64,000 nucleotides of DNA from Promethearchaeati archaeon SRVP18_Atabeyarchaeia-1 (lineage in GTDB: Archaea; Asgardarchaeota; Atabeyarchaeia; Atabeyarchaeales; Atabeyarchaeaceae), in the NCBI GenBank assembly GCA_037308085.1, contig CP147779.1, positions 2,624,001 through 2,688,000 of the forward strand, in the 5' to 3' direction. Below the pieces are notes generated by a model, which had not been told where the DNA came from, did not search any database, and worked only from the letters and a program-made list of their open reading frames with translations. The translations under genes and the position numbers were made by a program. Below are positions 1 through 64,000 of the stretch, in pieces. Positions within the stretch are counted from its first letter, which is position 1. Every line of letters begins with the position of its first letter.

Positions 1-608
1 GGTTCCATGACAACGTGTCTCCTCACATATCCTTTGAGAAACTAGATGAGGAAGCTGAGAACATTGAGCCTTTGTCCGGAGGACTTATCTGCGAGGCTGC
101 GATGACAGGCGAGCGAGCGCCCAGATGGGATCCATATGTTTCAGGGATGCTGATCGGGCTTACGCCCAAAACGACTAGCGCTCACATATATCGAGGCATG
201 ATGGAGGGCGTGGCTTTTCTGCTCAAGGCGATCATCGATGTCTGCCACGAACTCAAGATTCCGGTGAACGAACTTAGATCTGCAGGCGGTGGTGCGAAAA
301 GCAGGATCTGGCGGCAGATCAAGGCTGACGTTCTGGGCAGGGAAATAGTTGTCCCAGAAGATCCTTCGTCCACGCTGGGCGTTGCCATGCTTGCGTCCAT
401 TGGAGCTGGCGTTCATAGAGACATATTTGAAGCTGCGAGGAACATGGTGAAGATATCCGAAGTGACGAAGCCCGATCTTTCGAAGACTAGGATCTATGAG
501 GAGGGCTTCGATATCTGCAAGTCGTGCTACTCGGCCCTAAGGAATTCAAAGATCTATGAGAGGTTGGCTGAACTTCGAATGAGAGCACAGGATCAGCCTA
601 TCCAATAG
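1..608 (+). CDS. FGGY-family carbohydrate kinase (xylulokinase-like), C-terminal part, truncated by window edge
   Basis: GERAPRWDP, YRGMMEGVAF, GGGAKSRIWRQIKADVLG and LGVAMLA are FGGY_C motifs; frame is open to the window start. Confidence 0.9.
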   Translation, partial: FHDNVSPHISFEKLDEEAENIEPLSGGLICEAAMTGERAPRWDPYVSGMLIGLTPKTTSAHIYRGMMEGVAFLLKAIIDVCHELKIPVNELRSAGGGAKSRIWRQIKADVLGREIVVPEDPSSTLGVAMLASIGAGVHRDIFEAARNMVKISEVTKPDLSKTRIYEEGFDICKSCYSALRNSKIYERLAELRMRAQDQPIQ

Positions 609-722
609 GATGGATCGAAGTAGTCTGCACCCGATTATCGGAGAGTCCTTTTCAGTACGGTGAAACTCTGCCTAGGATTTCTTGCTAAGCCCATGCGCAC
701 ATCTTTGTCGAGGCTGAAAAGT

Positions 723-1067
723 CTACTTCGTTCCCCACTTCTCAATTGACTTCATTACGATGGGAACTTGCGTTGCAGCTGGTCCCCCGCCCATTACGAT
801 CGCCGCAGCACATGCCTCCATTATTTCCGGCCTCGTTGCGCCCGCCTCAATTGCCTGTCTGGTGTGGTGAACCATGCATGCCTCGCAGTGGGCGTAAACC
901 GATATCGCTACGCATATAAGCTCCTTGTGCTTGGCCGAGAGAGCGCCGTCCTTATGCACGGTTCCCAAGAGATTAGTGAAGGCTTCTCGTGTTTCGGGTA
1001 TCTCTTTTCTCATTTTCGCAAAGTAGGTTTCAAATTCTCTGAGGATTTCTTCAACCTGCTCGGGCAT
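723..1067 (-). CDS. Carboxymuconolactone decarboxylase/AhpD family protein
   Basis: LSAKHKELICVAIS..HCEAC..HH..AIEAGAT..EI.EA (CxxC, AhpD core); likely ATG at 1067. Confidence 0.9.
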   Translation of the reverse strand: MPEQVEEILREFETYFAKMRKEIPETREAFTNLLGTVHKDGALSAKHKELICVAISVYAHCEACMVHHTRQAIEAGATRPEIMEACAAAIVMGGGPAATQVPIVMKSIEKWGTK

Positions 1068-1167
1068 CTGTCGAACACACCCCTTGGTTCTTAAGCCCAA
1101 CATGAGGGCAACAATCGTGTTTTCATCTTGAAACGAACAACTATAATAAACTGCTTCTTCTCGAACC

Positions 1168-2031
1168 TCACTGTTCGCGCTGACTGGGGGAGATCATGAT
1201 TTCACTATGCTTCCTTTCAGCGATTTCCTTCGAGAGGAGAAGCTCAGACCCAAGCATCCTGCCGGTCCGGAGTTCTATGCCAAGGTTTTTGGCGAAGCCA
1301 ACCTTGATTGCATCCTTGACCTCCTCGAATGTAACGCTCCTGCCGAGCTCGGCTTCTATGCTGGTCACCTCTCTCCGATTACTCTTCACAAACCTTCTCT
1401 GCTGGGACAGGGAAGTGTAGGGCGGAACATCAAGGACCTCCCTAAGCCTTGACAAGTCAGAACTTATGAGAAGAGTGCCGTGGACAAACACTAGGGTCCG
1501 CTTGACGATTCCCGCAGTTCCTGAGATCTTCTTACCATTGATGTGTATGTAAGCGCCTTCCTGCTCGAACTCAGCATTCAGCCCAAGTGTTCTTAGTCCT
1601 TCAACCACCCCTCTGCACAAAGTCGGCGTGATTTGCGCTATTATCCCAGGGATGATGGGATTATCGCGCCTTACGGCGATTGAATAGTTTAGGTTGCCAC
1701 CGTCATTGTATACTGTTCCGCCGCCGGTAAATCGTCTCACGACTGTGAGAGAGTATTTTCTGCATGCCTCCTTGTTCACCTCTAACTCGGGGATCTGGAA
1801 CCTGCCAATTACAGCAACAGTGCCTGTGTTCCTCCAAAACCGGACGGTGTTGGGCGCTTCGCCAGTGCTGACCTTCTCGACTATGGCCTCCTCGATTCCC
1901 AAGTTGAGCACAGGATCGTCGCACTCGGTCTCCAGCAGTCGCCAAACCTGCCTCTTCCCAACCTCTTCACGCTTGTCCCCTCGAACAATTTGACTTCCTT
2001 TCTCTCCATGAAGTTTCAGCATGGCTACCAA
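1168..2031 (-). CDS. lplA: Lipoate-protein ligase family protein (catalytic N-terminal domain only)
   Basis: NLGIEEAI, VVRRFTGGGTVYND, NGKKISG, HGTLL motifs; directly downstream of E2. Confidence 0.9.
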   Translation of the reverse strand: MVAMLKLHGEKGSQIVRGDKREEVGKRQVWRLLETECDDPVLNLGIEEAIVEKVSTGEAPNTVRFWRNTGTVAVIGRFQIPELEVNKEACRKYSLTVVRRFTGGGTVYNDGGNLNYSIAVRRDNPIIPGIIAQITPTLCRGVVEGLRTLGLNAEFEQEGAYIHINGKKISGTAGIVKRTLVFVHGTLLISSDLSRLREVLDVPPYTSLSQQRRFVKSNRREVTSIEAELGRSVTFEEVKDAIKVGFAKNLGIELRTGRMLGSELLLSKEIAERKHSEIMISPSQREQ

Positions 2032-2086
2032 TTCAGTTCGACCTGAGTCCTCTGAACACGTTAGTCTAGATGCAGCATACCCACTA

Positions 2087-3397
2087 CTAGTATCTTAGCG
2101 CGAAGGGATCCTCGAGTATTTCCTTTACCCTCTGGAGAAACTCGGCTGCTGGCGCTCCGTCGATAACTCTGTGGTCAACTGCCAATGCCAAGAAGGCCAT
2201 GGGTTTGACCACGATCTGCCCTTTGTCGTCCACAACCGGTTTTTTGGTTATCTTGCCTACGGCGAGTATTCCGCTTTCAGGCGGGTTTATTATAGGTATG
2301 AATACGTCTACGCCATACATCCCTAAGCTTGTGACCGTGAATGTTCCACCAGACATCTGTTCGGGCGAGAGCTTTCCTTTCTGCGCGTTGTCTATCAGCA
2401 TGCTAAGTTCCGCGCTAATCTCGGCTATCGAGAGTTTGTTGGCGTTGTGGACAACTGGAACGATTAATCCGTCCTTTGCCGCAATTGCCACGCCCACATT
2501 GATCTCATCGAATGTCTTCAGTGTGCATTCGTCCAGAAGTGTCGAGTTCACGTTGGGGAATTCCTCGAGTGCCTTCGCCGTGACCTTCACAATTATGTCG
2601 GTGTACGACAACTTCGATCCAGTTCGCTTCTCGACTTCTGACATCAGTTTCTCTCTTAGCTTGACTATTTCAGACATGTCTGTTTCCATTATGATTGTTA
2701 TGTGAGGAGCGGTTCTTGCGCTATGGCACATTCTTTTGCCAATGACCCTCCTCGTGTGAGACAGAGTTGCAACGTTTTTTACTTTTCTTGAGTCGCTCGG
2801 GATGGCCGATGCTTCCGGCGAAGGTCTCACAACTGAAACTGCAGCACCTGATCCTGAGAACGAGAGTACATTTCGAGCAACTATTCTTCCATTTGGACCT
2901 GTTCCCGTTATCATTCGCAGGTCCAGATTACCCTCCCTAGCGATTCTTCTTGCAGCAGGCGAAGCTCTAACCCGCCCTGGGACCCCCCCGACATCGTGCA
3001 AGCCGCGAGGTGTATCAAGCCCTGTCGACATGGCACCTAGCGATGGTTGAGAAGGTGTCACCATTCTGGGCGGTTGACCCAGGGTTGCTGTAGCGGGCGC
3101 AATAGCGGCCACTTCTCTTCCAAGCTGGTTGAGGTAGCTTGAGATATCCTCTTTGGGCTCGCCAATCAACGCAATCACGGTGGATACGGGGACATCAGTA
3201 TTCTCGCCGTACATAACCTTAAGCAGAAGACCTGCTGCAGGGGAATCAAGATCCACTTCCATTTTCTCGCCAAACACTTTGACAACGACTTCCCCTTTCT
3301 CAACAGCATCTTTTTCCTTCTTATACCACTTGAGTATTGTTCCCTCCTTCATCCCGAGGCTGAAGGCCGGCAGAATGAGCGGTGTGACCATATGCAT
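2087..3397 (-). CDS. 2-oxoacid dehydrogenase E2 (dihydrolipoamide acyltransferase)
   Basis: Lipoyl domain, E3-binding domain (RASPAARRIA...GTGPNGRI), catalytic domain PIINPP...DHRVIDG. Confidence 0.95.
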   Translation of the reverse strand: MHMVTPLILPAFSLGMKEGTILKWYKKEKDAVEKGEVVVKVFGEKMEVDLDSPAAGLLLKVMYGENTDVPVSTVIALIGEPKEDISSYLNQLGREVAAIAPATATLGQPPRMVTPSQPSLGAMSTGLDTPRGLHDVGGVPGRVRASPAARRIAREGNLDLRMITGTGPNGRIVARNVLSFSGSGAAVSVVRPSPEASAIPSDSRKVKNVATLSHTRRVIGKRMCHSARTAPHITIIMETDMSEIVKLREKLMSEVEKRTGSKLSYTDIIVKVTAKALEEFPNVNSTLLDECTLKTFDEINVGVAIAAKDGLIVPVVHNANKLSIAEISAELSMLIDNAQKGKLSPEQMSGGTFTVTSLGMYGVDVFIPIINPPESGILAVGKITKKPVVDDKGQIVVKPMAFLALAVDHRVIDGAPAAEFLQRVKEILEDPFALRY

Positions 3398-3557
3398 CGG
3401 ATCTCCAGAGTCTCTTTCAGCTAAGCGAATACATTCACTTGCATTAAAAGATTAACTGTACGACTCGATGAGCAGAAGAACCGCTGCGTGATGATAGTTT
3501 CATTACGAGTTTGCTAAAGAGTTAAATTAACATTTCCCCTTATAGTTCAGAGAATTC

Positions 3558-4535
3558 ATGAAGGGTGTCGATATCCAAATGGGGAACGTCGTGGTGGCGC
3601 TTGGCGATGCAAATATAGATATCTGCATGATTGGCGGCGGACCTCCTCGGCCCGGGCATGAGACCCTGGTTCAAGACATGGTGATCTCGCCCGCAGGCTC
3701 CACTGGATACTTTTCAATGGCAATTTCAAAGCTTGGAGACGAGTGCCGATTCGTAGGCCGCCTTGGAGGGGACTACTTTGGCAGATATGTTCTCGACAAG
3801 ATGAAGTCATTCGGCATAACGACAAATTACGTCAGAATTGATCCCGACGTCCCGACCGGTGTCACCGTCTCGGTCGTCTCAGAGGGAGGCGAGAGAGCGC
3901 TTGTATCTTACTTAGGTCCCACTGAGCTCTTCAACATGGCTGACATTGATGAAAGGGCGTTAATGGGGGCGAGGCATCTTCATATTGGCGGCCTTCCGCT
4001 TCTAAAGGCTTTGCAGCCCTCTGTCCCAGTTCTCTTCATGAGGGCGCGGAAAGCAGGGATGACTACCTCGCTGGATACGGGATGGGATCCAAGTGGGCGT
4101 TGGGACATCAATGAGGCCCTTCAGTGGGTGGACATCTTCCTCCCAAACGAGGAAGAGGTAGAAGCCATCACGAATGAGAAAAACATCGGCCGAGCCGCAT
4201 CGAAGCTTCTTGCTAAGGGTCCGTCCACCATTGTCATTAAGCGAGGAGCTCTCGGATGTACCGTGGCCAATCGCGAGAGAAGCGTGGACGTTCCTGCCTT
4301 CAAGGTTAATCCTGTAGACACTACTGGTGCTGGAGACGCATTCGACGCGGGATTCATATTCGGCTTCCTCAGAGGGAAGCCTTTGCTGGAATGTGCAGAA
4401 TACGGGAACGCTGCAGGCGCGCTGAAAACGCTGAAGCCAGGTTGCGATGGCCTGCCAGATCTCAGATCCGTTGAGTCACTGATAGGCGGTGGCAAGATAC
4501 CAGAGCTTGGCGCAGTTAGAACGGCAAGTCGCTAG
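3558..4535 (+). CDS. PfkB-family carbohydrate kinase
   Basis: PNEEE, VIKRGALG, VDTTGAGDAFDAGF signature. Confidence 0.95.
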   Translation: MKGVDIQMGNVVVALGDANIDICMIGGGPPRPGHETLVQDMVISPAGSTGYFSMAISKLGDECRFVGRLGGDYFGRYVLDKMKSFGITTNYVRIDPDVPTGVTVSVVSEGGERALVSYLGPTELFNMADIDERALMGARHLHIGGLPLLKALQPSVPVLFMRARKAGMTTSLDTGWDPSGRWDINEALQWVDIFLPNEEEVEAITNEKNIGRAASKLLAKGPSTIVIKRGALGCTVANRERSVDVPAFKVNPVDTTGAGDAFDAGFIFGFLRGKPLLECAEYGNAAGALKTLKPGCDGLPDLRSVESLIGGGKIPELGAVRTASR

Positions 4536-4765
4536 TTACCAGTTAGTTTCTCCTGTCAAAGAGAGTAGCGCGCTCCATTTCAGAGGAGAGAATTGGTTCC
4601 AGAAGGTGTATAGGGAGCGCGATGCCTGCGTGGCAGCAATAATAACAAGGCTTTTTAGCAACAAAGCGCACATAGACTACGGTATTCGCCTAAGGGCTAT
4701 CGCGAAGTCTGTTTCCAGGCAGTGACCTGACTTGACTTTCAGATTAGTGTAGCTAGGGGAACACT

Positions 4766-5650
4766 ATGGCTAACGAGTGTCTCGCCGATTTCGTAAAGAA
4801 ACGGCGCAGGATTCGTGAAAAGAAAAAGGGAATCGAGGAAGAGATAGCCAATCAAATAAAGGGCAGCAAAGAATTTGAAGAGCTCAAGACAGCCCTCGGG
4901 GAAGGAAGCATGGAGAAGGCGAAATCGGTCCTTGCCCACTTTGCGAACTATGCTCCAAGTGACTACGTCACTAGGATATCGGTTCAGGATGTAGTATCCA
5001 AAAAAACACTGTGCAAAGTCGGGCAGGCGGTGTCCTCCTTGAAACCGGCGATAATGGAGCTTGCCCTTCCGTGCGATGGATCCTGCATACTCAAGGTTGA
5101 GGCGTCGCCGGCCGCCGATGTCGATTCCTCCTTCAGCGTTGTCTGGCTTGGCTTGGAGGCATCTGGGAAATCCAGTCTGATTGAGAGGATAAGGCAAGAC
5201 GAGTTCATCTCTCCCGCGCCCACAATAGGACTTAACGTCGCATCCTCTGTCCTCGAAGGAATCAAGATAGTGAACTGTGACCTCTCAGGACACAAATCAT
5301 TCAGAAGCATTTGGGATTCCTTGATTGTTGGCAATCCTGACATACTGGTCTATGTAATAGATGGCTCAGAACATTCCCAGCTAGATGAAGCCCAGAAATT
5401 GCTGACAGGCTATGTTCTGAATACCGAACTCTTAAAGGGCATTCCAATGCTAGTTGTACTGAGTAAGCAGGACGTCGAGGGAGCAATTAAGGGAGAACAA
5501 ATACTGGCTAATCTGAACTTGCCTCAGTTGATATGTGATCGAGAATGGAAGCTAGTTCAAGCTAGTGCGAAGACAGGCGAAGGCATTTCAGATATGTTGG
5601 GATGGATGTTTGAACAAATCAGACTGAAAAAGGGTGTGGGCTCCGCGTGA
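4766..5650 (+). CDS. Arf-family small GTPase with ~120-aa N-terminal extension
   Basis: G1 GLEASGKS, G2 PTIGLN, G3 DLSGH followed by FRSIW, G4 SKQD, G5 SAKTGEG, terminal LGWM helix typical of Arf/Arl. Confidence 0.9.
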   Translation: MANECLADFVKKRRRIREKKKGIEEEIANQIKGSKEFEELKTALGEGSMEKAKSVLAHFANYAPSDYVTRISVQDVVSKKTLCKVGQAVSSLKPAIMELALPCDGSCILKVEASPAADVDSSFSVVWLGLEASGKSSLIERIRQDEFISPAPTIGLNVASSVLEGIKIVNCDLSGHKSFRSIWDSLIVGNPDILVYVIDGSEHSQLDEAQKLLTGYVLNTELLKGIPMLVVLSKQDVEGAIKGEQILANLNLPQLICDREWKLVQASAKTGEGISDMLGWMFEQIRLKKGVGSA

Positions 5651-6081
5651 GCGTTGGAACCTTTATCGCCAAAGCAGTGGATCCAAGCAAGAAGTTATTT
5701 ACAGTTCCTTTCAATACACTTGATGAGCCAATGGAAACAGTCAAAGAGATGGCTGCAAAGGTTTTTGAGTTTACGACGTTCATATTGTCGAAGAGGTATC
5801 CGGGTCAGGATAAACCCACTTCGAATGAGGTAACGCTAGACCTACCCAAGGGTTACTATGGATACGCGATCTCATTCAGCAGCAAGTCTGGTCAGAACCT
5901 CATTCTCGGCATAGCAGTGAAGTCAGTCTCAATGGCTCTTTTCGCCTACGCAGTTGATGCATCTAGGGCCAGGATTATCGCTGTCGTTGATAGGCTCAAG
6001 GATGATCTTCCAGTTCGAGTTGGGCTCATAAGAGATCTCCATCTTACGCTGGAAAGAGAATTCGAGATATTCAAGCTCTAG
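5647..6081 (+). CDS. Hypothetical protein, predicted longin/uDENN-like fold
   Basis: 4-nt GTGA overlap with the GTPase stop; apparent b-b-a-b-b-b-a-a pattern by eye. The CDS is well supported; the fold is inference. Confidence 0.65.
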   Translation: MSVGTFIAKAVDPSKKLFTVPFNTLDEPMETVKEMAAKVFEFTTFILSKRYPGQDKPTSNEVTLDLPKGYYGYAISFSSKSGQNLILGIAVKSVSMALFAYAVDASRARIIAVVDRLKDDLPVRVGLIRDLHLTLEREFEIFKL

Positions 6082-6159
6082 ATCTCACGTACGAGAGGAT
6101 GGATCTTGGATGCAGTAGCGCGTAGTTTTCACCATTTGAATCCTAGAGAGCCCATCTAG

Positions 6160-7497
6160 CTACCAGAGATCGGCCGGGAATGTCATCACCGGTTTCTTAG
6201 GGAAGTATCTCTCAAATAGCTCAGAAATAGAACCAGCCTCCGAACCACGCAGTGAGAGCCTGACCTTCCCTCCGTTGACTGATTCCGTGAAGCCCTTTGC
6301 TCCGAAGAGCAACGACGCGAAAGACTCGTGATCTGAAAACACGACCGTGCTCCGACCCTCTTCGCCATCAGTAACGGATGCGACTCCTCCATCAACCTTC
6401 ACGGTCGCGCTTTGCCCTCCCATTATCCTTATCGTAATTGAATCTCGCGGACTTCCAAGATCCTGAGGAATCGTCTTCTTCGTCTGCGGTACGCTGGAAA
6501 AGGCAGATTCCATTACACCCTTGAGGCTAATAGTCTGGAACATGAATACTCCAGCTCCCGTTAATGGCGTGGAGCCCTTCTTGAAGAGCTTGTCATTCAG
6601 AGTATTCTCGGACGAGTAGATCATAATCGCCAACGGCTTCTGGCTGCTAATGTCTGATAACATGCGCCTTGCAAGAGGCACACCTGCCTCGCTTTCTCGA
6701 CCAGGCAGTGTTAGAACCTCGCATATATGACCAAAACCGTCACTCTTCGCTATGCAGGACATAGCGTACCCGATGATCCCGTCATCCCCTCGTTCAGCCA
6801 CCAATATGTTCCCTCGGGTGGATGCCTCTTCATAGAAGGGACACTCATAGACGAACCTCCTCCTGAATTTCGATTTCCATGTCTCCCAGTTTCTTACGAC
6901 CAGGCCATTGTATCCTCCATAATTCTTCTCATATATCCCGAGAAGCGTTCGATCATCCTTCTCATCAGACTCCCTGACCTCAACTGGCCGCTCCGACCTT
7001 TCTTCCTTAGCCTCATTACTGCCCAATATTGGCGGTGTCTTCCAGTCTCTAAATAGAAGCAAGGCAGAGTAAACATCAGTGAAACCAAGTCTGACATATA
7101 TCCTGTGCGCAGGAATCCTAGCACCCGTGAACAAAGCCGAAGAATTAAACCCCTTCTGTCTGGCGATGTCCAGAGCATGCGTTAGAAGTCTCGTCGATAT
7201 CCCTGATCCTCTATGATCTTTCAGGGTCGCGACATTAGCTATTCCAGCGACTCTCAGATCGACCCCTGCACCGACCTTCAGCCTCCTGTCGACCAGCTGG
7301 ACATGGGACACTATTCTTCCGTCTTTCTCAGCCACGAAAACAAGCTCTTTGCGGTATCCATGGTCGTACTCAAAGGTCTCCAGCCACTTGCTGCCTGAGA
7401 GACCGAAAGACTTGAAGGATCCGAAGCACTCGTTAAGAGCCGTGGCTATCTCATCCTCATCTCCCTCGCAATATGTTCTGATAACTGCGTCACTCAA
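6160..7497 (-). CDS. Eis-like GNAT acetyltransferase with tandem GNAT and C-terminal SCP2-like domain
   Basis: VAGIANVATLKDHRGSGIS acetyl-CoA motif, IYVRLGF; TTG start at 7497 after GGAGGGAG. Confidence 0.85.
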   Translation of the reverse strand: MSDAVIRTYCEGDEDEIATALNECFGSFKSFGLSGSKWLETFEYDHGYRKELVFVAEKDGRIVSHVQLVDRRLKVGAGVDLRVAGIANVATLKDHRGSGISTRLLTHALDIARQKGFNSSALFTGARIPAHRIYVRLGFTDVYSALLLFRDWKTPPILGSNEAKEERSERPVEVRESDEKDDRTLLGIYEKNYGGYNGLVVRNWETWKSKFRRRFVYECPFYEEASTRGNILVAERGDDGIIGYAMSCIAKSDGFGHICEVLTLPGRESEAGVPLARRMLSDISSQKPLAIMIYSSENTLNDKLFKKGSTPLTGAGVFMFQTISLKGVMESAFSSVPQTKKTIPQDLGSPRDSITIRIMGGQSATVKVDGGVASVTDGEEGRSTVVFSDHESFASLLFGAKGFTESVNGGKVRLSLRGSEAGSISELFERYFPKKPVMTFPADLW

Positions 7498-7627
7498 TTG
7501 TGTCAGTCTCCCTCCCTGCAAAACATGCAAGTAATGTTTTTGCAGGTCACTTAGCCCGCACTCAAGATGGCCACAGGAGCGGCTCAACAGTAAATAGGAT
7601 AAGACTTAGCTCTGCACGACTAGGTCC

Positions 7628-8620
7628 TCAGGTTACAACTTCTTTCACTGCTTGAATGATCTTCTTCTCGTCGGGTATGAAGCTACTTTCGAGTACGGGA
7701 CTGAATGGGACTGGCGTATCAGGTGCCGTCACCCTCTTTAGGGGGGCGTCGAGGTAGTCGAACGCCTCTTCGAGCACAATAGCCGCGATCTCGGCGCTGA
7801 TACCCGCCGTCTTGCAGTCTTCGCTCACTATGACGGCGCGTCCTGTCTTCTTAACCGACTCCCCTATTGTCTTTCTATCGAAGGGAACGAGTGTTCTTGG
7901 GTCAATGACTTCAGCGTTTATGCCCTGACCCGTCAGTTCCTTCGCAGCGTTAAGGGCCTTTGGAACCATGTAGAGCACTGGTATTATCGTTACATCTTTT
8001 CCCTCCTTCTTGACATCCGCCTTGCCGAAGGGAATCGTGTAGTCCTCATCAGGCACGGCGCCTTTGACCCCGTAGACCAGTTTATGCTCGGCGAAAAGCA
8101 CGGGGCTATTTCCTCTTATGGCAGTCTTCATGAGACCCTTCGCATCAGCTGGCGTCGATGCAACAACAACCTTGAGCCCAGCTGCATGCATGAACCATGA
8201 TAGATAAGTTGATGAGTGATGAGCCGCAACCTGTGTGCCGGCGCCGAACGGGGTCCTGATAACCACTGGAACACTGACCTGGCTGCCAAACATGTAGTGA
8301 ATCTTGGCAGCCTGGTTTACGATCTGATCAACAGCTAGCGCTATAAGGTCGCCAAACATGATTTCGACGACGGGTCTCATCCCAGTCATGGCCGCACCCA
8401 CTGCGGCACCTATGAATGTGTTTTCCGAGATTGGCGTATCCCGCACCCTTTCGTCTCCGAATTCATCAGCTAAGCCTTGAGTCACCTTGAACGCACCTTG
8501 CCAGTACTTGCCGATGTCTTCGCCCATGAGAAAAACGCGATTATCTCTCTTCATTTCCTCGCGGAGGGCTTCCCTGATTGCGTCTCGGACGGTTATCTCT
8601 CTCATTTCCTTGTTCACCAC
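7628..8620 (-). CDS. pdhB: 2-oxoacid (pyruvate/acetoin) dehydrogenase E1 beta subunit
   Basis: GEDIG, RVRDTPISE, GMRPVVEIMF, FDYLDAP. Confidence 0.95.
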   Translation of the reverse strand: MVNKEMREITVRDAIREALREEMKRDNRVFLMGEDIGKYWQGAFKVTQGLADEFGDERVRDTPISENTFIGAAVGAAMTGMRPVVEIMFGDLIALAVDQIVNQAAKIHYMFGSQVSVPVVIRTPFGAGTQVAAHHSSTYLSWFMHAAGLKVVVASTPADAKGLMKTAIRGNSPVLFAEHKLVYGVKGAVPDEDYTIPFGKADVKKEGKDVTIIPVLYMVPKALNAAKELTGQGINAEVIDPRTLVPFDRKTIGESVKKTGRAVIVSEDCKTAGISAEIAAIVLEEAFDYLDAPLKRVTAPDTPVPFSPVLESSFIPDEKKIIQAVKEVVT

Positions 8621-8626
8621 GAATTC

Positions 8627-9589
8627 TCAGTCCGCGTAGACGTCTTCGGTAACTGTGCTTGGATCTGGTTGTGGGGCATTCTTGGCAAAGTTGGCCGCTT
8701 CCTCAACCAGCGACTTCACTTCGTCCTCAATCTTCTTCAATTCATCTTCTTTCGCAATTCTTTCTTCCAGTAGCCGGTCCCGCATTCTCTTCACAGCGTC
8801 TCTCTTGATCCACTCATCAACCTCTTCCTTCGGTCTGTAGGTTGCCGCGTCGAATCTAGAGTGACCTTTTAGCCTGTAGGTCTTGCATTCAAGCAGTGTC
8901 GGGCCTTCGCCTTTCCTTGCTCGTTTGACGGCTTCTATTGCGCATCTGTAGACATCAAGAACGTCATTGCCATCAGCAACTGCCCCGGGGATACCGTATG
9001 CGCTCGCCCGATCTGCAACGTTGCTGACGACCATCGCAATGTTCTGGCGGGTTCCCATTGCGTAGAGGTTGTTCTCGCATACGAAGATAACTGGAAGTTT
9101 CCAGACTGATGCCAGGTTGAGCGCTTCGTGGAATGTGCCTTGGTTTGATGCTCCCTCCCCGAAGAATACTGCAACCACTTGATCAGTTTTTCTGAGCCTT
9201 ATCGAGAGCCCGGCCCCCACGGCCAGTGGCAGACCCGAGCCAACTACTCCGGTGGCGCCAAGGATGCCTTTGCTGAAGTCAGTTATGTGCATCGATCCGC
9301 CTTTACCCTTGCAGTACCCCGTTGCTTTTCCCATGAGTTCAGCCATCATTCGGTCGAGCTTTGCACCCTTTGCTACACAATGCCCGTGTCCTCGATGGGT
9401 GCTCTGAATCAAGTCGTCCTCCCGGAGAGCGGAGCATACGCCCACGGCGGTTGCCTCTTCGCCTAGGTATAGGTGGATTGTTCCTGGAATCAGGTTCTGC
9501 CCAAAAAGCTCGTAGACCTTCTCCTCGAAGAGGCGTGCTTCAACCAGTTTTCTATACATGTGCAGAAATGCGTCTTTTGTCAGCTTCAT
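8627..9589 (-). CDS. pdhA: 2-oxoacid (pyruvate/acetoin) dehydrogenase E1 alpha subunit
   Basis: STHRGHGH, GKGGSMH, TPP motif GEGA..24..ENN, TYRLKGHS; start uncertain (ORF open to 9685). Confidence 0.95.
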   Translation of the reverse strand: MKLTKDAFLHMYRKLVEARLFEEKVYELFGQNLIPGTIHLYLGEEATAVGVCSALREDDLIQSTHRGHGHCVAKGAKLDRMMAELMGKATGYCKGKGGSMHITDFSKGILGATGVVGSGLPLAVGAGLSIRLRKTDQVVAVFFGEGASNQGTFHEALNLASVWKLPVIFVCENNLYAMGTRQNIAMVVSNVADRASAYGIPGAVADGNDVLDVYRCAIEAVKRARKGEGPTLLECKTYRLKGHSRFDAATYRPKEEVDEWIKRDAVKRMRDRLLEERIAKEDELKKIEDEVKSLVEEAANFAKNAPQPDPSTVTEDVYAD

Positions 9590-9760
9590 GTCTGTTCCAT
9601 GAACCTTCACAGTCGCAGTACTCACAAGCATCCCCTCGATTGGCGTAAGTAGCTTTGCCGTTGAAGATTTGTTGTGAACCTTCACCGATAAAGCGTTCAG
9701 ACTTAAAAGTCCTTTGTTTGAGTTGGCAGATAATTCAACGATGGTTTTCGCATAGCCTAG

Positions 9761-10915
9761 TCAGGGATACAATTCCAGTAGATGTTGTACCGTGTAGGTT
9801 GTGTAGAGTCCCATTGCTTTGAGCGGATTCTGAGTTTGCTTCAGGAAGTCCACTTGAATGTCCAAGTGCTTTCCCAGTTCTGCCTTCCATCTCTTCTCAT
9901 ATAGGGAAAGTGAGCTGGCCGATGTATCGTTGGATATCGCTGCTTCAGATGCTACCTCGCCTGCAGCGATTCCTGACCTCACTGCAAAGTAGATGCCTTC
10001 GCCAGTGACCGCTCCGACCATCCCTGCGCTATCACCCGCCAAGAGTACGCCGCTACCATAAGATGGCACAAAGGTTCCTGAGAATGGGACATAAGCTCCT
10101 CTCACCTTGTCAATGAGCTCGGCACCTTTCAGAAGCTTCAGCGCGATCGCATTACCCTTCACAAAATCGTTGAAGTATGTAAGTGGCTTCTTCTTCATGC
10201 TTGTCGTGGCGCTTCCCGTGCCGACTGTGAGAATTCCCCTCTTGGGGAAAATCCAGTGGTAGCCCATGAGATCACGTTCATAGAAGAGGTATAACGTATT
10301 CCCGATTCGCTCGTCTATTTCCCCGTCAGGAAGTCTGTAGTGAGCCTCCGTGCAATAGGCGCATCTGTCACGCCACTTCTGATGCTCGACTTCGAACCAC
10401 TTGTTCCAGAAGCCCGCGGTTCTGGCAACGGTGCTAGAGATCCCGTCGCATCCGATTACAACATTGCCCAATATAACGCCTTTATCTCCCGTCCTGACTC
10501 CACGGACAATCTTTTCACTGTCGAGTACGACGGAGTTGACGGAGGTTGATTGCATCAGAGTTGCCCCAGCTTCAACCGCCATGTTGGCAAGGTGGTGGTC
10601 AAACTTCGATCTCATGACCATACGCCACGCAATGTTCTCTGGCCATGGAACTGGCGCCAGTTTCCTTTCTCCAGCGACGACCTGGGCTTTTTCTATGGTT
10701 CTCTCAATGATGCTACGGGGTATGCCGAGCTTCTTGATCACCCAAGCGTTGACTCCGCCGCCGCAGAGTTTTTCTCTAGGAAGTCTCGCCATGTCAATAA
10801 GGACTGTTCTCGCGCCTCCTTTGGCAGCGCTCCACGCTGCCATGCTTCCTGCGGGTCCGGCGCCAACCACGACTACGTCAAACTTCCTCTCCGGCATGGA
10901 GACCAAGACCTTCAA
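9761..10915 (-). CDS. Geranylgeranyl reductase family FAD-dependent oxidoreductase
   Basis: VVGAGPAG, KLCGGG, GYHWIFPK, GDSAG...GEGI motifs. Confidence 0.9.
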   Translation of the reverse strand: MKVLVSMPERKFDVVVVGAGPAGSMAAWSAAKGGARTVLIDMARLPREKLCGGGVNAWVIKKLGIPRSIIERTIEKAQVVAGERKLAPVPWPENIAWRMVMRSKFDHHLANMAVEAGATLMQSTSVNSVVLDSEKIVRGVRTGDKGVILGNVVIGCDGISSTVARTAGFWNKWFEVEHQKWRDRCAYCTEAHYRLPDGEIDERIGNTLYLFYERDLMGYHWIFPKRGILTVGTGSATTSMKKKPLTYFNDFVKGNAIALKLLKGAELIDKVRGAYVPFSGTFVPSYGSGVLLAGDSAGMVGAVTGEGIYFAVRSGIAAGEVASEAAISNDTSASSLSLYEKRWKAELGKHLDIQVDFLKQTQNPLKAMGLYTTYTVQHLLELYP

Positions 10916-11592
10916 TCGGTCGGGACACTTTTCAGGTTGAGTCTCAGTAGTAGTGAGAGGGCGGCGTTGAAAGCGCCTCTCTGGGCATCAGCAGGAGTGT
11001 TTCCCACCCCCACGATCAGTATATCTCCTTCCTGAAGCTTGAACTCTGAGAGGAGTCCTTTCAGAGTCTTCTTGTCAACAACTTTGTCTGACACGGATGG
11101 AACTCTGAGTGCGCCCTCCTCAAAAATCAGCGTTGTGGCGCCGATCGCTCCTGCAAGGAGCGCCCTGTCACGTTGTTCTATTCCACTTTCTACGTGGGTA
11201 GCTGCGTTTCTTAGCTGCATCCCGTAGGCGGACTCTGCTAGCGAGATTCCAGGTGCGAGGACTTCCTTGTGGTCTACTATCTGTTCTCTAATTCTGTGAT
11301 TCCATTGCCTTCCTTTATCAGTGAGAATATGACCTTTGTTCCCTACGCGCACAACCAGCTTATTCTGCTCGAGGCGCCTCAGCAAGGTCTTTGTTGGGCC
11401 TTCCTTGAGACCAAGATCTCTCATCAGAGTAGTTCGGCTCAGTGTTCCAGTTTCTTCCCCCATGAAAACCAGTGCAGCTAGGACATCGCATCTTTCAAAG
11501 GAAGGGAGAACTGTGAGCGAAGTCATGACGGTGTCCAGCAGATTGGCTAGCGGTGACGAAGGAGCGACTGAAGCGCCTGTCAATGTGTACAC
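10912..11592 (-). CDS. Winged-HTH protein with DUF4443-like C-terminal domain (putative regulator)
   Basis: SR..LM.DLGLKEG..KTLLRRL, GHILT.KG, GIEQRD.AL..GA.GATTL pattern of the archaeal DUF4443 family. Confidence 0.75.
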   Translation of the reverse strand: MYTLTGASVAPSSPLANLLDTVMTSLTVLPSFERCDVLAALVFMGEETGTLSRTTLMRDLGLKEGPTKTLLRRLEQNKLVVRVGNKGHILTDKGRQWNHRIREQIVDHKEVLAPGISLAESAYGMQLRNAATHVESGIEQRDRALLAGAIGATTLIFEEGALRVPSVSDKVVDKKTLKGLLSEFKLQEGDILIVGVGNTPADAQRGAFNAALSLLLRLNLKSVPTD

Positions 11593-11703
11593 CTTGACGA
11601 GAGATAATCGATCCTCCTTATTTATTATGCTGCCTTGCAGGACTGGAGCAGTAACCCTCGTCTCATTGAGTTGACGCTTGAATTCGATACCTTTTCGCGT
11701 TCA

Positions 11704-11719
11704 GAAAGGTTTTTATATA
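11704..11719 (+). promoter_or_regulatory. Archaeal BRE/TATA promoter of the ECF operon
   Basis: GAAAGG-TTTTTATATA about 40 nt upstream of ATG 11761. Confidence 0.6.
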
Positions 11720-11760
11720 GGGTTGGATAAGTTATCCGACGCTTACCAAATTGGCCGAGT

Positions 11761-12402
11761 ATGCCTAAAACAGCGAAGAGAATCTGGGCGACGAGCTGGT
11801 TGAAAAGAACATCTGTGGGCAACGGGAACAAGACAAATGGAGCAAAGCCTAGACCCGCGCTGCCTGAGAGCGTCAGAGTGCCTATGGCAGCGATGCTGTC
11901 AGCAGCAGCGATATCTATCTCTTATGCAAGGTTCTGGGCTTCGAATATTGAGTTCACCAGCCTTATGATCTTTTTGTCGGGTTTTGCATTGGGATCAGCA
12001 ACCGGTGCCGTTGTGGGTCTCACCACCGAATCGGTTTTCAGCGCTCTCAATCCATATGGGGCTGCACCGCTTCCGATCTTTCTGGCGCAGATTGGCTGCA
12101 TGACGTTCATCGGAGCTATGGGAGGGCTGTACTCCAAGCTGGCTGGTCAGAGTGATACGAAGTTGAATTCGTCGCTGAAAATGGCGACCGCGGGGCTCTA
12201 TCTGACCGTCCTCTTTGATCTCTTAACTAATCTGGGCTTTGCTATTTCATTCTACGGTGGTGACTATGAACTTGCCCTGATTCTTGGTTCGCCGTTCATG
12301 GTTATACACGTAGTCAGCAACACACTTGTCTTTGGAGTGGTTGGTCCGAAGCTTTCCTACTACATGATGAAGCTAATCGAAAAAGGAGTAGTGTATAGGT
12401 AG
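11761..12402 (+). CDS. ECF transporter S component (CbrT-like, possibly cobalamin)
   Basis: SNIEFTS, multiple TM helices, FDLLTN, HVVSN; adjacent to DUF4430. Confidence 0.75.
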   Translation: MPKTAKRIWATSWLKRTSVGNGNKTNGAKPRPALPESVRVPMAAMLSAAAISISYARFWASNIEFTSLMIFLSGFALGSATGAVVGLTTESVFSALNPYGAAPLPIFLAQIGCMTFIGAMGGLYSKLAGQSDTKLNSSLKMATAGLYLTVLFDLLTNLGFAISFYGGDYELALILGSPFMVIHVVSNTLVFGVVGPKLSYYMMKLIEKGVVYR

Positions 12403-12852
12403 ATGAACCAGAAAACCAGAGCTACCTTCTTCTTCCTCGTTATCTTAGTTCCTTTAGTCGGCGTAGGGGCTACATATTCATATTACTCATACCTGGTCGG
12501 TGGAGGGGGTGGCTCCAGCATATTCGGTACTCCTGGACCTTGCTTCAACGTGACTATCATCATTGATTATGGGAAAAACTATGGCCGTGGAGTCAACCAG
12601 ACTTATCCTGGTCTCAACTTTCCAGAAGGAGCAACGGTCTTTGACGCGCTGCTTAACGTTTCATCTGTCGGTTACCAGTATACTGGATCCCTAGTTCTTG
12701 TCACGGCGATAAATGGTGTTTCCAACAATGTGGGCGCCAATCTCTTCTGGCAGTACTATGTCGACGGAGCTTTCGGCCTAGTCGCTTCTAATTCATATCA
12801 CTTGGGAAATGACAGTGTGGTAGAGTGGCGTTATCAACCGTCGCAGTTCTAG
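12403..12852 (+). CDS. DUF4430 (transcobalamin C-terminal-like) membrane-anchored protein
   Basis: N-terminal TM, TVFDALL, VTAINGV, FWQYYVDG, D.VEWRY. Confidence 0.85.
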   Translation: MNQKTRATFFFLVILVPLVGVGATYSYYSYLVGGGGGSSIFGTPGPCFNVTIIIDYGKNYGRGVNQTYPGLNFPEGATVFDALLNVSSVGYQYTGSLVLVTAINGVSNNVGANLFWQYYVDGAFGLVASNSYHLGNDSVVEWRYQPSQF

Positions 12853-12890
12853 GTAAGCAAGAAGTTGTTGCAGTGGAGGTGATAACTCCA

Positions 12891-13619
12891 ATGAAAACTG
12901 GTACAAAGAGAGCCATTTTCTCAGTCGGGCTGCTAATAGTGTTGATAGCTGCTTCGTTTGCCCTGGCGTCGATCGAAGCGACGAGGCAATCGCCTTCGCC
13001 GATCAAGCGGGGTCAGACCATGCAGTGGCTAGTGACCTCCTCGAGCAATGTAACAACCATGTGGTACTCCGAGACATTCTCTCCCCGCGGCAATTTCACC
13101 GCCCCTCTGGGGTCGACGATCAATTTGACGATCACAAGTACAAGCGGCGGTAGGTTCAGGGGCGACCTTTCAGTCGGGCACCTCGCCTTGAATAACACCT
13201 CGATGCCTGAGATATCGTTCAATCTGCTCTTGGGTTGGTATCCTTTCCAGCCTGGGCTTATCTGTCCAACAAACTGGAACGTGCAGAAGCAGAATGCGAC
13301 CGGCAACGGGCTTACAGTGAGAGAGTCGAAAATAGGTGGTCTTAATGCAATAACCTTCACGCACTTGCTGGGAAACAATGGCACGATTCTGGTCTATGAC
13401 GAGGCGACAGGATTGCTTCTGAGTGGATATGGCGCTTTTGGCAGGTTCCTGATCGAGGTTACCTTGGTAAATACAAGCGCGGATCTAGGCTTAGTTCAAA
13501 GCAATTACAGTCTGCTACTCTTCATCAGCTCAGTCATAGTGATCGTGGCGGTCGCGTCAGCAGCCATAGGCGTTGTCGTTTTGAGGGAAAGATCCAAGGA
13601 ACGGAAGCCCAGGAAGTAG
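12891..13619 (+). CDS. Hypothetical surface glycoprotein with signal peptide and C-terminal TM anchor
   Basis: GGAGGTGA RBS before ATG 12891; N-terminal hydrophobic segment, many N-x-S/T sequons, C-terminal TM plus basic tail. Confidence 0.8.
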   Translation: MKTGTKRAIFSVGLLIVLIAASFALASIEATRQSPSPIKRGQTMQWLVTSSSNVTTMWYSETFSPRGNFTAPLGSTINLTITSTSGGRFRGDLSVGHLALNNTSMPEISFNLLLGWYPFQPGLICPTNWNVQKQNATGNGLTVRESKIGGLNAITFTHLLGNNGTILVYDEATGLLLSGYGAFGRFLIEVTLVNTSADLGLVQSNYSLLLFISSVIVIVAVASAAIGVVVLRERSKERKPRK

Positions 13620-13664
13620 AGCAAAGGATGCTCTCCTTCGACCTTTTTTTCCAGTCTCGTTTTT

Positions 13665-13677
13665 GAAAGCTTATAAG
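13665..13677 (+). promoter_or_regulatory. BRE/TATA promoter, preceded by an oligo-T terminator at 13644-13650
   Basis: GAAAGC-TTATAAG upstream of the CMD gene. Confidence 0.5.
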
Positions 13678-13770
13678 GTTCCAGTCCTCAAGTGTGCTCA
13701 CCAAAACAATCGCGTAGAATGCTTTGCTCGTGATGTATGACTAACTGTTGTGGAGTGTGAGTTCAGAAAA

Positions 13771-14175
13771 ATGGAGGATGAAGCGCTTAAGGAACGTATA
13801 GCTTCGCTCTATGGTGAGGATGTCGTTGAGGATGTTGCCGAGAACATGATGAAACGAGTCGAGCAAGAGTACGGAGAGATACCTTTCATCGTCAACTTCC
13901 TGAGGCGAAAACCCGAGCTTCTGGTTTCGCGAGCCATCAAGAATATGCAGGCCAAGAAGTACATGAAGACCATCCCGCAGAAAGTAGCAGAGTTGATGTC
14001 AGTCTCTGCCGCAGTTGCCTTGGGTTGCGAATATTGCACAGACCTGCACATAAGGGCGGCACTGCGTTCCGGCGCCAGTGAAGATGAGGTCTTCAGCGCA
14101 ATAGTTATTGCAAGCCAGATCGCTGAGTCATCAAGGCTAGCGTTGGGTTTGAGAAAACTCGAAAGAAACAGATGA
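13771..14175 (+). CDS. Carboxymuconolactone decarboxylase/AhpD family protein
   Basis: ELMSVSAAVALGCEYC..LH..AAL..GAS.DEV. Confidence 0.85.
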   Translation: MEDEALKERIASLYGEDVVEDVAENMMKRVEQEYGEIPFIVNFLRRKPELLVSRAIKNMQAKKYMKTIPQKVAELMSVSAAVALGCEYCTDLHIRAALRSGASEDEVFSAIVIASQIAESSRLALGLRKLERNR

Positions 14176-14215
14176 AAACAGAGAATAGAATGCGCATACG
14201 TTTGACACTCGGCTA

Positions 14216-15118
14216 CTATCTTTCCGCGTAGAGTCTGAGGGTATCCATGAAATCTACCATGAATTTTGGCTCATCTATGGATCGGCAGACTCGCATGTTG
14301 GCTCTTGGTGTTGCGAAGCGCCTCCTTTCGGCAACAGTCATTCCTTTTGTTATCTCTCCTTTGGTCTCGACGTCGACGTACATCTGCTCCATCTTGGCAA
14401 GAGTGTTGTCGATGGCTATTGCGACTGTTAGTGGATCATGGAGGTTTCCTCCTCCCAGTTTCAGGATCTGCTCCTGGAATTTCAGCCAGGGCTCGATCCA
14501 CCTGCAGATGTAGTCTAGCGCCTTTCCCCCTGCCAGCTTGAGCGTATCCAGGTGTCTGGATCTGATGAGGGTTTTTGTGGTGACGTCCAAGGGAACGAGA
14601 GTCATGGGCATCTTCGAGTTGAAGACTATCTTGGCTGCAATTGGGTCTGAGTATATGTTGAACTCTGAAGCGGGGGTGACATTACCCGGCTCCTCTATTG
14701 CCCCGCCCATGACATAAGCTTCCTCGACTTGGCTCGGAAAGTCTGGCTCCAGTAGTATTGCCGTGGCTATGTTTGTTAGAGGACCGATGCAGACCAACGT
14801 GGTCTGCCCTGGGTGCTCTTCTACTGATTCGATTATCAGTTTTCCTGCAACCTCGGCGCTAGGCTCCGTCTGCTGCATACCCTTTAGAGGTTTTAGTGCG
14901 CCTTTCTCGACTCGAGTGCCCTCCACGCCAAGAGCTTCCAGTAGGCTTGCTGCGTTCTTGTAAGCCTGATTTCCAACGACATTTCCGAAGACTGTAGTGA
15001 TCAGTTCGACGTGCGATTCCTTTGACTTACCGAAAGCATAGGTCAAGGCCAATCCATCATCGATCCCCGCGTTGGGTGTACCCAAGCCTATGTCGGTGTC
15101 TATTATCATCTTTCTCAA
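14216..15118 (-). CDS. Nucleoside hydrolase (IUNH family)
   Basis: IIDTD.G..DD, GPLTNIA, MGGA, EFNIYSDP, LHDPL. Confidence 0.95.
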   Translation of the reverse strand: MRKMIIDTDIGLGTPNAGIDDGLALTYAFGKSKESHVELITTVFGNVVGNQAYKNAASLLEALGVEGTRVEKGALKPLKGMQQTEPSAEVAGKLIIESVEEHPGQTTLVCIGPLTNIATAILLEPDFPSQVEEAYVMGGAIEEPGNVTPASEFNIYSDPIAAKIVFNSKMPMTLVPLDVTTKTLIRSRHLDTLKLAGGKALDYICRWIEPWLKFQEQILKLGGGNLHDPLTVAIAIDNTLAKMEQMYVDVETKGEITKGMTVAERRRFATPRANMRVCRSIDEPKFMVDFMDTLRLYAER

Positions 15119-15250
15119 AGGGTTTGACGCCACCTTTTTACAATTCTTCAATTCCGGTCTCGGCTATAAGCGCTTTTCCTGTTCTGGTAGAATCGAAGCT
15201 GAATTTCGATCCGAGGTGGACAAAGAATAGAGGATCTGGTTCTGCTTCAC

Positions 15251-16651
15251 CTAGTACTTTGCCTTGAGCTCTTTCACTCCCACAACTGCCACCAAGACTG
15301 CCCCGATGGTAATCGCAGCGTTGAGCAAAAAGAGGAGTTGCATTGCCAGGAATTCCCCTAATCCAATGCTGAGTTGCAGAAAGTCCAGCAACAAGCCAGC
15401 CATCAATGGGCCCAAGGCGAGTCCTGTGTCATTAAACGTTCCCAGTAGACCGAAGGTTCTTCCACGCTTATCAGGTGGAGTTAAATCAGCGACCATGGCC
15501 ATCACAGATGGACCTACTATACCGGACGCGAAGGAGAAAACAAACACTATCACTGCCAAATACAACAAGGATGTCGCAAAAATCATCAATATCCAATAGA
15601 CGGAGGCTGCAGCTGTCACGTATATGATTATCTTTCTTCTGTTGTATTTGTCAGCAAAGCTTCCACCGATGAGAGTTGACACGGCACTCAACACAGCAGT
15701 CACGCCCCAGATTATCGACAGATCGACGAGAGTCCCCCCAAGAATATCCCATATGAGAAGCGACAGGATGAACTCCATCATGGCGAATGCGGCATTAAGA
15801 AGTAGATTCATAACCCCGATTGAAAGTACTATCCTTCTTGCTCCTGGCCTGAAGGAGTGCTGTTGTCTGCTGGGAGAGTCTGCTTTTTCGGTTGCCGTCT
15901 GAGAGCGATCTTTCTTATCCTCCGATTGCTGTGGACTTTGTGGACTATTTTCTCCTGTGTGGATTTTTCGTCTAGGCTCTTTGAGAAATAGAAGGCTCAG
16001 GATAGCCCCCAGGAAGGCGAATAGAGCAGTGAAGTAGAATATCTCCATGAACCCCCACAGGTAAGCAACTATGGGACCCAGAGCCAAGCCTAGGACGTTA
16101 CCGACTTGATAGGTCGAGTAAACCGCGCCCATAGCCCTTCCCCTTTCTTCCGCTGGAACCGTGTCTGCAACTAATGCATCCGATGCGGGCCAGAGCGAGG
16201 ATGATGACACTCCTTGCGCCACTCGATACCCAACGAATTCGACTCCAGTTGTGGCTGTGGAGTAGAGATACCCAATCGCTGAGTATGCGAATAGGGCGGG
16301 CACGATTACTTTCTTTCTGCCGATCCTGTCAGACAATCTGCCCATTAGTGGTTGAAGTATCGCCCTCATTAGCGCGAAAGTTGTGGTGAACAAACCTAGT
16401 AGTAGCCAAGTCGCCTTGATATAGTCCTTCAGATATATAGACATCACAGGGCTAAACATGCTGTAGCCGAGCATTCCTACAAGGTTTGCTACTGCAAGGA
16501 CTATGACATTACGGTAGTGTCCTAAAGTCTTTAGCGCGCTCGCCATTTTCTCTAGTCCGTCCTCTTCTCTGGCTTCTTTGCTCGGTAATGCTTGTTCTTG
16601 GTTAGGTGCGGGTAGCTCAACTGCTTTTGTTTTCCTCTTTGAAGGTTTCAT
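15251..16651 (-). CDS. MFS transporter
   Basis: GRLSDRIGRK motif A, two TM bundles, RGRAMG. Confidence 0.9.
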   Translation of the reverse strand: MKPSKRKTKAVELPAPNQEQALPSKEAREEDGLEKMASALKTLGHYRNVIVLAVANLVGMLGYSMFSPVMSIYLKDYIKATWLLLGLFTTTFALMRAILQPLMGRLSDRIGRKKVIVPALFAYSAIGYLYSTATTGVEFVGYRVAQGVSSSSLWPASDALVADTVPAEERGRAMGAVYSTYQVGNVLGLALGPIVAYLWGFMEIFYFTALFAFLGAILSLLFLKEPRRKIHTGENSPQSPQQSEDKKDRSQTATEKADSPSRQQHSFRPGARRIVLSIGVMNLLLNAAFAMMEFILSLLIWDILGGTLVDLSIIWGVTAVLSAVSTLIGGSFADKYNRRKIIIYVTAAASVYWILMIFATSLLYLAVIVFVFSFASGIVGPSVMAMVADLTPPDKRGRTFGLLGTFNDTGLALGPLMAGLLLDFLQLSIGLGEFLAMQLLFLLNAAITIGAVLVAVVGVKELKAKY

Positions 16652-18647
16652 CCATCTTTGAGAAGAACTCTGAAACCTCTTCCAACTCTCGTTTCTCTAA
16701 GACAGCCCTGCTCAGGTCATCTACCGTCTCATCCAACTGTTGAATCAACCGCAGTGCCAACTGTCTGTCTCTTGTCTTTATAACCTCGCCCGTTCTGCTT
16801 CTTAGATAGACTACGCCGTTTGCAAAGGCTTTGAATTTGAATGATCCGCTTCTTACCACAGCTTTGATCTTAGGTTTCACAAGTAGCCAGAGTCTCGGTG
16901 TGCGGATCTCTTTCAGCTTACGCGTCACTCGCACAGCGGAACCATCTTCCCTGAAGCTGATTTGGTCGCCGTCGACGTGGAGACTCATGGTTCCCTTGTG
17001 GAAGATGATCTCGTCTTTCAGAGTCGCGATGTCGATGTCGCTCCCACTCCGGTCCCAAATCGTGATAAGGATCTTGTTGGGCTTTGCGATCGCTTCTGGA
17101 ACACTTTCATCAACAGCTAGAAATGGGCCGAACTTCACGACCGACTTGCCGCCGCTATCCCATACTTTGAGGGGCCCTACCCTGACATAGTCTCCATCCC
17201 TGTCGCTCCTAACGTCTATGAATGGAAGGTGCACCTTTTCGTATCCTGGTCCTTCCTCGATATTTATCCCGGGTATGTGCACGCGGCCATATTTCATTGA
17301 ATCCCGTTCTCCTAGGGTTTGCACTCGCTCACCGAAGAATCTGAACTGGTTTAGCTTGCCTTCAGCCAACTTTCTGATGTCCTCCAGGTTGTCGAACCCA
17401 GCTCTCTTTATTTCCTCGGGATAGGCCTGGAGAAGCTTCTGCTCTGACTTGATTGCTTCCCATGTTTTCGGATTTGTGAATACTACCATATCTCCATCGA
17501 ATCGATCCGAAAACTGCTTCACGTTTGCGTTGAGCGAATATTCACCCGAACCGACATAGACTGCTCCAACCTCTTCGCCTGCCAAGGTCAGGGGGACAAC
17601 AATCGTGTCAGGTCTGCTCTCAACTGATACTCTTTCGGTCTTCACGAGCTGCCCGCCTAGAGGCAGAACATATGCCGCGTCGGATAGCCTGAGCCCTTTC
17701 AGCTCTTCACTCAGCCTTCTAGCGGATTCCCGGATCGGCTTCGAGAATCTCTCCCACCACCATTTCGCCTTGACCTCGTTCTCCTTAGCCTTCAGCTCCG
17801 CCGACTTCGTCGTCGAAACTACTACACTCACAACGAGCCACCCGACGAATAGTAGGAAGAGCATGCGCTCAATATCAGGCAGGCTGAAGTAGGGAAGGAA
17901 GCCAACCCAGCGGAACGCGATCGTGACGATGACAGAGCCAAGGCACCCCATAGCAACCGAATACGAAGCTCGCTCAAGGGCAACGCGGTGTAGAGGAAAG
18001 GACGCGCTCTTCGTGACACTTCCAAGTATGTACACAGCGAATCCAGCTAGTAGTAGGTAATCAGGGAAGAAGGAAACCGGCAAACCGATGAATGCTAGTC
18101 GCCCTTTCGAGCCGAAGAGCCAGAAGAGCACTAGTATGAATGCTATGCCGTGAAGAAACCCTCCGACTCTATCTGACACGCGCTCCCACTTGTCTGAGAT
18201 GCTTCCCCCTGCTGTAATAGAGGCAATGAATAGGAAGACAAACGCCGTGCCGAGGTAACTCAAGTATAGATCCCAAGGAGCACCGTTTGGCGCGAATACC
18301 CAGACTAGCAGTATGAATTCAAAGGAAGTTGTGGCGGTTCTGCTGAGAATTGATGTGATAACTTTCGCACCAACTATGCTGCCTGCATATCCAAATACGA
18401 CGCATAGAATGAAGAAGATCTGGATATAGTCTGCAAGGAAACCGAAAGGCCACTTCCAGACGCTGAACAGCCATAGAAGCACAAAGACTAGGCATAACGC
18501 GTCTAGGGCCTTCTCAATTCGCCTTTTTAGATCATCTGCTAGCTCGTTTTCCTTCCAGATGCTTCCTTTCTCTGAGAATGGCTCGCGAGATCCTGTTTCT
18601 GCACCAGGATAACCCTTGTCAAATCCGGCCATGATGACGTTCACCAC
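16617..18647 (-). CDS. Hypothetical membrane protein (about 8 N-terminal TMs, large beta-rich soluble C-terminal part)
   Basis: 676-aa ORF overlapping both neighbours; hydrophobic N-half. Confidence 0.8.
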   Translation of the reverse strand: MVNVIMAGFDKGYPGAETGSREPFSEKGSIWKENELADDLKRRIEKALDALCLVFVLLWLFSVWKWPFGFLADYIQIFFILCVVFGYAGSIVGAKVITSILSRTATTSFEFILLVWVFAPNGAPWDLYLSYLGTAFVFLFIASITAGGSISDKWERVSDRVGGFLHGIAFILVLFWLFGSKGRLAFIGLPVSFFPDYLLLAGFAVYILGSVTKSASFPLHRVALERASYSVAMGCLGSVIVTIAFRWVGFLPYFSLPDIERMLFLLFVGWLVVSVVVSTTKSAELKAKENEVKAKWWWERFSKPIRESARRLSEELKGLRLSDAAYVLPLGGQLVKTERVSVESRPDTIVVPLTLAGEEVGAVYVGSGEYSLNANVKQFSDRFDGDMVVFTNPKTWEAIKSEQKLLQAYPEEIKRAGFDNLEDIRKLAEGKLNQFRFFGERVQTLGERDSMKYGRVHIPGINIEEGPGYEKVHLPFIDVRSDRDGDYVRVGPLKVWDSGGKSVVKFGPFLAVDESVPEAIAKPNKILITIWDRSGSDIDIATLKDEIIFHKGTMSLHVDGDQISFREDGSAVRVTRKLKEIRTPRLWLLVKPKIKAVVRSGSFKFKAFANGVVYLRSRTGEVIKTRDRQLALRLIQQLDETVDDLSRAVLEKRELEEVSEFFSKMDETFKEENKSS

Positions 18648-19165
18648 TCCTTCTCTGAGACCTTCCTAAGAAGATAGCCTAATAGGCTGAGGGTAACACG
18701 GCCCTTCAGTGTAGAAACGTACCTTCCCCTCAGTTGCTCCTGTTCTATCAGCCCAGCTTCCCTCAATTGAGTAAGATGAAAGTTAAGAGGGCTTGGACCC
18801 AATTCAGTAAGTTCCTGGAGTCGAGAAAAATACTTGCCTTCAAGGAAAAGTGACTTCATGATCTTGATCCTGTCAGCACTTGCCAGCACTTTCATGATCT
18901 TCTCTGCGCCCTCAGGCTCTATCACTTCAACAAGCCTTGACATTTCGAAGGTCTTCGCCCCGATCTCTATGAGCCTCTCGCCAACAATTCCTTTTACCTG
19001 ATCCATCAGCATCTGCTCAATGCTTGGAGGAGCTGGAGCGGGCTTGGGAGGAGCCGTTCCCTCCTCTGCTGGCGCGACTTGTTCAGCTTGAGGTTGCTCC
19101 AGCTTGTTTCTCAGGTCAGCAACCTCTTTACTCAGAGCTTCGAAGCGTTTCTTGAGTTCCTCCAA
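18641..19165 (-). CDS. ArsR-family winged-helix transcriptional regulator
   Basis: KVLASADRIKIM..L, LNFHL..L.EAGLI...RGRY; GAGGAGGT RBS before TTG. Confidence 0.9.
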   Translation of the reverse strand: MEELKKRFEALSKEVADLRNKLEQPQAEQVAPAEEGTAPPKPAPAPPSIEQMLMDQVKGIVGERLIEIGAKTFEMSRLVEVIEPEGAEKIMKVLASADRIKIMKSLFLEGKYFSRLQELTELGPSPLNFHLTQLREAGLIEQEQLRGRYVSTLKGRVTLSLLGYLLRKVSEKEW

Positions 19166-19226
19166 AAGTCAAACCTCCTCTTTTCCGGCTGCGGGGTCTC
19201 CTTGAGCACGTTTGGATACTGCCTCA

Positions 19227-19343
19227 TCATCTCGGTGTCAGGTTCAAGCTGCTCCAGCAGATCCATCGATCTGCATTAGCAAACCTCGGGTAATTCTCAT
19301 TAAAGTCGTCTGTTTCCTCCAGTTTTGATACCTTAGAGGTCAT
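19227..19343 (-). CDS. Putative 38-aa leader ORF (MTSKVSKLEETDDFNENYPRFANADRWICWSSLNLTPR)
   Basis: GGAGGT RBS then ATG, first ORF after the promoter; too short for the ORF track. Confidence 0.4.
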   Translation of the reverse strand: MTSKVSKLEETDDFNENYPRFANADRWICWSSLNLTPR

Positions 19344-19381
19344 TTTTGTTCTACCTCCATTATCATACTACCCAGCTTCAT

Positions 19382-19432
19382 TTTAGTGAACTACATTATA
19401 GTGTAGTGGAACTACATTCTTATAAAGCTTTC
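19382..19432 (-). promoter_or_regulatory. BRE/TATA promoter with tandem palindromic operator
   Basis: Minus strand GAAAGC-TTTATAAG followed by TGTAGT-TCC-ACTACA (19402-19416) and a second imperfect copy TGTAGT-TC-ACTAAA (19382-19395). Confidence 0.7.
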
Positions 19433-19458
19433 GACCATCAAAATGGAGCTATTTTTGA

Positions 19459-19699
19459 GCTCATTCGGGGTCGGCAATCAGGTGCACCTTGGATGAGAGC
19501 CCTTCTCAGCCCCATTTGGCGCCCGCAATGGAGGTGCCCAGACTTCAAGACGCGAGTATCTGCAGGAAGTCTGGCGCGGGATCTATCCAGCCAGCGCCCA
19601 GACTCACTCCGATCCTAGACCTGAGAAGTAGCCGACCAATCCAATTGAAAGGAGAACTCCGGATTGGGGAATGGATCCTGACTGGCACCCGAAATGAGC
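19459..19699 (+). ncRNA. Candidate structured non-coding RNA (unknown family)
   Basis: 5' and 3' ends pair over about 21 bp with G.U pairs; internal stems 19502-19509/19621-19628, 19538-19546/19566-19574 (GCGA tetraloop) and 19636-19642/19661-19667. Confidence 0.35.
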
Positions 19700-19711
19700 G
19701 CGACCAATGAT

Positions 19712-20605
19712 CTACTTGCCGCTCAGCGCCTTGGGGTATTCCCTTTCTATGACTTTCAGTGATTCGAGTGCCTCTGCCATGGTTAGTTCGAAGATCAATG
19801 GATGTGAGTACTTGTTACGTTCCAGAAATTCGAGCATGCTAGCCACCGGCAACTTCCCCTTCCCCAGGGTCAAGTGATCTCTCACGATCCTGATGCCCTT
19901 CCCCTTCTCTTCTCGGTACCCATCGTGAAAATGTATATTCGCCATTCGATCGAAGTTCTCCTCCAAGAAGTCCATAAAGGGGTAGATGCCAGGATAGCCA
20001 GCGAGAAGATGGCCAGTGTCGAAGCACATCGACACATCAAGCTTGTCGATTATTCTCCTCATGAGCTTGAAGGGGAATTCAACGGTTTCGATGGCCAGTC
20101 TCTTGGGCTCCAAGCTTGTTCTTGAGAGTAGCTCCTGCATACTTTTTTCTGCAATGCTTGCCATCTGGTTGCCTATGAATTCGCGATAGAAATCGCCAAC
20201 CTCTAGCCGAGAGAACTCTGCTGCCAAAGCTCCTGTGGCGTGGACGACATAGACTTCTGGTTCTAGTGGCTCGCAAAGCTTAACAGCGTCGGCCAAGACT
20301 TCGACGGAGGCTTTACGTATAAACTCGTTTGGTGACGCCGGCTCCACTGACCAGAGTGGTAGGTGGACAGTATAGGATATCTTCTCTGCATCTCTGATCG
20401 TGATCAATTCTTCAATACTCGCCTTATTAATAGAGCCAGGTATAACGTAGCCCAAATCTAGACCGAGCTCGATTACTCTGAATCCCTTCTCAATGCACCT
20501 CCTGACTATTGAGGGGGCACTGAGCCGATCCAAGTTGAGCGATCCACCCTCAGTGACCATACTGACTATCCCGGAAAACTCGAAAGGCTGTATCCCAAAT
20601 CTCAA
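19712..20605 (-). CDS. Xylose-isomerase-like TIM barrel (AP endonuclease 2 family), possibly CbiR-like phosphodiesterase
   Basis: YTVHLP, VVH, LAIE, CFDTGH, IHFHD, DHLTLG, IFE metal-binding pattern. Confidence 0.8.
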   Translation of the reverse strand: MRFGIQPFEFSGIVSMVTEGGSLNLDRLSAPSIVRRCIEKGFRVIELGLDLGYVIPGSINKASIEELITIRDAEKISYTVHLPLWSVEPASPNEFIRKASVEVLADAVKLCEPLEPEVYVVHATGALAAEFSRLEVGDFYREFIGNQMASIAEKSMQELLSRTSLEPKRLAIETVEFPFKLMRRIIDKLDVSMCFDTGHLLAGYPGIYPFMDFLEENFDRMANIHFHDGYREEKGKGIRIVRDHLTLGKGKLPVASMLEFLERNKYSHPLIFELTMAEALESLKVIEREYPKALSGK

Positions 20606-20848
20606 CTTAATCCACTTCTTTGCCTAAGACTGTTGCACATAAGGGAGATGAACTCAGCAGGGCGGCACCTCTAATCTTATGAAGGTTTGTCTCTTGAATA
20701 GCTGACCACCGATTCCACGAATGCTTTTTCCTTGCATTATCTCGTGAACTGCCGACCCCGAGCGCGACAAATCTGATCCAGTAAACCAATTTCGCGTTTA
20801 ACCTTTTAAAGGATAGCATCTTTTCGCTGGCTCATTTCTGGATCTATT

Positions 20849-21574
20849 CTATGCAATGTTGAGAATGAATGCCACTGCCATTATTAGAAGGGTAATTGCG
20901 CTGATCTTAGGAACATACTTCGCATACATCTGGATCCTAGGTAAGAGGAACTGGAATGCCTTGATGCACAAGAGAGTTACACCTATGAGCGAAGCAGATA
21001 CTGCAAGACCATAGACTATCATCAACAACCAAGGATCAATGCCACCAACCGCCAGCGCGAGCAGGGCAAACTCTTCCTCATGAGCAAAGCCCAGTATGAA
21101 GGCATACAAAGCGATGCCAGTAAGACTCAATTTCATACTCTTTGCGTGCCGATGGACATGGATGTGCCGTTCTCCGCTGGGATGCTCATGTTCATGTTCG
21201 TGCTCAATCTCTCTGGGATTGCCGTGAAGGTGTCCGTGTTGAGCCTCAAACTCATCCTCAACCTTCTCCCGCCAGAAAGTGATTGCAAGCACACCCAGAA
21301 TCCCAGCGGCAACATATTTCAAAATGATAGTAGGAACGTAGAGGAAAGAAGATATGACTACGAATACTGCTGCCGCCGCGATAGATGAGAGGAAATGAAA
21401 GAAAGCAAGGATGCCCGAAGTCATCAAACCATAGAGCATCGGCCTACCTGTCTTGATGGAATACAAGAAAGCCACAGGCCATCCATGGCCTGGCTCCAAT
21501 CCATGCAGAGATCCAATCACCAGAACTCCGAAATAGGTGGATCCAATCAAGCCCCATGCCCCGCTCTCAACCAA
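20849..21574 (-). CDS. Nickel/cobalt transporter (NicO/RcnA-like) with His-rich loop
   Basis: LHGLEPGHGW, HEHEHEH...HIHVHRH loop, FAHEEE, about 6 TMs. Confidence 0.85.
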   Translation of the reverse strand: MVESGAWGLIGSTYFGVLVIGSLHGLEPGHGWPVAFLYSIKTGRPMLYGLMTSGILAFFHFLSSIAAAAVFVVISSFLYVPTIILKYVAAGILGVLAITFWREKVEDEFEAQHGHLHGNPREIEHEHEHEHPSGERHIHVHRHAKSMKLSLTGIALYAFILGFAHEEEFALLALAVGGIDPWLLMIVYGLAVSASLIGVTLLCIKAFQFLLPRIQMYAKYVPKISAITLLIMAVAFILNIA

Positions 21575-21590
21575 ATGCTCCGGTAACCCT

Positions 21591-23351
21591 CTAACGTAGC
21601 CTAGCCAAGGATTTGCCCGTTGCAGTCTTCCTACCGTCTTGGGCGCGCAATCTTCGTGTCAGATCCCAGTCTATTCTCCTGTTCTTAATATCTATTATGA
21701 CTCCGTACTCGTTCTGCGCAGCTTCCACTGATACGAGTCCGTCCAGTACGTCCTTCAGAACCAAGTGCGGATCCCTGTCGATCGCGTTCCCATACCCACC
21801 TCCCCCTGGGGTCCTGATTATGAGCAGGTCTCCTTTGTTCATCTGAAAACTGCTTTTCGAGCCGAGTCGCCTTTCGGCGCCATCTCGACTCTTCAGCAGG
21901 TATTCTCCCAGTCCTCCTGGTTTTCCTTCATATAGTCCCCATGGGTGGATCTTGTTCCTCTCAGCTAGAATGGATACTGATGCGCCGTTCGATAGTAGCA
22001 TCCAAGTCCGCTCGATTCCTGCTCCACCCCGCCATTTGCCTGGTCCACCCGAGTCTTCCCTAAGTTCGTATTTTATGAGTCTGATAGGATAGGACGCTTC
22101 GATGGTTTCTATCGGTGTGTTCATCGTGTTGGTCATGTGAACCTGAACCCCGTCAGCACCGTCGACGCCCGAGGCTCCACCCATTCCCCCACCTATAGTT
22201 TCGTAGAAGGACCAATGTCCACTTTCATGTTCTTCTCCTCCAACTGTCACGTTGTTCATCGTACCTTGGCCTGCAGCACATATTCTGAGCGGTACCATTC
22301 CTGCGAATGCCTTGAGCAAGGTGTCAACATTTCTCTGTGACGTCTCCACGTTTCCTGCAGCGACAGGAGCAGGAAAAATCGGGTTGAGCAGCGTCCCCGC
22401 CGGTGCATAGATCTCTATTGGCCTGCTGAACCCGTCATTGGTTGGAATAGTCGGATCGGTTACGCACTTGATCGTGTAGTACACTCCCGCCACGGTGACT
22501 CCAAATGGCGCATTCACTGGTCCTCTAACCTGTCCGTCTGTGCCGGTATAGTCTATTCTGATTCTGTCGGTTTTCTTGGTCACCTTGACTCTGATTTTCA
22601 CTGGTTTTTCGTCTGTACCTGTGTCCTCCAAGTAGTCTTCTGCCTCAAATTCCCCGTCGGGCATTTCCATTATTCTTCTTCTCAGTCTTCGCTCTGAGAT
22701 GGACATTGCTTCGTCCACAGCTTCTTTAAACAGATCTGCTCCATACCTACTTACTACCTCGACTACTCGGCGTTCGCCCATATTATTGGCGGCCACCTGC
22801 GCCCTCAAGTCACCCATAGTCGTCTTTGGAGTCCTCACGTTACTCGTTATCCATCTGAGCACCTCGTCGACGATTTTTCCAGACTCCAGTAGTTTTATAG
22901 GCTCTATTATCAGACCTTCTTCTCGAAGTTCCTTAGAGTCGCTAGGCATGCTGCCTGGCGATTTTCCTCCGATGTCAGAGTGATGTGCCTTGTTCGCCAC
23001 GTAACTCACTATTTCTCCACCAAAGAAGACTGCCTGGATTAGTGTCAAATCTGGAAGGTGGGTTCCCGCTATTGCGGGATCATTAACAAGAATCATGTCC
23101 CCTCGCTCAAGTGGATCTTTATAGACCTCAAGGGTCCTTCGGACAGCCAGGGGCATTGAGCCGAGGTGAACTGGTATATGCTCCGCTTGAGCAATCAGCC
23201 TCTTCTTCGAATCGAAAATGGAGCACGAATGATCCATCCTCTCCCTGATATTTGGCGAGTATGCACTGTTTCTCAGAGCGACCCCCATCTCTTCACTTGC
23301 GTAGGTCAGAGCGCCTCTGATCAGCTCAGTTGTGATTAGATCCGCAACCAT
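21591..23351 (-). CDS. hyuB: Hydantoinase B/5-oxoprolinase subunit
   Basis: AYSPNIRERMDHSC, HIPVHLGSM, GTHLPD, AHHSDIGG, TPGGGGYG. Confidence 0.95.
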   Translation of the reverse strand: MVADLITTELIRGALTYASEEMGVALRNSAYSPNIRERMDHSCSIFDSKKRLIAQAEHIPVHLGSMPLAVRRTLEVYKDPLERGDMILVNDPAIAGTHLPDLTLIQAVFFGGEIVSYVANKAHHSDIGGKSPGSMPSDSKELREEGLIIEPIKLLESGKIVDEVLRWITSNVRTPKTTMGDLRAQVAANNMGERRVVEVVSRYGADLFKEAVDEAMSISERRLRRRIMEMPDGEFEAEDYLEDTGTDEKPVKIRVKVTKKTDRIRIDYTGTDGQVRGPVNAPFGVTVAGVYYTIKCVTDPTIPTNDGFSRPIEIYAPAGTLLNPIFPAPVAAGNVETSQRNVDTLLKAFAGMVPLRICAAGQGTMNNVTVGGEEHESGHWSFYETIGGGMGGASGVDGADGVQVHMTNTMNTPIETIEASYPIRLIKYELREDSGGPGKWRGGAGIERTWMLLSNGASVSILAERNKIHPWGLYEGKPGGLGEYLLKSRDGAERRLGSKSSFQMNKGDLLIIRTPGGGGYGNAIDRDPHLVLKDVLDGLVSVEAAQNEYGVIIDIKNRRIDWDLTRRLRAQDGRKTATGKSLARLR

Positions 23352-23398
23352 TCAAGTCTGCACCGCCTGATTGACCAAGTGGAATTTGCTCCTTAGCT

Positions 23399-25507
23399 CT
23401 ATGGGGTCCCCCCAAGCCGGAGTCTGAGATTGCCAAATTCGTCAACTTCGCATTCCCACTTATGAAATACCACTGTTGTCGAATCGTACTGTTCAACTAT
23501 CGCGGGTCCGTGCAGCACATCTCCTGAAACTAGCTTTTCTCTTTCGTAGATCGGGCACTCTTCCCCATTTCCCTCCTCGTCTAGGTGAACGAGTCTCAGA
23601 GACGTAATGGCCTCCCTCGGGTTCTCCCGGTGTCCCTTCGTCTTCTTTGGGAATACGGGTTTACCTGTGATTCCTCTTCCCGACACTCTGAGATTCACTA
23701 ATTCAACTTCTTCGTCTTCCGGCGAGTATCCATATAGCGATTGGTGTGTTAAGTGAAATCCTCTATCAACCTCGCGTAACGCGTCTCCATTGAAGGGGCT
23801 GACTGTGTTGACTTGCAGTTCGTATGCCTGGCCAGAGTATCTCGCGTCCACCCGTCTCTCGAAAACGATGTGCTCGGTATCAACTCCCTCCTCAACCAGA
23901 ATTTTTCTGATTCCCTGCTCCATCTCAGTGAATAGTGTCTCCACCATCTCTGGCTTAGCGTCTGTGACCTTCTTCAGTAGGGGTCTCGAATCGTGGTGAA
24001 CGTAGTCAGCAGTCACCAATCCAAGGGCAGAGAACAGCCCTGGGTTAAGAGGTATTACCACTTGGCTCACAGAGAGCTCTTCTGCGAGCAGGCAGGCGTG
24101 CATAGGTCCCGCACCTCCAAAAGCTATGAGCGTGAATGAACGTGGATCTATTCCCCTCTCGATCGAGACGATTCTCATTATTTTGTTGATCTCCGACACT
24201 GCGATCCTGATTATTCCTGAGGAGGCCTTAATTAGATCCAGTCTGGCTTTCTCGCATATCCACTTGCGAACCGACTTTTCCGCGAGATCTCTATGGATCT
24301 CTAGCTGACCCCCTAGAAGGTACTTTGGATTTAGCCGTCCAAGGACAACGTTAGCATCCGTTACGGTCGGCTTCTCCCCCCCGCGCCCGTAGCATGCTGG
24401 ACCGGGGTCAGCGCCGGCACTCATGGGACCGAGCTGTAGTCCCCCACCTTCATCAACCCAAGCAAGGGTTCCTCCTCCAGCGCCACACTCAACTAGGTCG
24501 ATGAATGGAAATCTAACTGGGTATCCTGAACCTTTTGTGATCCTTCCGCTGTGAATCTTGCCTCCGACCTCGTATTCTGACGTTATCCCAGGTGTGCCGT
24601 CTCTTATGATTCCAGCCTTGGCCGTCGTCCCGCCCATATCGAAGCTGAGAATATTCTTTATGCCTAGCAACCGGCTGTAGAATGATGCTGCGATAACGCC
24701 TGCGGCTGGACCTGATTCTATTATCGTGACGGGCTTCTCCATGATCGCTTTACCAGAAGCGATTCCTCCATTGCTCTGCATTATCATGAATGGTGATTCG
24801 ACCTTAGCCTCAGTTCGCAGTCTAGAAGTGAGTTCTTGTATGTAGCTCGAAATGATCGGCATCAGACATGCGTTTACGACAGCGGTGCTTATTCTCTCAT
24901 ACTCTCTGTATTCTCTTATGACCACGTGCGAGAGTGTTACGCGAAGATCAGGATCTATCTTCTCCAGGCACTTCCCAGCTTCCAGCTCGTGACTCGGCTG
25001 TATGTACGAATTGATGAAGCCTACTGCAACCGACTTTATGTCCTCTCGTCTCAGGGCTTCGCCTATCGCAGCGACTTCATTTTCGTCAATCTGCTCCAGC
25101 TCCTCGCCTTCCGCGCCTATCCTTTCCGATACTTCGTATCTATACATTCGAGGAATGAGAGGCCTGGGTTTCCTAAATGACAGACTGTAAAGCTCAGGTC
25201 TCCTCTGTCTACCTATCTCGATGATATCTCTGAAGCCTCTTGTAGTGAGGAGAGCGGTCTTTGGCAACTCGAATCCAATTTGACCGAGCAGCGCGTTTAC
25301 CGCAACTGTCGTCGCATGGGTTACCGAGACAACTTCACGAGGTTTTGCTCGGCTGAGGAATTCACGTAATGTTCTCAGCACGGCATCAGAAGGCTGCCTT
25401 GGAGTCGAGGAGATCTTGATGTTTGAAAGCTCCCCCGTCTCCTCATTTAGCGCTAGCAGATCAGTGAATGTTCCGCCGATGTCGATGCTGACTCTGTAAC
25501 TCGGCAA
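23399..25507 (-). CDS. hyuA: Hydantoinase A/5-oxoprolinase ATP-binding subunit
   Basis: IDIGGTFTD, ESGPAAG, DMGGTT, SAGADPGPACYG, AFGGAGP; likely TTG start at 25507. Confidence 0.95.
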   Translation of the reverse strand: MPSYRVSIDIGGTFTDLLALNEETGELSNIKISSTPRQPSDAVLRTLREFLSRAKPREVVSVTHATTVAVNALLGQIGFELPKTALLTTRGFRDIIEIGRQRRPELYSLSFRKPRPLIPRMYRYEVSERIGAEGEELEQIDENEVAAIGEALRREDIKSVAVGFINSYIQPSHELEAGKCLEKIDPDLRVTLSHVVIREYREYERISTAVVNACLMPIISSYIQELTSRLRTEAKVESPFMIMQSNGGIASGKAIMEKPVTIIESGPAAGVIAASFYSRLLGIKNILSFDMGGTTAKAGIIRDGTPGITSEYEVGGKIHSGRITKGSGYPVRFPFIDLVECGAGGGTLAWVDEGGGLQLGPMSAGADPGPACYGRGGEKPTVTDANVVLGRLNPKYLLGGQLEIHRDLAEKSVRKWICEKARLDLIKASSGIIRIAVSEINKIMRIVSIERGIDPRSFTLIAFGGAGPMHACLLAEELSVSQVVIPLNPGLFSALGLVTADYVHHDSRPLLKKVTDAKPEMVETLFTEMEQGIRKILVEEGVDTEHIVFERRVDARYSGQAYELQVNTVSPFNGDALREVDRGFHLTHQSLYGYSPEDEEVELVNLRVSGRGITGKPVFPKKTKGHRENPREAITSLRLVHLDEEGNGEECPIYEREKLVSGDVLHGPAIVEQYDSTTVVFHKWECEVDEFGNLRLRLGGTP

Positions 25508-25692
25508 ACTTGTGCACCCACGATGAAAGCCTGTTGGGGTTGTGTTGCATATTGTGAAGGTAGTTCTTACCCTAATAAGCAAGTTGAAGCTGGCTACATC
25601 TGCAATCTTGTAAGAGGAGGAGCAAATACTGTCTTTGACTAGGGCTACTTTTCTCGTCTCGCAAATCCTTATAATCAACAAGAGAACAAGAG

Positions 25693-26565
25693 ATGCGAAA
25701 GGAAGTCAGCCCGGAGGATCTCGTTTTGTGCAAATTCTGTGTCAAGCATGGTGCGGGGAAGAAATGGTATGAGAACGTGCGAAACTACTCCAAAGAGCTG
25801 TACGAGGAGATTAATGCCCATCAATGGACTGTGGATCACTGGCGAGTCAACGACAAGACGTTCGCGGATGGCGTCACTGGATTATATGATCTGGTGAAAG
25901 ATCCTGTGAGAGGTGCCCCAATTAGGAAAACGTGGAATGACATACTTCACAAGGACACCCCTCCCCAGAAGTGGCCTGAGGGACACATGTGCCAAGTAGT
26001 GACTCTGGAAGAAGCAAAACAGATGGTGAAGATAGCTGGACCTGTGGTCAAGTTCCAGTGCATCTGCAGGAAATTTATAAGGAATACGACGGAAAAAGTC
26101 TGTATAGCTTTCCTGAAGCATGCAGAAGTCGCAGAGATGTTTCCTGACCACGTCTACAAGGGCGTCGAGAGAATGTCCCCAGAGGAAGCTGGAGCCTTCT
26201 TGGAGGAGACGAATGAACGCGGTTTTGTCCACACTGCATCTGCGGTTCCAATGCCATACGTGGGTGCGGTCTGCAACTGCCACTACCCAGAGTGCGGCAT
26301 ACTGAGACCGAAGATGGATCTTGGGATTGACTCCTGCTTGAAGGGACATTATGTCGCCTCCGTGAACATCGACAAGTGCACAGGTTGCAAGACTTGTCTC
26401 AGTCGTTGCCAGTTTGGTGCGATGCAATTCTCAGAGATCTTGGGACGTGCTCAAGCTTTCCAGTTCCGCTGCTTTGGGTGCGGACACTGTGCCACGGCGT
26501 GCCCAGAACACGCTATTGACATGATACCTAAGGAGAAAATACTGGCGCTCAAGGATGTGTGGTGA
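25693..26565 (+). CDS. Fe-S protein with C-terminal 2[4Fe-4S] ferredoxin domain
   Basis: CTGCKTCLSRC and CFGCGHCATACP, plus extra CKFC, CICR and CNC..C motifs. Confidence 0.85.
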   Translation: MRKEVSPEDLVLCKFCVKHGAGKKWYENVRNYSKELYEEINAHQWTVDHWRVNDKTFADGVTGLYDLVKDPVRGAPIRKTWNDILHKDTPPQKWPEGHMCQVVTLEEAKQMVKIAGPVVKFQCICRKFIRNTTEKVCIAFLKHAEVAEMFPDHVYKGVERMSPEEAGAFLEETNERGFVHTASAVPMPYVGAVCNCHYPECGILRPKMDLGIDSCLKGHYVASVNIDKCTGCKTCLSRCQFGAMQFSEILGRAQAFQFRCFGCGHCATACPEHAIDMIPKEKILALKDVW

Positions 26566-26569
26566 GAAT

Positions 26570-26803
26570 ATGCCAAGAGTCAAAATCAGTTGGCTTAGGG
26601 AAAAGTGTGGCAAGCCGCAGGACTGCGGCAAATGTCTGCAAGTCTGCCCACATGCCGTATTCACGATGATTGCAGTAGATCGGCAACCGGGGAAATTAAC
26701 TGAGAAATATGACCTGCTTCCTTCCCTCGAGAGTTTCTGCACGATGTGTAATCTGTGCGTCGAGAACTGCCCTAAAGATGCTTTGACAATCAACGTCAAG
26801 TAG
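26570..26803 (+). CDS. Small 2[4Fe-4S] ferredoxin
   Basis: C...DCGKCLQVCP and CTMCNLCVENCP. Confidence 0.85.
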   Translation: MPRVKISWLREKCGKPQDCGKCLQVCPHAVFTMIAVDRQPGKLTEKYDLLPSLESFCTMCNLCVENCPKDALTINVK

Positions 26804-26869
26804 TCTGGGCAGACAACCTTTCTTTCTTCTCTTGGTAGAACGATTTCCAGTGGTAGCCCAGAATCGCTT

Positions 26870-28069
26870 CTATTCCTCAGCTTCGGCTTTGACTGGCAAT
26901 CCCATGGACTTGGCGACTAAGCTCACGAGATCGTGGACTGGAAAGGCACCTTCTTCTAGTCGCGCAGCGGCGTATCGCAGATTTGTCTCGCAAAGCGGGC
27001 ATGCTGAAACGACTGATTCTGCTCCAGTCTGGCGAGCTTCCTTGATTCTTTTTAGTGCTATGTTTACAGCCTCCTCTGGATAGACGGTGAAGAACCCGCC
27101 ACCGCCCCCGCAGCAATTAGAGTTCTTTCTATTGTACTGCATCTCTACCAGCGAGACTCCGGGAATCCTAGATAGGACTCGTCTTGGTGGCTCGTATACC
27201 TCCCCGTGTCTGCCCAGATGGCAGGGATCATGGTAAGTTGTCTTCATGGGGAGGTTCTTGACGAACTTGAGTTTTCCGTCGTTGAGGAGTTTATCCAAGA
27301 CTTCGGTTATGTGTTGGACTTCGATGCTGAATCCTGGTATTGTCTGCGGGTAGGTGTTTTTCAGCATTGTGTAACAGCCAGCGCACCCTGTGATCACTTT
27401 CTTCACTCCGCTATCCTTAAGGAGTTCTGCGTTGTGTCTGGCAAATTCCTCGTAGGTTGATTGGTTTCCATCCCAGTATGGGTGGTTCCCGCAACACCAT
27501 TCGTCTCTAAGTACTGCGAAGTCGAAACCTGATTTGTTCAGCACTCGGACAGTGGCTTCGGCAACGCTTGGATAGCGGTATGATGACACACAGCCTGCAA
27601 AATAGGCGTTTTCGCCTTTGCCCTTGATCGGGAACTCCTTTGGTAGCCAACCAAATCGTTCTGACTGAGGCTTGCCATAGGGATTCCTTGATTGCTGCAG
27701 AACTGAATCCATCTTCCTGTGTTCAGGTAGAGGGGCCTTGCCTGCTTTCACAAGTTCGGATCGAGCAACGCGAATTATCTCTGGCGGATCGATGAATCCG
27801 GTGGGGCAGATCTCCGAGCAGAGTTTGCACGAAGTGCATGCGTAGAGCCTCTTGATGGCGCCCTCCGTCATCGGGTGCCACTCCTTGAGTTGGCCCTTGA
27901 GCATTAGCAGTTTTCCTCTTGGCGTTACCGATTCCCATCCCTCCTCAGCGTACACTGGGCATCTAGCAACACAGTCTGCGCACCAGTTACACAGCATTAT
28001 AGTGGGCCTATACTCTGCGACAGACTTGCGGATAATCTTGGAAGGTTTAATGATTGCATTGCTCACCAT
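26870..28069 (-). CDS. Fe-S oxidoreductase, GlcF/HdrD-like (2 ferredoxin + 2 CCG domains)
   Basis: CNWCADCVARCP, CTSCKLCSEICP, WCCG, YHDPCHLGR, CCGGGGG. Confidence 0.9.
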   Translation of the reverse strand: MVSNAIIKPSKIIRKSVAEYRPTIMLCNWCADCVARCPVYAEEGWESVTPRGKLLMLKGQLKEWHPMTEGAIKRLYACTSCKLCSEICPTGFIDPPEIIRVARSELVKAGKAPLPEHRKMDSVLQQSRNPYGKPQSERFGWLPKEFPIKGKGENAYFAGCVSSYRYPSVAEATVRVLNKSGFDFAVLRDEWCCGNHPYWDGNQSTYEEFARHNAELLKDSGVKKVITGCAGCYTMLKNTYPQTIPGFSIEVQHITEVLDKLLNDGKLKFVKNLPMKTTYHDPCHLGRHGEVYEPPRRVLSRIPGVSLVEMQYNRKNSNCCGGGGGFFTVYPEEAVNIALKRIKEARQTGAESVVSACPLCETNLRYAAARLEEGAFPVHDLVSLVAKSMGLPVKAEAEE

Positions 28070-28072
28070 AAT

Positions 28073-29527
28073 TCAATGGCCTCCCGCCTTCTTCGGTAAC
28101 TGAGTGGAAGTCGATTTGGGAATGCCGTCCAGTCCCATCACTCCAGGGTTCATTATGCCTCTGGGATCAAAGACCTTCTTGATCTTCGTCATGTATTCGA
28201 GCGCTAGACCGTGCTCCATTGGCAAAAACATGGCTTTTGTCAGCCCAGCGCCATGCTCAGCGGTTATCGTTCCCTTGTATTTGTTGAGCACTATTTCGGC
28301 GATCGCTCGTGCGATCCTGTCACCCTTCTCTATCTCCTTCGATTGATCAATCGAAAGTCCAATATGGACGTTACCATCACCGATGTGCCCAAACATGACC
28401 ATTAGCGGTGCCCCAGCCTTCTTCGCGACTTCTTTCAGCTCCCTGAGAGCCTCTGGAACTCTTGATATTGGAACGCCAGTGTCTGACACGGCGTGGATTA
28501 CTAGGTTTTCACCACGTAGCTGCGTAACCCGAGTGTACACGCTATCCCGAGCTCTCCACATAAGTAGCCTTTCTTCAGGGTCCCGGGAAGCCATTATCTC
28601 AACCGCCCCATTCTCTTGGCAGATCTTCCTCACCTTCTCAATCTCCGCATTGACTACGCTTTCGATTGACCCGTCCGTCTCAATCATCAGGTTCGCCTCC
28701 CCGAGAGGAAGAGGCTTCTTTAGCGCAGGATTCATGGCAGCCGCACAGAACTGATCGACGAATTCCATGGCCGAGGGTGTGATTCCTGAGTTAATTATCT
28801 GAGAAGCGACCTTGCCCGCATCCACAACGGATTTGAATACAGCTATCAAGACTTGGGCATACTTCGGCATTGGGAGAATCTTCAAGGCAATTTCGGTGAA
28901 AACTCCAAGTGTTCCTTCCGAGCCCACAAACAGTCTGGTCAGGTCGTATCCCGAAGAGGTCTTGATTGATCTTGAACCTGTCTTGATCACATCACCATTT
29001 GGAAGAACGACTTCAAGCCCCAAGACGAAGTCTCTGGTTACTCCATACTTAACTGCTCGGATGCCACTGGCATTATTCCCTACCATGCCACCCACAGTGC
29101 AAGACATCGCGCTTCCAGGCTCCGGAGGGAAGCAGTATCCGAATTTTGAGAGCTCCTCGTTTAGCTTGGAGTATAACACGCCAGGTTCGACAACAACCGT
29201 TCTGTCCCCGATGGCGATCTCCTTGATCTTATTCATCTTTCTCATGTCTAAAATGATTCCGCCCTTCAGGGTCAGAGCCTGTCCCGCTAAGCTGGTGCCA
29301 GCTCCGCGTGGGTTTACCGGTATCCCACCTTCGTTGCAGTACTTCAGAATCTGAACAAGCTCGTCCTTGCTTTCTGGGCGAACGATAGCCCAGGGTTCGC
29401 CTTGATGATTTGATGCATCAAGACTGTAGGCGAACAGCTCAGTCTCATCGATAGAGACGTCGTTCTCGCCAACTATCTTTGAAATGCTATCGAATAGCAA
29501 CTTCTGGTCAGGAATTGTCGAAGTCAT
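28073..29527 (-). CDS. glcD: FAD-linked oxidase, GlcD/D-lactate dehydrogenase family
   Basis: PRGAGTSL.G, NASGIRAVKYG, GSEGTLG, GHIGDGNVH, EHGAG, DPRGIMNPG. Confidence 0.9.
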   Translation of the reverse strand: MTSTIPDQKLLFDSISKIVGENDVSIDETELFAYSLDASNHQGEPWAIVRPESKDELVQILKYCNEGGIPVNPRGAGTSLAGQALTLKGGIILDMRKMNKIKEIAIGDRTVVVEPGVLYSKLNEELSKFGYCFPPEPGSAMSCTVGGMVGNNASGIRAVKYGVTRDFVLGLEVVLPNGDVIKTGSRSIKTSSGYDLTRLFVGSEGTLGVFTEIALKILPMPKYAQVLIAVFKSVVDAGKVASQIINSGITPSAMEFVDQFCAAAMNPALKKPLPLGEANLMIETDGSIESVVNAEIEKVRKICQENGAVEIMASRDPEERLLMWRARDSVYTRVTQLRGENLVIHAVSDTGVPISRVPEALRELKEVAKKAGAPLMVMFGHIGDGNVHIGLSIDQSKEIEKGDRIARAIAEIVLNKYKGTITAEHGAGLTKAMFLPMEHGLALEYMTKIKKVFDPRGIMNPGVMGLDGIPKSTSTQLPKKAGGH

Positions 29528-29639
29528 GTATGGTCTTCTCCTTCTGCTGGGAAAACGAGAAAGGAACACATAGATAAGCCTTTATCTGCGCGGATGGTGA
29601 AGTGGTCGCGCCATCAAGATTGCTTCAGGTTCCTAATCT

Positions 29640-30416
29640 CTAGAACAGTGCCTGAGGATTTATCTTTAACCCACCGTTTGTGATTACATATGGTATGAGC
29701 TTCGTCGTATGATATGTCTCTCTCAAATGTTCTATTCTGAGATATGTCCTTGATTCATCCTTCTCTATTCTTCTTATCATCTCAATGCTGTTACCAGTTA
29801 GTTGTTTCAGTGCTGTCTCGATTAGCGGTCCGTGCATACCCAAGTGAGCTACAAAGAGAGCTACGGCGTTTTCGACGAGGTTTGTTCGAACTACAAGGCG
29901 CCTGAATAGCCTGTAGACTTTCGAGAGATCAGGTACTGTACTCAGAATAGGAGAAACCGAGTCTATGACGATTCGAATAGTTGAAGTCTCAGACGCCATC
30001 CGACTCAGGCTCGTCATTAGACTGTCGAAAACCGCGAACACCTCATCGAGGTTGCCAGGGTTCTTGACATATGTCTCTTCGAGGAATTTCTGCTGCGGAA
30101 TATCTGTGGCGCCACTGAACGCGTCGGCGATGAAGAGCCGCCTCTTAGGTGAGTCTACTGAGAAATAGGGGGAAATGTCCCAATTGAACCGAGCCATTCT
30201 TCGCACGAGCTCTGAGGGAGGAAAGTCCAACACGAAGTAGAGAACGTAGTCATTTCGCTTAAGTCCCTCCCAAATGAAGTGTTCACAGAAAATACTCTTG
30301 CCTGCGCCTGGAGGTCCGATCAAAAGGATTGTTGATGGCTTCGGGAAACCGCCTTCTATCAGAGGGTCAAATCCCTCTATCCCTACAGGGATTCTCTCAC
30401 GTTCTTTTGGTGTCAT
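29640..30416 (-). CDS. KaiC/RAD55-family single-domain ATPase
   Basis: GIEGFD.LI.GGFP, Walker A GPPGAGKS, Walker B IVIDS. Confidence 0.9.
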   Translation of the reverse strand: MTPKERERIPVGIEGFDPLIEGGFPKPSTILLIGPPGAGKSIFCEHFIWEGLKRNDYVLYFVLDFPPSELVRRMARFNWDISPYFSVDSPKRRLFIADAFSGATDIPQQKFLEETYVKNPGNLDEVFAVFDSLMTSLSRMASETSTIRIVIDSVSPILSTVPDLSKVYRLFRRLVVRTNLVENAVALFVAHLGMHGPLIETALKQLTGNSIEMIRRIEKDESRTYLRIEHLRETYHTTKLIPYVITNGGLKINPQALF

Positions 30417-31012
30417 CTTTTCCTCATCCGCTCAAGCGCTATTTTCGTGATGTCTTCCGGCGCGGCGACAATGAACTCGCAGTGATCATCGCCCTTTGAC
30501 CTGCAGAGCACTTCGACGCACTCCCTTCTCTCTCCTGAGAAGAACTCGGCGAATCCTGCAATGAGTCCCCTAATCTGGTGGCAGACGGCTCGGTCACTTC
30601 TCCCGTAGCTTTCCGCAATAGGTGAATCTCTTACGACAAAAACTGCCTGCAGATTGTCAAATCCGACTAGTTCCCACCGTCCCCATGCAGTAGTCCTCAT
30701 GAATTCTAGTCCGGCCTCTACAATCTTTCGGCTCCGTTTCCCTCCAACTTCGACGCTCTTCCGGACGATTTGGCCACTTGAGCGCCCAGCTTCCCTATTC
30801 GCCTCGTAAAGCAACACTCCCGCCGCGTCGAAACCCACGAGGCTCTCGATGCGCTTTTGGACTGACACATAGGAATCTGAAGAGAATATTAGGAAGCGCA
30901 TATTCACAGCCTTGAGGATCCCTTTGCCGTAGTCGTATGAGACATTTTGCAGCAGTTTCGCCACTGCTTCTGCGAATTCGTTAATTCCACTCAACTTCAC
31001 TATTTCCCCCAT
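30413..31012 (-). CDS. V4R domain protein
   Basis: AWG, S..AE, CH..RG..AG, E..C...GD..CEF; overlaps the ATPase start. Confidence 0.9.
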   Translation of the reverse strand: MGEIVKLSGINEFAEAVAKLLQNVSYDYGKGILKAVNMRFLIFSSDSYVSVQKRIESLVGFDAAGVLLYEANREAGRSSGQIVRKSVEVGGKRSRKIVEAGLEFMRTTAWGRWELVGFDNLQAVFVVRDSPIAESYGRSDRAVCHQIRGLIAGFAEFFSGERRECVEVLCRSKGDDHCEFIVAAPEDITKIALERMRKR

Positions 31013-31137
31013 TTTTCTGAGTCAATCACATAATCGGCAGCAGAGGATGACTCACGGTACCTATTCAAGTTCAATGGTAATTAAGATTAGCCTCGGAAGG
31101 CGACCAATCATCAGAAAAAGCATTGGGAAGAGAAGTC

Positions 31138-32631
31138 CTAGCTCTTCTCCACCCATGAGAATTTCCGCTGAAACGTTTTTGGATAGTATAGCTTCCAGTC
31201 GTAATCTACTTTCTTTCCCCAATTATAGTATATTCTTGGGTCTATGTAGCTCTTGAGGGATGTTCTGAGGTTATAGTTACAGGTCTTGGTCATCAAGTCT
31301 ATCTTAAGATCGAGTTCTCTGGCATGTTTCTTCGAACGCTCGTCGTCTTTCTGCCTGAGCGCGTTCAACGTTTCCTTCTTTTTCGCTAAGCTCTGATCCC
31401 AGTTCTTGGGCAGCTGCCTCTTGTGGTTAAGTTCTTCTGCCGCACGGAGGTTCGCGGTAGTCGCTTCATACTTTTTCTTTATCGGTGCGTCGTCTTTAGT
31501 AACCGCTGACTCGTCAAGGTATTTTCTGACAATTCTGGATCCATGGAAGGTCCTGAATACCTTGGCTGTCAGCCCTGGTAGCACATCGCTCAAGAAGCGC
31601 CTTACGTTGTCAGATTTGACACCCTCAAAAATGGGGGAGGTAGCCGCTGCGATGAATTCCCTGATATTACTCACTACTTGCTCCTTAAGCTCCACATTCC
31701 TGACCCATCGGACTGAGTCCTTCCCCAAGAAATCGAAATTCACGTGGGTGTTATCTATTATTTTCACGTGCTCCGGTCTCAGGGTAGTGGCTCCAACCGT
31801 GTCTGCCTCATCCTTGGCTTTCTCATCACCTACCCGAATCTTCAACTCATTTATCAGGTAGCAAACGGTTGCCACTTTCCTCCTCATCGCGTCTCCTGAG
31901 ACAAGGTTCTTCTCTATGTGATCCTTCAGCTTTCCGAATCTCGTTTCAAGCTTGTTTGCCAAGTCGAACTTCCTTTTTTCCCGCTCCTGCTTGACACTTA
32001 CTGTGTCAGCCAGCCAAATGTACTTTACTTTGTGACTGAGTTTGTCGTCCCATTTGGCTATCCACATGCTATCAGATTGCCAGACAGTTTCTTTCCAGCT
32101 GCCTTCAGGCCTAGTAGCATCGGGGGACAGATTGAGTGTGACGTCTTCTTGGCTTGGTCCCTCTTTCCATCGACCACGCAGTGGGTGCTCTCCCCTACCC
32201 ATGAATATGGAAGACGGCTCCCCAACGTAGTTGCCAAGTTCAACCTTGTTGCCATCGAGAGTGGCGTATCCATAATCTTCCTTGTTCTTTTCTCGCTTGG
32301 CCTTCCGATCCGCAGCCAGCTTCTTCTTTTCTTCCTTAGGCATGTTCAGCTTCTTTGCCTTTTCCTCATCTACGGCTTTTTGGATTTCAGAGAAGTCGAT
32401 GTCCTCTCTCTTGTAATCGGCACTTGGTCCCAAGGCATTTGAGAAGTCTTTGAAGAAATTCTCGACGAACAGGTTATCTTCAACGTAGACGGTCCCCTGC
32501 TTCTTGACCCAAGCAACTGCTATCTCTTCTTGCTTGGGGTTAAGTCTGACCTTCTTTCCTCTTACTATTATGGAAAAACCCTTGGACTCATACGTTGGGA
32601 TCAAAATGCCTTTGTGAATTAGTTGCTTCAA
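31138..32631 (-). CDS. top1: DNA topoisomerase IB (eukaryote-like)
   Basis: GRGEHPLRG, IRVGDEK..DEADTVGA, FDFLGKDS, AKVFRT, LNH, SLKSYIDPRI (catalytic Tyr). Confidence 0.95.
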   Translation of the reverse strand: MKQLIHKGILIPTYESKGFSIIVRGKKVRLNPKQEEIAVAWVKKQGTVYVEDNLFVENFFKDFSNALGPSADYKREDIDFSEIQKAVDEEKAKKLNMPKEEKKKLAADRKAKREKNKEDYGYATLDGNKVELGNYVGEPSSIFMGRGEHPLRGRWKEGPSQEDVTLNLSPDATRPEGSWKETVWQSDSMWIAKWDDKLSHKVKYIWLADTVSVKQEREKRKFDLANKLETRFGKLKDHIEKNLVSGDAMRRKVATVCYLINELKIRVGDEKAKDEADTVGATTLRPEHVKIIDNTHVNFDFLGKDSVRWVRNVELKEQVVSNIREFIAAATSPIFEGVKSDNVRRFLSDVLPGLTAKVFRTFHGSRIVRKYLDESAVTKDDAPIKKKYEATTANLRAAEELNHKRQLPKNWDQSLAKKKETLNALRQKDDERSKKHARELDLKIDLMTKTCNYNLRTSLKSYIDPRIYYNWGKKVDYDWKLYYPKTFQRKFSWVEKS

Positions 32632-33015
32632 GGTGTCAAGGGCACCCCGCAAAATCTAGATGATGATCGAGACTGCTCCTCCAAGGGAGCCCGGAAATTT
32701 CGATACTTGGTCATCCGTTTCCTAATGGTTACAAGCCACTTTCCCATCTGATATTGGTTCTTGTCAATACTGTTGCAGTAGCTGAGAATGTGCATTCCTC
32801 GCCTAATATCGATGGGCAGACTTTAAAACTCTTGTGTGGATCGCCTGTAGCGTCTTTCTAGACTAATACTACAAAAGCCATTTCTCCTAGGTACTTGCCT
32901 GTCAAGGCTAACAGGTCGGGATTGAAACTACCTTTTTAGGGTTTGCTTCATAACAAAGTAATAGCTTAAGATGGTGGTTCTCCTCCTCAGGAGGAGTAAG
33001 GAGGCTCCTACTAGA

Positions 33016-33435
33016 ATGAATGTTGCGACGAAGCTTATCCGCGTTGAGAGTACTGGCGAGGCAGATATCCTAGACTTAACGGCAAGTGTCCAGAAGGCTG
33101 TAGATGAATCGGCGCTTCAAGACGGCATCATCACCTTATTTGTTCAAGGCTCAACCGGCGCACTAACCACGATCGAGTATGAAGAGGGACTGCTCAAGGA
33201 TCTTCCAGACGCCTTGGAACGAATTGCACCCAGAGATGCTCTTTATGAACATGAGATGAAGTGGCATGATGGAAATGGTCACTCACATGTTAGGGCGTCA
33301 ATCATAGGTCCATCTCTGACAATACCATTCATCAAGGGCAAGTTGACTCTCGGAACATGGCAGCAACTAGTCTTCATCGAACTGGATACTAGAAGAAGAT
33401 CTAGGGTGTTAGTGGCACAGATAATCGGCGAATAG
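33016..33435 (+). CDS. yjbQ: YjbQ/UPF0047 family protein
   Basis: GSTGALTTIE, YEH...HDGNGHSH, LGTWQQ...ELD. Confidence 0.9.
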   Translation: MNVATKLIRVESTGEADILDLTASVQKAVDESALQDGIITLFVQGSTGALTTIEYEEGLLKDLPDALERIAPRDALYEHEMKWHDGNGHSHVRASIIGPSLTIPFIKGKLTLGTWQQLVFIELDTRRRSRVLVAQIIGE

Positions 33436-33626
33436 CAGAGAGCCAGCTACAATGAGAATGGGCTCTAGGTTCCTTCAGCTATTATCGCTTAAGAAAAGGA
33501 AGGTAAATCTTAATTATTGACCAGTTACGTAGGTGTACCCTTCTCACATCGGCAGACTGCCTTATACTTTGGTGATCGACGGTGTTTGCTGTGCAGCAGT
33601 TGTGAAGGTCCCATAGACCAAGAGCA

Positions 33627-34862
33627 GTGTTCATGGAGACGGGATGCTTGGCGCTAGAGCAACAGCTTGATCCTAAAGGTGTAAGGCTTTTACAGCTCTC
33701 TGCAGGGATTTCTTCAGTCATTCAAGGCATTCAGAATCTGTCTTTCTCAATCTACCTAGGCAAAGACTTCCTGAATTTCGATCCTGCCATCATCGGTTTG
33801 ATGTTTACAGCTAGTCAGGTTATTGGGGCTCTCTTTGCTATTCCTATGGGTGTACTAGCTGACCGGTGGGGAAGGAAGAGATTCGTGGTTGCTGCGAGGT
33901 TTTTGCAGCTAGTGGCCTTCCTGCCGCTCATAGTCTCTACAGACATCACTTTTCTCTTGGCAGGGTTGATTGTTCTTCAAGTCGGCTCGTCAATGTCCTC
34001 TCCTCCATTTAGTGCATTGCTCGCTGACAAGACTCTTCTTGAGAAAAGAAATGCAACCTTTAGCTACAATTATGTTGCAATGTCGGTAGGGTCAGCCTTA
34101 GGATCAGGTATGTGTGAGCTCCCGCCTTATCTAAGGAGCAACCTTGGCTTTGACAATGTCAGCTCATACAGACCCTTGTTCATAAGTATGCTGTTCATCG
34201 CCGCTGCTTCCCTAGGCGTCGTTACCCTTGTCCACGAACGAGGAAAACCCCTAACTACAAGGTCGAATACGGAACAAGGAATAAAGTCTGACAGGTCAAC
34301 TGCGGGCGGCAGGATCGCCAAGTATACGCTAACCTTGGTTACGATTCAAATCGGCGCTGGCATGATCGTTCAGCTGTTTTCATTGTGGCTTCATTTGGCA
34401 TTTGGAGTCACAGAGCTGCAACTTGCACCGCTCTATATCGTGATGAACCTCTCAATGGGCGCGGGCTACCTCCTTGCAAACAAACTTGCGTCGCTAATAG
34501 GTATAGTCAGGAGCGTCGTGCTCACGCAGCTATTTGCGACGGTACTTCTTGTGGCGCTTCCGAACATCCCCGATTTCCAGATAGTGGGGATCGTCTATGT
34601 CTTGAGGACGGCGATAATGAATATGTCCAACCCAATTCTCACTTCATTTATCTGCAGCATAGTTCCAGTAGAGGTCAGAGCTTCTGCCCTGGGCATATCA
34701 AATAACACAGGCGCCATTGCTAGAGCCTTCGGACCAGCCATAGGCGGTGACCTAATGCTGACTTCGTTGGCGCTGCCCTTCTACATATGTGGCGGTCTGT
34801 ACGCGACGTCGACCGTGTTTTTCTTTCTATTCTTCAGGAGAACCAAGGCGCTGGAATGCTAG
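33627..34862 (+). CDS. MFS transporter
   Basis: GVLADRWGRK motif, two TM bundles. Confidence 0.9.
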   Translation: MFMETGCLALEQQLDPKGVRLLQLSAGISSVIQGIQNLSFSIYLGKDFLNFDPAIIGLMFTASQVIGALFAIPMGVLADRWGRKRFVVAARFLQLVAFLPLIVSTDITFLLAGLIVLQVGSSMSSPPFSALLADKTLLEKRNATFSYNYVAMSVGSALGSGMCELPPYLRSNLGFDNVSSYRPLFISMLFIAAASLGVVTLVHERGKPLTTRSNTEQGIKSDRSTAGGRIAKYTLTLVTIQIGAGMIVQLFSLWLHLAFGVTELQLAPLYIVMNLSMGAGYLLANKLASLIGIVRSVVLTQLFATVLLVALPNIPDFQIVGIVYVLRTAIMNMSNPILTSFICSIVPVEVRASALGISNNTGAIARAFGPAIGGDLMLTSLALPFYICGGLYATSTVFFFLFFRRTKALEC

Positions 34863-34976
34863 ACTTCTTGGAGCCCCTACCGGCGCTAGTCAAAAATAGA
34901 TGTAGAAGGAGCACTAGCCCTCCCTTTGCTCAAACTTCTAGTGGGTGCCCAGACTAGTCTTTTTCACTGCCAAAGC

Positions 34977-35339
34977 CTACTTCTTGGCAACTTTCTTGGC
35001 AGGCTTCTTCTCCTTCTTCTGCTTGCCTTCCTCTTCCTTCTCAAGTTCCTCGAATGGAACGGGTGGTGGAGTTGTGAACATAGTCCAGCCAATCCACATG
35101 CCGATCACGAGCACCAATGTCAGCGCGAGCCATATGGGTATCGCTAGGAACCAATACCATGAAGGTGGCGGAGATGCCAACGGAACAACTGCCCACTCTT
35201 CGACGTGTGGGAGGAACCATAAGAAGCTTGGCCAAAAGTGCCCGAACGCAGCAACAATGATGACGTTCCACGTGTAGTACAGGACCACCAGTAGACCCAA
35301 GATGAAGATCAGGAAGCCTATAATCTTGTCCTTTGCCAT
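34977..35339 (-). CDS. Small two-TM membrane protein, DPM2-like
   Basis: MAKDKIIG...YYTW, AIP...IG.WIGWTM, then TTPPP and a charged tail. Confidence 0.75.
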   Translation of the reverse strand: MAKDKIIGFLIFILGLLVVLYYTWNVIIVAAFGHFWPSFLWFLPHVEEWAVVPLASPPPSWYWFLAIPIWLALTLVLVIGMWIGWTMFTTPPPVPFEELEKEEEGKQKKEKKPAKKVAKK

Positions 35340-35482
35340 TTGCGTAGCCCTTCTCTTACCTTCTGCTTCTATCTTGTTTAAATTGTTTGAGCTTTTCTTA
35401 CGCGTGGACGATATATAAGGCTTTAGTAAACCAATAGGCATATTAGCTCATGACCACAATTGTGGTCTCGGTGAGAGAGAGA

Positions 35483-35803
35483 ATGGTAGATGGGGTAATT
35501 GTGAAGTCTCGTTTCCCCAGCCCACTGCTGAAAGCCGTGGACTCCGCGGCGGAGCAGTTTGGCATCAGTAGGGCCCAGGCAATAAAGTTCCTAACACTAC
35601 TCGGGATAAGAATGTACAACATAGGTTTAACTGAGCGAGCACTGAAGCTCTACGAAGATGGAAAAGTCTCCGTTGATAAGGCAGCCGAGATAGCTGGCCT
35701 GCCTGTTGACTCCTTTGTCTATGTCTCCTCAGGACGAGGGGTGAGGCGGAATATAAGGGAAAGCATTAGGGGCTTGTTTGAAGCGCTGAAAACTGAGCGC
35801 TAG
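35483..35803 (+). CDS. RHH + UPF0175 family protein (antitoxin-like)
   Basis: N-terminal RHH pattern (SRAQAIK), then ALKLYEDGKVSVDKAAEIAGL. Confidence 0.8.
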   Translation: MVDGVIVKSRFPSPLLKAVDSAAEQFGISRAQAIKFLTLLGIRMYNIGLTERALKLYEDGKVSVDKAAEIAGLPVDSFVYVSSGRGVRRNIRESIRGLFEALKTER

Positions 35804-35819
35804 TTCTTTTTTGCGGCCG

Positions 35820-36224
35820 TCACTTTGCGGGTTTTTTCTTAGGCGTTTCCCCCAACACCTTGAGCACTGCTTCAGCAGCTCTGTTGGTTTCGTCTATCAG
35901 GATCCCCAGCTTAGCCTCCCGTTTTGCCATCAAAGTGACAACGTTGGTATCGCCCACCCTGCCGATCACTATGTACCCGTCTTGACACTTTATGAAGACC
36001 TGCTCAAGAGTGCCCAGCTGAAGAACTTCTACGCTCATCTTGCCCAAGTTGAGCAGGGTTGCCGTTATGGCAGCAACGATTTCCTGCGGTGAGTCCCTCT
36101 GCAGGGCATTGGCAATCATTATCCCATCATAGCTGACAAGCGCCGCTCCCTCTATCTCAGCCGTCTGAGACGCGACTCCTCTCAGCACATCCTTAAGCTT
36201 ATCCAAATCGAACGAGGAACTCAT
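35820..36224 (-). CDS. Roadblock/LC7 (MglB-like) domain protein
   Basis: IEGAALVSYDGIMIA, VAAITA.LL.LG, LG.LEQVFIK..DGYIVI, AKLG. Confidence 0.9.
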   Translation of the reverse strand: MSSSFDLDKLKDVLRGVASQTAEIEGAALVSYDGIMIANALQRDSPQEIVAAITATLLNLGKMSVEVLQLGTLEQVFIKCQDGYIVIGRVGDTNVVTLMAKREAKLGILIDETNRAAEAVLKVLGETPKKKPAK

Positions 36225-36642
36225 CTAGCATTACAACCCCGGTCGTGCCCCGCACCCCCAGAAAAGGATGCAGGACAGAAGCCTGCTTTATGGTGGGCAA
36301 CATGCCACTATCATAAGTAACTCGCATTGCAACTAAATAACTTTTACTTTCCCACTCTGGAATCTTGATCCTCATCTTCTTATGCAACGTCAACTGCTTT
36401 TGAGCATCGGAATGCAACTTGAAACTGACGTACATTCTGATGAACAATCCTCCTCGCTTCATAGATCAGAACCGACATGAGAAAGAAGATGAGCGCGTAC
36501 TTAAATGTTCCATTCACATTTCAAAATAAGCACCGTCTGTCCGTCTAAGCCCTTTCAGCATCGGAAGATCCTTTCACTTCTTCCATGCTCTTTAGTGTCT
36601 CTTATTCCGCACAGTTCACTCCAAATCCTCTATGATCTCAAA

Positions 36643-36921
36643 TCACTTGCCACTGAGTAGACCGATCTTATGTCCCGTTTCAGTTGCTCGTCTCTCTATG
36701 AATTTGATTTCATCTGGGTTAGCTCGAATGCTTTGCGGGCCCCTTCGGATCAGAATATCGCCTTTTGAGAAGATCTTCTGGACTTTGCGTCTGCCTGCAG
36801 TAAACGATGCATCTTTGGTCGCCTTCAGAACAGTGATGGAAGGTGGTACGTAGATAACCGCAAATCTCCTTCTTTCCCTTCGGACAAGCAGACCTAATGT
36901 CAGTTTATCTTTACATCGCAA
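36643..36921 (-). pseudogene. Probable C-terminal fragment of a Schlafen/AlbA_2-type protein
   Basis: FAVIYVPPS...GDILIRRGPQSIRA.PDEI resembles the AlbA_2 C-terminal motif; N-terminal part absent. Confidence 0.4.
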
Positions 36922-37179
36922 TGCGATAGTTATGCCTATTCTCTAGAAACGCTATCAGACGTCAGAAAGTCCTAAGAATTGCTAACTTTTCAGTAGGCGC
37001 CCTTGTTTCCTACTTCTCTTCCTCTTCGAAAATCAGCATTTTAACGAAGATTTTTTCAACGCAAAAATATTCAAGCGTTCCAGAAGAGAGTGCCGCAACC
37101 TTATCGACTCTGCCTGTAGGTGCTCGTCTTTGAAAACATAGCTCTGGTTCAATTCATATCAAAGTACACTGCTGGATGC

Positions 37180-37340
37180 CTATCTTCTCCGCAAGTCTAA
37201 AGAATATAACACATCTTCCCTATAGAATATTAAATCTCTGTCTCCTTGGAGTATTGATAATGCTTCATCGTATAATCTCAATGCTTCTTCATACCTATCC
37301 AGTTTGTAGAGAACATTACCCTCCCCTATCCATAGATGGA
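37180..37340 (-). pseudogene. TPR repeat gene fragment
   Basis: WIGEGNVLYKLDRYEEALRLYDEALSI matches the TPR consensus; no convincing start. Confidence 0.55.
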
Positions 37341-37539
37341 CTCCCCGGGCCATCCCAGCTATGTTTGCGGAGTCCGATGGAGTGGGCAACCGTTCCGGCT
37401 CCGCTTTGGCCGGGCGTTCCGACGATGATTATCAACTCTGAGATCCCCTGATCGTATCTTGGCAGAGCCGTGCGGACAGCCGCTGGCGTTCGAGAGAGGT
37501 AGCAGGCGAGGAACACCGAGCGATCGTTGGACCCGTCGA

Positions 37540-37938
37540 CTAGACTCGGTTAGAGGAGATGTTCAGCGCCACCGCTGCGCGAACGAGTGCCTTCAGGGCC
37601 TCCCCGTCGACCTTGTCACCCTCGTGAAAGTCGATGGCGCGCCTTGCGTTACCTTCGAGACTGGAGTTGAAGAGGCCCGAAGGGTCCCTCAGCGAGGCGC
37701 CCTTGGAGAAGGTCATCTTCACGACGTTCTTGTACGTCTCGCCGGTGCAGATCAGCCCGCTGTGAGACCACACCGGAACACTTCCCCACTTCCACTCCTC
37801 TACGACGTCTGGGTCGGCCTGCTTAATCAGAGCCCGGATCCGAGATAGCGTCTCGCCCCGCCAATCGCCCAACTCCTTGATCTTCGCGTCTATCAGCTGA
37901 GATGGAGACTCGCCCTTAGGCTGGCCTATCTTCTTCAT
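37540..37938 (-). CDS. DUF1801 (YdhG-like) protein, bacterial type
   Basis: IDAKIKELGDWRGETL..IR.LIK.ADP.VVEEWKW..PVWSH.G.ICTGETYK. Confidence 0.9.
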   Translation of the reverse strand: MKKIGQPKGESPSQLIDAKIKELGDWRGETLSRIRALIKQADPDVVEEWKWGSVPVWSHSGLICTGETYKNVVKMTFSKGASLRDPSGLFNSSLEGNARRAIDFHEGDKVDGEALKALVRAAVALNISSNRV

Positions 37939-38470
37939 GTTGCTTAAGAGGTCCTTCAGTGGCTCTTATGTCTTGCGACGAAGATTACGCCGCTTTCTGA
38001 ATGAATGGAATTTGAGGCCCCGAAAAAGAGGGCGGTGGTTTTCAACCGTTCACATTTTTGCTGTTCATCTCCCAGCATGGTAAAATAACGTTTACTTTTT
38101 CGAGAGCGGTCCTCTTGGATGGAGTTGTCGCCTCCGAACCGACGTCCGTTCGAACGCACGAATGCAGCTTCGCTTTCGTGGATTTCAAGAGAGAACCCAG
38201 GGTCAAATTCCCCAGCCTGCTAATGAGAGGCCTCTCCCTGTCTTTCACACCATGCTCGCTGGATTCCTCGCTGTTTAGGGTCATACCTCGTCAGCCACGG
38301 GGTACAGGTATGCTAACGTCGGTCAGACATAACGGTGTTTTATCAGTAGGCGATGCCCACTAAGATGATGAACGAAAAATATATTAAAAAGCTAAGACCA
38401 ATTAGCTCTTGGTTCGTGAGGGAAGCGGAAATGGTCCACCTAGAAATCCCCCTCCCCCCTCCTCAACTGC

Positions 38471-38496
38471 AAGAAGTTTTGAAAACTTCTTTTTTT
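38471..38496. terminator. Perfect inverted repeat plus T-run (terminator or protein-binding site)
   Basis: AAGAAGTTTT-G-AAAACTTCTT followed by a T-run, then palindrome GGTGGGCCCACC (38498-38509). Confidence 0.4.
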
Positions 38497-38575
38497 GGGT
38501 GGGCCCACCGCTTATTCCTTCACGAGTCCGCCTTTTCTGAGGGACTGAGGAGCACGTTGTCTTCTTGATGCGCGC

Positions 38576-39370
38576 TCATCTTCTGATTTTGCGTGACTTG
38601 AGAACTTCGCCTAACGCTCCAGCAGCCCCGCCGGCAGCTAGGTGATATACAAAGAGTGTGGGAAGGAAGACGCGAATGAGATATCCAAGGGGGAGTGTCG
38701 ATTCGTCGACTGGTATTCCTCGACCTATCAGCCACTGCCCAAAGAAAAGTGCAGATACCAAGAGGATAATCAACGTTAGTACGGCAGCGACAACTCCGCC
38801 GGCAACGAACCCTTCGTCCAAGCGTAGATAGTAGAACTTCTTTCTGCCTACGATTATCGAGTCCCCTTCACTTTTCCGGCGAATGTATCGCGTGACCGCT
38901 CCAGCCGTCAGGCCTCCCAGAACTGGGAACGCGACAGTGAATATGTCTGGGAACGTACAGATAGACATGATAAGGTAGTATAGAAATACGAAGAAGGGTT
39001 GGCTCGACTGGATAGACTGAATGTCAGACGAGCTCAGCAGATTAAGCAGTATCTGATAAGGACCTGAACCTGTCAGCGACACACTACCCCCCCTCAGTGA
39101 CAATTCTAGCGGACCCAGCAGAACAAGGGCTACTAGGAACACGAGCCAGCCGACAACCCCTCCGCCGATCGTGGCCCTTAAGTTGATCTTTCCCTTCCTA
39201 CTCTTTCCAGCCTTCGGAGACAGTTCTTCAACCTCGTAGAAGAGCTGAAGCAGCTGCGGGATATAATCTTCGCCACTTATTTCCCCTGAGTTCAGCTTTT
39301 CTTCCAATGCCTTTATTCTGCTGTCAATCTCCCTTATCTTCTCGTCAGTGTCGGATGATTTTGCTGGCAT
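38576..39370 (-). CDS. Hypothetical membrane protein (N-terminal coiled coil, about 4-5 TMs)
   Basis: Charged helical N-terminus followed by Gly-rich TM segments. Confidence 0.75.
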   Translation of the reverse strand: MPAKSSDTDEKIREIDSRIKALEEKLNSGEISGEDYIPQLLQLFYEVEELSPKAGKSRKGKINLRATIGGGVVGWLVFLVALVLLGPLELSLRGGSVSLTGSGPYQILLNLLSSSDIQSIQSSQPFFVFLYYLIMSICTFPDIFTVAFPVLGGLTAGAVTRYIRRKSEGDSIIVGRKKFYYLRLDEGFVAGGVVAAVLTLIILLVSALFFGQWLIGRGIPVDESTLPLGYLIRVFLPTLFVYHLAAGGAAGALGEVLKSRKIRR

Positions 39371-39504
39371 TCGGAGAGGCTCTCCTCAATCGTGCACTTG
39401 TTTTGCCTTCATACCTTCGCGAATCCACAATTTACGTATCTCTTGTATACTGACCGGCAGCAAAGCGCTTCAGAGGGGTGAAACGCAAATACGAATACAG
39501 TCAC

Positions 39505-40467
39505 CTAGCGCCTGACAATGTCCAGAATCTTCTTGTGCGTCTCCAGTGGTGGTTTCACGGTATTCACGAGGTATGTTGTCACCGCATTTAAGTATTGCTT
39601 GAAGAACTCCTTTCTGAGGTTGAGTTTCCTTCCGTCTTTGACGAGCTGGTGGGGGTTGCAGAAGTCGTGACCAATAAGGTACTTCAGCGCTTCCTCAGGA
39701 GTCATTTCCACGACCGTTATTGGGTCCTTTGGATCCCTCTCAAGTAGGATCACTTTCTTCATCGTTGTTTCGGTTCTTATTCTACCTTTTCCCACCACCC
39801 ATCTGAGGTTCACAATCGCGCGATCCTTGTTGTCAAAATGCGCCTTCTCAACGAGCTGCTTATACTCGGTCCAGACATCGCCTATATCGATTCGTATGTA
39901 GAAGTTCTTCTCACTCCCAAAGGCCACGACATCTTGCCCCATTAGCCGAACGAAGTACCAGTCATCGCTAATCAGCCTTGTATCAGGCTGCCTCAGCAAG
40001 CCATATGAGTGGGTGCTTTTTCCCGTATTCGGTGGAGCGATTATTGATACACCTATACCATTAACGTCCATCACCGCGCCGTGCACATGGTAAATCTGAT
40101 GCTCGTCCTCCAGCACGTCGCCGGCGACAGCGAGCGCTAGGGACTTCGTCCAGCCATAGTAGTCGCAGTTGAATAGAAAAAGGGTCTTTGTAAACGCGTC
40201 ATAAAGGACTTGCATCGTCTCTAGGTCGGGCTCGTTGAAAACGTAAAGTCTACCGTGCGATCTTGTTGATTGGCTCGCAAAGTAGAAGTTGTCCTGCCAT
40301 CTATTGTGAGTGTCTTCAATGTCCGTCAGAAGCTTTATGCAACACCCATAGATGTCGGCCTTATTCTCGAATAGGACTTTGTCACGATACTTCTCAATTA
40401 GTCTGTCCCTCTCACCAATATCGATAAGCTTCACACTGTAAGACAATTGTAGCCTCACGACCTCCAA
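39505..40467 (-). CDS. HPr-kinase/PEPCK-type P-loop protein, function unknown
   Basis: VHGAV, Walker A APPNTGKST, ISDD double-Asp motif of the HPrK/PEPCK fold. Confidence 0.8.
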   Translation of the reverse strand: MEVVRLQLSYSVKLIDIGERDRLIEKYRDKVLFENKADIYGCCIKLLTDIEDTHNRWQDNFYFASQSTRSHGRLYVFNEPDLETMQVLYDAFTKTLFLFNCDYYGWTKSLALAVAGDVLEDEHQIYHVHGAVMDVNGIGVSIIAPPNTGKSTHSYGLLRQPDTRLISDDWYFVRLMGQDVVAFGSEKNFYIRIDIGDVWTEYKQLVEKAHFDNKDRAIVNLRWVVGKGRIRTETTMKKVILLERDPKDPITVVEMTPEEALKYLIGHDFCNPHQLVKDGRKLNLRKEFFKQYLNAVTTYLVNTVKPPLETHKKILDIVRR

Positions 40468-40503
40468 TCTTCTTCAAGAGACGAATAATAGCGCAAGACG
40501 TTT

Positions 40504-40521
40504 TGATAAACCTGTTTATCA
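40504..40521. promoter_or_regulatory. Perfect 18-bp palindrome in the divergent promoter region
   Basis: TGATAAAC-CT-GTTTATCA; related ATAAACCTTATCAAA at about 40584-40598. Confidence 0.55.
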
Positions 40522-40662
40522 GTAAGCTTAGCGCGTAGTGCCATGACAGGGCACTGCGACTCTCTGGAAACAGATCGCCATAAATAAACCTTATCAAAGC
40601 GATGGTACATTATGTTAACAGTACTATTCCTGAGCGTGCAGCCTGGGAAGTGATAAAAAGGA

Positions 40663-41979
40663 ATGTCTTCTTGGTCGTCTCCCTTTCAGGACCATTCCTC
40701 GAAGGTAATCAAAGGAACAACAAGTAGCGTTCTCAGCGGGAAGACTATCGCTCTCTGCATTACGGGAAGTGTCGCCGCAGTTGAGTGCCCGATAATCGCC
40801 AGGGAGCTGATGAGGCATGGGGGGGAAGTCTTTGCTGTCATGAGCCCGTCAGCCTGCAACATAATACACCCCAACCTCATGGAGTGGGCTACTGGCAACA
40901 GGGTTATCACGCATTTGACAGGTCAGGTTGAACACGTTTCTCTTGGTGGGGACTCGCCTGGTCACGCCGACGTAATACTAGTTGCCCCCGCCACTGCCAA
41001 CACTATCAGCAAGATAGCGAATGGGATTGACGACACACCTGTTACGACAGTCGTGAGCACTGCATTTGGTGCCAGCCTGCCAATACTTATCGTTCCCGCT
41101 ATGCATGAAACTCTCTACAGGCACTCAATCGTGCTTGAGAACATTGAGAAGCTGAAGTCCCACGGAGTGGTTTTCATCGGGCCCAGAATGGAAGAGGGTA
41201 AAGCGAAGATAGCCCGCACCGACTCGATTGTCAGCAAGGTCATTGACATTCTAACGAAGCCAAAGGACTTAGCTGGGCTTCACGTTCTCGTAACGGCTGG
41301 TCCGACGAGGGAGTACATAGATGCAGTTCGCTTCATCAGCAACCCTAGCTCAGGCAGGATGGGGGTTGCTGTTGCTCAGGAGGCAGCTTCCCGCGGGGCA
41401 AAGGCAACACTTGTCTACGGAGTGGGTATGACCTCTGAGCCACCCATTGAAGTTAAGTGCATCCCTGTGGAGACAGCCGATGACATGATGAAGGCAGTCA
41501 TGAACGAAATGAAGCTTTGTCACCCCGACATTTTTGTTGGCACAGCTGCCGTATCTGACTACACACCAGTTGAGAAAATAGACACCAAGATCCCATCCGG
41601 GCAGAAGGAACTAACGATCCAGTTGAAACCTTTGCCGAAAATAGTTCAAGCCGTGAAGGAGGAAAGCCCCGCAACTTTTGTCATAGGTTTCAAGGCGGAG
41701 TACAGTGTACCACAGGCTGAGCTTGTCGAGAGAGCTTACAAGCGCGTAAAAGAGATGGGGCTGGACCTCATAGTCGCCAATGATGTCTCCAAAGAAGGTG
41801 TCGGTTTCTCGACTGAAACCAACGAGGTCTACATGGTTGACCCAGAGAAACAGGTCACACATGTCAACCTCTCGACGAAGAGAAATGTGGCCACGAGAAT
41901 CTTCGATGTGGCAATTGGGCTCCTCAACAGTAGGAAAAGCGGAGCAAGACCTAAGCCAAGTGTGAAGCAAAAGGCATGA
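40663..41979 (+). CDS. coaBC: Phosphopantothenoylcysteine decarboxylase/phosphopantothenate-cysteine ligase
   Basis: [52 protein letters not shown]. Confidence 0.97.
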
Positions 41980-42099
41980 AGCCTTCGAACTAGTTTTGCA
42001 AACAGGTATCTTTGCGTAACATTTGGCTCTTTTAGCAGCAATTGGCTTTTCTGGGGCTTAATATGGCGCGACTTGGTAAGTACATGTTGACGAGGATTA

Positions 42100-43830
42100 G
42101 GCGTACCACACGAGTCTGGGAAGCAGGCAAGCGACTTACTTGAGGGCTGAGAAGGTTGCAGTTCACGTTCCAGGCTGAGCTGACGGCGCTATCGAGTGGC
42201 GATAGAAGCGGGCTCGATGACCTCATGGCGAGGTACTGCTCCGCGAAGAGGATAGCCTTTAACAGGTTACTGGAGGGGCGAAGCGTCAACGAGGTGACGC
42301 ACCTGCTTCTTGGGTACGGCTCCCTCCACCTGAACTGGAGGTAAGCCGAGCACTCAACCAGGGACGCCCAGGCAGCGATCGAGAGCCAGAGGAACCTGCT
42401 CCCACTGTACCTGGGCGACGTGCAGGACAGAATATGGCGCGTCGAGAAGCTGATGGAGAAGGCGAAGTCGCCGCGGAAGAGGGAAGCACTCGGCAAGCAT
42501 CTAGCGAAGCTCAATAAGAGGGGAAAGTTCTACCGGAAACATATCCACGATGGAACGGTGCCGAAGACGATCTTCGGCGGCAGGAGGAGCTTCACCGCCC
42601 TGGCGAGGGGGAGGATCAGCAGCGATGAGTGGAGGGAGGCGAGGAACAACCAAGTGTACTCGATAGGCCAGGCGAACCAGAAGGGCAACGCCAACATAAG
42701 AATCGTGAAAGAGGGAAGGGCGGTAGCGGTGCGCTTCCCTGAGAACATGCATGCAGTAAGAACCGGGAAGAGTGGAAGGGTGTACAGGGTGGTGAACGAC
42801 GTCAAGGAGTTCCAGCTCAGCGTCCCCAGCAACTTCCTGGAGTACCTCGCGCCTCTCCAAGGCGGCGGGGCATATTCGGTTCGCCTCACAAGGCGTGGGG
42901 AAAGGTACTTCGCAGGCGTGAGCTTTGAGGTTGAGCGGCCGCCGGAGCCCAGGGAGGCGCCGCTGAGGGTGTGCTCGGTGGACCAGAACCCTGGGGGATT
43001 CGCCGCCGCAATCACTTCCAGAGATGGCAACCTAGTAGCCCACAGGTTCCTTGGGGAAGACAGGCTGATATACGCCTCCCAAGGGAAGAGGGACTCGCTC
43101 GTCGGAGCGCTCGTGAGCAGGATCATGGAGTTCGCCGAGTCCTGGGACACGCAAGCATTCGCGACAGAGGACCTAGACCTTAGGGCTCACAAGATTTACG
43201 GGAGGAGGGCGAACAGGGTCGTGTACGCCTTCGTGAGGAGGAAATTCAAGGAGCACCTTCTGAGCAGGTGCTGGAAGAAGCAATACCCGGTCTCCACAGT
43301 CAACCCGGCATACACGTCGAAGCTCGGCGCCGCGAAGTACTCGGGGAGGCTTGGGCTGTCGGTCCACGAGGCAGCCGCATACGTGATTGGGAGAAGGTTC
43401 TACGGGTACGGTGAGAAGCTGGAGAAGCCACTATCCATTGCCTTAGGGAGGGGCAGGATGCCGAGGGTCAGGGTGCCCGTGCGCTACGTGTGGGCATCCC
43501 TCTACGGCTATGCTCGCCCGAGGGACCCCTACAGGGCGCCACCTGGAAGGAAAGGCAGTAGGGGGCTGAAGCCGGGCGGGCTCGGCCGAGCTGACTTTAC
43601 AGGTCACCCCGCTTGCAGAGAACGGGAACAGGGCACACCTCGGATGCGAGATGATGGGGTGCGAAAGGGCGGGGAGCCCGGTGGGAGTCCGGGGGCTACC
43701 GGCAATGGGGTTAAGCCGGCGCCTGGCAGGCCAGGTGGGAAGGTAGCTGCTACGTCACCGTGTCAAATGACACTAGATGATATGCAGAAAACCAACCCTC
43801 AACCTGATGGGCGCCCCTGGATCAGGGAGC
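42100..43830 (+). mobile_element. Non-autonomous TnpB-only IS200/IS605-type element (boundaries approximate)
   Basis: Visibly GC-richer than the flanks, inserted between coaBC and lipS1, no transposase, hairpin-rich 3' end. Confidence 0.6.
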
Positions 43831-43838
43831 AGTCATAG
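42156..43838 (+). pseudogene. tnpB: IS200/IS605-family TnpB-related RNA-guided nuclease with in-frame TAA at 42342-42344
   Basis: ORFs 42156-42344 and 42420-43838 share one frame; RuvC-I SVDQN, RuvC-II TEDL, VNPAYTS, HEAAAYVIGRR. Confidence 0.85.
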
Positions 43839-44831
43839 AACGCAGCAGGTCTGATGCCTTTCGAATCTGTATTCTTTTCCGAGTCTGCTCAAGGCTCCTG
43901 GTGTGGGAACTACTATTCTATTTACGCCTGCTAGGATCGATAAGTAATCGATCTCTGACCTGATTGCTCCGGATGGCCTCATGCAGCCCAGAGATATCGA
44001 TATCTTGGGCATTGCCAACCTGGCTATTCCGACTACTTTTGCAATCATGAGAGGTGAAGGGGGCTTTGCGTGCTCCATTTCTGTGCCCTTAGTTGGGTTC
44101 AAGGCTATTAGGGTTAGCCGGAGGGGTTCGTTATCCCTGATCATCTGCAGAGCCTTTCCTTCGCCCTTGAGTTCTCCGTAGTCCACGCCCACGCATATGT
44201 GTGGATCCAGATTCTTCAGTCCTATCACTTTCGCTTTTTCCAGCATTTCGGTATAGTCTTTGGTCGTCTTGTCAAGACCGTACACGTTGTGAATGGTCTC
44301 GTCGCTTCCAACCACGTCAACAGACACCGCGTCGATATCGAGTTCGACAAGCTTCTTTGCCACGTCCTCAGTCATGAAGCCTATGTGTATGTTGATCTTT
44401 AGCTTGGTCTTCCTCTTGATCTCCTGCAATGCTGGGAAGAAATTCCTAAACGGCAGGGAGGCGCCAGTTGTGAATCCACCGCTGATTAAGCAACCCAGCG
44501 CGCCCTCTTTCGCCAATTTGACTGAGATTTCAACCAACTTGGCTGGTGTTTCAGCAGGGATCATTGTTTCAAGATAGCGGTGGTTACAGTGCTTGCACCT
44601 CATGGCGCATTCTTTGCCCGTTATTGAGATAGATGGGAACAATCTCCCGGGGTAGAAGCATTGAACATCCCTGCCCCAGTGTTTCTCCGTGACCTGGTTG
44701 GAGACCTTGATGAGATCTCTTATACTCTTCTCATCACTTACGACTAGTAGCTGGTCGATCTCCTCATTCGTCAGGCTTCTATTTGACATTTCATCTAGTG
44801 TAGGAATCATTAACATTCGCCTTGATAACAA
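43833..44831 (-). CDS. lipS1: Archaeal lipoyl synthase subunit LipS1 (radical SAM)
   Basis: CAMRCKHC radical-SAM motif, GCMR motif and C-terminal CC. Confidence 0.85.
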   Translation of the reverse strand: MLSRRMLMIPTLDEMSNRSLTNEEIDQLLVVSDEKSIRDLIKVSNQVTEKHWGRDVQCFYPGRLFPSISITGKECAMRCKHCNHRYLETMIPAETPAKLVEISVKLAKEGALGCLISGGFTTGASLPFRNFFPALQEIKRKTKLKINIHIGFMTEDVAKKLVELDIDAVSVDVVGSDETIHNVYGLDKTTKDYTEMLEKAKVIGLKNLDPHICVGVDYGELKGEGKALQMIRDNEPLRLTLIALNPTKGTEMEHAKPPSPLMIAKVVGIARLAMPKISISLGCMRPSGAIRSEIDYLSILAGVNRIVVPTPGALSRLGKEYRFERHQTCCVL

Positions 44832-44833
44832 TT

Positions 44834-45832
44834 CTAAATCGCAATTTCACGCAGTGCTTTTTCCGTCTCCTCATGATTCAGATCTCGTGGGTAATTGTAC
44901 AAGGGACCTCTGGGGCTTTCATTGTAGAATGGCCTGTTGCAGCCGGGGCACCCTGAAGTTCTAAATGGATAGCCCAGCAATATAGTCTTATGCAATACGT
45001 CTGGGCTCGTTCCAAAATCCATAATCCTACCGTCATCTTCAAACGTCATAAGCTGAACCGAGGACGTCCCCTGCATGATTAGGTACCTTGCAACTTGTAC
45101 TCTTCTGTATTGACCTATTTCCGGTCGTTTCGATTTCTCCAACCTTGTGCCCTTAACCGGGGTGAACGCAAAAAGGCCGGGGTTTACTCCCATTTCGGAG
45201 AGGTTCTGGACGACCTCAACAATGTCTCGCTCCGTTTCACCGAGTCCTACTATTAGATGCGTTGATACTTTGTTGCGTCCAAAAACAGCCAGTGCGGCTT
45301 TCAGCGCTTCAAAGTGGGAGTCCCAATGGTAAGGCCCCTTCGCGAGACTTCCTTTCATTCTTTCGAATAATTCCGGGGTCGCGGCGTCTATCGGGATGCC
45401 AATTCTCTCGACACCGATTTCCTTCAAGTGTTCCATTTCTTTCCTTCCAATTGGTGGACATGAAACTGAGATCGGCACCCATGCCTTAGATAATATAGAG
45501 TGGGCGATTTGTGTGACATCATCAACGAACTTAGGGTAGTTAAGTGCCTGAATGCATATCCGTTGAAATTTTCCTCCCAGAAGACATGGCACAGCCTTCT
45601 CTAGGAATGTTCCGAAGGAAAAGTCTGGCCAGACAACTCTTGATAGCATGTTCCTGGTCGACGAGCTTCCACTTGCCTGAGGGCAGAAACCGCAATTAGC
45701 TCTGCAACTGCCTTGCGTATAGGTCATGAGGTAAGCAGTAGTCGGCTCTGCATTCGACTGGAGTCTCAGAAGACCCAGAACCCCCGCCGTGCCCAGCGAC
45801 ACTCTTACGCTCTCAACAGATGACAAGGTCAC
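44834..45832 (-). CDS. lipS2: Archaeal lipoyl synthase subunit LipS2 (radical SAM)
   Basis: CRANCGFC, LSRVVWP, TSGCPGCNRP motif. Confidence 0.88.
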   Translation of the reverse strand: MTLSSVESVRVSLGTAGVLGLLRLQSNAEPTTAYLMTYTQGSCRANCGFCPQASGSSSTRNMLSRVVWPDFSFGTFLEKAVPCLLGGKFQRICIQALNYPKFVDDVTQIAHSILSKAWVPISVSCPPIGRKEMEHLKEIGVERIGIPIDAATPELFERMKGSLAKGPYHWDSHFEALKAALAVFGRNKVSTHLIVGLGETERDIVEVVQNLSEMGVNPGLFAFTPVKGTRLEKSKRPEIGQYRRVQVARYLIMQGTSSVQLMTFEDDGRIMDFGTSPDVLHKTILLGYPFRTSGCPGCNRPFYNESPRGPLYNYPRDLNHEETEKALREIAI

Positions 45833-45894
45833 TCCGCCACACTTGACTGATCTCGATTTTTGAATTCATGACACGAATACGATAAGAAACTCAT

Positions 45895-47250
45895 CTAATA
45901 AGCTTCTGTGTCTGTTTTATTCTCGTTGGTCTGTGGGAGAGGAGGCTTGTCGAAATCTCCGTCCTTATCGTCGTCCCGAGGTTGCGAAATATCGGGATAG
46001 GTCTTTCTGTCAGGGTTTTCGATATTGCTTGCCGTGGCGCGAATAGCAGAGCTGGGAGGACCTCCGGGCACTGGGAAAGCTTGCGCCGGTATTTCCTTGA
46101 CAGACTTGCTCAAGTTGGCTTTCAGCGCTTTCTTTGCTGGCAAGCTCTTCAGTTTGGTCAGTACCTTGTCTATGAGCTTGTCCACACCCATATTCTCCTT
46201 CGCTGAGATAGATGTCCATTCATACTGCTCGAGCAGTGGCTTCAGCGCTGTGATTGCCTTCTCTGGGGATTCGCCATCAAACAGGTCGAGTTTGTTAAGA
46301 ACTATTAGTATCCTGCCATTCTCCACGCCGATGTCTTGAAGGAGACGCAGTCCGAACTTCAGCTTGTGAAACAGGAAGTCTGGTTCATCATCCACTCCAA
46401 TCATGAAGAGTAGAAGATCCGCCTCCTTCATGTCCATCAGGGTTAGCTCAAAAGCCTTTATGAGCGCCGGGTCAAGTCCAATAACGAAGCCGATGGTATC
46501 TATAAAGAGCGGAGTATCATGATGATTTAGCTGAAGTCTCTGATACTTGCTTGAAAGAGTCTTGAAAGGTCGATCCCCTACGAGCTTGTTCTCCCCAGTC
46601 AGCAGGTTGAAGAGAGTCGTCTTCCCTGCGTTGTAGTATCCGGCAATGCAGACCAGCGGGATACCGAGTTTGCGGCGCTCCTCTATCTGACGGATTTTGT
46701 CGTTTGCGAGAACCGAGATCTCGCGTCTCACCTTGCCTATCCTCTTCTGAATACCCTTGACCTTACTGTGAAAAGCAAACTCGCCAGTCCCAGCCCAAGA
46801 AGGAGGTCTGTCTTTTCCCGAATACTTCACTTCTGCCTGAAGTTGGTAGAAGGGAAAGAGTTTGCGCTCCCTGGCAAGCTCAATCTGAAGCTTGGAGATT
46901 CTATCCGAGGCCATCTCCTCAAATATCCGGAGCGCGAGTTCGTATCGGTCTATTACCTCGCAGTTAAGTGCCAGTGAAAGATTCAGCTTCTGCTTCGATG
47001 TCAAGACGTTGTAAAGAACCACTAGCTCGACATCATCATCTCTGACGAGCTGATTCAGTTCATCGACCTTGCCTGAGCCTATCAAGTAGCCTCCCTTTGC
47101 TCTGATATTAGTCTGCGTGAACTTCTCCACGATCTCGTACCCTAATGCTTTCGTAAGGGCTTCAAGCTCGTTTAGCTGAAGCTTGAATAGAATATGGTCA
47201 TGCGGGTTGATTCTGAGCATGCCGACGATAGCGCGTTTACTCAAATCCAA
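45895..47250 (-). CDS. hflX: GTPase HflX
   Basis: GSGKVDEL, VIDRYELALRIF, LQIELA, GYYNAGKT, DTIGF, NKLD, ISA. Confidence 0.9.
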   Translation of the reverse strand: MDLSKRAIVGMLRINPHDHILFKLQLNELEALTKALGYEIVEKFTQTNIRAKGGYLIGSGKVDELNQLVRDDDVELVVLYNVLTSKQKLNLSLALNCEVIDRYELALRIFEEMASDRISKLQIELARERKLFPFYQLQAEVKYSGKDRPPSWAGTGEFAFHSKVKGIQKRIGKVRREISVLANDKIRQIEERRKLGIPLVCIAGYYNAGKTTLFNLLTGENKLVGDRPFKTLSSKYQRLQLNHHDTPLFIDTIGFVIGLDPALIKAFELTLMDMKEADLLLFMIGVDDEPDFLFHKLKFGLRLLQDIGVENGRILIVLNKLDLFDGESPEKAITALKPLLEQYEWTSISAKENMGVDKLIDKVLTKLKSLPAKKALKANLSKSVKEIPAQAFPVPGGPPSSAIRATASNIENPDRKTYPDISQPRDDDKDGDFDKPPLPQTNENKTDTEAY

Positions 47251-47512
47251 CCATCCATCCTCTCGGCCAAGCAGGCAGCATCAAGCAGACAATCTTGACA
47301 AGCCCAGAAGTAGAATTCACCACTTGCAACATGGAGGCCTAATGAAAAGCCCCGCTACACAGCGTCTTCACAACTTCAGTTAGCTGTGTACGCTTAAATA
47401 GATTAGCATAACAATTCTACACCACCTATGTTCACTGAAATAGATGCCACTCATATGGACCTCCGAACTGAGTGTGACTTACTTCGTCGGCGACCAAGGT
47501 GATCGATGAATC

Positions 47513-48358
47513 TTGCCCGTAATCGTCACGTCAGACCTGGACGTTGCCAGTGTCAATATTCGCAAGCAGCTAATCAGACTGTTCGGCTTCAGAGAAAAGG
47601 AAGAAGAACCAAGCTTCGACGGTAACCCAGTCTACCGATCTGGCGAAATCCTCCTCATATCTTCGAAGCGTGAACTCGTGGATACAGAACATGTGGAGCA
47701 GTGCCTCAAAACCGATCTTATGATATTCGCGAGTAGGCATCGATCCACAGCCGGAAAACCAGCGCTTCTTGTGCACTGCACAGGCAACTGGACAAAGGAG
47801 GCTGAACTTGGAGGAATGCCATATGAACTGGCCGTCGCCCCGGCATCTGCGATGAGTGAAGCGCTCTTGGAGCTCGCACGGCAAAAGGACAAGTTTGAAC
47901 TTCTGGGCTATGAAGTCACGCTGGAATGCACGCATCATGGGCCAACATCCATGTCAACCCCGCTTCTATTCGTTGAGCTAGGCAGCAACGAGGAGCATTG
48001 GCGGGATGAAGTCGCCGGTGAAGCAGTAGCAAGAACCGTGTTCAGAGTAGCACAAGGCGTCAGAGAAAGGAGAAGAGCAGCCCTCGGAGTGGGCGGACCA
48101 CATTATGCCCCTAACTTCACAAGAGTAGTCCAGTCTTCATCTGAGATAGCTATCGGTCATATCATTCCAAACTACGTCCTCGAAGCCTTCAGAAGTGAGA
48201 TGGTGCGCAAAGCGATCGAGAGAACATTCGAGAAAGTGGGGCTCGTACTACTGGATTGGAAGGGTCTCAGAAGTGATCAGAGAGAACTAATCAAACCTAT
48301 TATAAATGAGCTAAACCTAGAAACTCTTAAGACTCATGAAATCACAAAAAGCAGCTAA
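47513..48358 (+). CDS. dtdA: D-aminoacyl-tRNA deacylase (DTD2/GEK1 type)
   Basis: FASRH, VH.TGNW, ECTHHGP, FVELGS, GGPHYAP, GHIIP.Y. Confidence 0.93.
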   Translation: MPVIVTSDLDVASVNIRKQLIRLFGFREKEEEPSFDGNPVYRSGEILLISSKRELVDTEHVEQCLKTDLMIFASRHRSTAGKPALLVHCTGNWTKEAELGGMPYELAVAPASAMSEALLELARQKDKFELLGYEVTLECTHHGPTSMSTPLLFVELGSNEEHWRDEVAGEAVARTVFRVAQGVRERRRAALGVGGPHYAPNFTRVVQSSSEIAIGHIIPNYVLEAFRSEMVRKAIERTFEKVGLVLLDWKGLRSDQRELIKPIINELNLETLKTHEITKSS

Positions 48359-48452
48359 GGAGCGAGAAGCCTTAACGCCGCCCTGAGTCTGGCAACTCAT
48401 GCGCTCTGGGCATCATCAAGTCCCGTACCAGCTTGCAGATCGAGGGAACAAC

Positions 48453-49283
48453 TTGGTCAAAGTCAAGGTAGCTATAGCCACTTTCAAAAACCCTGAACAG
48501 GCCGTTATTAGAGCCGTGAAGCTGATCGGAGGTATCGCTGATCTGGATCAGCGGGGAAAGCAAGTCATCATTAAGCTAGGGATCTTTGATCCTAGCCGCT
48601 TACCTTACACCGATGTCAGGGTTGCGAGAGCCGCGGCATCATTGTTTCATTCAACGAGGGATGTCTCATTCGCTGAAAGTGACAACCCTTTGAGAACAGG
48701 TATGCAGGCTTTGAGGCAGCTTGGTTATGAGCAAGCAATCAGATTTGGCCTAGTGGATCTTAGTGGCAACTTGACCAAAACCAAGAGACCTCGCTTAAGA
48801 CTGTTAAAAGAGCAGATGTTCTCAAAGATTCTGCTTGAGGCGAACGTGCTAGTAAATCTACCTGTGATGAAGGGCGAGCCTAAGACTGGGCAAATGAGTA
48901 TCGGCGTGAAGAACCTTTTTGGTCTAATACCCGAAAGAACGAAGCCCCGTTTTCACGGCTGCCTTGATGAAGTGCTAGTTGAGTTACTGAAGATCTTCAA
49001 ACCTGCTTTGACAATAGTGGACGCGACGACACCGTGCGTAGGTTCATACCCAGACTACAAGCAAGTCAATTTAGGACTAGTAGTTGCTGGAAGAGACGTA
49101 GTTGCCGTTGACACTGTATGTGCAAAGATCATGGGCATCAACCCACAGAGTATAAGGCATCTATCCCTAGCGTCCGAGGCTGGAATTGGAACTGTGGACC
49201 TAGATGAGATTGAGGTCGTCGGGATGCACCTAGGTGAAGCTGAAGAGGCTTTCCGCTCGGCTTTGAATGCCCGGTCAAAGTAG
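48453..49283 (+). CDS. DUF362 domain protein
   Basis: VNLPVMK, SIGVKNLFG, P.LTIVDA, DVVAVD, HL.LA...G.G. Confidence 0.85.
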   Translation: MVKVKVAIATFKNPEQAVIRAVKLIGGIADLDQRGKQVIIKLGIFDPSRLPYTDVRVARAAASLFHSTRDVSFAESDNPLRTGMQALRQLGYEQAIRFGLVDLSGNLTKTKRPRLRLLKEQMFSKILLEANVLVNLPVMKGEPKTGQMSIGVKNLFGLIPERTKPRFHGCLDEVLVELLKIFKPALTIVDATTPCVGSYPDYKQVNLGLVVAGRDVVAVDTVCAKIMGINPQSIRHLSLASEAGIGTVDLDEIEVVGMHLGEAEEAFRSALNARSK

Positions 49284-49296
49284 ACTAGAGACTCTT

Positions 49297-49452
49297 CTAC
49301 TCTTCCGTGGCCTTTTCGAAATACACAAGATTGCACTTCGGGCAGTTGTAGCTGACCAGTCTTAATCCCCTCGTCCGTCCAACCTGGAATACAGTGGATC
49401 CGACTTCAACGCCCGTTGATTTGCACCTTGGGCAGGTAGCTTTGTAATCCAT
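49297..49452 (-). CDS. 51-aa zinc-ribbon protein (MDYKATCPRCKSTGVEVGSTVFQVGRTRGLRLVSYNCPKCNLVYFEKATEE)
   Basis: GGAGGTGA RBS, two CPxC knuckles; absent from the ORF track. Confidence 0.8.
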   Translation of the reverse strand: MDYKATCPRCKSTGVEVGSTVFQVGRTRGLRLVSYNCPKCNLVYFEKATEE

Positions 49453-49704
49453 TTTTCCATTTCACCTCCACAGATAAGATGAGCGCAACTTTCGGAGAGG
49501 CACTCGATGGGCACTAGTATCTACTTAACGAACTATTTATCGATGATGCCAGACATAGCCATAAAACTCTACAAACTCTGTTATGTTGGATTTACTCCAC
49601 CACGAAAAAGGAAAGTACTAATCGGGCTAGCCTTGAAAGCCAAATCCTCTCACGTAAACAGAATACAGTAGGGAAAAGGGATCTTGAGTTCCGTCTACGC
49701 GCGT

Positions 49705-50820
49705 CTAGGTGTTCCTTGCTTTTGCCGAAAGTTTCGATATGACTGCCCCTATGCCATCGAGTGTCAACTTGACCTCTTTCTGAGTGCACACTCCCATTGT
49801 TCCGACTCTGAAGATCTTGCCCTTTGTCTCTCCCATCCCACCAGCGATTACTATGCCGGTATCCTCGAGTAGCGCCTTTATCATGTCCGCGATGGGTACC
49901 CCTTGTGGTCCCCAAGACGCAGTAACAGTATTTGAGGCATACTTCTCATCCTTTGGGAACATCTTAAGGCCCAGCGACTTCAATCCATCCCTCATTGCCT
50001 TCGAGCAGTCGATGTGTCGCTTTATCCGTTTCTCGATTCCTTCCTCTCTGAGCATTTTCAGTGCCTCTTGGAGGGCGAAAATGAGGGAAACCGCGGGTGT
50101 GAAGGGAGTCGAATTCTTCTTGTGGAATTCTCTAATCTTCACTAGATCGAAGTACAGAGTGTGCTTCTCTCCTTTCCGTTGCTCCACCTTTTTCCAGGCA
50201 TCCTCGCCCAGTGATATGAATGATAGGCCTGGTGGGCAAGCAAGACACTTCTGTGAACCCGTTATGACGGCGTCAACGCCCCATCTGTCCATATAAAGGT
50301 AGTCACCGCCGAGGTTTGAGATTGCGTCGCAAATTACCATTGCGCCATGGTCCTTGGCTATTTCCGTCAATTCTCGCGCGGGATTCCTGACGCCGCAGGC
50401 GGTCTCATTATAAACGAATGCAACCATTTTCGCGTCCTTGTGCTTGTCTAGTGTTTCCTCGACAGTATTGGGGCTGATTGCTACTCCGAGTTCGGATTTG
50501 AGGTTTACCACCTCTGCCCCCGCAGTTCTGATTGATTCCATAAGCCTCTCGCTGAACTCGCCATTCGTCGGTACGATAACCTTGTCCCCTTTCTCAATCA
50601 GATTAGTGGCGACACACTCAACTCCCCCCGTTCCTGAGGCAGTCAGAGGGTAAACGTCATTCTTCTCGGTCTGAAATAGATACTTGAGCCCGTCAGCTAT
50701 CTCAGCGTATAGTTTCTCGAAGGATGCGCCCCTGTGGTTGATCATTGGCTTTGACATGACCTTCAGTATTCTCTCTGGAACCTGAGTTGGTCCAGGCAAC
50801 ATAATCAGTTTCTCATCCAT
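49705..50820 (-). CDS. Class V aminotransferase (serine-pyruvate/alanine-glyoxylate type)
   Basis: MLPGPT, SGTGGVE, NETACG, DAIS, GSQKCL..PPGL, FRVGTMG. Confidence 0.93.
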   Translation of the reverse strand: MDEKLIMLPGPTQVPERILKVMSKPMINHRGASFEKLYAEIADGLKYLFQTEKNDVYPLTASGTGGVECVATNLIEKGDKVIVPTNGEFSERLMESIRTAGAEVVNLKSELGVAISPNTVEETLDKHKDAKMVAFVYNETACGVRNPARELTEIAKDHGAMVICDAISNLGGDYLYMDRWGVDAVITGSQKCLACPPGLSFISLGEDAWKKVEQRKGEKHTLYFDLVKIREFHKKNSTPFTPAVSLIFALQEALKMLREEGIEKRIKRHIDCSKAMRDGLKSLGLKMFPKDEKYASNTVTASWGPQGVPIADMIKALLEDTGIVIAGGMGETKGKIFRVGTMGVCTQKEVKLTLDGIGAVISKLSAKARNT

Positions 50821-50928
50821 AGTGATCTATCACAACTCCTTTCGAGCCTCATCACTTACTCCGTTTCGCTCAACACAGTGGATAAGCGAAAAAGCTGTTT
50901 ATAATGATATCCTTGTGTATTGCGGCTC

Positions 50929-52305
50929 TTACTTGCCCGCGACTTGGACGTTATCGAACCTGATGTAGGGCGTCACACACGAAAATGCAGTGGACCCCGA
51001 TTCTATCTGTGGCAAGTCTGAGACTCCAGATATGTTTTTTATGAGGTCGAATACCTTGCCAGCCACCATTCCGCCTTTTATCGGCTGCTTGATTTCTCCG
51101 TCTCTTATGAGATAGGCATTTCTGATCTCCGAGCTAAATCCTGATGAATATGCATCTGGGTTTAGCCAGCTGAACTGTTCTACGAGGAGTCCCTCTCTGG
51201 TTTCTTTCACGAGGTTGTCGATGTTCTTCGTGCCTGCCGTAATCGAGATGTTTGTCGGTTGCGGAATCAAGTTGAGCATGTGTTTGCTTAGAGGGTTCCT
51301 AAGGCCGCCGACTGGTTTAAGTCCGTTCCCTGTGGATTTCTCACCCAGCATCAGAGAGTACTTCTGGTCGTAGATGAAGTTCTCGAAAATGCCCTTTCGG
51401 ATTATGGTTGTTCTCTGTTGGGGGTTTCCCTCATCGTCGAACGGGGCCGTCATAAGCCCATAATCCAAGAGGCCATCATCGAGTATCGAGAGTTCTTCCG
51501 ACGCAACAGTGTCGCCCTTCTTGAAGATCGACTGGTTCTTGAATTTCTGGTCACCGGCGGCATGAGATCCGACGGTTGGAACTATCGCGTCGCAGAGTGA
51601 TTCTGGATTCAGTATGACCGTCATCTTCCCCGTGGGAGGCATTTTGGCTTCCAGTGTTTCCCTGGCAAGCTTGACCCAGTGTGGCAATACTTCGGCTACT
51701 TTCAGTCCATCGATCCTGCGTCGGAATTTCCTTGGCCAGAATTCCGCAAACCTTGTTCCGTCTGAGACCTTAAGTGCCAACTCTACGTAGAAGTAGGTTT
51801 CAATCTTCTTTTTCGCGAGACCTGTGCTATTCTCCAAGTTGGTTTCGAACAGGTACGTTCTTATCTTCCCGAAAGTGGGTTTTACGGGTTTGTCTCCCTT
51901 GTTCTCATCTTTCAGGTGTCTAAGTAGAGAATTCGTATATCTCTTGATGACCTCAGCAGGGGTGTTCTTGATGGCTGGGTCGACATTGGCGACTCTCGGG
52001 GTTGGTTTTGATTCCGGGAACTCGTATTTCATCTTCTGTTTGTTCAACCCTGAGAAGAATTTTGCATCGTGAATGCATTTCTCGAGCCCCGACTCGGCCG
52101 AGCACGAAGATATTCCTATGCCGATTAGCTCGCCTTCTCTTGAGAGTGCTCTCGTGGTGATGCCCAATGCGTTCACTGGTTCGCGGATTGCCTCGATATC
52201 GAATCCACGTAGTTGTATCTCATTAACGGTTGCCTTTAGTTTGTATACATCATACTCTTCGATTCCCGCCTTCTTGAACAACCTTCCATAGTCTTCCATT
52301 GACAT
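50929..52305 (-). CDS. pmbA: PmbA/TldE family protein
   Basis: PFDDEG, STGNG, PTN; lacks HExxH. Confidence 0.88.
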   Translation of the reverse strand: MSMEDYGRLFKKAGIEEYDVYKLKATVNEIQLRGFDIEAIREPVNALGITTRALSREGELIGIGISSCSAESGLEKCIHDAKFFSGLNKQKMKYEFPESKPTPRVANVDPAIKNTPAEVIKRYTNSLLRHLKDENKGDKPVKPTFGKIRTYLFETNLENSTGLAKKKIETYFYVELALKVSDGTRFAEFWPRKFRRRIDGLKVAEVLPHWVKLARETLEAKMPPTGKMTVILNPESLCDAIVPTVGSHAAGDQKFKNQSIFKKGDTVASEELSILDDGLLDYGLMTAPFDDEGNPQQRTTIIRKGIFENFIYDQKYSLMLGEKSTGNGLKPVGGLRNPLSKHMLNLIPQPTNISITAGTKNIDNLVKETREGLLVEQFSWLNPDAYSSGFSSEIRNAYLIRDGEIKQPIKGGMVAGKVFDLIKNISGVSDLPQIESGSTAFSCVTPYIRFDNVQVAGK

Positions 52306-53706
52306 TCACCCTCCCGAAACCATGGCTTTCTTGATCCGTATCGCACCTCCTCCGCTGCCAACTGGAACATAGTCTTCGCTGCCCTTTCCGCATGTGCCAC
52401 GGGCTATCCCAAAATCTTTGCCCGCAATCTCTATGCCTTTCAGCAAGTCTAATACGCTTCCGGAAAGGCTGACTTCCGTCAGTGGAGTCGTGAGTCGACC
52501 ATGCTCAATCAAATAGCCCTTGTTGGAGGAACACTGTATTCCTCCGCCAAGAGGGTCTTCCATTCCAAAACTGCCATGAACCAGCATGACACCACGACCG
52601 ATGGGTTCTAGGAGCTCGTCAAGTGTTGCGTCCCCTGGGGAGAAGTAAGTATTCGACATTCTTATGAAGTGTTTAGTGAGAAAGCTTTCAGTTCTGCTGC
52701 TACTCGTCAGTTCGCCTTTTAGGGCTGATGCCGTAAGCCGGTCGTGGAGGAACCCCTTCATTATACCTTTGTCGACAAGCACGTTCTCCTTTGCTGGCAC
52801 TCCTTCATCGTCGAAGACGTATGAGCCCCAGCCCCCTGGAAGGGCCGAGGAGTCAATTATAGTTGTCTGCTCCGATGCTACTTCCTTTCCCACTGATTCT
52901 GATAGGTAGGAACGGTCTCTGATTACTTGGTCAGCTTCAAGGCCGTGCCCGAACGATTCATGAGCGATCAATCCAGCCATCTGATTATCAACGACGACGG
53001 GGAACTCGCCACTTGGAGGCGTCTTGGCGTTCAGCAACTCTATTGTGGATTTGACTGTCTTTTCGGCCACGTCCTCAAAGTCGATTCCTTCTATCAACTC
53101 ATATCCGCCCGTGCCGCCAATCGAAGTGTAGTCCGCCTTTATCTTGTCACCTTCTCTGGCAATCGGAAGAAGAAACATGCCTGATCGCGTTACGACCTGC
53201 CTCATAACAGAGCCTTCAGAATTGGCGAACACCCGCTCAATGCGGCTGTCGCTGTACCTCACTTGAGTGTTTATGAGTCTCTTGTCTTTTGCAGAGGCGA
53301 CCTTGTACAGGTTTCTAACTACCTCAAGTTTTTCTTCAAGAGGTACGTTGGCTGGAATCCTCTTAGCTTCGAGTTCTTTGTCGACCTTCTGCGCCGGAAT
53401 TGTCATGAGCTTTATGGGATTCTTAGGCTTCTGAATGGGTTTAATTAGCTTCTTGGCGGTCTGTAGAACTGTCTTCTTGTCAACTTTGTAGCTGCTTGAT
53501 GTGAACCACACGCCGTGCTTGAATGCGCGTAGAAGCATACCTCTAAGGTCCGGTGTGGATATCTGCTCGTCGACTTTGTCCTTTAATATAATGCATTGTG
53601 ACTGGGAATCGTATAGAGCATCCCAATACTCTGCCTTTCCGTCAAGGACGTTTCCAAGATTCTCAAGGACATCATAGACCGATTCGGTTGCTGAATCTCG
53701 ACTCAT
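52306..53706 (-). CDS. tldD: TldD family metalloprotease
   Basis: HESFGHGLEAD, FDDEG, RMSNTY, CGK. Confidence 0.92.
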   Translation of the reverse strand: MSRDSATESVYDVLENLGNVLDGKAEYWDALYDSQSQCIILKDKVDEQISTPDLRGMLLRAFKHGVWFTSSSYKVDKKTVLQTAKKLIKPIQKPKNPIKLMTIPAQKVDKELEAKRIPANVPLEEKLEVVRNLYKVASAKDKRLINTQVRYSDSRIERVFANSEGSVMRQVVTRSGMFLLPIAREGDKIKADYTSIGGTGGYELIEGIDFEDVAEKTVKSTIELLNAKTPPSGEFPVVVDNQMAGLIAHESFGHGLEADQVIRDRSYLSESVGKEVASEQTTIIDSSALPGGWGSYVFDDEGVPAKENVLVDKGIMKGFLHDRLTASALKGELTSSSRTESFLTKHFIRMSNTYFSPGDATLDELLEPIGRGVMLVHGSFGMEDPLGGGIQCSSNKGYLIEHGRLTTPLTEVSLSGSVLDLLKGIEIAGKDFGIARGTCGKGSEDYVPVGSGGGAIRIKKAMVSGG

Positions 53707-53866
53707 TAGCTGCACCCTCTCTCCAAGAGAGAAACATGTTATGTCTTCAATCATTATCTGCTTAAATACTCGATGGGTTTTCTAACACTATCGTGTGATG
53801 TGACAAGTCATATAGGAATCTGCTTTCCTGCCACAGTCAAGACTTCTGTTTAGGAAGGATGGGAAA

Positions 53867-54895
53867 ATGCCTCCGGCGACTCTTAAGAGGAAACTCTCTG
53901 TAGGCAAAGTCTCGAACGACGTTCTCAAGAAGATAGTTTTCGGGTTGACTGGCGTGCGCAACCCTCGAGTAATAAGTGGTCCTGCGGTCGGAGAAGATGC
54001 TGCTGTCATAGACTATCAGGGTAGGCTCTTGGTAGTCAAGTCAGATCCGATCACGGGGGCAGAGAGTAACGTGGGATGGCTTGCTGTCCACGTTAACGCG
54101 AATGACATCGCAGTTCGAGGAGCCAATCCTCTATTCTACCTCTCGACAATAATACTGCCGGAGAACCTCGATTCAGGGATCTTAGAAGAGATATGCAAAG
54201 GGGTGGACTTGGCCGCGAAGGAGCTGGGCGTGACAGTGGTCGGGGGACACACTGAAGTCACTTCCGCCGTGTCAAGACCCGTGCTGTGTGGAGCAATGAT
54301 AGGTGAGGCCCAGCCAGGAAGAATAATACTATCCAGTGGAGCCAAGGTTGGGGACAGCATCATTGTGACGAAGAGTGTGGCATTGGAAGGAACAGCGATA
54401 ATAGCTACAGACCGGTACAAGGAACTCAAAGGAGTCGTTGGGAGCAGGCTACTTAAATCAGCGCAGGGGTTCTTCAAGTATATCAGCGTTGTCAAAGAAG
54501 CCTTGGTCGCGGCTGAGACTGGTCTAGTTCACTCCATGAAGGATCCGACCGAGGGAGGACTTCTGCAGGCCCTAAACGAAGTAGCTGAAGCCTCAAAGGT
54601 GGGTTATTCCGTTGACGCTGGATTAGTCCCCATTGAGAACGAATCGAGGATCATCTGCGAAGCGCTTCACGTGGATCCTCTGAAACTGATATCAAGTGGC
54701 ATGCTTATTGCAACAATGGATCCGAAAAACGAAGAAATCGTGATAAGGAAGATCCGAGAAGCAGGCGTGAACGCAACCAGAATCGGTGTGATTACGCGCA
54801 GTGGCAGAACGGTGAAGGACTTCTCCGGCCAAACTGAGACCCCGGCCGAATTCGTGAACGAGGAGCTGTGGAGAGCTCTGAAGGCAAAGCCATGA
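53867..54895 (+). CDS. AIR synthase/HypE-like family protein
   Basis: GEDAAV, DPITGA, NANDIA, GGHTEVT, DPTEGG, DPLKLISSG. Confidence 0.9.
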   Translation: MPPATLKRKLSVGKVSNDVLKKIVFGLTGVRNPRVISGPAVGEDAAVIDYQGRLLVVKSDPITGAESNVGWLAVHVNANDIAVRGANPLFYLSTIILPENLDSGILEEICKGVDLAAKELGVTVVGGHTEVTSAVSRPVLCGAMIGEAQPGRIILSSGAKVGDSIIVTKSVALEGTAIIATDRYKELKGVVGSRLLKSAQGFFKYISVVKEALVAAETGLVHSMKDPTEGGLLQALNEVAEASKVGYSVDAGLVPIENESRIICEALHVDPLKLISSGMLIATMDPKNEEIVIRKIREAGVNATRIGVITRSGRTVKDFSGQTETPAEFVNEELWRALKAKP

Positions 54896-55016
54896 GAACG
54901 GCGTGAGCATGATATCATTTTGGTTCCAAAGGGGACCGAAGGTGCTCGCTTGACAAAGGCTTTTATCCCCCAAACTCCGACTTAATTACATAAAGAACTC
55001 TCTCCAGGTGAGCGTA

Positions 55017-56423
55017 ATGCCATTTGACAGAAGAAAGAAACCAAATGTCGTACCCAAGGCTCTGTCAGAAAGCGAGATTATTTCACTTCTGAGCGACGTT
55101 ACTCCTGACGAGATCAACGAAGCTCGGCGGACATCGATAGTTCCTCTGTATGACACGATCTTCTTTGAAGGGGATCCGGGAGGGGCAGTGCTTAGGGACA
55201 TAAATGGAGTCGAATACTTGGACTGCACGTCACAGGCATGGACGCTTAACGTGGGTCCCGCTAACCCAGATGTGGTTTATGGCGCATACGTGCAAGCAGC
55301 AAGGTTGAATCACGTCCGGTACGGCTACCCCACAATCCCAAGAATAAAGCTTCTTAACAAGCTTGCCAAGATCGCTCCAGGCGATTTGAAGAAGGTCTGT
55401 TTGAACGCCCAGGGCGGTTCATATGCTATTGAAGCAGCCATGAAACTGGCTATGATAAACAGACCCGAACCCGCTCTATTCGTCACCTTTCTTAGAAGCT
55501 ACCAAGGAAGCACGCTGGCAACGATAGCTGCGAGCTCCTTCATCCGAGAAGGCATTAGATTTCCCGGATTTGGGCTTGACAAGTTCGTCAAGGCGCCTTA
55601 CCCCTATTGTTACAGGTGCCCATATGGTGAGGAGAGCGCTGAACAATGCAACAATGAGTGCCTGTCCACGCTTGAACAACTACTTGATCGAGGAGTCAAT
55701 GTTCCAGTTACTGCTCTAATTGTCGAGCCTATGCAAGGACCAGGAGGGCAAGTTCCGTCTCCTAAGAAGTTTCTTGAAGGTCTTAGAAGAGTCTGCGATG
55801 AAAGAAAGATAGTGCTAATCTTCGATGAGGCTCAGACAGGTTTTGGAAGAATAGGTAGATGGTTTGCGGCTGAGTATTACGGCGTGATGCCCGACATAAT
55901 CTGCTTCACCAAGGCGCTTGGTGGGGGATTCCCGATAGGTGGAATACTTGCAAGCAAGAAGCTCAAGCAAACCTTCCTGACACCAGGCGAGGAACACTCG
56001 ACCTTTGGTTCAAACCCTGTCTCCTTTGCGGCAGCGTGCGTAACTCTGGAAGTCATCGAGAAGCTGAACTTGATGAGGAACGCTGAGGAACAAGGCAAGT
56101 ACTTCACGAAGAGGATCAAAGAGGAATTCATGGAGAAGTACCCAATAATCGGCGACATCAGAGGACCAGGTTTGTTCATCGGAATGGAGATGGTAAAAGA
56201 CCGCAAGACCAAGCAACCCGCTACTATGGAAGCAAACTCGATAGTAGGAGAAGCATTCAAGAGGCACGTAATGTTCGACCTAAGCATGACTGACACGACG
56301 GCCAAGGGAGAAATGATCAGAAACGTAGTGAAGTTCAAACCACCACTGGTCATAACGAGGCAACAGGTAGACCACGCCTTAGAGGTGTTGGAAGAATCAA
56401 TCAAAGTAGTAACGAAGAAGTAG
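55017..56423 (+). CDS. Class III aminotransferase (GABA/ornithine-AT-like)
   Basis: YLDC, IVEPMQG.GG, DEAQTGFGR.G, TKALGGG, GDIRG.GL. Confidence 0.93.
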   Translation: MPFDRRKKPNVVPKALSESEIISLLSDVTPDEINEARRTSIVPLYDTIFFEGDPGGAVLRDINGVEYLDCTSQAWTLNVGPANPDVVYGAYVQAARLNHVRYGYPTIPRIKLLNKLAKIAPGDLKKVCLNAQGGSYAIEAAMKLAMINRPEPALFVTFLRSYQGSTLATIAASSFIREGIRFPGFGLDKFVKAPYPYCYRCPYGEESAEQCNNECLSTLEQLLDRGVNVPVTALIVEPMQGPGGQVPSPKKFLEGLRRVCDERKIVLIFDEAQTGFGRIGRWFAAEYYGVMPDIICFTKALGGGFPIGGILASKKLKQTFLTPGEEHSTFGSNPVSFAAACVTLEVIEKLNLMRNAEEQGKYFTKRIKEEFMEKYPIIGDIRGPGLFIGMEMVKDRKTKQPATMEANSIVGEAFKRHVMFDLSMTDTTAKGEMIRNVVKFKPPLVITRQQVDHALEVLEESIKVVTKK

Positions 56424-56658
56424 ACGGTGGCGTATTCAGAAAGCAGTCTACTTCTTCTGTGTTCTCCAGCTGAGCACGGTCTGGGCCTTGAAGTAGAAAG
56501 GCAGTGAGATCACTCGAATTGATGTTACTTTGTTCCTCTTCATGACGACTACATCTCTATCTGCCGTAAAGCCATGTGGAAAACTGGGAGCGATCTATCT
56601 TACACGTCGCTCTTTCCCAAATACGTACAGCACAATTGAAGAGTCAGGAGGGAAACAA

Positions 56659-57900
56659 ATGACAGAACTACTAGACAGATTCATCAGATATGTTAAGATC
56701 AACACAACAAGCAGGGAGAATGCCAAGGAAATCCCCAGCACAAAAAGGCAGTTTGACCTGGCAAACATTCTGACCGAGGAACTGAAGCAGCTGGGAATCA
56801 AAGACGCGAAAGTTGATGAACACTGTATCGTCACAGCAACACTGCCGTCCAACTTACCGGCCAATGCGAAAACACGGACTCTGATGTTTAACGCCCACCT
56901 AGATACTTCACCAGAAGAGCCAGGAGAAAACGTCAAACCCACCCTTGTTAGGAACTACCGTGGAGGCGAGATCAGGCTTCCAGGAGATGAAGATCTCACA
57001 ATCTCACCGGATGACAGACCGATCTTGAAGGAATACGTCGGACACGACATTGTCACGAGTGACGGAACAACACTCTTGGGTGCCGATGACAAGGCAGGGA
57101 TCGCCGTAATAATGACGGCTGTCTCTACTCTCACTAGAGATCCCTCGCGAAAGCATGGTGCCGTGAAAATCGTTTTTACGCCGGATGAAGAAGTGGGGAC
57201 GGGAATTGAGGCGCTTGATATTGAGGCGCTCAAGTCTGACTATGGCTTCACTGTCGACAATGATGGGCTATATCTTGGCGTCGAGACTTTTAACGCTGCA
57301 CGTGGAACAATCAGAATAGAGGGATTCAATATCCACCCGGGTGAGGCATATGGGAAAATGATCAACTCCATTCGTGTATTGCCAGATGCAATCGAATTGT
57401 TCCCACCAACTATAGCTCCAGAAACCACGAAGGAGCACCAAGGTTACTATCATCCCTATCACGTTGAGGCCTCAGTCAACGAAGCCAAGTTAGTCTTTAT
57501 CCTGAGAGATTTCGACTATAATGAACTGAAGAAGAAAATGGCTACCATCGAAGAAGGCGTCAAGAGTATTCAGCAGAAGTATCCCAAAGCCCGGGTCTCC
57601 CTGAAGCTGGAAGACCAATATCGTAATATGAAAGAGATCCTCGACAAGGTTCCTGAACTAATCGAAACCGCCGAGGAGGCAATCAGAAAGGCCGGGCTGA
57701 AGGTGAGGATCAAACCAATTCGTGGTGGCACCGATGGCGCACGCATGTCCTTCAAAGGGCTACCGACGCCCAACCTATTCTGCGGTTACGTAAATGAACA
57801 TAGCAAAAAGGAGTTCGTTTCAGTGCAGGTCATGGAGAAGGCGGTCGCAACGGTATTGAATATCGTTGACATTTTTGTACAGAAAAGGCAGGGACAATAG
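56659..57900 (+). CDS. pepT: Peptidase T (M20B)
   Basis: RFIRYVKI.T.S, AHLDT, LLGADDKAG, FTPDEEVG, IRGGTDG, PNLF. Confidence 0.95.
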   Translation: MTELLDRFIRYVKINTTSRENAKEIPSTKRQFDLANILTEELKQLGIKDAKVDEHCIVTATLPSNLPANAKTRTLMFNAHLDTSPEEPGENVKPTLVRNYRGGEIRLPGDEDLTISPDDRPILKEYVGHDIVTSDGTTLLGADDKAGIAVIMTAVSTLTRDPSRKHGAVKIVFTPDEEVGTGIEALDIEALKSDYGFTVDNDGLYLGVETFNAARGTIRIEGFNIHPGEAYGKMINSIRVLPDAIELFPPTIAPETTKEHQGYYHPYHVEASVNEAKLVFILRDFDYNELKKKMATIEEGVKSIQQKYPKARVSLKLEDQYRNMKEILDKVPELIETAEEAIRKAGLKVRIKPIRGGTDGARMSFKGLPTPNLFCGYVNEHSKKEFVSVQVMEKAVATVLNIVDIFVQKRQGQ

Positions 57901-58097
57901 AAACGCGAATGAACTTCCGCTCGTCCCTTGATAACTGGCCTTCCTCCCGGCGCCTTCCATTGTTCTCTGTCAATAGGATGGCGGGATCAAGAACTTGGGC
58001 TGGTCTCGCCCTCTGTCCTGTTGGGATTTAACGCTTCCACTCGAAGGGGAAATGGCAACCTGCCGACTATCTCACTGGTTTGGTCCGGGATGCATTT

Positions 58098-60854
58098 TCA
58101 CTTCTTGAATACTCGAGCGATGAACTTGCGCACTTCCTCAGCTACAATAACGCCGGCGGTGACCAAGAGAAGGTACCCCCAATCTAGAGGGGCAAGAGCA
58201 GTTGTGCTAAAGATGGGCTGTAGCCACGGCAAATATACGATAGCGACTAGGATCCCAACTTGCGTGGCGATTCCTGCTGGGATCCACTTATTGCGCGAAA
58301 ATCCAACACGAAAAGCTGAAACCCTATTGGTGCGACATGAAAGGACATTCGCTACCTGCCCTAGCACTATGCCCGCAAGCGTCATCGTTGTTCCTTTTAT
58401 GTAGGCAAGATTCGATGGGTCTAGCATGGTTCCCCACTGCCACCCACCAGCGCGCCAGGTAGTCAGACACCCATACATCGCCCCCGCAGAAATGACTAGT
58501 CCTACATAGAGAGACCGGAACATGACTTTAGTGTCAAATAGGTGCTGTTTAACGCTCCGCGGTGGGTTATTCATGATTCCAGGTTCGGGGGGTTCCCGAC
58601 TGATTGCGAGGGACGGGAGAACATCGATGAATAGGTCAATCGCCAATACCTGCATTACAAGCAACGGCAACGGAATACCAAGGAATGTGTATAGAAAGTA
58701 GGGGATAAGTTCCGCCCAGTTATGGGAGAAGACGTATATTATGAAGCGCCGGATGTTGTCGTAAATCGCTCGTCCAGACTCAACAGCTTTCACAATGGAC
58801 GCGAAGCTGTCGTCCATGAGCACCAGATCCGCGCTCTCATGGGCGATATCCGTTGCAGACGCGCCCATTGCGACTCCAATATTCGCTTCCTTAAGCGAAG
58901 GTGCGTCGTTCGCACCATCGCCAGTAACTGCTACAATTTCCCCTGCATCTTTGAGTGACTTGACTATCCGGAATTTCTGATTCGGAGTGACTCGAGCAAA
59001 AATGGAATTGCCGTTGCGAACTTGCTCCACTATCTCTCGATCACCGAGCTTGTCCAAGTCTTCACCGCGGAGCATGCGATTGTCTCCTGGCTCTATGATA
59101 CCCACTTCGGTTGCGACGGCTTCTGTCGTGAAGCCAGAGTCTCCCGTTATGACAATAACCTTGATGCCTGCCTGCTTCGCTGTTCGAACCGCAGCTTTTA
59201 CTTCGTAGCGTGGTGGATCATACATTCCAATTAGTCCTAAGAAGACCAAGTCATGTTCCAAGTCTTCCTCTTCGGAGACGGTGGGAGGTTGCAGCTCTCT
59301 CTGGGCGCAAGCGATAATTCGCAGCCCGCTTCGTGCCAGATCCTTGTAGATGTTCTCTATGTAAGAGAGATACTCTGGAGTGATATTTTCCACGCTCCCA
59401 TTCCCGTTAACTACCTTCGTGCACGCGGGAATGACGTTGAAAGGCGCACCTTTAACGCACACAAGTAGCCTGTCCTTGAATCTATGGACAGTTGTTTCAC
59501 GCTTCCGCTCAGCATCAAATGGAACGATGTGGACAATGGGTTTTGGGTCACGTGTGGCCTTGACATCAAGCCCGAATTTCACCGCAGCAATTAGAAGCGC
59601 ACCATCCAGAGCGTCTCCAACAATGGTCCAGCTTCTCTCAGGTTTTGATTTTGGAGGGGGTTCCACCTTCGCCAAGTTGCAGAGTGCAGCCGTTTCAACA
59701 AGCTTATCTAACGCCGGATATTCGCCAGGTTTGATGGTATTGCCCTCATGGGAGAATTCACCATCAGAATGATAACCCAAGCCAGACACATCAAAGACGG
59801 TATTCCCCGCAAACAGCTTCCTGACTGTCATCTCTCCCTTTGTTATGGTTCCCGTCTTATCCATGCAGATAGCTGTGACGCTGCCCAGAGTCTGGACCGC
59901 AGACAGCCTCTTGACCAGCACGTTGCGCCGGGTCATTTCCACCATGTTGATTGCCAGGGCGGAAGATACGGTTAGCTGCAGTCCTTCGGGGACAAGTGAG
60001 ACCATTACCCCGATCATGAAGAGGATACCTGTATAGAGTTGGAGCTGCAACCATACCAGCCCAATGACAAGAAAGGCTATCCCAACAAATATGCCAAGGA
60101 AGAAATCCCATTTGGCAGTCGCAGCGATCTCCTTTTCCAATGGACTTGGGGGATCCTTGATTTTCAGGGTCATCCCTGCGATTTCACCGAACTTGGTGCT
60201 TGCCCCGGTTGCAAAGACGACTGCCTTTCCGTGACCACGCACGATACCTGTGCTCATGAAGACCAGATTCGGCGCATCAAGGTATGAGATGTTCTGGTCG
60301 TCCGCTGCGCTGGCGGTACGAGGTTGCGGCTCGGCTTCCCCCGTAAGAGGGATATTGTTTACCCATATGTCGTGGGATTCCAAGAGGCGGGCGTCGGCAG
60401 GAACCCGGTCTCCCTGATCAAGCGATATCACGTCGCCGGGCACCAAATCCCGCGCCGATATTTTCTGGAGGCGTCCATCGCGGAGTGCTTTCGCTGATTC
60501 GGGTACCCAGTTCTTCAGTGCATCCATCGCCTTTTCCGCCCGTACCTCCTGCAAGACGCTAACATAGGAGTTCACTATGACGATTGCTAGTATCACTGCA
60601 CCGACTACCGGTGCCCCACTAATGAATGACAGAGCACTTGCAGCTAGTAGTAGAACGCTGAACCCGTCTCTCAGATAAGAGAAGAATCGCGCAAAGGAAA
60701 TGTGAGTTACCTGCTGTGGGATCTCATTCGGTCCATGTTCAGCCAAGCGCCTGCAAGCTTCCCCTGATGCAAGACCTTCTATCGAGGTACCTAACGAGGC
60801 TAATACCTCTTCTGAGGGAGGGGTGATGTATGGCTTCACAGGTCTCACACTCAC
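58098..60854 (-). CDS. Cation-transporting P-type ATPase (type II, IIC-like)
   Basis: LTGEA, VPEGL, DKTGT, KGAP, DPPR, ITGD, TGDGANDAP. Confidence 0.95.
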   Translation of the reverse strand: MSVRPVKPYITPPSEEVLASLGTSIEGLASGEACRRLAEHGPNEIPQQVTHISFARFFSYLRDGFSVLLLAASALSFISGAPVVGAVILAIVIVNSYVSVLQEVRAEKAMDALKNWVPESAKALRDGRLQKISARDLVPGDVISLDQGDRVPADARLLESHDIWVNNIPLTGEAEPQPRTASAADDQNISYLDAPNLVFMSTGIVRGHGKAVVFATGASTKFGEIAGMTLKIKDPPSPLEKEIAATAKWDFFLGIFVGIAFLVIGLVWLQLQLYTGILFMIGVMVSLVPEGLQLTVSSALAINMVEMTRRNVLVKRLSAVQTLGSVTAICMDKTGTITKGEMTVRKLFAGNTVFDVSGLGYHSDGEFSHEGNTIKPGEYPALDKLVETAALCNLAKVEPPPKSKPERSWTIVGDALDGALLIAAVKFGLDVKATRDPKPIVHIVPFDAERKRETTVHRFKDRLLVCVKGAPFNVIPACTKVVNGNGSVENITPEYLSYIENIYKDLARSGLRIIACAQRELQPPTVSEEEDLEHDLVFLGLIGMYDPPRYEVKAAVRTAKQAGIKVIVITGDSGFTTEAVATEVGIIEPGDNRMLRGEDLDKLGDREIVEQVRNGNSIFARVTPNQKFRIVKSLKDAGEIVAVTGDGANDAPSLKEANIGVAMGASATDIAHESADLVLMDDSFASIVKAVESGRAIYDNIRRFIIYVFSHNWAELIPYFLYTFLGIPLPLLVMQVLAIDLFIDVLPSLAISREPPEPGIMNNPPRSVKQHLFDTKVMFRSLYVGLVISAGAMYGCLTTWRAGGWQWGTMLDPSNLAYIKGTTMTLAGIVLGQVANVLSCRTNRVSAFRVGFSRNKWIPAGIATQVGILVAIVYLPWLQPIFSTTALAPLDWGYLLLVTAGVIVAEEVRKFIARVFKK

Positions 60855-61453
60855 AAATCGTAGTGCAGTCGGCCATGGCGGGAAGCCTTTGGATCCGACT
60901 CAATTCCAGGTCACTCTAGTGGACAGTCATCTGGGCGGAGAACTAGCGGATTCAGTCCTGAATAACAGGATATTATTCCCATCTAGAAGACCTCGGAGCT
61001 TCAGTGATTCAAGACGATATATATCTTTCCCCAGCAGGGGTTCCAAGGCAGCTGGGCTTCGGATCTATTTGTTACTGGAAGCCGCGATTGCCAACAGACT
61101 GCCGAGTTGGATAAGGATAGAAAGGAAGTTGAGGAACTTGCTAGCCTATAAACACGAGGCCGCGTACGACGGTTTCTTCGCGCGCTCGTTGTGGGTCCTT
61201 ATCCTCTCGTAGTTCGCGACGTTCCCTAGAACGGCCGACTGCTTTGAGTGCCTGCATACCCAATCTAAGCTTCCTTTCACATAGAAACGCACCATATGAA
61301 AGCACGTCAACCGTAGAGGTAACAGAACGTTTTCAGTCAAGTATTTAAGGAATCGTCGGAACCCATCTCTATGGGGCGCGGGCTAGCACTCTGCGTTTCG
61401 TCAAGCTCATCAGAGAACAATGAGTTCAGCGACGCGAGGAAGGGAGCAAAGAT

Positions 61454-62584
61454 ATGGTCGTCTACAAGAAGCGCCACACGATTTTGAGGCTCAGATTGGC
61501 TGTAGCTGCGAGCAGATACCACTTGCTCGTGGTCGTTATCTTCTTCTTCCTCGGATTCCTGTACTTCTATCTTTCCCACCCAGACTGGTCGCCTTCTCTC
61601 TGGACTGATGCAACGCTACTCACTTTCAATGATACGATCATGATGGATCGTCTTGCTTCTGTGTACTATATTATTGGCACTGCGGTAATCTTCCAAGGGG
61701 TTCTAGCAGTTGTCCTGAATCGGATGCAGCAAGCCTCCAATCCTGAGAGATTGGCTGAGATCCTTGCTCATAGGGCAGTCGATCACGCCATCATCATCGG
61801 ATACGGACACCTTGGAGAGCGGATCTTTGAGTGGTTTGCTAAGGAGGGGCGCAGTGTCGTCGTTGTCGAGAAGGATTCCACAAAAGTGCTGGAACTAATC
61901 CATCAAGCCGTCCCAGTCGTGGTTGCTGATGCTTCTGCTGAAGGTGTTCTTGAGGAGACCAACGTAAAACATGCCCACGATGTTGTGCAGACTTTCAACG
62001 ATGTTCGGACCGCCCTAATCCTGGCTCACCGAGTCCACACCTTGAACCCCAACTGCGAGCTCCATGCTCGCTGCCACGACGACAAGGTTCAGAAGGTTCT
62101 CGAGAATCTTGGTGCAAAACCCTTTTCCACTGATTCCTGGATCGTGGACAAGCTTAGGGCGGAACTGCCGCGTTCAGACGCCAAGGTTGCCCTGGTAGGC
62201 TACAACGATATCGCCAAAAGGTTCATTTCGTGGTTCCAAGAGGTGCACCGCCCTTTCATCTTAGTTGAAAGGGATCCCGCTGTCGCGGATCTGGTGCGGG
62301 AGAGAGAGTTGCCAATTGCGAAGGGGTATGCTACTGATATTGATTTCCTTCGCGACCAAGGCATTGGGGAATGCGAAGTCGCATTAATCTGCATTGAATA
62401 CAAAGTCGAGGACATAATTACCATCGTGAGTAATCTGCTCAGCCTGAATCAAAAAAAGCCCATTCTGGTGTATGCCCGGGTTTTCGATGATGAGATTGCA
62501 CAGGTAATCGAGAGCATGGGAGGTCACACGTTTTCCTCCTCGCGATTTGCCTTCTCGAAGTTGATGCATGAAATCAGCGAATAG
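61454..62584 (+). CDS. Two-TM protein with tandem TrkA-N (RCK) domains, channel-like
   Basis: Two TMs, IIIGYGHLG and LVGYNDIA Rossmann motifs. Confidence 0.85.
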   Translation: MVVYKKRHTILRLRLAVAASRYHLLVVVIFFFLGFLYFYLSHPDWSPSLWTDATLLTFNDTIMMDRLASVYYIIGTAVIFQGVLAVVLNRMQQASNPERLAEILAHRAVDHAIIIGYGHLGERIFEWFAKEGRSVVVVEKDSTKVLELIHQAVPVVVADASAEGVLEETNVKHAHDVVQTFNDVRTALILAHRVHTLNPNCELHARCHDDKVQKVLENLGAKPFSTDSWIVDKLRAELPRSDAKVALVGYNDIAKRFISWFQEVHRPFILVERDPAVADLVRERELPIAKGYATDIDFLRDQGIGECEVALICIEYKVEDIITIVSNLLSLNQKKPILVYARVFDDEIAQVIESMGGHTFSSSRFAFSKLMHEISE

Positions 62585-62925
62585 GCATAGCCCCCTTGCA
62601 GGCTCTACCATCCTGGTTTCGGGGGTTGTTGAACAAGCTATTCGATGCCCCAAGGGAAAGCCGTTGTATTACAGTCCAAAAGAAGAAAGGAGTTTGGCGA
62701 TTCGGAGTTGTCCACCAGTCTTATGAGTTCTCCGCGGTCACGGAATTATGCCGTAGCCACCTGAGACTGGATCTCGAAATAGCTCGATCTGCGACGAGGG
62801 GAAGGTCAAGATCTACTCCTTGAGCATCTAACCTGTAACAAAGTGTTAAATCGGTCGCAATCTGATCTTGATGGCTGACTGACCAGAACGCGGCTTTGGA
62901 TCTGGACACGTTAGGCGACCTTAAA

Positions 62926-63966
62926 ATGCCACGACCGATTCTCTCCTTTGTTGCGCTCGTGTGCTTATTCTCCTTACCTTTCGCCCTGGTGATGGTCATC
63001 GGCTATGTCCCTTCACCAATCACGCCGAATGCAGATTTCTTCACAGTAGCCATTGATGGCACTCCAGTAGTTAACGTTTCCAGATGGACGCTTACAGTGG
63101 AGGGGCATGTTGATCATCCACTCACCTTCTCATACGCGAATTTTACGGCTCAACCAAACGCCACGGAGGTCGCGAGGTTGCAGTGTGTGGATGGACCTGC
63201 AGGTACGGCATCGTGGACTGGAATTCCCCTTAATGTTGTACTCGCGATGGCGGGCATCCAGCCAGGGGCAATGGACGTGGTCTTCGTTGGCGCCGATGGG
63301 TACACTTCCTCGCTGGCTTGGCCCACTCAAAATAGGTCCGATGTCCTCCTTGCCTTTGTGATGAACGGAGAACCACTACCTCCCGCCCAAGGATCACCTG
63401 TGCGCGTCGTGGCCCCAAATGAGTTGGGATATAAATGGGTCAAGTGGGTCTATCGGATTGTAGTGGTGAACTACGACTACAAGGGCTACTGGGAGAGTCG
63501 CGGGTGGAGTGACAATGCGTGGCTATCATCCCCTGATGACTGGCGCGTGCACGCAACTCTATTATCTCTCTCATTCCTATTTGGCGGCCTTGCAGCGATC
63601 TCTGGGGTGAAGCTGTCTCCTACCATGAATGCCTTCAGGGGTTTCCCTAGATTCATTTCGCGCAAGTTTCACGTCGCTGTATCCACTTTGTTCCTTGCCT
63701 CCGCGGTTACCTCCTTCACTTTCTGGGTTGGCGAGACCTTTCTTGCGAGGGGAGCGGTATTCTACACACTACACGGGATCATCGGCCTACTGAGCATCGG
63801 GTTGCTTGTAGTTGGAGCTCTAAAGGCGCTGCGAAACTTGCGGCGACCCCTTGCCACATCGTCGGGACATGGGAGAATTAGCCTTTATGGCTTCGCCTTC
63901 TATGCGTTAGCTATTCTTCTCGGATTCGCACTAACGATCGGCATTTCATTCCTGGGGCTTTCCTGA
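62926..63966 (+). CDS. Sulfite-oxidase-family molybdopterin oxidoreductase fused to a 4-TM His-containing membrane domain
   Basis: LQCVD (Moco Cys), WTGIPL, MNGEPL...G.PVRVV.P...GYKWVKW, GYWESRGW; C-terminal TMs each carry a His. Confidence 0.9.
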   Translation: MPRPILSFVALVCLFSLPFALVMVIGYVPSPITPNADFFTVAIDGTPVVNVSRWTLTVEGHVDHPLTFSYANFTAQPNATEVARLQCVDGPAGTASWTGIPLNVVLAMAGIQPGAMDVVFVGADGYTSSLAWPTQNRSDVLLAFVMNGEPLPPAQGSPVRVVAPNELGYKWVKWVYRIVVVNYDYKGYWESRGWSDNAWLSSPDDWRVHATLLSLSFLFGGLAAISGVKLSPTMNAFRGFPRFISRKFHVAVSTLFLASAVTSFTFWVGETFLARGAVFYTLHGIIGLLSIGLLVVGALKALRNLRRPLATSSGHGRISLYGFAFYALAILLGFALTIGISFLGLS

Positions 63967-64000
63967 ACTTCGCAGTCATGAAATCATGAAATACCCTAGC

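What the first reader, a model, noticed from the sequence alone, without database searches (positions are those of the whole stretch)
4766..6081. Arf/Sar1/SRbeta-hybrid GTPase coupled to a predicted longin-fold partner: candidate ancestral GTPase-longin module
Seen: the GTPase has Arf-type G1/G2 (GLEASGKS, PTIGLN). Switch II reads DLSGH, with His where Arf has the catalytic Gln, and G4 is SKQD rather than NKQD. A ~120-aa N-terminal extension carries a basic KKRRRIREKKK patch. The next 144-aa ORF overlaps the stop (GTGA) and reads as b-b-a-b-b-b-a-a. Known: Sar1 (DLGGH) and SRbeta (DxPGH) have His at this position, and SRbeta binds the longin (SRX) domain of SRalpha. Longin domains also occur in Arf-recruited COPI/AP coats and in DENN GEFs. 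Inference: a two-gene prokaryotic prototype of the eukaryotic small-GTPase/longin trafficking switch, inserted in a metabolic locus.
Basis: partly seen in the sequence, partly recalled or inferred. Interest (0 to 1): 0.78.

Follow-up and report, generated by a model that had tools for sequence, protein, structure and literature searches.

The report
Arf-like GTPase with longin partner gene
An Asgard archaeon (Atabeyarchaeia) has a conserved two-gene unit: an Arf-family GTPase with an unusual catalytic histidine, then a small protein with no sequence relatives that is predicted to fold as a longin domain. It is a lineage-specific example of the known GTPase/longin theme, not an ancestral prototype.

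Summary
Window 4766-5650 encodes a 294-aa protein whose C-terminal 170 residues are an Arf-family G domain (Pfam Arf 110 bits). It has GLEASGKS, PTIGLN, DLSGH and SKQD motifs, preceded by a 120-aa extension with a polybasic start. The 144-aa ORF 5647-6081 starts inside GTGA.

The ORF has no Pfam, NCBIfam or PDB sequence match. With an 18-sequence alignment AlphaFold2 gives a confident (pLDDT 88) b-b-a-b-b-b-a-a fold. The best structural matches are longin domains: Lst4/FNIP, a Lokiarchaeal longin, C9orf72 and FLCN (Z 11-12). SRX is a weak match.

The pair is tightly linked in every related locus. Both the ORF and the N-terminal extension are found only in one Asgard family (3 of 3 genomes, 0 of 397 others). 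A neighbouring clade has a similar extended GTPase with Gln and its own ~150-aa downstream ORF. Another has what looks, by motifs only, like a longin fused to the G domain.

The His is derived in this lineage, so it is probably convergent with Sar1/SRbeta. The FLCN-type arginine finger is not conserved. Binding and GAP/GEF activity are untested. GTPase-longin fusions and GTPase-roadblock operons in Asgards are already published, so this is a new variant of a known kind.

The parts
4644..4664 (+). Putative archaeal promoter (BRE/TATA-like AAGGnTTTTTAGCAACA), about 110 nt upstream of the GTPase start
   Evidence: The best conserved block of the 230-nt PfkB-GTPase spacer across 7 loci. Its promoter function is inferred.
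4756..4760 (+). Shine-Dalgarno-like GGGA(A/T)C, 6-10 nt before the ATG
   Evidence: GGGA is invariant in all 7 aligned loci. Its function is inferred.
4766..5650 (+). Gene for the 294-aa Arf-family GTPase (P0001)
   Evidence: ORF. Pfam Arf 1.2e-31 over residues 120-285. 27 full-length relatives at 51-74% identity, plus one 236-aa hit.
4766..5128 (+). N-terminal extension, residues 1-121. It has a polybasic start (KKRRRIREKKK, nt 4796-4828), then a predicted helical part and a beta-rich part. The fold is unassigned.
   Evidence: Conserved in the family: R13, R14, G22, E24, P64, Y67, P94, P115. Found only in Asgard family f1. No PDB or Pfam sequence match. Not related to ORF2 by hhalign. The ESM Atlas model resembles N-terminal parts of bacterial sensor proteins, which is a lead only.
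5129..5647 (+). Arf-type G domain, residues 122-294. G1 is nt 5150-5173, G2 PTIGLN is 5219-5236, G3/switch II DLSGH is 5279-5293, G4 SKQD is 5462-5473.
   Evidence: H176 is invariant in the clade. It is the only His at this position among about 24 small GTPases of the genome.
5647..6081 (+). Gene for a 144-aa longin-fold protein with no sequence relatives outside the family (P0002/P0003). It is translationally coupled to the GTPase gene (GTGA).
   Evidence: ORF. Purifying selection. AF2 pLDDT 87.7, pTM 0.83. Longin matches at Z 10.9-11.8. Only 4 representative clusters in 1.84 billion proteins. Found only in family f1 among 400 Asgard genomes.

Best explanation
The two genes form a bicistronic unit with its own promoter. 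They encode an Arf-family small GTPase and its cognate longin-fold regulator.

The GTPase keeps all nucleotide-binding motifs but has His where Arf has the catalytic Gln. As in Sar1, SRbeta and EF-Tu, this predicts low intrinsic hydrolysis that an outside partner must trigger (established knowledge of those families; inference here).

The 144-aa longin, probably as a dimer like other roadblock/longin platforms, is proposed to dock on the switch face of the GTPase and set its nucleotide state. I lean towards a hydrolysis-promoting role of the MglB kind, which reorients the GTPase's own catalytic residue rather than supplying an arginine finger. The reason is that the FLCN-type arginine is not conserved. 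An exchange-factor role is nearly as likely.

The polybasic N-terminal extension may place the GTPase on anionic membrane.

Shown: the gene pair, its conservation, the Arf-type G domain, the His, and a confident longin fold prediction. Inferred: binding, the direction of regulation, dimerisation and membrane association.
For: Linkage:
- GTPase and ORF2 are adjacent on the same strand in all 8 loci examined, the window included. They overlap by 4 nt in six, by 1 nt in one, and lie about 8 nt apart in one. Partner identity ranges from 40 to 81%.
- In three further cases a GTPase relative and an ORF2 relative have longest contigs of the same length, so they probably share a contig.
- Both genes occur in 3 of 3 genomes of family f1 and in none of 397 other Asgard genomes.
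- A conserved TATA-like block and an SD-like GGGA lie upstream of the GTPase, not between the two genes.

Fold:
- ORF2 is under purifying selection.
- Its model is confident (pLDDT 87.7) with longin topology.
- The best structural matches are longins that act on small GTPases: Lst4 Z 11.8, Lokiarchaeal longin 8yqg Z 11.4, C9orf72 Z 11.1, FLCN Z 10.9, then CPLANE, TRAPP and Mon1-Ccz1. The ESM Atlas gives TM 0.71-0.73 to an Asgard cluster and to a C9orf72/Folliculin cluster.

Relatives:
- The nearest GTPase clade (f7) has the same layout: an extended Arf-like GTPase followed 25-45 nt downstream by a 151-173-aa ORF.
- A further relative (P0051) carries N-terminal GP and ARG motifs like those of Asgard FLCN-type longins, fused to the Arf G domain.

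Literature: roadblock/longin dimers are conserved GTPase platforms, and GTPase-longin fusions exist in Asgards (PMC10933270, PMC11914678, 10.1101/2020.10.19.343400).
Against: - There is no direct evidence of binding.
- ORF2 has no sequence-level relation to any characterised regulator.
- The arginine finger of FLCN/SMCR8/NPRL2-type longins lies in the b4-b5 loop (ARGG in the Asgard homologues). It has no conserved counterpart in ORF2, where this loop reads SKSGQN, GPSGEN, GPKRVR or DVSGEN.
- The GP motif is only partly kept: D-P in the window, G-P or G-S in others.
- Known longin GAPs and GEFs are usually heterodimers or larger complexes, and no second longin is encoded in the unit.
- The N-terminal extension has an unknown fold. 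It could itself be the regulatory element, or what ORF2 binds.
- In the cultured Lokiarchaeon, GTPase genes are generally not in operons with their regulators (PMC10933270), so adjacency is not a general rule in Asgards.
Confidence: 0.5

Rival explanations
1. [quoted passage not shown] Most eukaryotic longin platforms work this way (TRAPP, Mon1-Ccz1, DENN, CPLANE, BLOC-3). It would stabilise the nucleotide-free state rather than promote hydrolysis.
For: Mon1-Ccz1, TRAPP subunits, DENND1, CPLANE and BLOC-3 are all among the structural matches at Z 8-9.7. There is no conserved arginine finger. The literature describes roadblock/longin platforms as acting mainly as GEFs (PMC10933270).
Against: The top four matches (Z 10.9-11.8) are the FNIP/FLCN/C9orf72 group and a Lokiarchaeal longin, not the GEF longins. 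Longin GEFs are heteromeric, and only one longin is encoded here. The His substitution argues that hydrolysis is the step needing outside help (inference).
Confidence: 0.2
2. The pair is an SRbeta/SRX-like or coat-like effector pair: the longin binds only the GTP form and is thereby recruited, without changing the nucleotide cycle.
For: His at the switch II position is shared with SRbeta and Sar1. SRX is a longin-like fold and appears in the Foldseek list. AP and COPI sigma/zeta longins match at Z 7-8.5.
Against: SRPRB scores 24.4 bits, below its cut-off, against 110 bits for Arf. SRX is rank 34 with TM 0.30. The GTPase has no N-terminal transmembrane anchor (sequence). ORF2 has no second domain that could serve as an output. 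The His is derived within a Gln-bearing clade.
Confidence: 0.12
3. The two genes are neighbours by inherited gene order only. The longin works with another of the roughly 24 small GTPases of the genome, or in a process unrelated to GTPases.
For: PfkB, with no evident link to GTPases, is equally conserved upstream. So synteny in this narrow lineage is conserved beyond functional units. All evidence for coupling is genomic.
Against: Start/stop overlap is kept at 40-55% protein identity. PfkB is separated by a 200-235-nt spacer that holds the conserved promoter-like block. The two genes have the same phyletic range. A parallel arrangement occurs in the f7 clade without PfkB.
Confidence: 0.15

Closest known systems
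Asgard ArfR / AArf GTPases (HodArfR1 and GerdArfR1, PDB 8OUK-8OUN; 10.1101/2024.02.28.582541; PMC11914678)
   Same: An Arf-family G domain. Pfam Arf scores 110 bits, and phmmer to 8oul/8oun scores 82 bits. It has the Arf-type TIGxN G2 motif and an interswitch of the same length by eye. In the tree it groups with ~190-aa WDIGGQ Asgard proteins. Diverse N-terminal domains in AArfs are already noted (PMC11914678).
   Different: His replaces the catalytic Gln. There is no amphipathic helix directly before the G domain; instead there is a 120-aa lineage-specific extension. The W of WDxGGQ is replaced by C. Placement relative to eukaryotic Arfs and to the ArfR/ArfL split was not tested with named references.
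FLCN-FNIP, C9orf72-SMCR8 and GATOR1 longin GAP complexes, and Asgard FLCN/SMCR8-type longins (PMC12290439)
   Same: These are the best structural matches of ORF2 (Lst4, C9orf72, FLCN; Z 10.9-11.8). C9orf72-SMCR8 acts on Arf GTPases. ORF2 has a [D/G]-P dipeptide in the b1-b2 loop, where the GP motif sits.
   Different: There is no sequence-profile relation (hhalign probability 0.3%). Pfam Folliculin is not found in any of the 3 family genomes. There is no conserved arginine finger, no DENN part, and no second longin subunit.
MglA-MglB and other prokaryotic GTPase-roadblock operons, including the Asgard LAMTOR1-like/Rab-like/DENN operon (10.1101/2020.10.19.343400)
   Same: A small GTPase is encoded next to a small protein of the roadblock/longin superfamily. 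The same genome has MglA-like GTPases flanked by roadblock genes. MglB promotes hydrolysis without an arginine finger.
   Different: The partner has longin topology, not roadblock: no N-terminal helix and two C-terminal helices. Roadblocks match at Z 7-8 against 11-12 for longins. The GTPase is Arf-type, not MglA- or Rab-type.
SRbeta-SRX (PDB 1NRJ) and Sar1
   Same: His at the switch II catalytic position. SRX is a longin-like fold bound by a GTPase of the Arf family.
   Different: SRPRB is below its cut-off. SRX is a weak structural match. There is no transmembrane anchor. Sar1 is not among the best 60 PDB sequence matches. The His is lineage-derived.

Membership tests
Arf family (Pfam PF00025; ArfR sensu Vargova et al.) | G-domain profile match above the curated threshold over the whole domain | tested here: met
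   110 bits against a cut-off of 22.3, profile positions 12-174 of 174. The best PDB hits are Arl3, Arl1, Asgard ArfR and Arf1/6.
Arf family (Pfam PF00025; ArfR sensu Vargova et al.) | Catalytic Gln in switch II (DxGGQ) | tested here: not met
   D172-L-S-G-H176. The His is invariant in all 28 family members.
Arf family (Pfam PF00025; ArfR sensu Vargova et al.) | N-terminal amphipathic helix directly preceding the G domain, coupled to the interswitch toggle | tested here: not met
   The 20 residues before b1 (ILKVEASPAADVDSSFS) are not amphipathic. A 120-aa extension stands there instead. The extreme N-terminus is polybasic, with low hydrophobicity. The toggle itself cannot be tested here.
Arf family (Pfam PF00025; ArfR sensu Vargova et al.) | Phylogenetic placement inside the ArfR + eukaryotic Arf clade | tested here: inconclusive
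   The tree of Asgard relatives and own-genome paralogues groups it with Arf-like WDIGGQ proteins at 86/85 support. No eukaryotic or labelled ArfR/ArfL references could be included.
SRbeta (PF09439) | Profile match above threshold and an N-terminal transmembrane anchor | tested here: not met
   24.4 bits against a cut-off of 25. There is no hydrophobic segment in residues 1-121.
Sar1 | Closest sequence relationship to Sar1 among Arf-family members | tested here: not met
   No Sar1 chain is among the 60 best PDB matches, which are all Arl/Arf/ArfR. Only the His is shared.
Longin domain (fold) | b-b-a-b-b-b-a-a topology, five-stranded sheet, no N-terminal helix | tested here: met
   AF2 model, pLDDT 87.7, elements in that order. 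This is a prediction, not a solved structure.
Longin domain (fold) | Structural similarity to solved longins clearly above other folds | tested here: met
   Z 10.9-11.8 over 123-132 residues to four longins. Roadblocks score Z 6.5-8.0. The tool's stated background is Z about 7-8. The top Foldseek hits are FNIP2 and Lst4.
Longin domain (sequence families PF13774, PF11704, PF04086 and others) | Profile match | tested here: not met
   No Pfam or NCBIfam hit at E <= 1. A profile search against PDB found nothing.
FLCN/SMCR8/NPRL2-type GAP longins | GP motif at the end of the b1-b2 loop | tested here: inconclusive
   Positions 12-13 read D-P in the window's clade and G-P or G-S in other family members; one sequence starts after this point. 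The placement was judged from predicted secondary structure, not by superposition.
FLCN/SMCR8/NPRL2-type GAP longins | Conserved arginine finger in the b4-b5 loop (ARGG in the Asgard homologues) | tested here: not met
   The loop at residues 79-84 is SKSGQN, GPSGEN, GPKRVR, GPNHQK or DVSGEN. No Arg is conserved.
MglA/MglB-type GTPase-regulator operon | A small GTPase gene adjacent to and co-oriented with a roadblock-superfamily gene, conserved across relatives | tested here: met
   The partner is of the longin, not the roadblock, subtype.
MglA/MglB-type GTPase-regulator operon | Physical complex and an effect on the nucleotide cycle | not testable with these tools
   This needs biochemistry.

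The most novel reading that the evidence does not exclude
A subgroup of Asgard Arf-family GTPases may have been coupled to an FLCN/C9orf72-like longin from its origin. The subgroup would comprise the His clade of Atabeyarchaeia, the Gln clade of family f7, and the fused form in family f17. The longin would sometimes be fused and sometimes be a fast-evolving downstream gene.

This would make it the archaeal forerunner of the eukaryotic Arf / longin-GAP relationship (C9orf72-SMCR8 acting on Arf). The Atabeyarchaeial version would be a natural experiment: a Sar1-like His and an arginine-less longin would replace the Gln plus arginine-finger mechanism.
Probability: 0.15. Interest if true: 0.75.

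Novelty: new variant of a known kind. Interest (0 to 1): 0.48.

Why it matters
Asgard genomes hold dozens of small GTPases and dozens of roadblock/longin proteins, but it is rarely clear which regulator belongs to which GTPase. Tran et al. (PMC10933270) state that the genome layout of the cultured Lokiarchaeon does not help with this.

Here a conserved, translationally coupled pair offers a ready-made matched couple for biochemistry. It is an Arf-type GTPase with a natural Gln-to-His change and a minimal single-domain longin. It could test directly whether a lone archaeal longin acts as a GAP, a GEF or an effector of an Arf-family protein, and how a His-type catalytic centre is triggered.

It also shows that confident longin domains hide among proteins that look unique at the sequence level. 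Published longin counts in Asgards are therefore likely to be underestimates.

It does not change the current picture of eukaryogenesis: the association between GTPases and longins in Asgards is already established.

Tried and rejected
- Co-folding of the full-length GTPase (alignment A4) with ORF2 (A3): ipSAE 0.01 and 0.05, verdict 'no answer'. This is not evidence either way.
- First AF2 run of ORF2 with 8 close sequences: pLDDT 40, unusable. It was superseded by the 18-sequence run.
- Sequence searches for ORF2 relatives: the word-index search found only proteins at >=74% identity. The exhaustive profile search found 4 representative clusters, all 144-159 aa, so no fused form is detectable. 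The ESM Atlas feature search gave no usable hit. The profile search against PDB gave nothing.
- hhalign of ORF2 against Asgard FLCN-type longins: probability 0.3%.
- hhalign of ORF2 against the f7 downstream ORFs: collinear over 121 columns, but E 0.15.
- hhalign of ORF2 against the P0051 N-terminus: nothing. Homology among these small proteins is therefore not shown.
- N-terminal extension: no relation to ORF2, to PDB or, taken alone, to the f7 extension (E 0.13). I considered and dropped the idea that it is a second longin pairing with ORF2, because its predicted order of elements (a-a-b-b-b-b, read by eye) does not fit.
- RNA evidence: no RNA holder was listed.
- Rfam scan of 4300-6400: no match.
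- The G-domain word-index search gave no named eukaryotic sequences, so no Arf/Sar1/SRbeta reference phylogeny could be built.
Full report
**What is there.** The window lies in a closed 2.81-Mb genome. Its nearest named relative in the genome collection is Candidatus Atabeyarchaeum deiterrae, an Asgard archaeon from wetland soil (PMC11291895).

ORF 4766-5650 (+) encodes 294 aa. ORF 5647-6081 (+) encodes 144 aa and starts with a GTG embedded in the GTGA that ends the first gene. Their residue numbers and the corresponding window coordinates are given in the observation check and the parts list.

**The GTPase.** Pfam assigns residues 120-285 to the Arf family: 110 bits, against Ras 27.7 and SRPRB 24.4, the last just below its cut-off. 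The best solved relatives are Arl3 (97 bits), Arl1, the Asgard ArfR structures 8OUL/8OUN (82 bits) and Arf1/6. No Sar1 chain is in the best 60.

Twenty-eight family sequences at 51-74% identity were aligned, nearly all 290-301 aa. G1, the switch I Thr, DxSGH and a long stretch of switch II (SGHKSFRSIWDSLIVG) are nearly or fully invariant. G4 is NKQD in most, and the window's SKQD is a minority variant.

The genome has about 24 other small GTPases, and none has His at this position. In 400 Asgard genomes the nearest G domains outside the family are only 32-37% identical, and all carry Gln.

In a maximum-likelihood tree, the His clade (support 100/98) sits next to a Gln-bearing clade of extended GTPases from family f7 (90/42, weak). 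Next comes a 321-aa protein from family f17, all within a group of ~190-aa WDIGGQ Arf-like proteins (86/85). The His is therefore a derived, lineage-specific substitution. Its likeness to Sar1/SRbeta is most simply convergence. The description 'Arf/Sar1/SRbeta hybrid' holds for motifs only.

The 120-aa N-terminal extension is conserved within the family but was found in no other Asgard family. It has no sequence match in Pfam or PDB. It is not the amphipathic helix that defines Arf proteins (10.1101/2024.02.28.582541). Its fold remains open; the ESM Atlas model gives only a vague lead.

**The downstream protein.** ORF2 has no Pfam, NCBIfam or PDB sequence match. An exhaustive profile search of 1.84 billion representative proteins found four clusters, all 144-159 aa. 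Among 400 Asgard genomes it occurs only in the window's family, in 3 of 3 genomes.

It is a real gene. Relatives keep the frame, the length and an ATG at the same place. Synonymous sites are saturated while nonsynonymous change is low.

With 8 close sequences AlphaFold2 failed. With 18 sequences spanning 40-81% identity it gave pLDDT 87.7 and pTM 0.83, with the order b-b-a-b-b-b-a-a.

An all-against-all structural comparison ranks these first: the Lst4 (FNIP) longin (Z 11.8), the longin of a Lokiarchaeal roadblock-longin protein (11.4), C9orf72 (11.1) and FLCN (10.9). CPLANE, TRAPP, AP5, Mon1-Ccz1 and DENND1 follow at Z 8-9.7, then roadblocks at Z 6.5-8.0. Foldseek and the ESM Atlas agree. SRX is only Foldseek rank 34 with TM 0.30.

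**Is it a GAP-type longin?** Asgard proteins matching Pfam Folliculin occur in 59 of 251 Asgard genomes sampled, but in none of the three family genomes. They show the published GP motif in the b1-b2 loop and an ARGG arginine-finger motif in the b4-b5 loop (PMC12290439).

ORF2 has D-P, G-P or G-S at the first site, followed by an invariant K/R15. Its b4-b5 loop carries no conserved arginine. Profile-profile comparison is not significant. ORF2 therefore resembles the non-catalytic partners (FNIP/Lst4, C9orf72) or a generic longin. Membership in the catalytic GAP-longin family is not met.

**Linkage.** In eight loci, the window included (L009-L014 and L017, at 40-81% ORF2 identity), the 290-301-aa GTPase is followed directly by the 144-aa ORF. 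The two overlap by 4 nt in six, by 1 nt in one, and lie about 8 nt apart in one.

PfkB lies upstream in all of them, separated by 200-235 nt. That spacer contains a conserved TATA-like block (window 4644-4664), and an invariant GGGA lies before the start codon. Downstream neighbours differ between loci. The pair thus looks like its own bicistronic unit. 'Inserted in a metabolic locus' is a description of the neighbours, not evidence of an event.

**Beyond the family.** Family f7 genomes encode 306-341-aa Arf-like GTPases with Gln and an Arf-like MFNFFKKLI start. Each is followed 25-45 nt downstream by a 151-173-aa ORF with no Pfam match. Read by eye, this ORF again looks b-b-a-b-b-b-a-a.

It is restricted to f7. 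It aligns collinearly with ORF2 but without significance (E 0.15), and weakly with Asgard FLCN-type longins (E 0.013). The full-length GTPases align collinearly from residue 25 to the end.

The f17 relative P0051 has RGP and WARGKK motifs, spaced as in FLCN-type longins, in front of a 162-bit Arf domain. These observations suggest that this branch of Arf-like GTPases goes with longins, either fused or adjacent, and that the partner evolves fast. However, the folds of the f7 and f17 pieces were not tested, and the tree support is weak.

**Mechanism.** Shown: a conserved, tightly coupled gene pair; an intact Arf-type nucleotide-binding site with His for Gln; and a confident longin model.

Inferred: the longin binds the GTPase and sets its nucleotide state. 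The basis is the general role of roadblock/longin platforms (PMC10933270) and the dependence of His-type GTPases on outside activation. I lean towards an MglB-like, arginine-independent stimulation of hydrolysis. An exchange-factor role is close behind. An SRX-like effector role, or mere synteny, is less likely. Nothing here measures binding.

**Novelty.** Already published:
- Asgard Arf-related GTPases (10.1101/2024.02.28.582541; PMC11914678).
- Asgard longins, including FLCN-like ones (PMC12290439).
- GTPase-longin and GTPase-roadblock fusions (PMC10933270; 10.1101/2020.10.19.343400).
- A conserved roadblock/Rab-like/DENN operon (10.1101/2020.10.19.343400).
- The genome paper for Atabeyarchaeia lists longin, roadblock and GTPase domains only in bulk (PMC11291895).

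New here:
- This specific translationally coupled Arf-type/longin pair.
- A longin that had escaped sequence-based annotation.
- The clade-wide His.
- The lineage-specific N-terminal domain.

That makes it a new variant of a known kind. It is a useful matched pair for experiments, but not a prototype of the eukaryotic switch.

Noticed in passing
window 35946-36167 (-): A Roadblock/LC7 gene (PF03259, 49 bits), one of 16 roadblock hits in this genome.
   Followed up: no
own genome G000:C1 734.7-736.6 kb and 1677.9-1679.2 kb (outside the window): MglA-like small GTPases flanked by two or three roadblock genes. GTPase-roadblock clusters therefore do occur in this Asgard genome, unlike what was reported for the cultured Lokiarchaeon.
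   Followed up: partly
own genome G000:C1 354415-355314, 1481727-1482608, 2437279-2438280: Three Rab-like GTPases with 130-145-aa N-terminal extensions. The last begins MIRGAYILRRNDGTILFHKAY, which reads like the first two strands of a longin. They form one clade in the tree.
   Followed up: no
loci L068-L088 (Asgard family f9): A conserved tandem of two different Arf-like GTPase genes (about 182 aa with DLGGQ, then 187-190 aa with WDIGGQ). They are 0-15 nt apart in at least 15 genomes. This could be a heterodimeric pair.
   Followed up: no
L093 (genome G128, family f17) 237-2469 (-): P0051 has a putative FLCN-type longin (RGP and WARGKK motifs) fused to an Arf G domain. It is followed directly by a 416-aa RagA-like GTPase (P0050, Gtr1_RagA 93 bits) with a lysine-rich N-terminus.
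   Followed up: partly
loci L067, L078, L082 (family f7): Extended Arf-like GTPases with an Arf-style N-terminal MFNFFKKLI helix and a family-restricted ~150-aa downstream ORF. This layout parallels the window's pair.
   Followed up: partly
window 4536-4765: A 230-nt spacer between PfkB and the GTPase gene, of conserved length (200-235 nt) in relatives. It contains a conserved AAGGnTTTTTAGCAACA block about 110 nt before the start, which implies a long 5' leader. There is no Rfam match. The 78-aa ORF 4489-4725 listed there has no family hit and is probably spurious.
   Followed up: partly
window 1-11600: The neighbourhood reads: FGGY kinase (3-608), CMD (723-1103, -), LplA-type lipoate ligase (1168-2031, -), 2-oxoacid dehydrogenase E2 (2087-3397, -), PfkB kinase (3558-4535), 475-aa GNAT acetyltransferase (6160-7587, -), E1 beta and E1 alpha (7628-9685, -), FAD-dependent geranylgeranyl-reductase-like protein (9761-10915, -), DUF4443 protein (10912-11592, -).
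   Followed up: partly

What the first reader, a model, noticed from the sequence alone, without database searches (positions are those of the whole stretch)
4766..6081. Arf/Sar1/SRbeta-hybrid GTPase coupled to a predicted longin-fold partner: candidate ancestral GTPase-longin module
Seen: the GTPase has Arf-type G1/G2 (GLEASGKS, PTIGLN). Switch II reads DLSGH, with His where Arf has the catalytic Gln, and G4 is SKQD rather than NKQD. A ~120-aa N-terminal extension carries a basic KKRRRIREKKK patch. The next 144-aa ORF overlaps the stop (GTGA) and reads as b-b-a-b-b-b-a-a. Known: Sar1 (DLGGH) and SRbeta (DxPGH) have His at this position, and SRbeta binds the longin (SRX) domain of SRalpha. Longin domains also occur in Arf-recruited COPI/AP coats and in DENN GEFs. 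Inference: a two-gene prokaryotic prototype of the eukaryotic small-GTPase/longin trafficking switch, inserted in a metabolic locus.
Basis: partly seen in the sequence, partly recalled or inferred. Interest (0 to 1): 0.78.

Follow-up and report, generated by a model that had tools for sequence, protein, structure and literature searches.

The report
Arf-type GTPase with longin-fold operon partner
An Asgard archaeon encodes an Arf-family GTPase switch and a small longin-fold protein as one tightly coupled two-gene unit. This gives a rare testable GTPase-regulator pair, but it is confined to one lineage and is not an ancestral prototype.

Summary
Window 4766-5650 (+) encodes a 294-aa Arf-family GTPase (Pfam Arf, 110 bits). 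It has motifs GLEASGKS, PTIGLN, DLSGH and SKQD, a polybasic N-terminus and a structured N-terminal domain of about 95 aa. Window 5647-6081 (+) encodes a 144-aa protein that overlaps the GTPase stop (GTGA).

All 10 paired loci examined keep the pair with a stop/start overlap. His176 is invariant in 26 of 26 homologues.

The partner and the N-domain were found in only 3 of 400 Asgard genomes, all in one family, probably Atabeyarchaeia. The nearest G-domain relatives elsewhere (34-37% identity) are ordinary ArfR-like proteins of about 187 aa that carry Gln. The His is therefore derived, not a Sar1/SRbeta legacy. The G domain sits closer to Arl/Arf/ArfR than to SRbeta, and SRX is not among the top fold matches. 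The partner lacks the conserved Arg finger and GP motif of GAP-type longins.

Best reading: a lineage-specific cognate GTPase-longin regulatory pair. Binding is not shown; co-folding gave no verdict. The "ancestral prototype" reading is not supported.

The parts
3558..4535 (+). PfkB-family sugar kinase (ribokinase-like, specificity unresolved). It is the upstream neighbour in every paired locus that extends far enough upstream.
   Evidence: Pfam PfkB 183 bits. All NCBIfam hits are below their equivalog cut-offs. PfkB lies upstream of the pair in L001-L005, L009 and L010. Identity to relatives is 71-76%.
4638..4663 (+). Conserved AT-rich block about 100 nt upstream of the GTPase ATG. It is a candidate archaeal TATA/BRE promoter for the two-gene unit (inference).
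   Evidence: It is the only well conserved block in the 200-230-nt spacer aligned across 6 loci; sequence.
4755..4760 (+). Shine-Dalgarno-like AGGGGA, 5 nt upstream of the GTPase ATG.
   Evidence: An AGGG(G/A) core is conserved in 6 loci.
4766..5650 (+). Arf-family small GTPase gene, 294 aa (P0001).
4796..4828 (+). Polybasic N-terminal peptide KKRRRIREKKK (res 11-21).
   Evidence: R13, R14 and G22 are conserved. Net charge of res 1-22 is +3 to +6 and the hydrophobic moment is 0.36-0.51. pLDDT is low.
4832..5110 (+). Family-specific N-terminal domain (res 23-115): three helices followed by a four-stranded sheet.
   Evidence: AlphaFold2 pLDDT is 84-94 per 10-residue block over this stretch. No sequence family matched. 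It was found in only 3 of 400 Asgard genomes. Its divergence tracks that of the longin partner.
5123..5635 (+). G domain (res 120-290).
5150..5173 (+). G1 / P-loop GLEASGKS (res 129-136).
   Evidence: G129, G134, K135 and S136 are invariant.
5219..5236 (+). Switch I / G2 PTIGLN (res 152-157).
   Evidence: T153, I154, G155 and L156 are invariant.
5279..5293 (+). G3 DLSGH (res 172-176). His176 (5291-5293) replaces the Arf catalytic Gln.
   Evidence: It is invariant in 26 of 26 homologues. It is the only DxxGH among the 25 Arf-model matches in the genome. The relatives outside the family that were inspected have DxGGQ.
5462..5473 (+). G4 SKQD (res 233-236).
   Evidence: Most homologues have NKQD or NKxD. 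K234 is invariant.
5564..5572 (+). G5 SAK (res 267-269), within the Arf-like SAKTGEG.
   Evidence: S267, G271 and G273 are invariant.
5632..5639 (+). Shine-Dalgarno-like GGGTGTGG for the partner, embedded in the GTPase codons for K-G-V.
   Evidence: A GGTG core lies 8-15 nt upstream of the partner start in several loci. G290 of the GTPase is nearly invariant.
5647..5650 (+). GTGA start/stop overlap (translational coupling).
   Evidence: The overlap is 4 nt (ATGA or GTGA) or 1 nt (TAATG) in the 10 locus records whose junction was read.
5647..6081 (+). Stand-alone longin-fold protein, 144 aa (P0002).
5680..5694 (+). Beta1-beta2 loop D12-P13-S14-K15-K16. In longin GAPs this loop carries the GP motif and faces the GTPase.
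   Evidence: Position 16 is K or R in 13 of 13 sequences. P13 is present in 10 of the 11 sequences that cover this position. The location of the GP motif is taken from PMC12290439.
5716..5730 (+). Conserved TLDEP motif capping helix alpha1.
   Evidence: T24, L25 and E27 are invariant and P28 nearly so.
6019..6060 (+). Strongly conserved C-terminal helix (res 125-138, ...RDLHLTLERE...).
   Evidence: D130, L131, H132, E136, R137 and E138 are invariant.

Best explanation
This is a two-gene, translationally coupled unit of an Atabeyarchaeia-like Asgard archaeon. Gene 1 makes a derived Arf-family (ArfR-like) GTPase. An ordinary Arf-type G domain has acquired a polybasic N-terminal peptide, a private N-terminal domain of about 95 aa, and a His in place of the catalytic Gln. 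Gene 2 makes a single-domain longin-fold protein, produced in step with the GTPase.

Proposed mechanism (inferred, not shown): the longin, probably as a dimer like other longin and roadblock platforms, docks on the GTPase through the N-domain and the switch face, and controls its nucleotide state. I favour a finger-less GAP or co-GAP role that positions His176, in the manner of MglB. This is because the fold is closest to the FLCN/Lst4/C9orf72-SMCR8 GAP-type longins, and because the Gln-to-His change should make hydrolysis partner-dependent, as in Sar1. A GEF role is the close second. The polybasic N-terminus may hold the complex on anionic membranes.
For: Shown:
- The GTPase belongs to the Arf family.
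- His176 is invariant in 26 of 26 homologues and unique among the genome's 25 Arf-model matches.
- The stop/start overlap and gene order are kept in all 10 paired loci examined, while sequence identity falls to 41%.
- The partner and the GTPase N-domain co-occur strictly: the same 3 of 400 genomes.
- Partner divergence tracks the N-domain (r 0.92; partial r 0.81 given the G domain; 0 of 5000 permutations reached it). It tracks the G domain far less (partial r 0.21).
- Conserved partner residues lie in the beta1-beta2 loop (K/R16 in 13 of 13), the TLDEP cap and helix alpha1. This is the face that contacts the ARF1 switch regions in C9orf72-SMCR8 (PMC8213707).

Context: GTPase-roadblock clusters occur elsewhere in this genome. 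Longin- or roadblock-GTPase fusions are known in Asgard archaea (PMC10933270; PMC11914678).
Against: - No direct evidence of binding exists.
- The partner lacks the marks of catalytic longin GAPs. The beta4-beta5 loop, where the Arg finger sits, is variable (SKSGQ, GPSGE, GPKRV), and there is no GP immediately before beta2.
- The structural preference for GAP-type over GEF-type longins is only 2-3 Z units, and it rests on a predicted model.
- The mirror-tree signal may only reflect that two fast-evolving regions both track divergence time, and the loci are not independent.
- Operon partners need not bind each other.
Confidence: 0.5

Rival explanations
1. The longin partner is a GEF for the GTPase, as the longin platforms of TRAPP, Mon1-Ccz1 and DENN are for Rabs. 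It would stabilise the nucleotide-free state rather than stimulate hydrolysis.
Confidence: 0.17
2. The longin is an effector or adaptor bound by the GTP form, as SRX is by SRbeta or coat longins are by Arf. It would have no effect on the nucleotide cycle.
For: His in switch II is shared with SRbeta and Sar1. No catalytic motif is present in the partner. The strongly conserved C-terminal helix could be a surface for a third party.
Against: SRX is not among the 50 best fold matches. The G domain fails the SRPRB cut-off and ranks below Arf, Arl and Sar1 by structure. No SRP-receptor or coat genes lie nearby.
Confidence: 0.15
3. The two proteins are only co-expressed. The longin acts on another of the genome's many small GTPases, or in a GTPase-independent role, and the pairing is a syntenic accident of one lineage.
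For: Binding is not shown. The genome has 25 Arf-model matches and 16 roadblock matches. In Prometheoarchaeum strain MK-D1, GTPases are generally not in operons with their regulators (PMC10933270).
Against: The stop/start overlap persists while protein identity drops to 41%. The partner co-occurs strictly with the GTPase N-domain. Their divergence is correlated.
Confidence: 0.1
4. The pair is a relic of the ancestral small-GTPase/longin trafficking switch that preceded the eukaryotic Arf, Sar1 and SRbeta systems.
For: The G domain scores better against eukaryotic Arl3 (97 bits) than against any paralogue in its own genome (62 bits). The longin resembles eukaryotic GAP longins in fold.
Against: It was found in 3 of 400 Asgard genomes, all in one family. 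The nearest G-domain relatives are plain Gln-bearing ArfR-like proteins without this partner. The partner has no sequence relatives outside the lineage among 1.84 billion representatives. Both parts evolve faster than their neighbours.
Confidence: 0.06

Closest known systems
Asgard ArfR / AArf GTPases (HodArfR1, GerdArfR1; PDB 8OUK-8OUN)
   Different: His replaces the catalytic Gln. A folded domain of about 95 aa plus a polybasic peptide replaces the short amphipathic helix directly ahead of the G domain. The gene is coupled to a longin gene. There is a sharp identity gap: 58-63% within the family and 37% or less outside it.
Longin-domain GAP complexes (FLCN-FNIP2/Lst7-Lst4, C9orf72-SMCR8, GATOR1 Nprl2-Nprl3) and the FLCN/SMCR8-type Asgard longins of PMC12290439
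   Different: The partner is a 144-aa single domain with no DENN part. It has no conserved Arg in the beta4-beta5 loop and no GP before beta2. No second, different longin subunit is encoded nearby. No sequence similarity is detectable.
MglA-MglB and other prokaryotic small-GTPase/roadblock operons
   Same: A small GTPase gene lies next to a gene for a roadblock/longin-superfamily protein, and MglB acts as a GAP without an Arg finger. Such clusters also exist in this genome.
Sar1 and SRbeta (with SRalpha SRX)
   Same: His follows DxxG in switch II. All belong to the wider Arf family.
Asgard longin/roadblock-GTPase fusion proteins (PMC10933270; PMC11914678)
   Same: They show the same functional association of an Arf- or Rag-like G domain with a longin or roadblock domain.
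   Different: Here the two are separate, translationally coupled genes. The GTPase's own N-domain does not have longin topology.

Membership tests
Arf family (Pfam PF00025) | Profile score above the curated cut-off | tested here: met
   110 bits against a cut-off of 22.3, covering res 120-285.
Arf family | G1-G5 motifs with Arf-type switch I (PTxGxN), switch II (RxxW) and SAxxGxG | tested here: met
   GLEASGKS, PTIGLN, FRSIW, SKQD (NKQD in most relatives) and SAKTGEG.
Arf family | Catalytic Gln after DxxG | tested here: not met
   His176 is invariant in 26 of 26 homologues. Sar1 and SRbeta, also members of the wider family, share this exception (established knowledge).
Arf family | Short N-terminal amphipathic helix directly ahead of the G domain, and an interswitch toggle | tested here: inconclusive
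   A domain of about 95 aa intervenes. The extreme N-terminus is polybasic and only weakly amphipathic (hydrophobic moment 0.36-0.51). The toggle cannot be tested in silico here.
ArfR (Vargova et al., defined by phylogeny) | Placement inside the ArfR plus eukaryotic Arf clade in a Ras-superfamily tree | not tested
   No labelled eukaryotic, ArfL or ArfR reference sequences could be obtained. Indirect support: the best PDB matches are Arl3, Arl1 and Asgard ArfR, and the nearest genomic relatives look like ArfR.
SRbeta (Pfam PF09439) | Profile score above the cut-off, and an N-terminal membrane anchor | tested here: not met
   24.4 bits against a cut-off of 25. The N-terminus is polybasic, not hydrophobic.
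SRbeta-SRX pair | The partner has the SRX fold of SRalpha | tested here: inconclusive
   SRX is not among the 50 best matches of either VIA-align list. Absence from a list does not exclude it.
Sar1 | Closest similarity to Sar1, and a COPII context (Sec23/24, Sec12) | tested here: not met
Longin fold | b-b-a-b-b-b-a-a topology and structural similarity to solved longin domains | tested here: met
Longin (Pfam PF13774) and Folliculin (PF11704) sequence families | Profile match | tested here: not met
   The partner matches no Pfam or NCBIfam family. Neither family matches anywhere in the genome. The Longin control search matched nothing in any control genome, so that negative result is weak.
FLCN/SMCR8-type GAP longins | Conserved Arg finger in the beta4-beta5 loop | tested here: not met
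   Loop residues 79-83 are variable, and Arg is present in only 2 of 13 sequences. The finger position is taken from bioRxiv 10.64898/2026.01.05.697756.
FLCN/SMCR8-type GAP longins | GP motif immediately before or at the start of beta2 | tested here: not met
   The loop reads D-P-S-K-K. The consensus is [DG]-P-x-[GK]-[KR], with Pro four residues before beta2.
FLCN/SMCR8-type GAP longins | Heterodimer of two different longin(-DENN) subunits | not tested
   Only one longin gene is present in the unit, and it has no paralogue in the genome. The oligomeric state was not predicted.
Roadblock/LC7 (MglB-like) | a-b-b-a-b-b-b topology and a Pfam PF03259 match | tested here: not met

The most novel reading that the evidence does not exclude
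The pair is a minimal archaeal Arf-GTPase/longin regulatory system. A single-domain longin, docked through the GTPase's private N-domain, would switch an Arf-family GTPase by a His-dependent mechanism that needs no Arg finger. It would be the first operon-encoded cognate client for an FLCN/C9orf72-like longin outside eukaryotes, and a model for how longin GAPs worked before they acquired DENN domains and Arg fingers.
Probability: 0.2. Interest if true: 0.7.

Novelty: new variant of a known kind. Interest (0 to 1): 0.5.

Why it matters
Asgard genomes hold dozens of small GTPases and of longin or roadblock proteins, but which regulator serves which GTPase is largely unknown. Tran et al. (PMC10933270) note that GTPases of Prometheoarchaeum strain MK-D1 are generally not in operons with such proteins, so pairs cannot be read from the genome. 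Novak Vanclova et al. (PMC12290439) ask whether ArfR or Rag GTPases are the clients of FLCN/SMCR8-like Asgard longins.

This locus offers a ready-made, small pair (294 + 144 aa) that is conserved and translationally coupled: an Arf-family GTPase with an FLCN/Lst4/C9orf72-like longin. It can be expressed and assayed directly.

Its value for eukaryogenesis is limited. The pair is confined to one Asgard lineage, is derived rather than ancestral, and lacks the catalytic marks of the eukaryotic longin GAPs.

Tried and rejected
- Co-folding of the GTPase (26-row alignment), the partner (13-row alignment), GTP and Mg gave no verdict: ipSAE 0.21 and 0.27, below the 0.32 mark. It counts neither for nor against binding.
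- No RNA holder was listed for the stretch. Only DNA runs from wetland and freshwater-sediment metagenomes hold it, so expression and co-transcription could not be checked.
- Sequence searches for the partner found nothing: Pfam, NCBIfam and PADLOC; PDB by single sequence and by profile; Atlas language-model features.
- The exhaustive HMMER search found only four 50%-identity clusters of true relatives, plus two weak hits in giant repetitive proteins that I regard as spurious.
The Atlas's own model gives only weak shape matches to the N-terminal parts of bacterial sensor kinases (TM 0.55-0.70), which I do not trust. G-domain hits filled the full-model searches.
- A tree against eukaryotic Arf, Arl, Sar1 and SRbeta could not be built. 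The word-indexed search with the G domain returned only the same family plus one protein at 32% identity.
- The top relative outside the family (L023, a 341-aa N-extended Arf-like protein followed by a 173-aa ORF) shows no profile similarity to the N-domain or the partner.
- A defence-system or mobile-element origin was rejected: there are no PADLOC hits and the chromosomal synteny is conserved.
- An rRNA reading of the GC-rich island at 42.3-43.8 kb was rejected: there is no Rfam match.

Full report
OBSERVATION

The first runs 4766-5650 (+, ATG, 294 aa; P0001). The second runs 5647-6081 (+, GTG, 144 aa; P0002). They share GTGA at 5647-5650.

The GTPase carries GLEASGKS (res 129-136), PTIGLN (152-157), DLSGH (172-176), SKQD (233-236), SAKTGEG (267-273) and KKRRRIREKKK (11-21). 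Pfam Arf matches res 120-285 at 110 bits. SRPRB scores 24.4, below its cut-off of 25.

The partner matches nothing in Pfam, NCBIfam, PADLOC or the PDB by sequence.

ORGANISM

The window is C1:2624001-2688000 of a single-contig genome of 2,808,651 bp. The stretch is held by wetland and freshwater-sediment metagenomes. The genome has 25 matches to the Arf model and 16 to the roadblock model. Its size and habitat fit the complete 'Atabeyarchaeia-1' genome (2.81 Mbp, California wetland soil; PMC11291895). This identification is an inference. A relative in the same family is the NCBI record CP147780.1.

THE GTPASE

Twenty-six full-length homologues (51-74% identity) align without gaps worth noting.
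- His176 and the whole switch II (DxSGHKSFRSIWDSLIVG) are invariant.
- SKQD is a minority variant of NKQD.
- The N-terminal region is conserved as well.

The best PDB sequence matches are Arl3 (E 1e-26, 97 bits), Arl1 and the Asgard ArfR structures 8OUK-8OUN (E 3e-22 to 1e-21), then Arf6, Arf1 and Arl2. Sar1 and SRbeta are not among the 60 best.

Within its own genome the best paralogue reaches only 25% identity and 62 bits. No other Arf-model match has DxxGH.

Across 400 Asgard genomes, the family's G domain is 58-63% identical within the three genomes of family f1 and 37% or less everywhere else. The nearest outside relatives that I inspected are ArfR-like proteins of 181-190 aa, with a short N-terminal helix-like peptide and DxGGQ.

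The family is therefore a derived offshoot of ordinary ArfR-like GTPases. The His is a lineage-specific substitution that happens to match Sar1 and SRbeta. It is not evidence of a hybrid or an intermediate.

AlphaFold2 (pLDDT 78.9) shows a confident N-terminal domain, with pLDDT 84-94 per 10-residue block. It has three helices (23-32, 36-45, 49-60) and four strands (67-75, 81-86, 95-100, 106-115) ahead of a normal G domain with floppy switches. Residues 1-22 are poorly ordered, carry a net charge of +3 to +6 and are only weakly amphipathic. I could not assign a known fold to the N-domain.

THE PARTNER

Relatives are few. There are eight close clusters at 74-99% identity, and only four 50%-identity clusters among 1.84 billion representatives.

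AlphaFold2 on 13 sequences gives pLDDT 88.3 and pTM 0.83. The order of elements is b(2-12) b(17-23) a(29-50) b(59-66) b(70-78) b(84-92) a(96-118, kinked) a(125-138), which is the longin topology.

VIA-align against 48,161 PDB representatives, and a second look at Foldseek's top 1000 matches, agree:

Foldseek E-values are weak (best 3e-4), but the same families dominate. The Atlas gives TM 0.73 to a 417-aa Promethearchaeota protein and 0.71 to a C9orf72-like cluster. SRX is not in either top-50 list.

I checked the marks that define catalytic longin GAPs. These are a GP motif at the end of the beta1-beta2 loop (PMC12290439) and an Arg finger. The finger position used here, between beta4 and beta5, is the one reported for DENN-type longin GAPs (bioRxiv 10.64898/2026.01.05.697756). 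Neither mark is present:
- The beta4-beta5 loop (res 79-83) is variable.
- The beta1-beta2 loop reads DPSKK (consensus [DG]-P-x-[GK]-[KR]).

What is conserved is K/R16 directly before beta2 (13 of 13), TLDEP at the start of helix alpha1, E34, M35, A36 and K38 in alpha1, DLPxGY in the beta3-beta4 turn, K92, and a strikingly invariant C-terminal helix (D130, L131, H132, E136, R137, E138). In C9orf72-SMCR8, the beta1-beta2 loop and alpha1 form the face that meets the ARF1 switch regions (PMC8213707).

LINKAGE

In all 10 paired loci recovered (from the three genomes and from metagenome contigs), the 293/294-aa GTPase is followed at once by the partner. On two further short contigs, only a fragment of an upstream ORF is left ahead of the partner. 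Where the junction was read, the overlap is 4 nt (ATGA or GTGA) or 1 nt (TAATG). A GGTG-type Shine-Dalgarno sits inside the GTPase's terminal K-G-V codons.

A PfkB sugar kinase lies upstream in every paired locus that extends far enough, across a spacer of 200-230 nt. The spacer's only conserved block is an AT-rich element at 4638-4663, a candidate promoter.

The outer flanks vary. In the window and in some relatives they are 2-oxoacid dehydrogenase E2/LplA and GNAT/E1 genes. In others they are PEPCK plus another Arf-like gene, and GGR/DUF4443. The pair is therefore not an insertion into a metabolic operon.

The partner (alignment A1) and the GTPase N-domain (A3) occur in the same 3 of 400 Asgard genomes, all in family f1, and not in the 397 others searched. 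The partner has no paralogue in its own genome.

Identity between the window and its relatives:
- E1beta: 84-88%
- PfkB: 71-76%
- G domain: 56-63%
- N-domain: 41-51%
- longin partner: 41-54%

Over 10 paired loci (45 comparisons), longin divergence correlates with N-domain divergence at r 0.92. The partial r given the G domain is 0.81, reached in 0 of 5000 permutations. The partial r for G domain and longin is 0.21. This hints that the longin contacts the N-domain. It could also arise simply because both evolve fast, and the loci are related to one another.

MECHANISM

Shown: an Arf-type switch with an invariant His; a longin-fold partner; conserved translational coupling; strict co-occurrence.

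Inferred: the two proteins bind, and the longin sets the nucleotide state.

I favour a finger-less GAP or co-GAP role, about 0.3 of the total probability, for three reasons. The fold is closest to the GAP longins. A His in the catalytic position, as in Sar1, usually goes with partner-dependent hydrolysis (established knowledge). MglB also shows that a roadblock-superfamily dimer can act as a GAP without an Arg finger. GEF and pure effector roles remain live. The co-folding job gave no verdict and is not used as evidence.

COMPARISON AND NOVELTY

Several things are already known:
- GTPase-plus-roadblock operons (MglA-MglB), which also occur elsewhere in this genome (C1:734683-736571 and 1677921-1679222)
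- Asgard ArfR GTPases (bioRxiv 10.1101/2024.02.28.582541)
- Asgard longins with similarity to FLCN/SMCR8 (PMC12290439)
- longin- or roadblock-GTPase fusions (PMC10933270, PMC11914678)

I found no paper that describes this pair.

It is a new variant of a known kind. It combines a new, sequence-orphan longin family with a new Arf subfamily (private N-domain, Gln-to-His change) in an operon. Its use is as a tractable matched pair. Its restriction to one lineage and its derived character argue against the 'ancestral prototype' reading.

Noticed in passing
window 42300-43800: A 1.5-kb island of 60-64% GC in a background of about 49-50%. It has no Rfam match. It holds a 472-aa ORF (42420-43838, +) with no Pfam family. 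The only lead is a weak Cas12f1-like TNB hit (E 0.22) around an NPAYTSK motif, so it may be a TnpB-like mobile element.
   Followed up: partly
window ~35946-36167 (-): A Roadblock/LC7-family gene (PF03259, 49 bits) lies in the same window. It is not next to a GTPase gene as far as I checked.
   Followed up: no
own genome C1:734683-736571 and C1:1677921-1679222 (outside the window): Two clusters in which a small GTPase gene is flanked by three and by two Roadblock/LC7 genes on the same strand. These are MglA/MglB-like arrangements in the same genome.
   Followed up: no
window 4638-4663, 4755-4760 and 5632-5639: A conserved AT-rich block about 100 nt upstream of the GTPase start (candidate TATA/BRE), and Shine-Dalgarno-like elements before both genes. 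The second of these lies inside the GTPase's conserved K-G-V codons.
   Followed up: partly
window 3558-4535 (+) and relatives L001-L010: A PfkB-family sugar kinase precedes the GTPase-longin pair in every paired locus that extends far enough upstream, while the outer flanks change. Whether it is functionally linked, for example through nutrient sensing, is unknown.
   Followed up: partly
window 2087-3397 (-) and 7628-9685 (-): The 2-oxoacid dehydrogenase E2 and lipoate ligase genes lie on one side of the PfkB-GTPase-longin triad. The E1 alpha/beta genes, with an Eis-like GNAT gene, lie on the other side. Some relatives lack the GNAT/E1 block at this position.
   Followed up: no
L023 (G074:C229) 829-2418: The best G-domain relative outside the family is a 341-aa Arf-like protein with an N-terminal extension of about 170 aa (DLGGQ). 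It is followed 43 nt later by a 173-aa ORF with no Pfam family. This may be an analogous GTPase-partner unit, but there is no profile similarity to the N-domain or the longin studied here.
   Followed up: partly
L024-L029 (genus g36): The ArfR-like genes closest to this family occur as tandem pairs of two different Arf-like genes of about 181-190 aa on the same strand.
   Followed up: no

What the first reader, a model, noticed from the sequence alone, without database searches (positions are those of the whole stretch)
4766..6081. Arf/Sar1/SRbeta-hybrid GTPase coupled to a predicted longin-fold partner: candidate ancestral GTPase-longin module
Seen: the GTPase has Arf-type G1/G2 (GLEASGKS, PTIGLN). 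Switch II reads DLSGH, with His where Arf has the catalytic Gln, and G4 is SKQD rather than NKQD. A ~120-aa N-terminal extension carries a basic KKRRRIREKKK patch. The next 144-aa ORF overlaps the stop (GTGA) and reads as b-b-a-b-b-b-a-a. Known: Sar1 (DLGGH) and SRbeta (DxPGH) have His at this position, and SRbeta binds the longin (SRX) domain of SRalpha. Longin domains also occur in Arf-recruited COPI/AP coats and in DENN GEFs. Inference: a two-gene prokaryotic prototype of the eukaryotic small-GTPase/longin trafficking switch, inserted in a metabolic locus.
Basis: partly seen in the sequence, partly recalled or inferred. Interest (0 to 1): 0.78.

Follow-up and report, generated by a model that had tools for sequence, protein, structure and literature searches.

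The report
Asgard Arf GTPase with longin neighbour
An Asgard archaeon keeps an Arf-type molecular switch next to a small longin-fold protein shaped like the regulators of eukaryotic trafficking switches, which gives a matched pair to test, but the switch is a lineage-specific variant and not an ancestor of Sar1 or SRbeta.

Summary
The window is from an Atabeyarchaeia genome (Asgard; inferred). 4766-5650 encodes an Arf-related (ArfR) GTPase. 5647-6081 folds confidently as a longin domain, closest to Lst4/FLCN, C9orf72 and a Loki longin (Z 11-12); SRX matches weakly. The two genes are adjacent in all three genomes of the order and in every other locus read, down to about 41% identity.

The 'Sar1/SRbeta hybrid, ancestral prototype' reading is not supported. 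Only the switch II His matches Sar1; switch I is Arf-type; all 74 other Asgard ArfR domains sampled have Gln; a tree test rejects a clade with the one Sar1-like sequence available. SKQD is a strain variant (N in 24 of 27).

New: the 'extension' is a basic helix plus a folded alpha/beta domain resembling bacterial sensor domains, shared with ArfRs of two other Asgard families that have Gln, Lys or Asn at the His site. The longin has no conserved arginine finger. Most likely it is a dedicated, non-catalytic partner of the switch regions; binding is inferred, not shown. GTPase-longin links in Asgards are already published, so this is a new variant.

The parts
4766..5650 (+). ArfR (Arf-related) small GTPase gene, 294 aa
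   Evidence: Pfam Arf E 1e-31, 110 bits; SRPRB 24.4 bits, under its cut-off; best PDB matches Arl3, Arl1, Asgard ArfR 8OUL
4796..4828 (+). basic N-terminal helix (residues 11-21); no Gly2, not a hydrophobic amphipathic helix; membrane or nucleic-acid contact inferred
   Evidence: 5-9 Lys/Arg in all 27 orthologues, mean hydrophobicity of residues 3-20 negative; low model confidence for residues 1-19
4832..5110 (+). folded N-terminal domain (three helices, four strands), sensor-like, no Pfam family; shared with ArfRs of two other Asgard families
   Evidence: pLDDT about 65-91; Atlas shape matches in histidine kinases and GGDEF proteins, TM 0.53-0.67; profile hits L068, L067, L070, L034, L035 are the top five of 391 ORFs
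5132..5632 (+). G domain: P-loop 5150-5173, switch I 5219-5236, G3 with His 5279-5293, G4 5462-5473
   Evidence: residues 170-192 are 93% conserved against 67% for residues 201-290
5647..6081 (+). stand-alone longin-fold protein, 144 aa, FLCN/Lst4/C9orf72 type, without conserved arginine finger
   Evidence: model pLDDT 84.7, pTM 0.79; VIA-align Z 11.8 Lst4, 11.4-11.8 Loki longin 8YQG, 11.2 C9orf72 complex, 11.1 FLCN complex; motif counts
3558..4535 (+). pfkB-family sugar kinase, constant upstream neighbour in Atabeyarchaeia (about 200-240 bp gap); membership of the unit not shown

Best explanation
A two-gene unit of Atabeyarchaeia: an ArfR GTPase switch and its own longin partner. Shown: the GTPase keeps the P-loop Lys/Ser, switch I Thr, DxxG and xKxD motifs; the partner folds as a longin; the genes touch or overlap and stay together. 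Inferred: the longin, probably as a homodimer, cradles switch I/II of the GTP-loaded GTPase on its first helix, as the C9orf72-SMCR8 longin pair does with ARF1. It has no conserved arginine finger, and the GTPase has traded the catalytic Gln for His and lost part of the Arf salt-bridge network, so the complex is more likely a long-lived GTP-state platform or an allosteric (MglB-like) off-switch than a classic arginine-finger GAP. The basic helix replaces the Arf amphipathic helix as anchor, and the sensor-like domain may feed a signal into the switch (weak inference). It may work like SRbeta-SRX, but by convergence.
For: Longin fold with C9orf72/FLCN/Lst4 on top. Gene gap -4 to +8 bases in nine loci. 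Pair kept in 3 of 3 genomes of the order and in metagenome contigs while flanking genes change. Every longin homologue whose upstream DNA was available lies behind the GTPase, or behind a contig-cut ORF at that place (L012). Switch II is nearly invariant. The longin conserves a patch on strand 2 and helix 1: T24 L25 E27 P28 E34 M35 A36 K38; ARF1 switches sit on the parallel longin helices in C9orf72-SMCR8 (PMC8213707). Equivalents of Arf1 Asp26, Arg99 and Glu106 are Glu/Val, never Arg, and Val/Ile/Leu in 27 orthologues (network described in PMC3012027).
Against: No experiment. All conserved pairs come from one class, so they are not independent. pfkB is equally constant upstream, so adjacency may reflect slow rearrangement. 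Relatives of the GTPase in Sigynarchaeota have no longin beside them. The likeness of the 151-aa gene behind the family-f7 relatives is not significant. Fold identity to eukaryotic longins is 6-10%, and a fold shows no function. The dimer is assumed.
Confidence: 0.5

Rival explanations
1. Exchange factor: the longin binds the GDP or empty GTPase and switches it on, like TRAPP, Mon1-Ccz1, Fuzzy-Inturned or DENND1.
For: These GEFs match at Z 8-9.5. No arginine finger or conserved GP motif; non-GAP longins lack the GP motif (PMC12290439).
Against: GAP-complex longins score 2-3 Z higher. Known longin GEFs act on Rab-type GTPases (own knowledge).
Confidence: 0.2
2. Neighbours without direct binding: two signalling genes co-transcribed with pfkB and held by slow rearrangement; the longin works with another GTPase or protein.
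For: The genome holds 18 ORFs that match the GTPase profile. pfkB is as constant as the longin. Sigynarchaeota relatives lack the longin.
Against: Overlapping stop/start kept at 41% identity; both families are single-copy with the same narrow range.
Confidence: 0.2
3. Arginine-finger GAP of the FLCN/SMCR8/NPRL2 kind acting with the His, as Sec23 does with Sar1.
For: Closest folds are subunits of these GAP complexes. His can replace Gln in catalysis (PMC2265111).
Against: The strand 4-5 loop has Arg in 2 of 14 homologues only. The conserved Arg125 and Arg137 lie at the C-terminal helix.
Confidence: 0.05
4. One reading: a relic of the common ancestor of Sar1/SRbeta with an SRX-like partner.
For: His at the Gln site in 27 of 27; longin partner; SRbeta nests in the Arf family and binds a longin. 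SRbeta itself could not be placed in the tree.
Against: Switch I is Arf-type (Gly155, Asn157-Val158) where Sar has His-Pro. Relatives with the same N-domain have Gln. AU test rejects Atabeya + Sar1-like, p 0.010, and p 0.025 with the His column masked. Structure Z: Arf1 19.5, HodArfR1 18.8, Sar1 17.0, SRbeta 14.5-15.2. SRX TM 0.31. Atabeyarchaeia-only range.
Confidence: 0.05

Closest known systems
Asgard ArfR/AArf GTPases (10.1101/2024.02.28.582541; PMC11914678; PDB 8OUK-8OUN)
   Same: Arf-type G domain; extra N-terminal domains, including longins, are already reported in this clade.
   Different: His for Gln, no amphipathic helix, sensor-like N-domain, and a separate longin gene next door.
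C9orf72-SMCR8 (ARF GAP), FLCN-FNIP/Lst7-Lst4, GATOR1
   Same: Best structural matches of the partner; C9orf72-SMCR8 acts on an Arf.
   Different: Stand-alone 144-aa longin, no DENN module, no second subunit in the locus, no conserved arginine finger or GP motif.
SRbeta-SRX (PDB 1NRJ, 2FH5)
   Same: Arf-family GTPase with His at this site (own knowledge for SRbeta) and a longin partner.
   Different: No membrane anchor, no NG GTPase fused to the longin, weak sequence and shape match.
Sar1
   Same: Switch II His.
   Different: Lacks the switch I His-Pro; clade with a Sar1-like sequence rejected.
MglA-MglB (PMC3199381) and the Asgard roadblock-Rab-like GTPase-DENN operon (10.1101/2020.10.19.343400)
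   Same: Prokaryotic operon of a small GTPase and a roadblock/longin-superfamily regulator; this genome has such MglA-roadblock clusters too.
   Different: GTPase is ArfR, partner is a true longin; no Arg just before the switch I Thr as in MglA (own knowledge).

Membership tests
Arf family (ArfR) | G domain closest to Arf/Arl by sequence and shape | tested here: met
Arf family (ArfR) | switch I Thr-x-Gly-x-Asn-[VI]; switch II Arg and Trp | tested here: met
   T153, G155, V158, R180, W183 in 27/27, N157 in 25/27
Arf family (ArfR) | catalytic Gln and the P-loop Asp / helix-3 Arg / Glu salt-bridge network | tested here: not met
   His 27/27; Glu or Val at 131; no Arg at 205; no Glu at 212
Arf family (ArfR) | N-terminal amphipathic helix directly before the G domain | tested here: not met
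   a folded domain precedes the G domain; N-terminal helix is basic; many Asgard ArfRs also lack it
Arf family (ArfR) | interswitch toggle and GTP-dependent membrane binding | not testable with these tools
   needs GDP and GTP structures
Sar1 | His at the switch II Gln site | tested here: met
   H176, 27/27
Sar1 | His-Pro in switch I | tested here: not met
   Gly155-Leu156, 27/27 (feature from PMC3012027)
Sar1 | groups with Sar1 in a tree | tested here: not met
   AU p 0.010 and 0.025; only one, long-branched Sar1-like sequence from a viral contig
SRbeta | Pfam SRPRB above cut-off and better than Arf | tested here: not met
   24.4 bits (cut-off 25) against 110 for Arf; Gln-bearing ArfRs score 25-45 bits
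SRbeta | N-terminal membrane anchor | tested here: not met
   no hydrophobic stretch in the sequence
SRbeta | groups with SRbeta in a tree | not tested
   no SRbeta sequence could be obtained from the tools
longin fold | b-b-a-b-b-b-a-a with five-stranded sheet, no N-terminal roadblock helix | tested here: met
   longins Z up to 11.8, roadblocks up to 8.1
SRX domain | closest shape match is SRX | tested here: inconclusive
   1nrj_A rank 32 in Foldseek, TM 0.31, rmsd 8.9; other longins match far better
longin GAP catalytic subunit (FLCN, SMCR8, NPRL2) | conserved Arg between strands 4 and 5 | tested here: not met
   Arg in 2 of 14 (site)
longin GAP catalytic subunit (FLCN, SMCR8, NPRL2) | GP motif just before strand 2 | tested here: not met
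   Asp at 12 in 11 of 14, Gly-Pro in 2; Lys/Gly-Lys/Arg at 15-16
Cache/PDC/PAS sensor domain (N-domain) | helices followed by an antiparallel sheet matching solved sensor domains | tested here: inconclusive
   Atlas TM 0.53-0.67 to signalling proteins; ArlS_N E 0.04 in one relative; domain not folded alone

The most novel reading that the evidence does not exclude
A genuine cognate ArfR-longin complex in Asgard archaea: a ligand-sensing domain and a His-type active site are regulated by a stand-alone, homodimeric FLCN/C9orf72-type longin without an arginine finger. It would be a one-gene model of the C9orf72-SMCR8/ARF interface, present in at least two Asgard lineages if the 151-aa gene of family f7 is a true homologue, and tied to sugar metabolism through pfkB.
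Probability: 0.25. Interest if true: 0.72.

Novelty: new variant of a known kind. Interest (0 to 1): 0.5.

Why it matters
Matching Asgard GTPases to their regulators is a stated open problem: operons rarely pair them (PMC10933270), and whether ArfR or Rag GTPases are clients of GAP-type Asgard longins is unanswered (PMC12290439). This locus names a small, soluble candidate pair that can be expressed and assayed. It also shows the Gln-to-His change arising apart from Sar1, so that residue alone cannot be used as an ancestry marker.

Tried and rejected
Co-folding of the pair with GTP and Mg gave no answer (score 0.28, mark 0.32): no evidence either way. RNA runs: no RNA holder listed. Pfam and PDB sequence searches of the longin and of the N-domain found nothing significant. 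Atlas feature searches gave no usable hit. N-domain as a decayed copy of the longin: no profile match. Fold searches with the whole GTPase model were filled by G domains, so the N-domain was not tested against solved structures. SRX was not among the 50 rows shown by VIA-align. Homology of the f7 downstream protein: ranks 3 and 5 of about 10,300 ORFs but E 0.6-0.9, hhalign P 0.12-0.17, reciprocal search negative; left open. Family f7 could not be named. The N-domain clade on the G-domain tree had support 86/92 and 60/77 in two runs and under 80 in a third. No Rfam match in the window, no promoter or terminator above chance. A paper search for ArfR, longin, Asgard and operon found none; supplements of the two ArfR papers were not read, so these proteins may be listed there.

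Full report
Observation. Both ORFs and all quoted motifs are present. The genome is one contig of 2,808,651 bases. The two other genomes of its order are labelled Ca. Atabeyarchaeum deiterrae Atabeyarchaeia-2 and a Promethearchaeati MAG, and Atabeyarchaeia-1 is published as 2.81 Mb (PMC11291895). I infer an Atabeyarchaeia genome.

The GTPase. Pfam Arf scores 110 bits and SRPRB 24.4, under its cut-off. The best solved relatives are Arl3, Arl1 and the Asgard ArfR structures. The switch region alone gives the same ranking, with no chain named Sar1 or SRbeta among 60. By shape Arf1 scores Z 19.5, HodArfR1 18.8, Sar1 17.0 and SRbeta 14.5-15.2. In 27 orthologues the His is invariant and residues 170-192 are 93% conserved, but G4 has Asn in 24, so SKQD is incidental. 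Sar proteins are defined by His at two sites plus a switch I Pro (PMC3012027); this family has Gly-Leu-Asn-Val there. It has also lost the equivalents of Arf1 Asp26, Arg99 and Glu106. All 74 other Asgard ArfR domains sampled, many of them near-copies, have Gln. A clade with the one Sar1-like sequence available is rejected, p 0.010, and 0.025 with the His column masked; that sequence is long-branched and SRbeta could not be tested.

The N-terminal part. The model shows helices at 23-60 and four strands at 67-115 with pLDDT about 65-91. Atlas shape matches lie in bacterial histidine kinases and GGDEF proteins, TM 0.53-0.67: a lead to a Cache/PAS-like sensor, not a test. The same domain precedes ArfRs in an unnamed family (f7, 3 of 3 genomes, Gln) and in family f21, whose proteins are labelled Sigynarchaeota or Lokiarchaeota (3 of 4; Lys, Asn, or a distorted G3). 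G-domain trees group these with the Atabeya proteins at modest support. The His is thus best read as a local change in a subfamily that varies at this site. The basic helix is kept in all 27 orthologues and is not a typical hydrophobic amphipathic helix.

The partner. With 13 aligned homologues AlphaFold2 gives pLDDT 84.7 and the longin order of elements. VIA-align ranks Lst4 (Z 11.8, rmsd 2.8, 124 residues), a Loki roadblock-longin domain (11.4-11.8), the C9orf72 complex (11.2) and the FLCN complex (11.1) first; TRAPP, DENND1, Mon1-Ccz1 and roadblocks follow at about 8-9.5. SRX is rank 32 in Foldseek, TM 0.31. The Atlas gives an Asgard 417-aa family and C9orf72-like proteins at TM 0.73. Catalytic subunits of these GAPs carry an Arg between strands 4 and 5 and a GP motif before strand 2; neither is conserved here, whereas the strand 2-helix 1 patch and the last helix are.

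Pairing. The longin family is small: four representatives among 1.84 billion, and 3 of 400 Asgard genomes, all Atabeyarchaeia. In every locus read the two genes touch (gap -4 to +8; one longer gap comes with an odd, N-terminally shortened gene call) with pfkB upstream, while the 2-oxoacid dehydrogenase, GNAT, MFS and PEPCK genes around them come and go. GC content is near the genome's. In family f7 a 151-163-aa gene with a longin-like pattern follows the GTPase; it tops the profile search of 391 ORFs but is not significant. Sigynarchaeota have a different 177-aa gene upstream.

Mechanism. Most likely the longin is the GTPase's dedicated partner and binds its switch regions on helix 1, as the longin pair of C9orf72-SMCR8 binds ARF1, without giving an arginine. 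The gene pairing and folds are shown; binding, dimer, nucleotide preference, membrane role and ligand are inferred. A GEF role and mere neighbourhood are the main rivals.

Known context. ArfRs, longin-ArfR fusions, GTPase-longin fusions, a roadblock-GTPase-DENN operon and FLCN-like longins are all published for Asgards. I found no description of this subfamily or pair. It is a new variant of a known kind, useful as a test pair, not a missing link.

Noticed in passing
L061:1019-1981(-), L063:498-1481, L065:618-1586, L066:577-1548, L062:596-1528: Longin-ArfR fusions (two clusters carry Helarchaeota labels) whose N-terminal part has the GP motif (4 of 5) and a WARG motif like the FLCN/SMCR8 arginine finger, on a Gln-bearing ArfR. 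A possible built-in GAP, bearing directly on the question left open in PMC12290439; arguably more interesting than the finding itself. Not folded.
   Followed up: partly
window:1168-3397 and 7628-9685 (- strand): A 2-oxoacid dehydrogenase set (LplA, E2, E1 beta, E1 alpha) is split by pfkB, the GTPase pair and a GNAT gene; no E3 among the genes checked. In L025 E2 is gone from upstream; in L027 and L028 PEPCK is upstream and the E1 genes are gone.
   Followed up: partly
G000:C1:2261793-2262383(-): A second, canonical ArfR (DVGGQ, short N-terminal helix) lies elsewhere in the genome, followed by a membrane protein.
   Followed up: no
L025 (protein P0023): An orthologue labelled Njordarchaeota in nr sits in the same gene order as the Atabeyarchaeia locus; probably a labelling matter.
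   Followed up: no
L103:4455-4988, L067:249-779, L070:1932-2456(-): A conserved 175-177-aa protein with no Pfam match lies directly upstream of the family-f21 N-domain ArfRs, whose catalytic site is degenerate.
   Followed up: partly
L036-L059: One Asgard family (f9) keeps two ArfR genes in tandem, the upstream one with an altered switch II.
   Followed up: no
L027:4078-4623(-), L028:4096-4632(-); G000:C1:2618665-2619198(-): Another small GTPase lies about 3.4 kb upstream of the pair in some genomes and about 9.6 kb upstream in this one, outside the window.
   Followed up: no
L116:4852-5416 and L117: Viral contigs encode a Sar1-like and an Arf-like GTPase; used only as tree references.
   Followed up: partly

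What the first reader, a model, noticed from the sequence alone, without database searches (positions are those of the whole stretch)
34977..35339. Archaeal protein resembling eukaryotic DPM2 (Dol-P-Man synthase / GPI-GnT regulatory subunit)
Seen: DKIIGFLIFILGLLVVLYYTWNV...FLP...WFLAIPIWLALTLVLVIGMWIGWTM plus a Lys-rich tail. Human DPM2, recalled from memory, reads [23 protein letters not shown]...FLP.[26 protein letters not shown] plus a Lys-rich tail. The D..vG, YYT(x)W, FLP, AIP and G.xI..xM elements align in order over two TMs. The TTPPP plus acidic tail resembles a small archaeal membrane family usually left hypothetical or misannotated. Inference: a possibly overlooked eukaryotic-signature protein linking that family to the ER glycosylation/GPI machinery.
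Basis: partly seen in the sequence, partly recalled or inferred. Interest (0 to 1): 0.72.

Follow-up and report, generated by a model that had tools for sequence, protein, structure and literature searches.

The report
Asgard DPM2/PIG-P-family membrane hairpin protein
This 120-residue, two-helix membrane protein of an Asgard archaeon belongs to a near-universal archaeal family that is truly related to DPM2 and PIG-P, the small helper subunits of eukaryotic lipid-linked sugar transferases. The kinship is already in print, and the archaeal partner enzyme is still unproven.

Summary
The ORF is real: 34977-35339 on the minus strand, 120 aa, two transmembrane helices, a conserved WIGWTM-TTPPPVPFEELE motif and a Lys-rich tail. 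It is single-copy.

On its own it does not reach Pfam significance (PIG-P 16.8 bits, DPM2 12.2 bits). Close relatives do pass Pfam's curated cut-offs: P0253 scores 53.9 bits on DPM2, and P0014 and P0174 score 39.8 and 42.9 bits on PIG-P. The window protein is 42-44% identical to them, so family membership holds by transitivity.

The family is in 342 of 400 Asgard genomes, and also in proteins that sources label Bathyarchaeia and Korarchaeota. It is usually misnamed "transcriptional regulator" or "phage holin".

It is not overlooked. A 2025 Nature paper roots the DPM2/PIGP duplication in Asgard archaea. This scan holds 48 earlier findings in at least 42 genomes that match the words DPM2, PIG and archaeal, and the eight I read describe this family.

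The function is inferred. The genome encodes a DPM1-type synthase without transmembrane helices. It has no detectable PIG-A-specific domain, PIG-C or DPM3.

In other Asgard families the gene lies beside sugar-activating enzymes and glycosyltransferases. That includes an AglJ-like GT2 without transmembrane helices directly upstream in one family.

Most likely it is a membrane accessory subunit of a lipid-phosphate sugar transferase. It is a new member of a known kind and of modest interest.

The parts
34977..35339 (-). Coding sequence of the 120-aa DPM2/PIG-P-family hairpin protein (P0001); stop codon at 34977-34979
   Evidence: Translation. Relatives at 61-85% identity. One copy per genome in 342 of 400 Asgard genomes. 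The only PIG-P model hit in the six-frame translation of the 2.8-Mb genome.
35250..35324 (-). Transmembrane helix 1 (about residues 6-30), including the conserved G8 and the Y21-Y22-T23 motif
   Evidence: Hydropathy windows above 1.6. AF2 helix 2-35. G8 is invariant across 89 diverse members. Y22 is invariant and T23 invariant or nearly so in the two narrower alignments.
35163..35249 (-). Extracytoplasmic loop (residues 31-59), variable in length and sequence among relatives; it has no basic residue
   Evidence: Alignments; charge count; AF2 confidence is lower here (block means 67-71).
35076..35162 (-). Transmembrane helix 2 (about residues 60-88), ending in the nearly invariant W-I-G-W-T-M
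   Evidence: Hydropathy. AF2 helix 60-89. G84 is invariant and W82 and I83 nearly invariant in 89 diverse members.
35040..35075 (-). Conserved juxtamembrane motif TTPPPVPFEELE (residues 89-100) on the predicted cytoplasmic side; a candidate docking site for a soluble partner
   Evidence: T90, P91 and P93 are nearly invariant in 89 members. T90, P91, P93, V94, P95, E97, E98, L99 and E100 are invariant in the close clade. In P0014 this region aligns with the PIG-P model (5-108 to 3-101 of 121) but lies beyond the end of the DPM2 match (4-79 to 2-71 of 75). The docking role is inference.
34980..35039 (-). Charged C-terminal tail (residues 101-120): an acidic patch, then a Lys-rich end. The Lys-rich end is particular to this clade; most other members have acidic tails
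   Evidence: Alignments; sequence listing; AF2 helix 96-111 with low confidence.
35340..35449 (.). Divergent intergenic region shared with the UPF0175 gene. On the minus strand a TATA-like TTATATA lies at 35412-35418 and TTTAAA at 35377-35382, upstream of the ATG at 35339
   Evidence: Direct reading of the sequence. Promoter function is not tested.

Best explanation
The gene encodes a small membrane hairpin of the archaeal branch of the DPM2/PIG-P family. Both ends face the cytoplasm and two helices cross the membrane.

Most likely it is a non-catalytic accessory subunit of a membrane-associated glycosyltransferase that loads a sugar from a nucleotide sugar onto a lipid phosphate carrier. The best candidate partner in this genome is the 227-aa DPM1-type dolichol-phosphate hexose synthase, which lacks transmembrane helices of its own (G000:C1:2529803-2530486, outside the window).

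In this picture the hairpin sits in the membrane. Its conserved cytoplasmic TTPPPxPxEE segment and charged tail hold or stabilise the soluble catalytic subunit at the membrane surface, next to the lipid acceptor. One protein would then do part of what DPM2 and DPM3 do together for human DPM1.

Shown: the gene, its topology-like features, family membership by transitive homology, the near-universal Asgard distribution, the presence of a DPM1 homologue without transmembrane helices, and the recurrent sugar-pathway neighbours in other lineages.

Inferred: the physical partnership, the docking role of the motif, and the identity of the sugar and the lipid.
For: Homology:
- Relatives pass Pfam's curated cut-offs for DPM2 and PIG-P, and P0001 is 42-44% identical to them.
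- All 15 clade members hit PIG-P and 12 hit DPM2. Of 89 diverse members, 50 hit PIG-P and 38 hit DPM2.
- In the reverse direction, the PIG-P model hits 106 of 400 Asgard genomes at E<=0.001 and none of 14 control genomes. Where I could compare the listed coordinates, most matches fall on this gene.
- Kay et al. 2025 place Asgard as the lineage of descent of DPM2 plus PIGP.

Partner:
- The genome's 227-aa GT2 has no hydrophobic segment.
- It matches Pyrococcus Dol-P-Man synthase 5mlz at E 1.7e-38 over residues 25-250 of that 374-residue chain. That excludes the C-terminal part, which forms the transmembrane domain.
- It sits in a glycosylation island.
- Gandini et al. 2017 (PMC5526996) note that the two transmembrane helix pairs of the Pyrococcus enzyme could correspond to DPM2 and DPM3.
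- Lombard 2016 (PMC4973528) infers a proteoarchaeal origin of Dpm1 and suggests the form without a transmembrane helix is ancestral.

Context in 43 Asgard loci from 19 taxonomic families:
- In family f4 an AglJ-like GT2 without a detected hydrophobic segment (my reading of the printed sequence) ends 27 bp upstream on the same strand, and an AglG-like GT2 lies downstream.
- An archaeal GlmM-type sugar-phosphate mutase lies within about 2 kb in 5 families (14 loci).
- A GlmU-like nucleotidyltransferase is adjacent in f12.
- Two GT4 genes and a PGI/PMI-type isomerase are adjacent in f17.
- A polysaccharide deacetylase is adjacent in f14.
- Outside these 43 loci, three other members have a sugar nucleotidyltransferase (two cases) or an epimerase (one case) directly downstream.
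Against: - The window's own gene has no sugar-related neighbour. It lies between an MFS transporter, a UPF0175 gene and a Roadblock/LC7 gene, and close relatives share that order.
- A GT2 is adjacent in only 1 of 43 Asgard loci.
- The hairpin is also present in lineages whose DPM1-like frame is long (365 aa in f4, 436-449 aa in f11). Its presence therefore does not track a synthase lacking transmembrane helices.
- The commonest neighbours point to UDP-GlcNAc supply (Arch_GlmM above its curated cut-off, a GlmU-like gene) rather than to GDP-mannose.
- No fusion to any glycosyltransferase was found (weak evidence).
- The PIG-P model gives false hits of about 25-27 bits on unrelated membrane proteins. 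The protein's own 16.8 bits therefore mean nothing alone.
- 45 of 89 family members also hit the Holin-X model.
- No DPM3 homologue is detectable.
- No experiment on any archaeal member turned up in my literature searches.
Confidence: 0.5

Rival explanations
1. It is a PIG-P-like subunit of a GT4 (PIG-A-like) GlcNAc transferase that makes GlcNAc-archaetidylinositol, an archaeal forerunner of the first step of GPI synthesis.
For: - PIG-P is the top Pfam family for the protein and for its clade.
- In P0014 the post-TM2 tail aligns with the PIG-P model but lies beyond the end of the DPM2 match.
- The commonest neighbours elsewhere supply UDP-GlcNAc: an Arch_GlmM equivalog at 554 and 449 bits against a cut-off of 439, and a GlmU-like gene in f12.
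- Two GT4 genes flank the gene in f17, and a polysaccharide deacetylase is adjacent in f14.
Against: - No PIG-A-specific domain (PF08288) and no PIG-C (PF06432) was found in this genome, which is 97% complete.
- The f17 GT4 shows no PIGA domain at E<=1e-5.
- The f14 deacetylase belongs to Polysacc_deac_1, which from my knowledge is a different family from PIG-L.
- I did not search whether Asgard archaea make GlcN-inositol lipids.
Confidence: 0.17
2. It is a conserved membrane hairpin with a role unrelated to glycosyltransferases, for example a ribosome- or translocon-associated small membrane protein. The DPM2/PIG-P relationship would then be only ancestral or partly compositional.
For: - In 22 of 43 Asgard loci (8 families) the gene lies a median 2.5 kb from the S19 gene that heads the S19-L22-S3 ribosomal protein cluster.
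- In f6 it is adjacent to the NAC (nascent-polypeptide-associated complex) gene, and in f11 to ribosomal protein L10/P0.
- The tail is highly charged.
- 10 of 15 clade members give weak TMEM208/SND2 hits.
- The PIG-P model has false positives up to about 27 bits.
Against: - Members reach 53.9 bits on DPM2 and 42.9 bits on PIG-P, well above those false positives and above the curated cut-offs.
- Sugar-pathway genes often lie between the hairpin and the ribosomal cluster, so the ribosomal proximity may be inherited gene order.
- No Sec, SRP or signal-peptidase gene appeared among the neighbours I annotated.
Confidence: 0.15
3. It is a phage-type holin (Holin-X, Pfam PF07332), as NCBI names some relatives.
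For: - 45 of 89 family members hit PF07332, best E 1.7e-7.
- The Bathyarchaeia-like members P0017-P0019 carry that Pfam hit, and P0018 is named 'phage holin family protein' by NCBI.
Against: - It is single-copy and found in 342 of 400 Asgard genomes, next to housekeeping genes. No phage or lysis gene appeared in the contexts I annotated.
- In the window's own clade the holin hits are few and weak (6 of 15, best 3.2e-4), against 15 of 15 for PIG-P.
Confidence: 0.02

Closest known systems
PIG-P (Pfam PF08510), small subunit of the eukaryotic GPI-GlcNAc transferase complex
   Same: Two transmembrane helices followed by a cytoplasmic tail. It is the top Pfam family for this protein and its clade. 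The alignment is collinear over both helices and into the tail (residues 6-112 to model positions 4-95 of 121). The relatives P0014 and P0174 pass the curated cut-off.
   Different: This protein scores only 16.8 bits against a cut-off of 39.3. The genome lacks a detectable PIG-A-specific domain and PIG-C. The archaeal family has its own nearly invariant WIGWTM-TTPPP motif. I could not compare that motif with eukaryotic sequences.
DPM2 (Pfam PF07297), regulatory subunit of eukaryotic type-II dolichol-phosphate-mannose synthase, also found in GPI-GnT
   Same: A two-helix hairpin. The relative P0253 scores 53.9 bits against a cut-off of 27.3 and is 44% identical to this protein. A DPM1 homologue without transmembrane helices is encoded in the same genome. 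Published gene trees put Asgard sequences as the lineage of descent of DPM2 plus PIGP.
   Different: This protein scores 12.2 bits (E 0.22). It is 120 aa with a 32-residue charged tail and a longer outer loop, while the DPM2 model has 75 positions. No DPM3 is detectable in the genome. No interaction data exist.
C-terminal transmembrane domain of Pyrococcus furiosus type-III Dol-P-Man synthase (PDB 5mlz)
   Same: It is proposed in print to correspond topologically to DPM2 plus DPM3, with helices 1 and 3 resembling human DPM2. It would play the same role as a membrane platform for a DPM1-type catalytic domain.
   Different: It is fused to the enzyme rather than encoded separately. Profiles of the archaeal hairpin family do not list 5mlz even at E<=10.
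Holin-X (Pfam PF07332, Phage_holin_3_6)
   Same: A two-helix membrane protein of similar size. Half of the broad family gives sub-threshold to borderline hits.
   Different: The genes are single-copy and near-universal, with no phage context in the places I annotated. The window's clade matches it only weakly.

Membership tests
Archaeal WIGWTM-TTPPP hairpin family (unnamed; the archaeal branch of DPM2/PIG-P) | About 100-120 aa; N-terminal M-x-K-D-K/Q-x-x-G; two transmembrane helices; W-I-G-W/Y-T-M-x-T-T-P-P-P after helix 2; a charged tail | tested here: met
   All elements are present in P0001. A profile of the broad family scores this ORF at E 1.5e-36.
PIG-P (PF08510) | Score at or above Pfam's gathering cut-off (39.3 bits) | tested here: not met
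   P0001 scores 16.8 bits, E 0.0066. The relatives P0014 (39.8) and P0174 (42.9) pass, so the link is transitive only.
PIG-P (PF08510) | Two transmembrane helices plus a cytoplasmic tail, aligned collinearly with the model | tested here: met
   Residues 6-112 align to model positions 4-95 of 121. Hydropathy and the AF2 hairpin agree.
PIG-P (PF08510) | Works within a GPI-GnT complex with PIG-A, PIG-C, PIG-H and PIG-Q | tested here: not met
   No PF08288 (PIGA) or PF06432 (PIG-C) match in the genome, which is 97% complete. PIG-H and PIG-Q were not searched.
DPM2 (PF07297) | Score at or above Pfam's gathering cut-off (27.3 bits) | tested here: not met
   P0001 scores 12.2 bits, E 0.22. The relatives pass: P0253 at 53.9, P0014 at 32.6, P0174 at 31.3, P0192 at 29.7 and P0171 at 29.0.
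DPM2 (PF07297) | Co-occurs with a catalytic DPM1 that lacks transmembrane helices | tested here: met
   A 227-aa GT2 with no hydrophobic segment matches Pyrococcus DPMS at E 1.7e-38 over residues 25-250 of 374 only.
DPM2 (PF07297) | Co-occurs with DPM3, the tether of DPM1 | tested here: not met
   The best PF08285 hit has E 0.2 and falls on no credible ORF.
DPM2 (PF07297) | Binds and stabilises Dol-P-Man synthase and enhances its activity | not testable with these tools
   This needs co-purification, co-folding or enzyme assays.
Holin-X (PF07332) | Encoded in a phage or prophage lysis cassette | tested here: not met
   The neighbours I annotated are cellular genes in every context examined. 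It is single-copy in 342 of 400 genomes.

The most novel reading that the evidence does not exclude
The archaeal hairpin is the single ancestral membrane subunit of a two-part dolichol-phosphate hexose synthase. Its invariant cytoplasmic TTPPPxPxEE segment docks a DPM1/AglJ-type GT2 that has no transmembrane helices. The split, human-like type-II architecture would then predate eukaryotes, and DPM2 and PIG-P (and functionally DPM3) would be later specialisations of it.
Probability: 0.3. Interest if true: 0.6.

Novelty: new member of a known kind. Interest (0 to 1): 0.3.

Why it matters
DPM2 and PIG-P are among the least understood subunits of the ER machinery that makes Dol-P-Man and GPI anchors. 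An abundant, single-copy archaeal counterpart, together with a DPM1-type enzyme that lacks membrane helices, offers a simple two-protein system for asking what these hairpins do. It also bears on whether the split synthase architecture existed before eukaryotes. For genome annotation, the family should stop being named "transcriptional regulator" or "phage holin". The evolutionary link itself is already published, so this locus adds one more member and some context, not a discovery.

Tried and rejected
- **Structure searches.** Foldseek against the PDB gave nothing below E 2.8. The ESM Atlas shape search returned only the archaeal family itself plus unrelated helical proteins. A two-helix hairpin is too simple for fold comparison to discriminate.
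- **Sequence and profile searches of PDB chains.** No DPM2 or PIG-P chain was found, and the Pyrococcus DPMS transmembrane domain was not matched.
- **Profile-profile comparison with eukaryotic DPM2/PIG-P.** I could not do this. Neither the 1.8-billion-representative search (best 150 listed) nor the word-indexed searches returned a eukaryotic sequence, and I did not type sequences from memory.
- **Phyletic complementarity.** One Asgard genus seemed to lack the hairpin with the narrow profile (6 of 25). It has it with the broad profile (23 of 25), and its DPM1-like frames are short, about 240 aa. No complementarity can be read from this.
- **Rosetta-stone fusions.** The search of longer proteins gave only a hairpin fused to an HhH/DUF4332 domain (P0281; P0111 has a similar C-terminal extension). 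No glycosyltransferase fusion was found.
- **GDP-mannose theme among neighbours.** My first reading was "PMM, PMI and a kinase". NCBIfam weakened it: the mutase is an archaeal GlmM equivalog, the kinase is a ribokinase, and the "PMI" is only a weak cupin match.
- **DPM3 candidate.** The PF08285 hit at E 0.2 falls on no credible ORF.
- **Decoy control.** Too few small two-helix decoys were on hand for a designed control. The accidental false positives of the PIG-P model served instead.

Full report
**1. What is there**

- Hydropathy shows two membrane segments, at about residues 6-30 and 60-88. The 29-residue loop between them has no basic residue.
- The 32-residue tail carries 10 K/R and 7 D/E.
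- AlphaFold2, run on a 15-sequence alignment, gives a helical hairpin plus a short tail helix, mean pLDDT 73.7.
- The ORF could start 34 codons earlier. All relatives begin M-A/S-K-D-K, and a TATA-like TTATATA lies 79 nt upstream of the ATG at 35339, inside the putative extension.

The organism is an Asgard archaeon.
- The nearest relative that carries an organism name is Candidatus Njordarchaeum, at 67% identity.
- The window also holds a eukaryote-type topoisomerase IB and a Roadblock/LC7 protein.
- The genome is a single 2.8-Mb contig, about 97% complete.

**2. The family**

A search of 5.8 billion proteins found 14 close relatives at 40-85% identity. A profile of them found 310 representatives at E<=0.001 among 1.8 billion clusters.
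- Members are about 100-120 aa.
- They share M-x-K-D-K/Q-x-x-G, two helices, then W-I-G-W/Y-T-M-x-T-T-P-P-P-x-P-x-E-E and a charged tail.
- G8 and G84 are invariant, and W82, I83, T90, P91 and P93 nearly invariant, across 89 diverse members.

Distribution:
- The narrow profile hits 342 of 400 Asgard genomes, and 84 of 90 high-quality ones, mostly one copy per genome.
- One genus seemed to lack it (6 of 25). It has it with the broader profile, 23 of 25.
- Source names show the family also in Bathyarchaeia and Korarchaeota.
- A 493-member ESM Atlas cluster, mostly Bathyarchaeota, is the nearest structural neighbour.

Sources name members "transcriptional regulator", "phage holin family protein", "PTS IIC component" and the like. 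These names are evidently wrong for a two-helix membrane protein without a DNA-binding domain.

**3. Is it related to DPM2/PIG-P?**

Alone, P0001 is not significant: PIG-P 16.8 bits (E 0.0066), DPM2 12.2 bits (E 0.22), PIG-Y E 0.47.

This matters because the PIG-P model gives false hits. In a six-frame scan of 400 Asgard genomes it hit an MFS transporter and a 256-aa multi-helix protein at about 25-27 bits.

At family level the evidence is solid.
- All 15 close relatives hit PIG-P and 12 hit DPM2.
- Of 89 diverse members, 50 hit PIG-P and 38 hit DPM2.
- Individual members pass Pfam's curated cut-offs. P0253 scores 53.9 bits on DPM2 (cut-off 27.3). P0014 scores 39.8 on PIG-P (cut-off 39.3) and 32.6 on DPM2. 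P0174 scores 42.9 on PIG-P.
- P0001 is 44% identical to P0253 (E 5e-17) and 42% identical to P0014 (E 8e-19 database-wide).
- In reverse, the PIG-P model's only hit in the whole 2.8-Mb genome is this gene.
- Across 400 Asgard genomes the model matched 106, against none of 14 control genomes. Where I could compare the listed coordinates, most matches fall on this family's gene.

One caveat remains. 45 of 89 members also hit the Holin-X model PF07332. Either that model is related or it is promiscuous for hairpins. In the window's own clade those hits are few and weak.

I could not run a profile-profile comparison with eukaryotic sequences, because none was delivered by the tools.

**4. Already known?**

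Yes, in substance.
- Kay et al. 2025 (PMC12872463) state that the DPM2/PIGP duplication is of archaeal origin.
- Their supplement lists the PF07297 tree with "Asgard" as lineage of descent.
- Most family members listed carry a precomputed PF08510 hit.
- An Atlas cluster of Thorarchaeota proteins is auto-named DPM2.
- This scan's records hold 48 earlier findings in at least 42 genomes that match the words DPM2, PIG and archaeal. The eight I read describe this same family on other DNA.
- By contrast, a 2008 paper stated that accessory GPI-GnT proteins had not been found in archaea (PMC2446393).
- My literature searches turned up no experiment on any archaeal member.

**5. What does it do?**

Evidence from the genome itself:
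- It has six GT2 genes.
- One is 227 aa with no hydrophobic segment.
- That one matches the Pyrococcus Dol-P-Man synthase at E 1.7e-38 over residues 25-250 of the 374-residue chain. The match therefore stops before the C-terminal part, which forms the transmembrane domain. This is a human-like, type-II DPM1 architecture.
- It lies about 129 kb from the hairpin gene, in an island with another GT2, a 1139-aa multi-helix protein and an LPG_synthase_TM-family protein.
- No PIG-A-specific domain, PIG-C or credible DPM3 was found.

Published context:
- Gandini et al. 2017 proposed that the two helix pairs of the Pyrococcus enzyme correspond to DPM2 and DPM3.
- Lombard 2016 inferred a proteoarchaeal origin of Dpm1.

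**6. Gene neighbourhoods**

The window's gene has uninformative neighbours: an MFS transporter, UPF0175 and Roadblock. Close relatives share that order.

I fetched about 14 kb around the gene in 40 further Asgard genomes and added the two earlier loci L003 and L012 and the window itself. That makes 43 loci from 19 taxonomic families. I then clustered the neighbours.

Recurrent or adjacent genes:
- An archaeal GlmM-type sugar-phosphate mutase in 14 loci of 5 families, at a median 1.7 kb. It passes its NCBIfam equivalog cut-off.
- A GlmU-like nucleotidyltransferase in f12.
- Two GT4 genes, a second hairpin paralogue and a PGI/PMI-type isomerase in f17.
- A SIS-domain protein plus the mutase in f27.
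- A polysaccharide deacetylase in f14.
- A cupin with a weak PMI-like domain plus a ribokinase in f19 and f20.
- In f4, an AglJ-like GT2 without a detected hydrophobic segment ends 27 bp upstream on the same strand, with an AglG-like GT2 downstream.
- Three members outside these 43 loci have a sugar nucleotidyltransferase (two cases) or an epimerase (one case) directly downstream.

By my count at least 11 of the 19 Asgard family-level contexts hold a sugar-activation or glycosyl-transfer gene next to or near the hairpin. Related genomes share gene order, so these are not independent events, and I ran no formal test.

The theme is nucleotide-sugar supply and glycosyl transfer in general. It leans to UDP-GlcNAc as much as to GDP-mannose.

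A second recurrent neighbour is the S19-L22-S3 ribosomal protein cluster, in 22 loci of 8 families. The NAC gene is adjacent in f6. I read this as inherited gene order, but I keep a ribosome- or translocon-related role as a rival.

**7. Verdict**

| Question | Result |
|---|---|
| Observation | Confirmed |

| Reading of the function | Probability |
|---|---|
| Membrane accessory subunit of a lipid-phosphate sugar transferase, best candidate partner the DPM1-type GT2 | about 0.5 |
| PIG-P-like helper of a GT4 GlcNAc transferase | about 0.17 |
| Role unrelated to glycosyltransferases | about 0.15 |
| Holin | about 0.02 |

The remaining probability is unassigned.

Novelty: a new member of a known kind. 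Interest: modest, 0.3.

Noticed in passing
window 31138-32652 (-) and 35820-36224 (-): A eukaryote-type DNA topoisomerase IB (Topoisom_I_N, Topoisom_I and Topo_C_assoc domains, E down to 1e-58) and a Roadblock/LC7-domain protein flank the region. From my knowledge both are usual Asgard 'eukaryotic signature' genes. The same gene order is kept in the close relative L007.
   Followed up: partly
own genome outside the window, G000:C1:2529803-2536285 (locus L050:5804-12286): A glycosylation island. It holds the 227-aa DPM1-type GT2 without transmembrane helices (5mlz E 1.7e-38), a divergent 303-aa GT2, and a 1139-aa protein with about 12 hydrophobic segments and no Pfam hit (possibly a divergent oligosaccharyltransferase or similar). 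It also holds an LPG_synthase_TM-family membrane protein, and an IS605 OrfB/Cas12f-like TnpB gene lies beside it.
   Followed up: partly
L003, L066-L086, L096, L100-L102 (Asgard loci fetched here): In 22 of 43 loci from 8 Asgard families, the hairpin gene lies a median 2.5 kb from the S19 gene at the head of the S19-L22-S3-L29 ribosomal protein cluster. Sugar-metabolism genes often lie in between. In family f6 it is adjacent to the NAC gene. This may be ancestral gene order or a functional link.
   Followed up: partly
L100:6983-7309 (+) and L100:7434-7715 (-): A convergent pair of hairpin paralogues (E 2.3e-27 and 1.6e-14 to the family profile). Two GT4 glycosyltransferase genes flank it on one side and a PGI/PMI-type isomerase on the other.
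   Followed up: partly
L104:5241-8055 (-): In Asgard family f4 the hairpin gene is sandwiched, on one strand, between two GT2 genes. An AglJ-like GT2 of 239 aa without a detected hydrophobic segment ends 27 bp upstream, and an AglG-like GT2 of 316 aa lies downstream. This is the clearest operon-like link to a Dol-P-hexose synthase seen here.
   Followed up: partly
L105:3878-4648 (-) and L106:1759-2982 (+): The Pfam PIG-P model gives false hits of about 25-27 bits (per-genome E about 1e-5) on a 256-aa multi-helix protein recurrent in one Asgard genus and on an MFS transporter. This is a useful yardstick: weak PIG-P hits on membrane proteins are not evidence by themselves.
   Followed up: yes
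proteins P0111 (289 aa) and P0281 (292 aa): Rare forms in which the hairpin carries a long C-terminal extension. P0281 has precomputed HHH_5 and DUF4332 hits. P0111 has a similar extension that I did not scan. The extension follows the charged tail, which I take to be cytoplasmic.
   Followed up: no
family profile A2 against PDB chain 6bmm_A (human DHHC20), residues 7-95: The best, non-significant PDB hit of the broad family profile (E 0.076) is the first two transmembrane helices of the DHHC20 palmitoyltransferase. It includes a W-x-Y-W-x-T-x-F-T-S-P-x-x-P stretch after helix 2 that resembles WIGWTM-TTPPP. This is probably chance.
   Followed up: no
(source names of family members): Public annotations of this family are inconsistent and wrong for a two-helix membrane protein. 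They include 'transcriptional regulator' (NCBI), 'phage holin family protein', 'PTS IIC component', 'formate hydrogenlyase subunit 3' and 'Ste14 methyltransferase'.
   Followed up: yes
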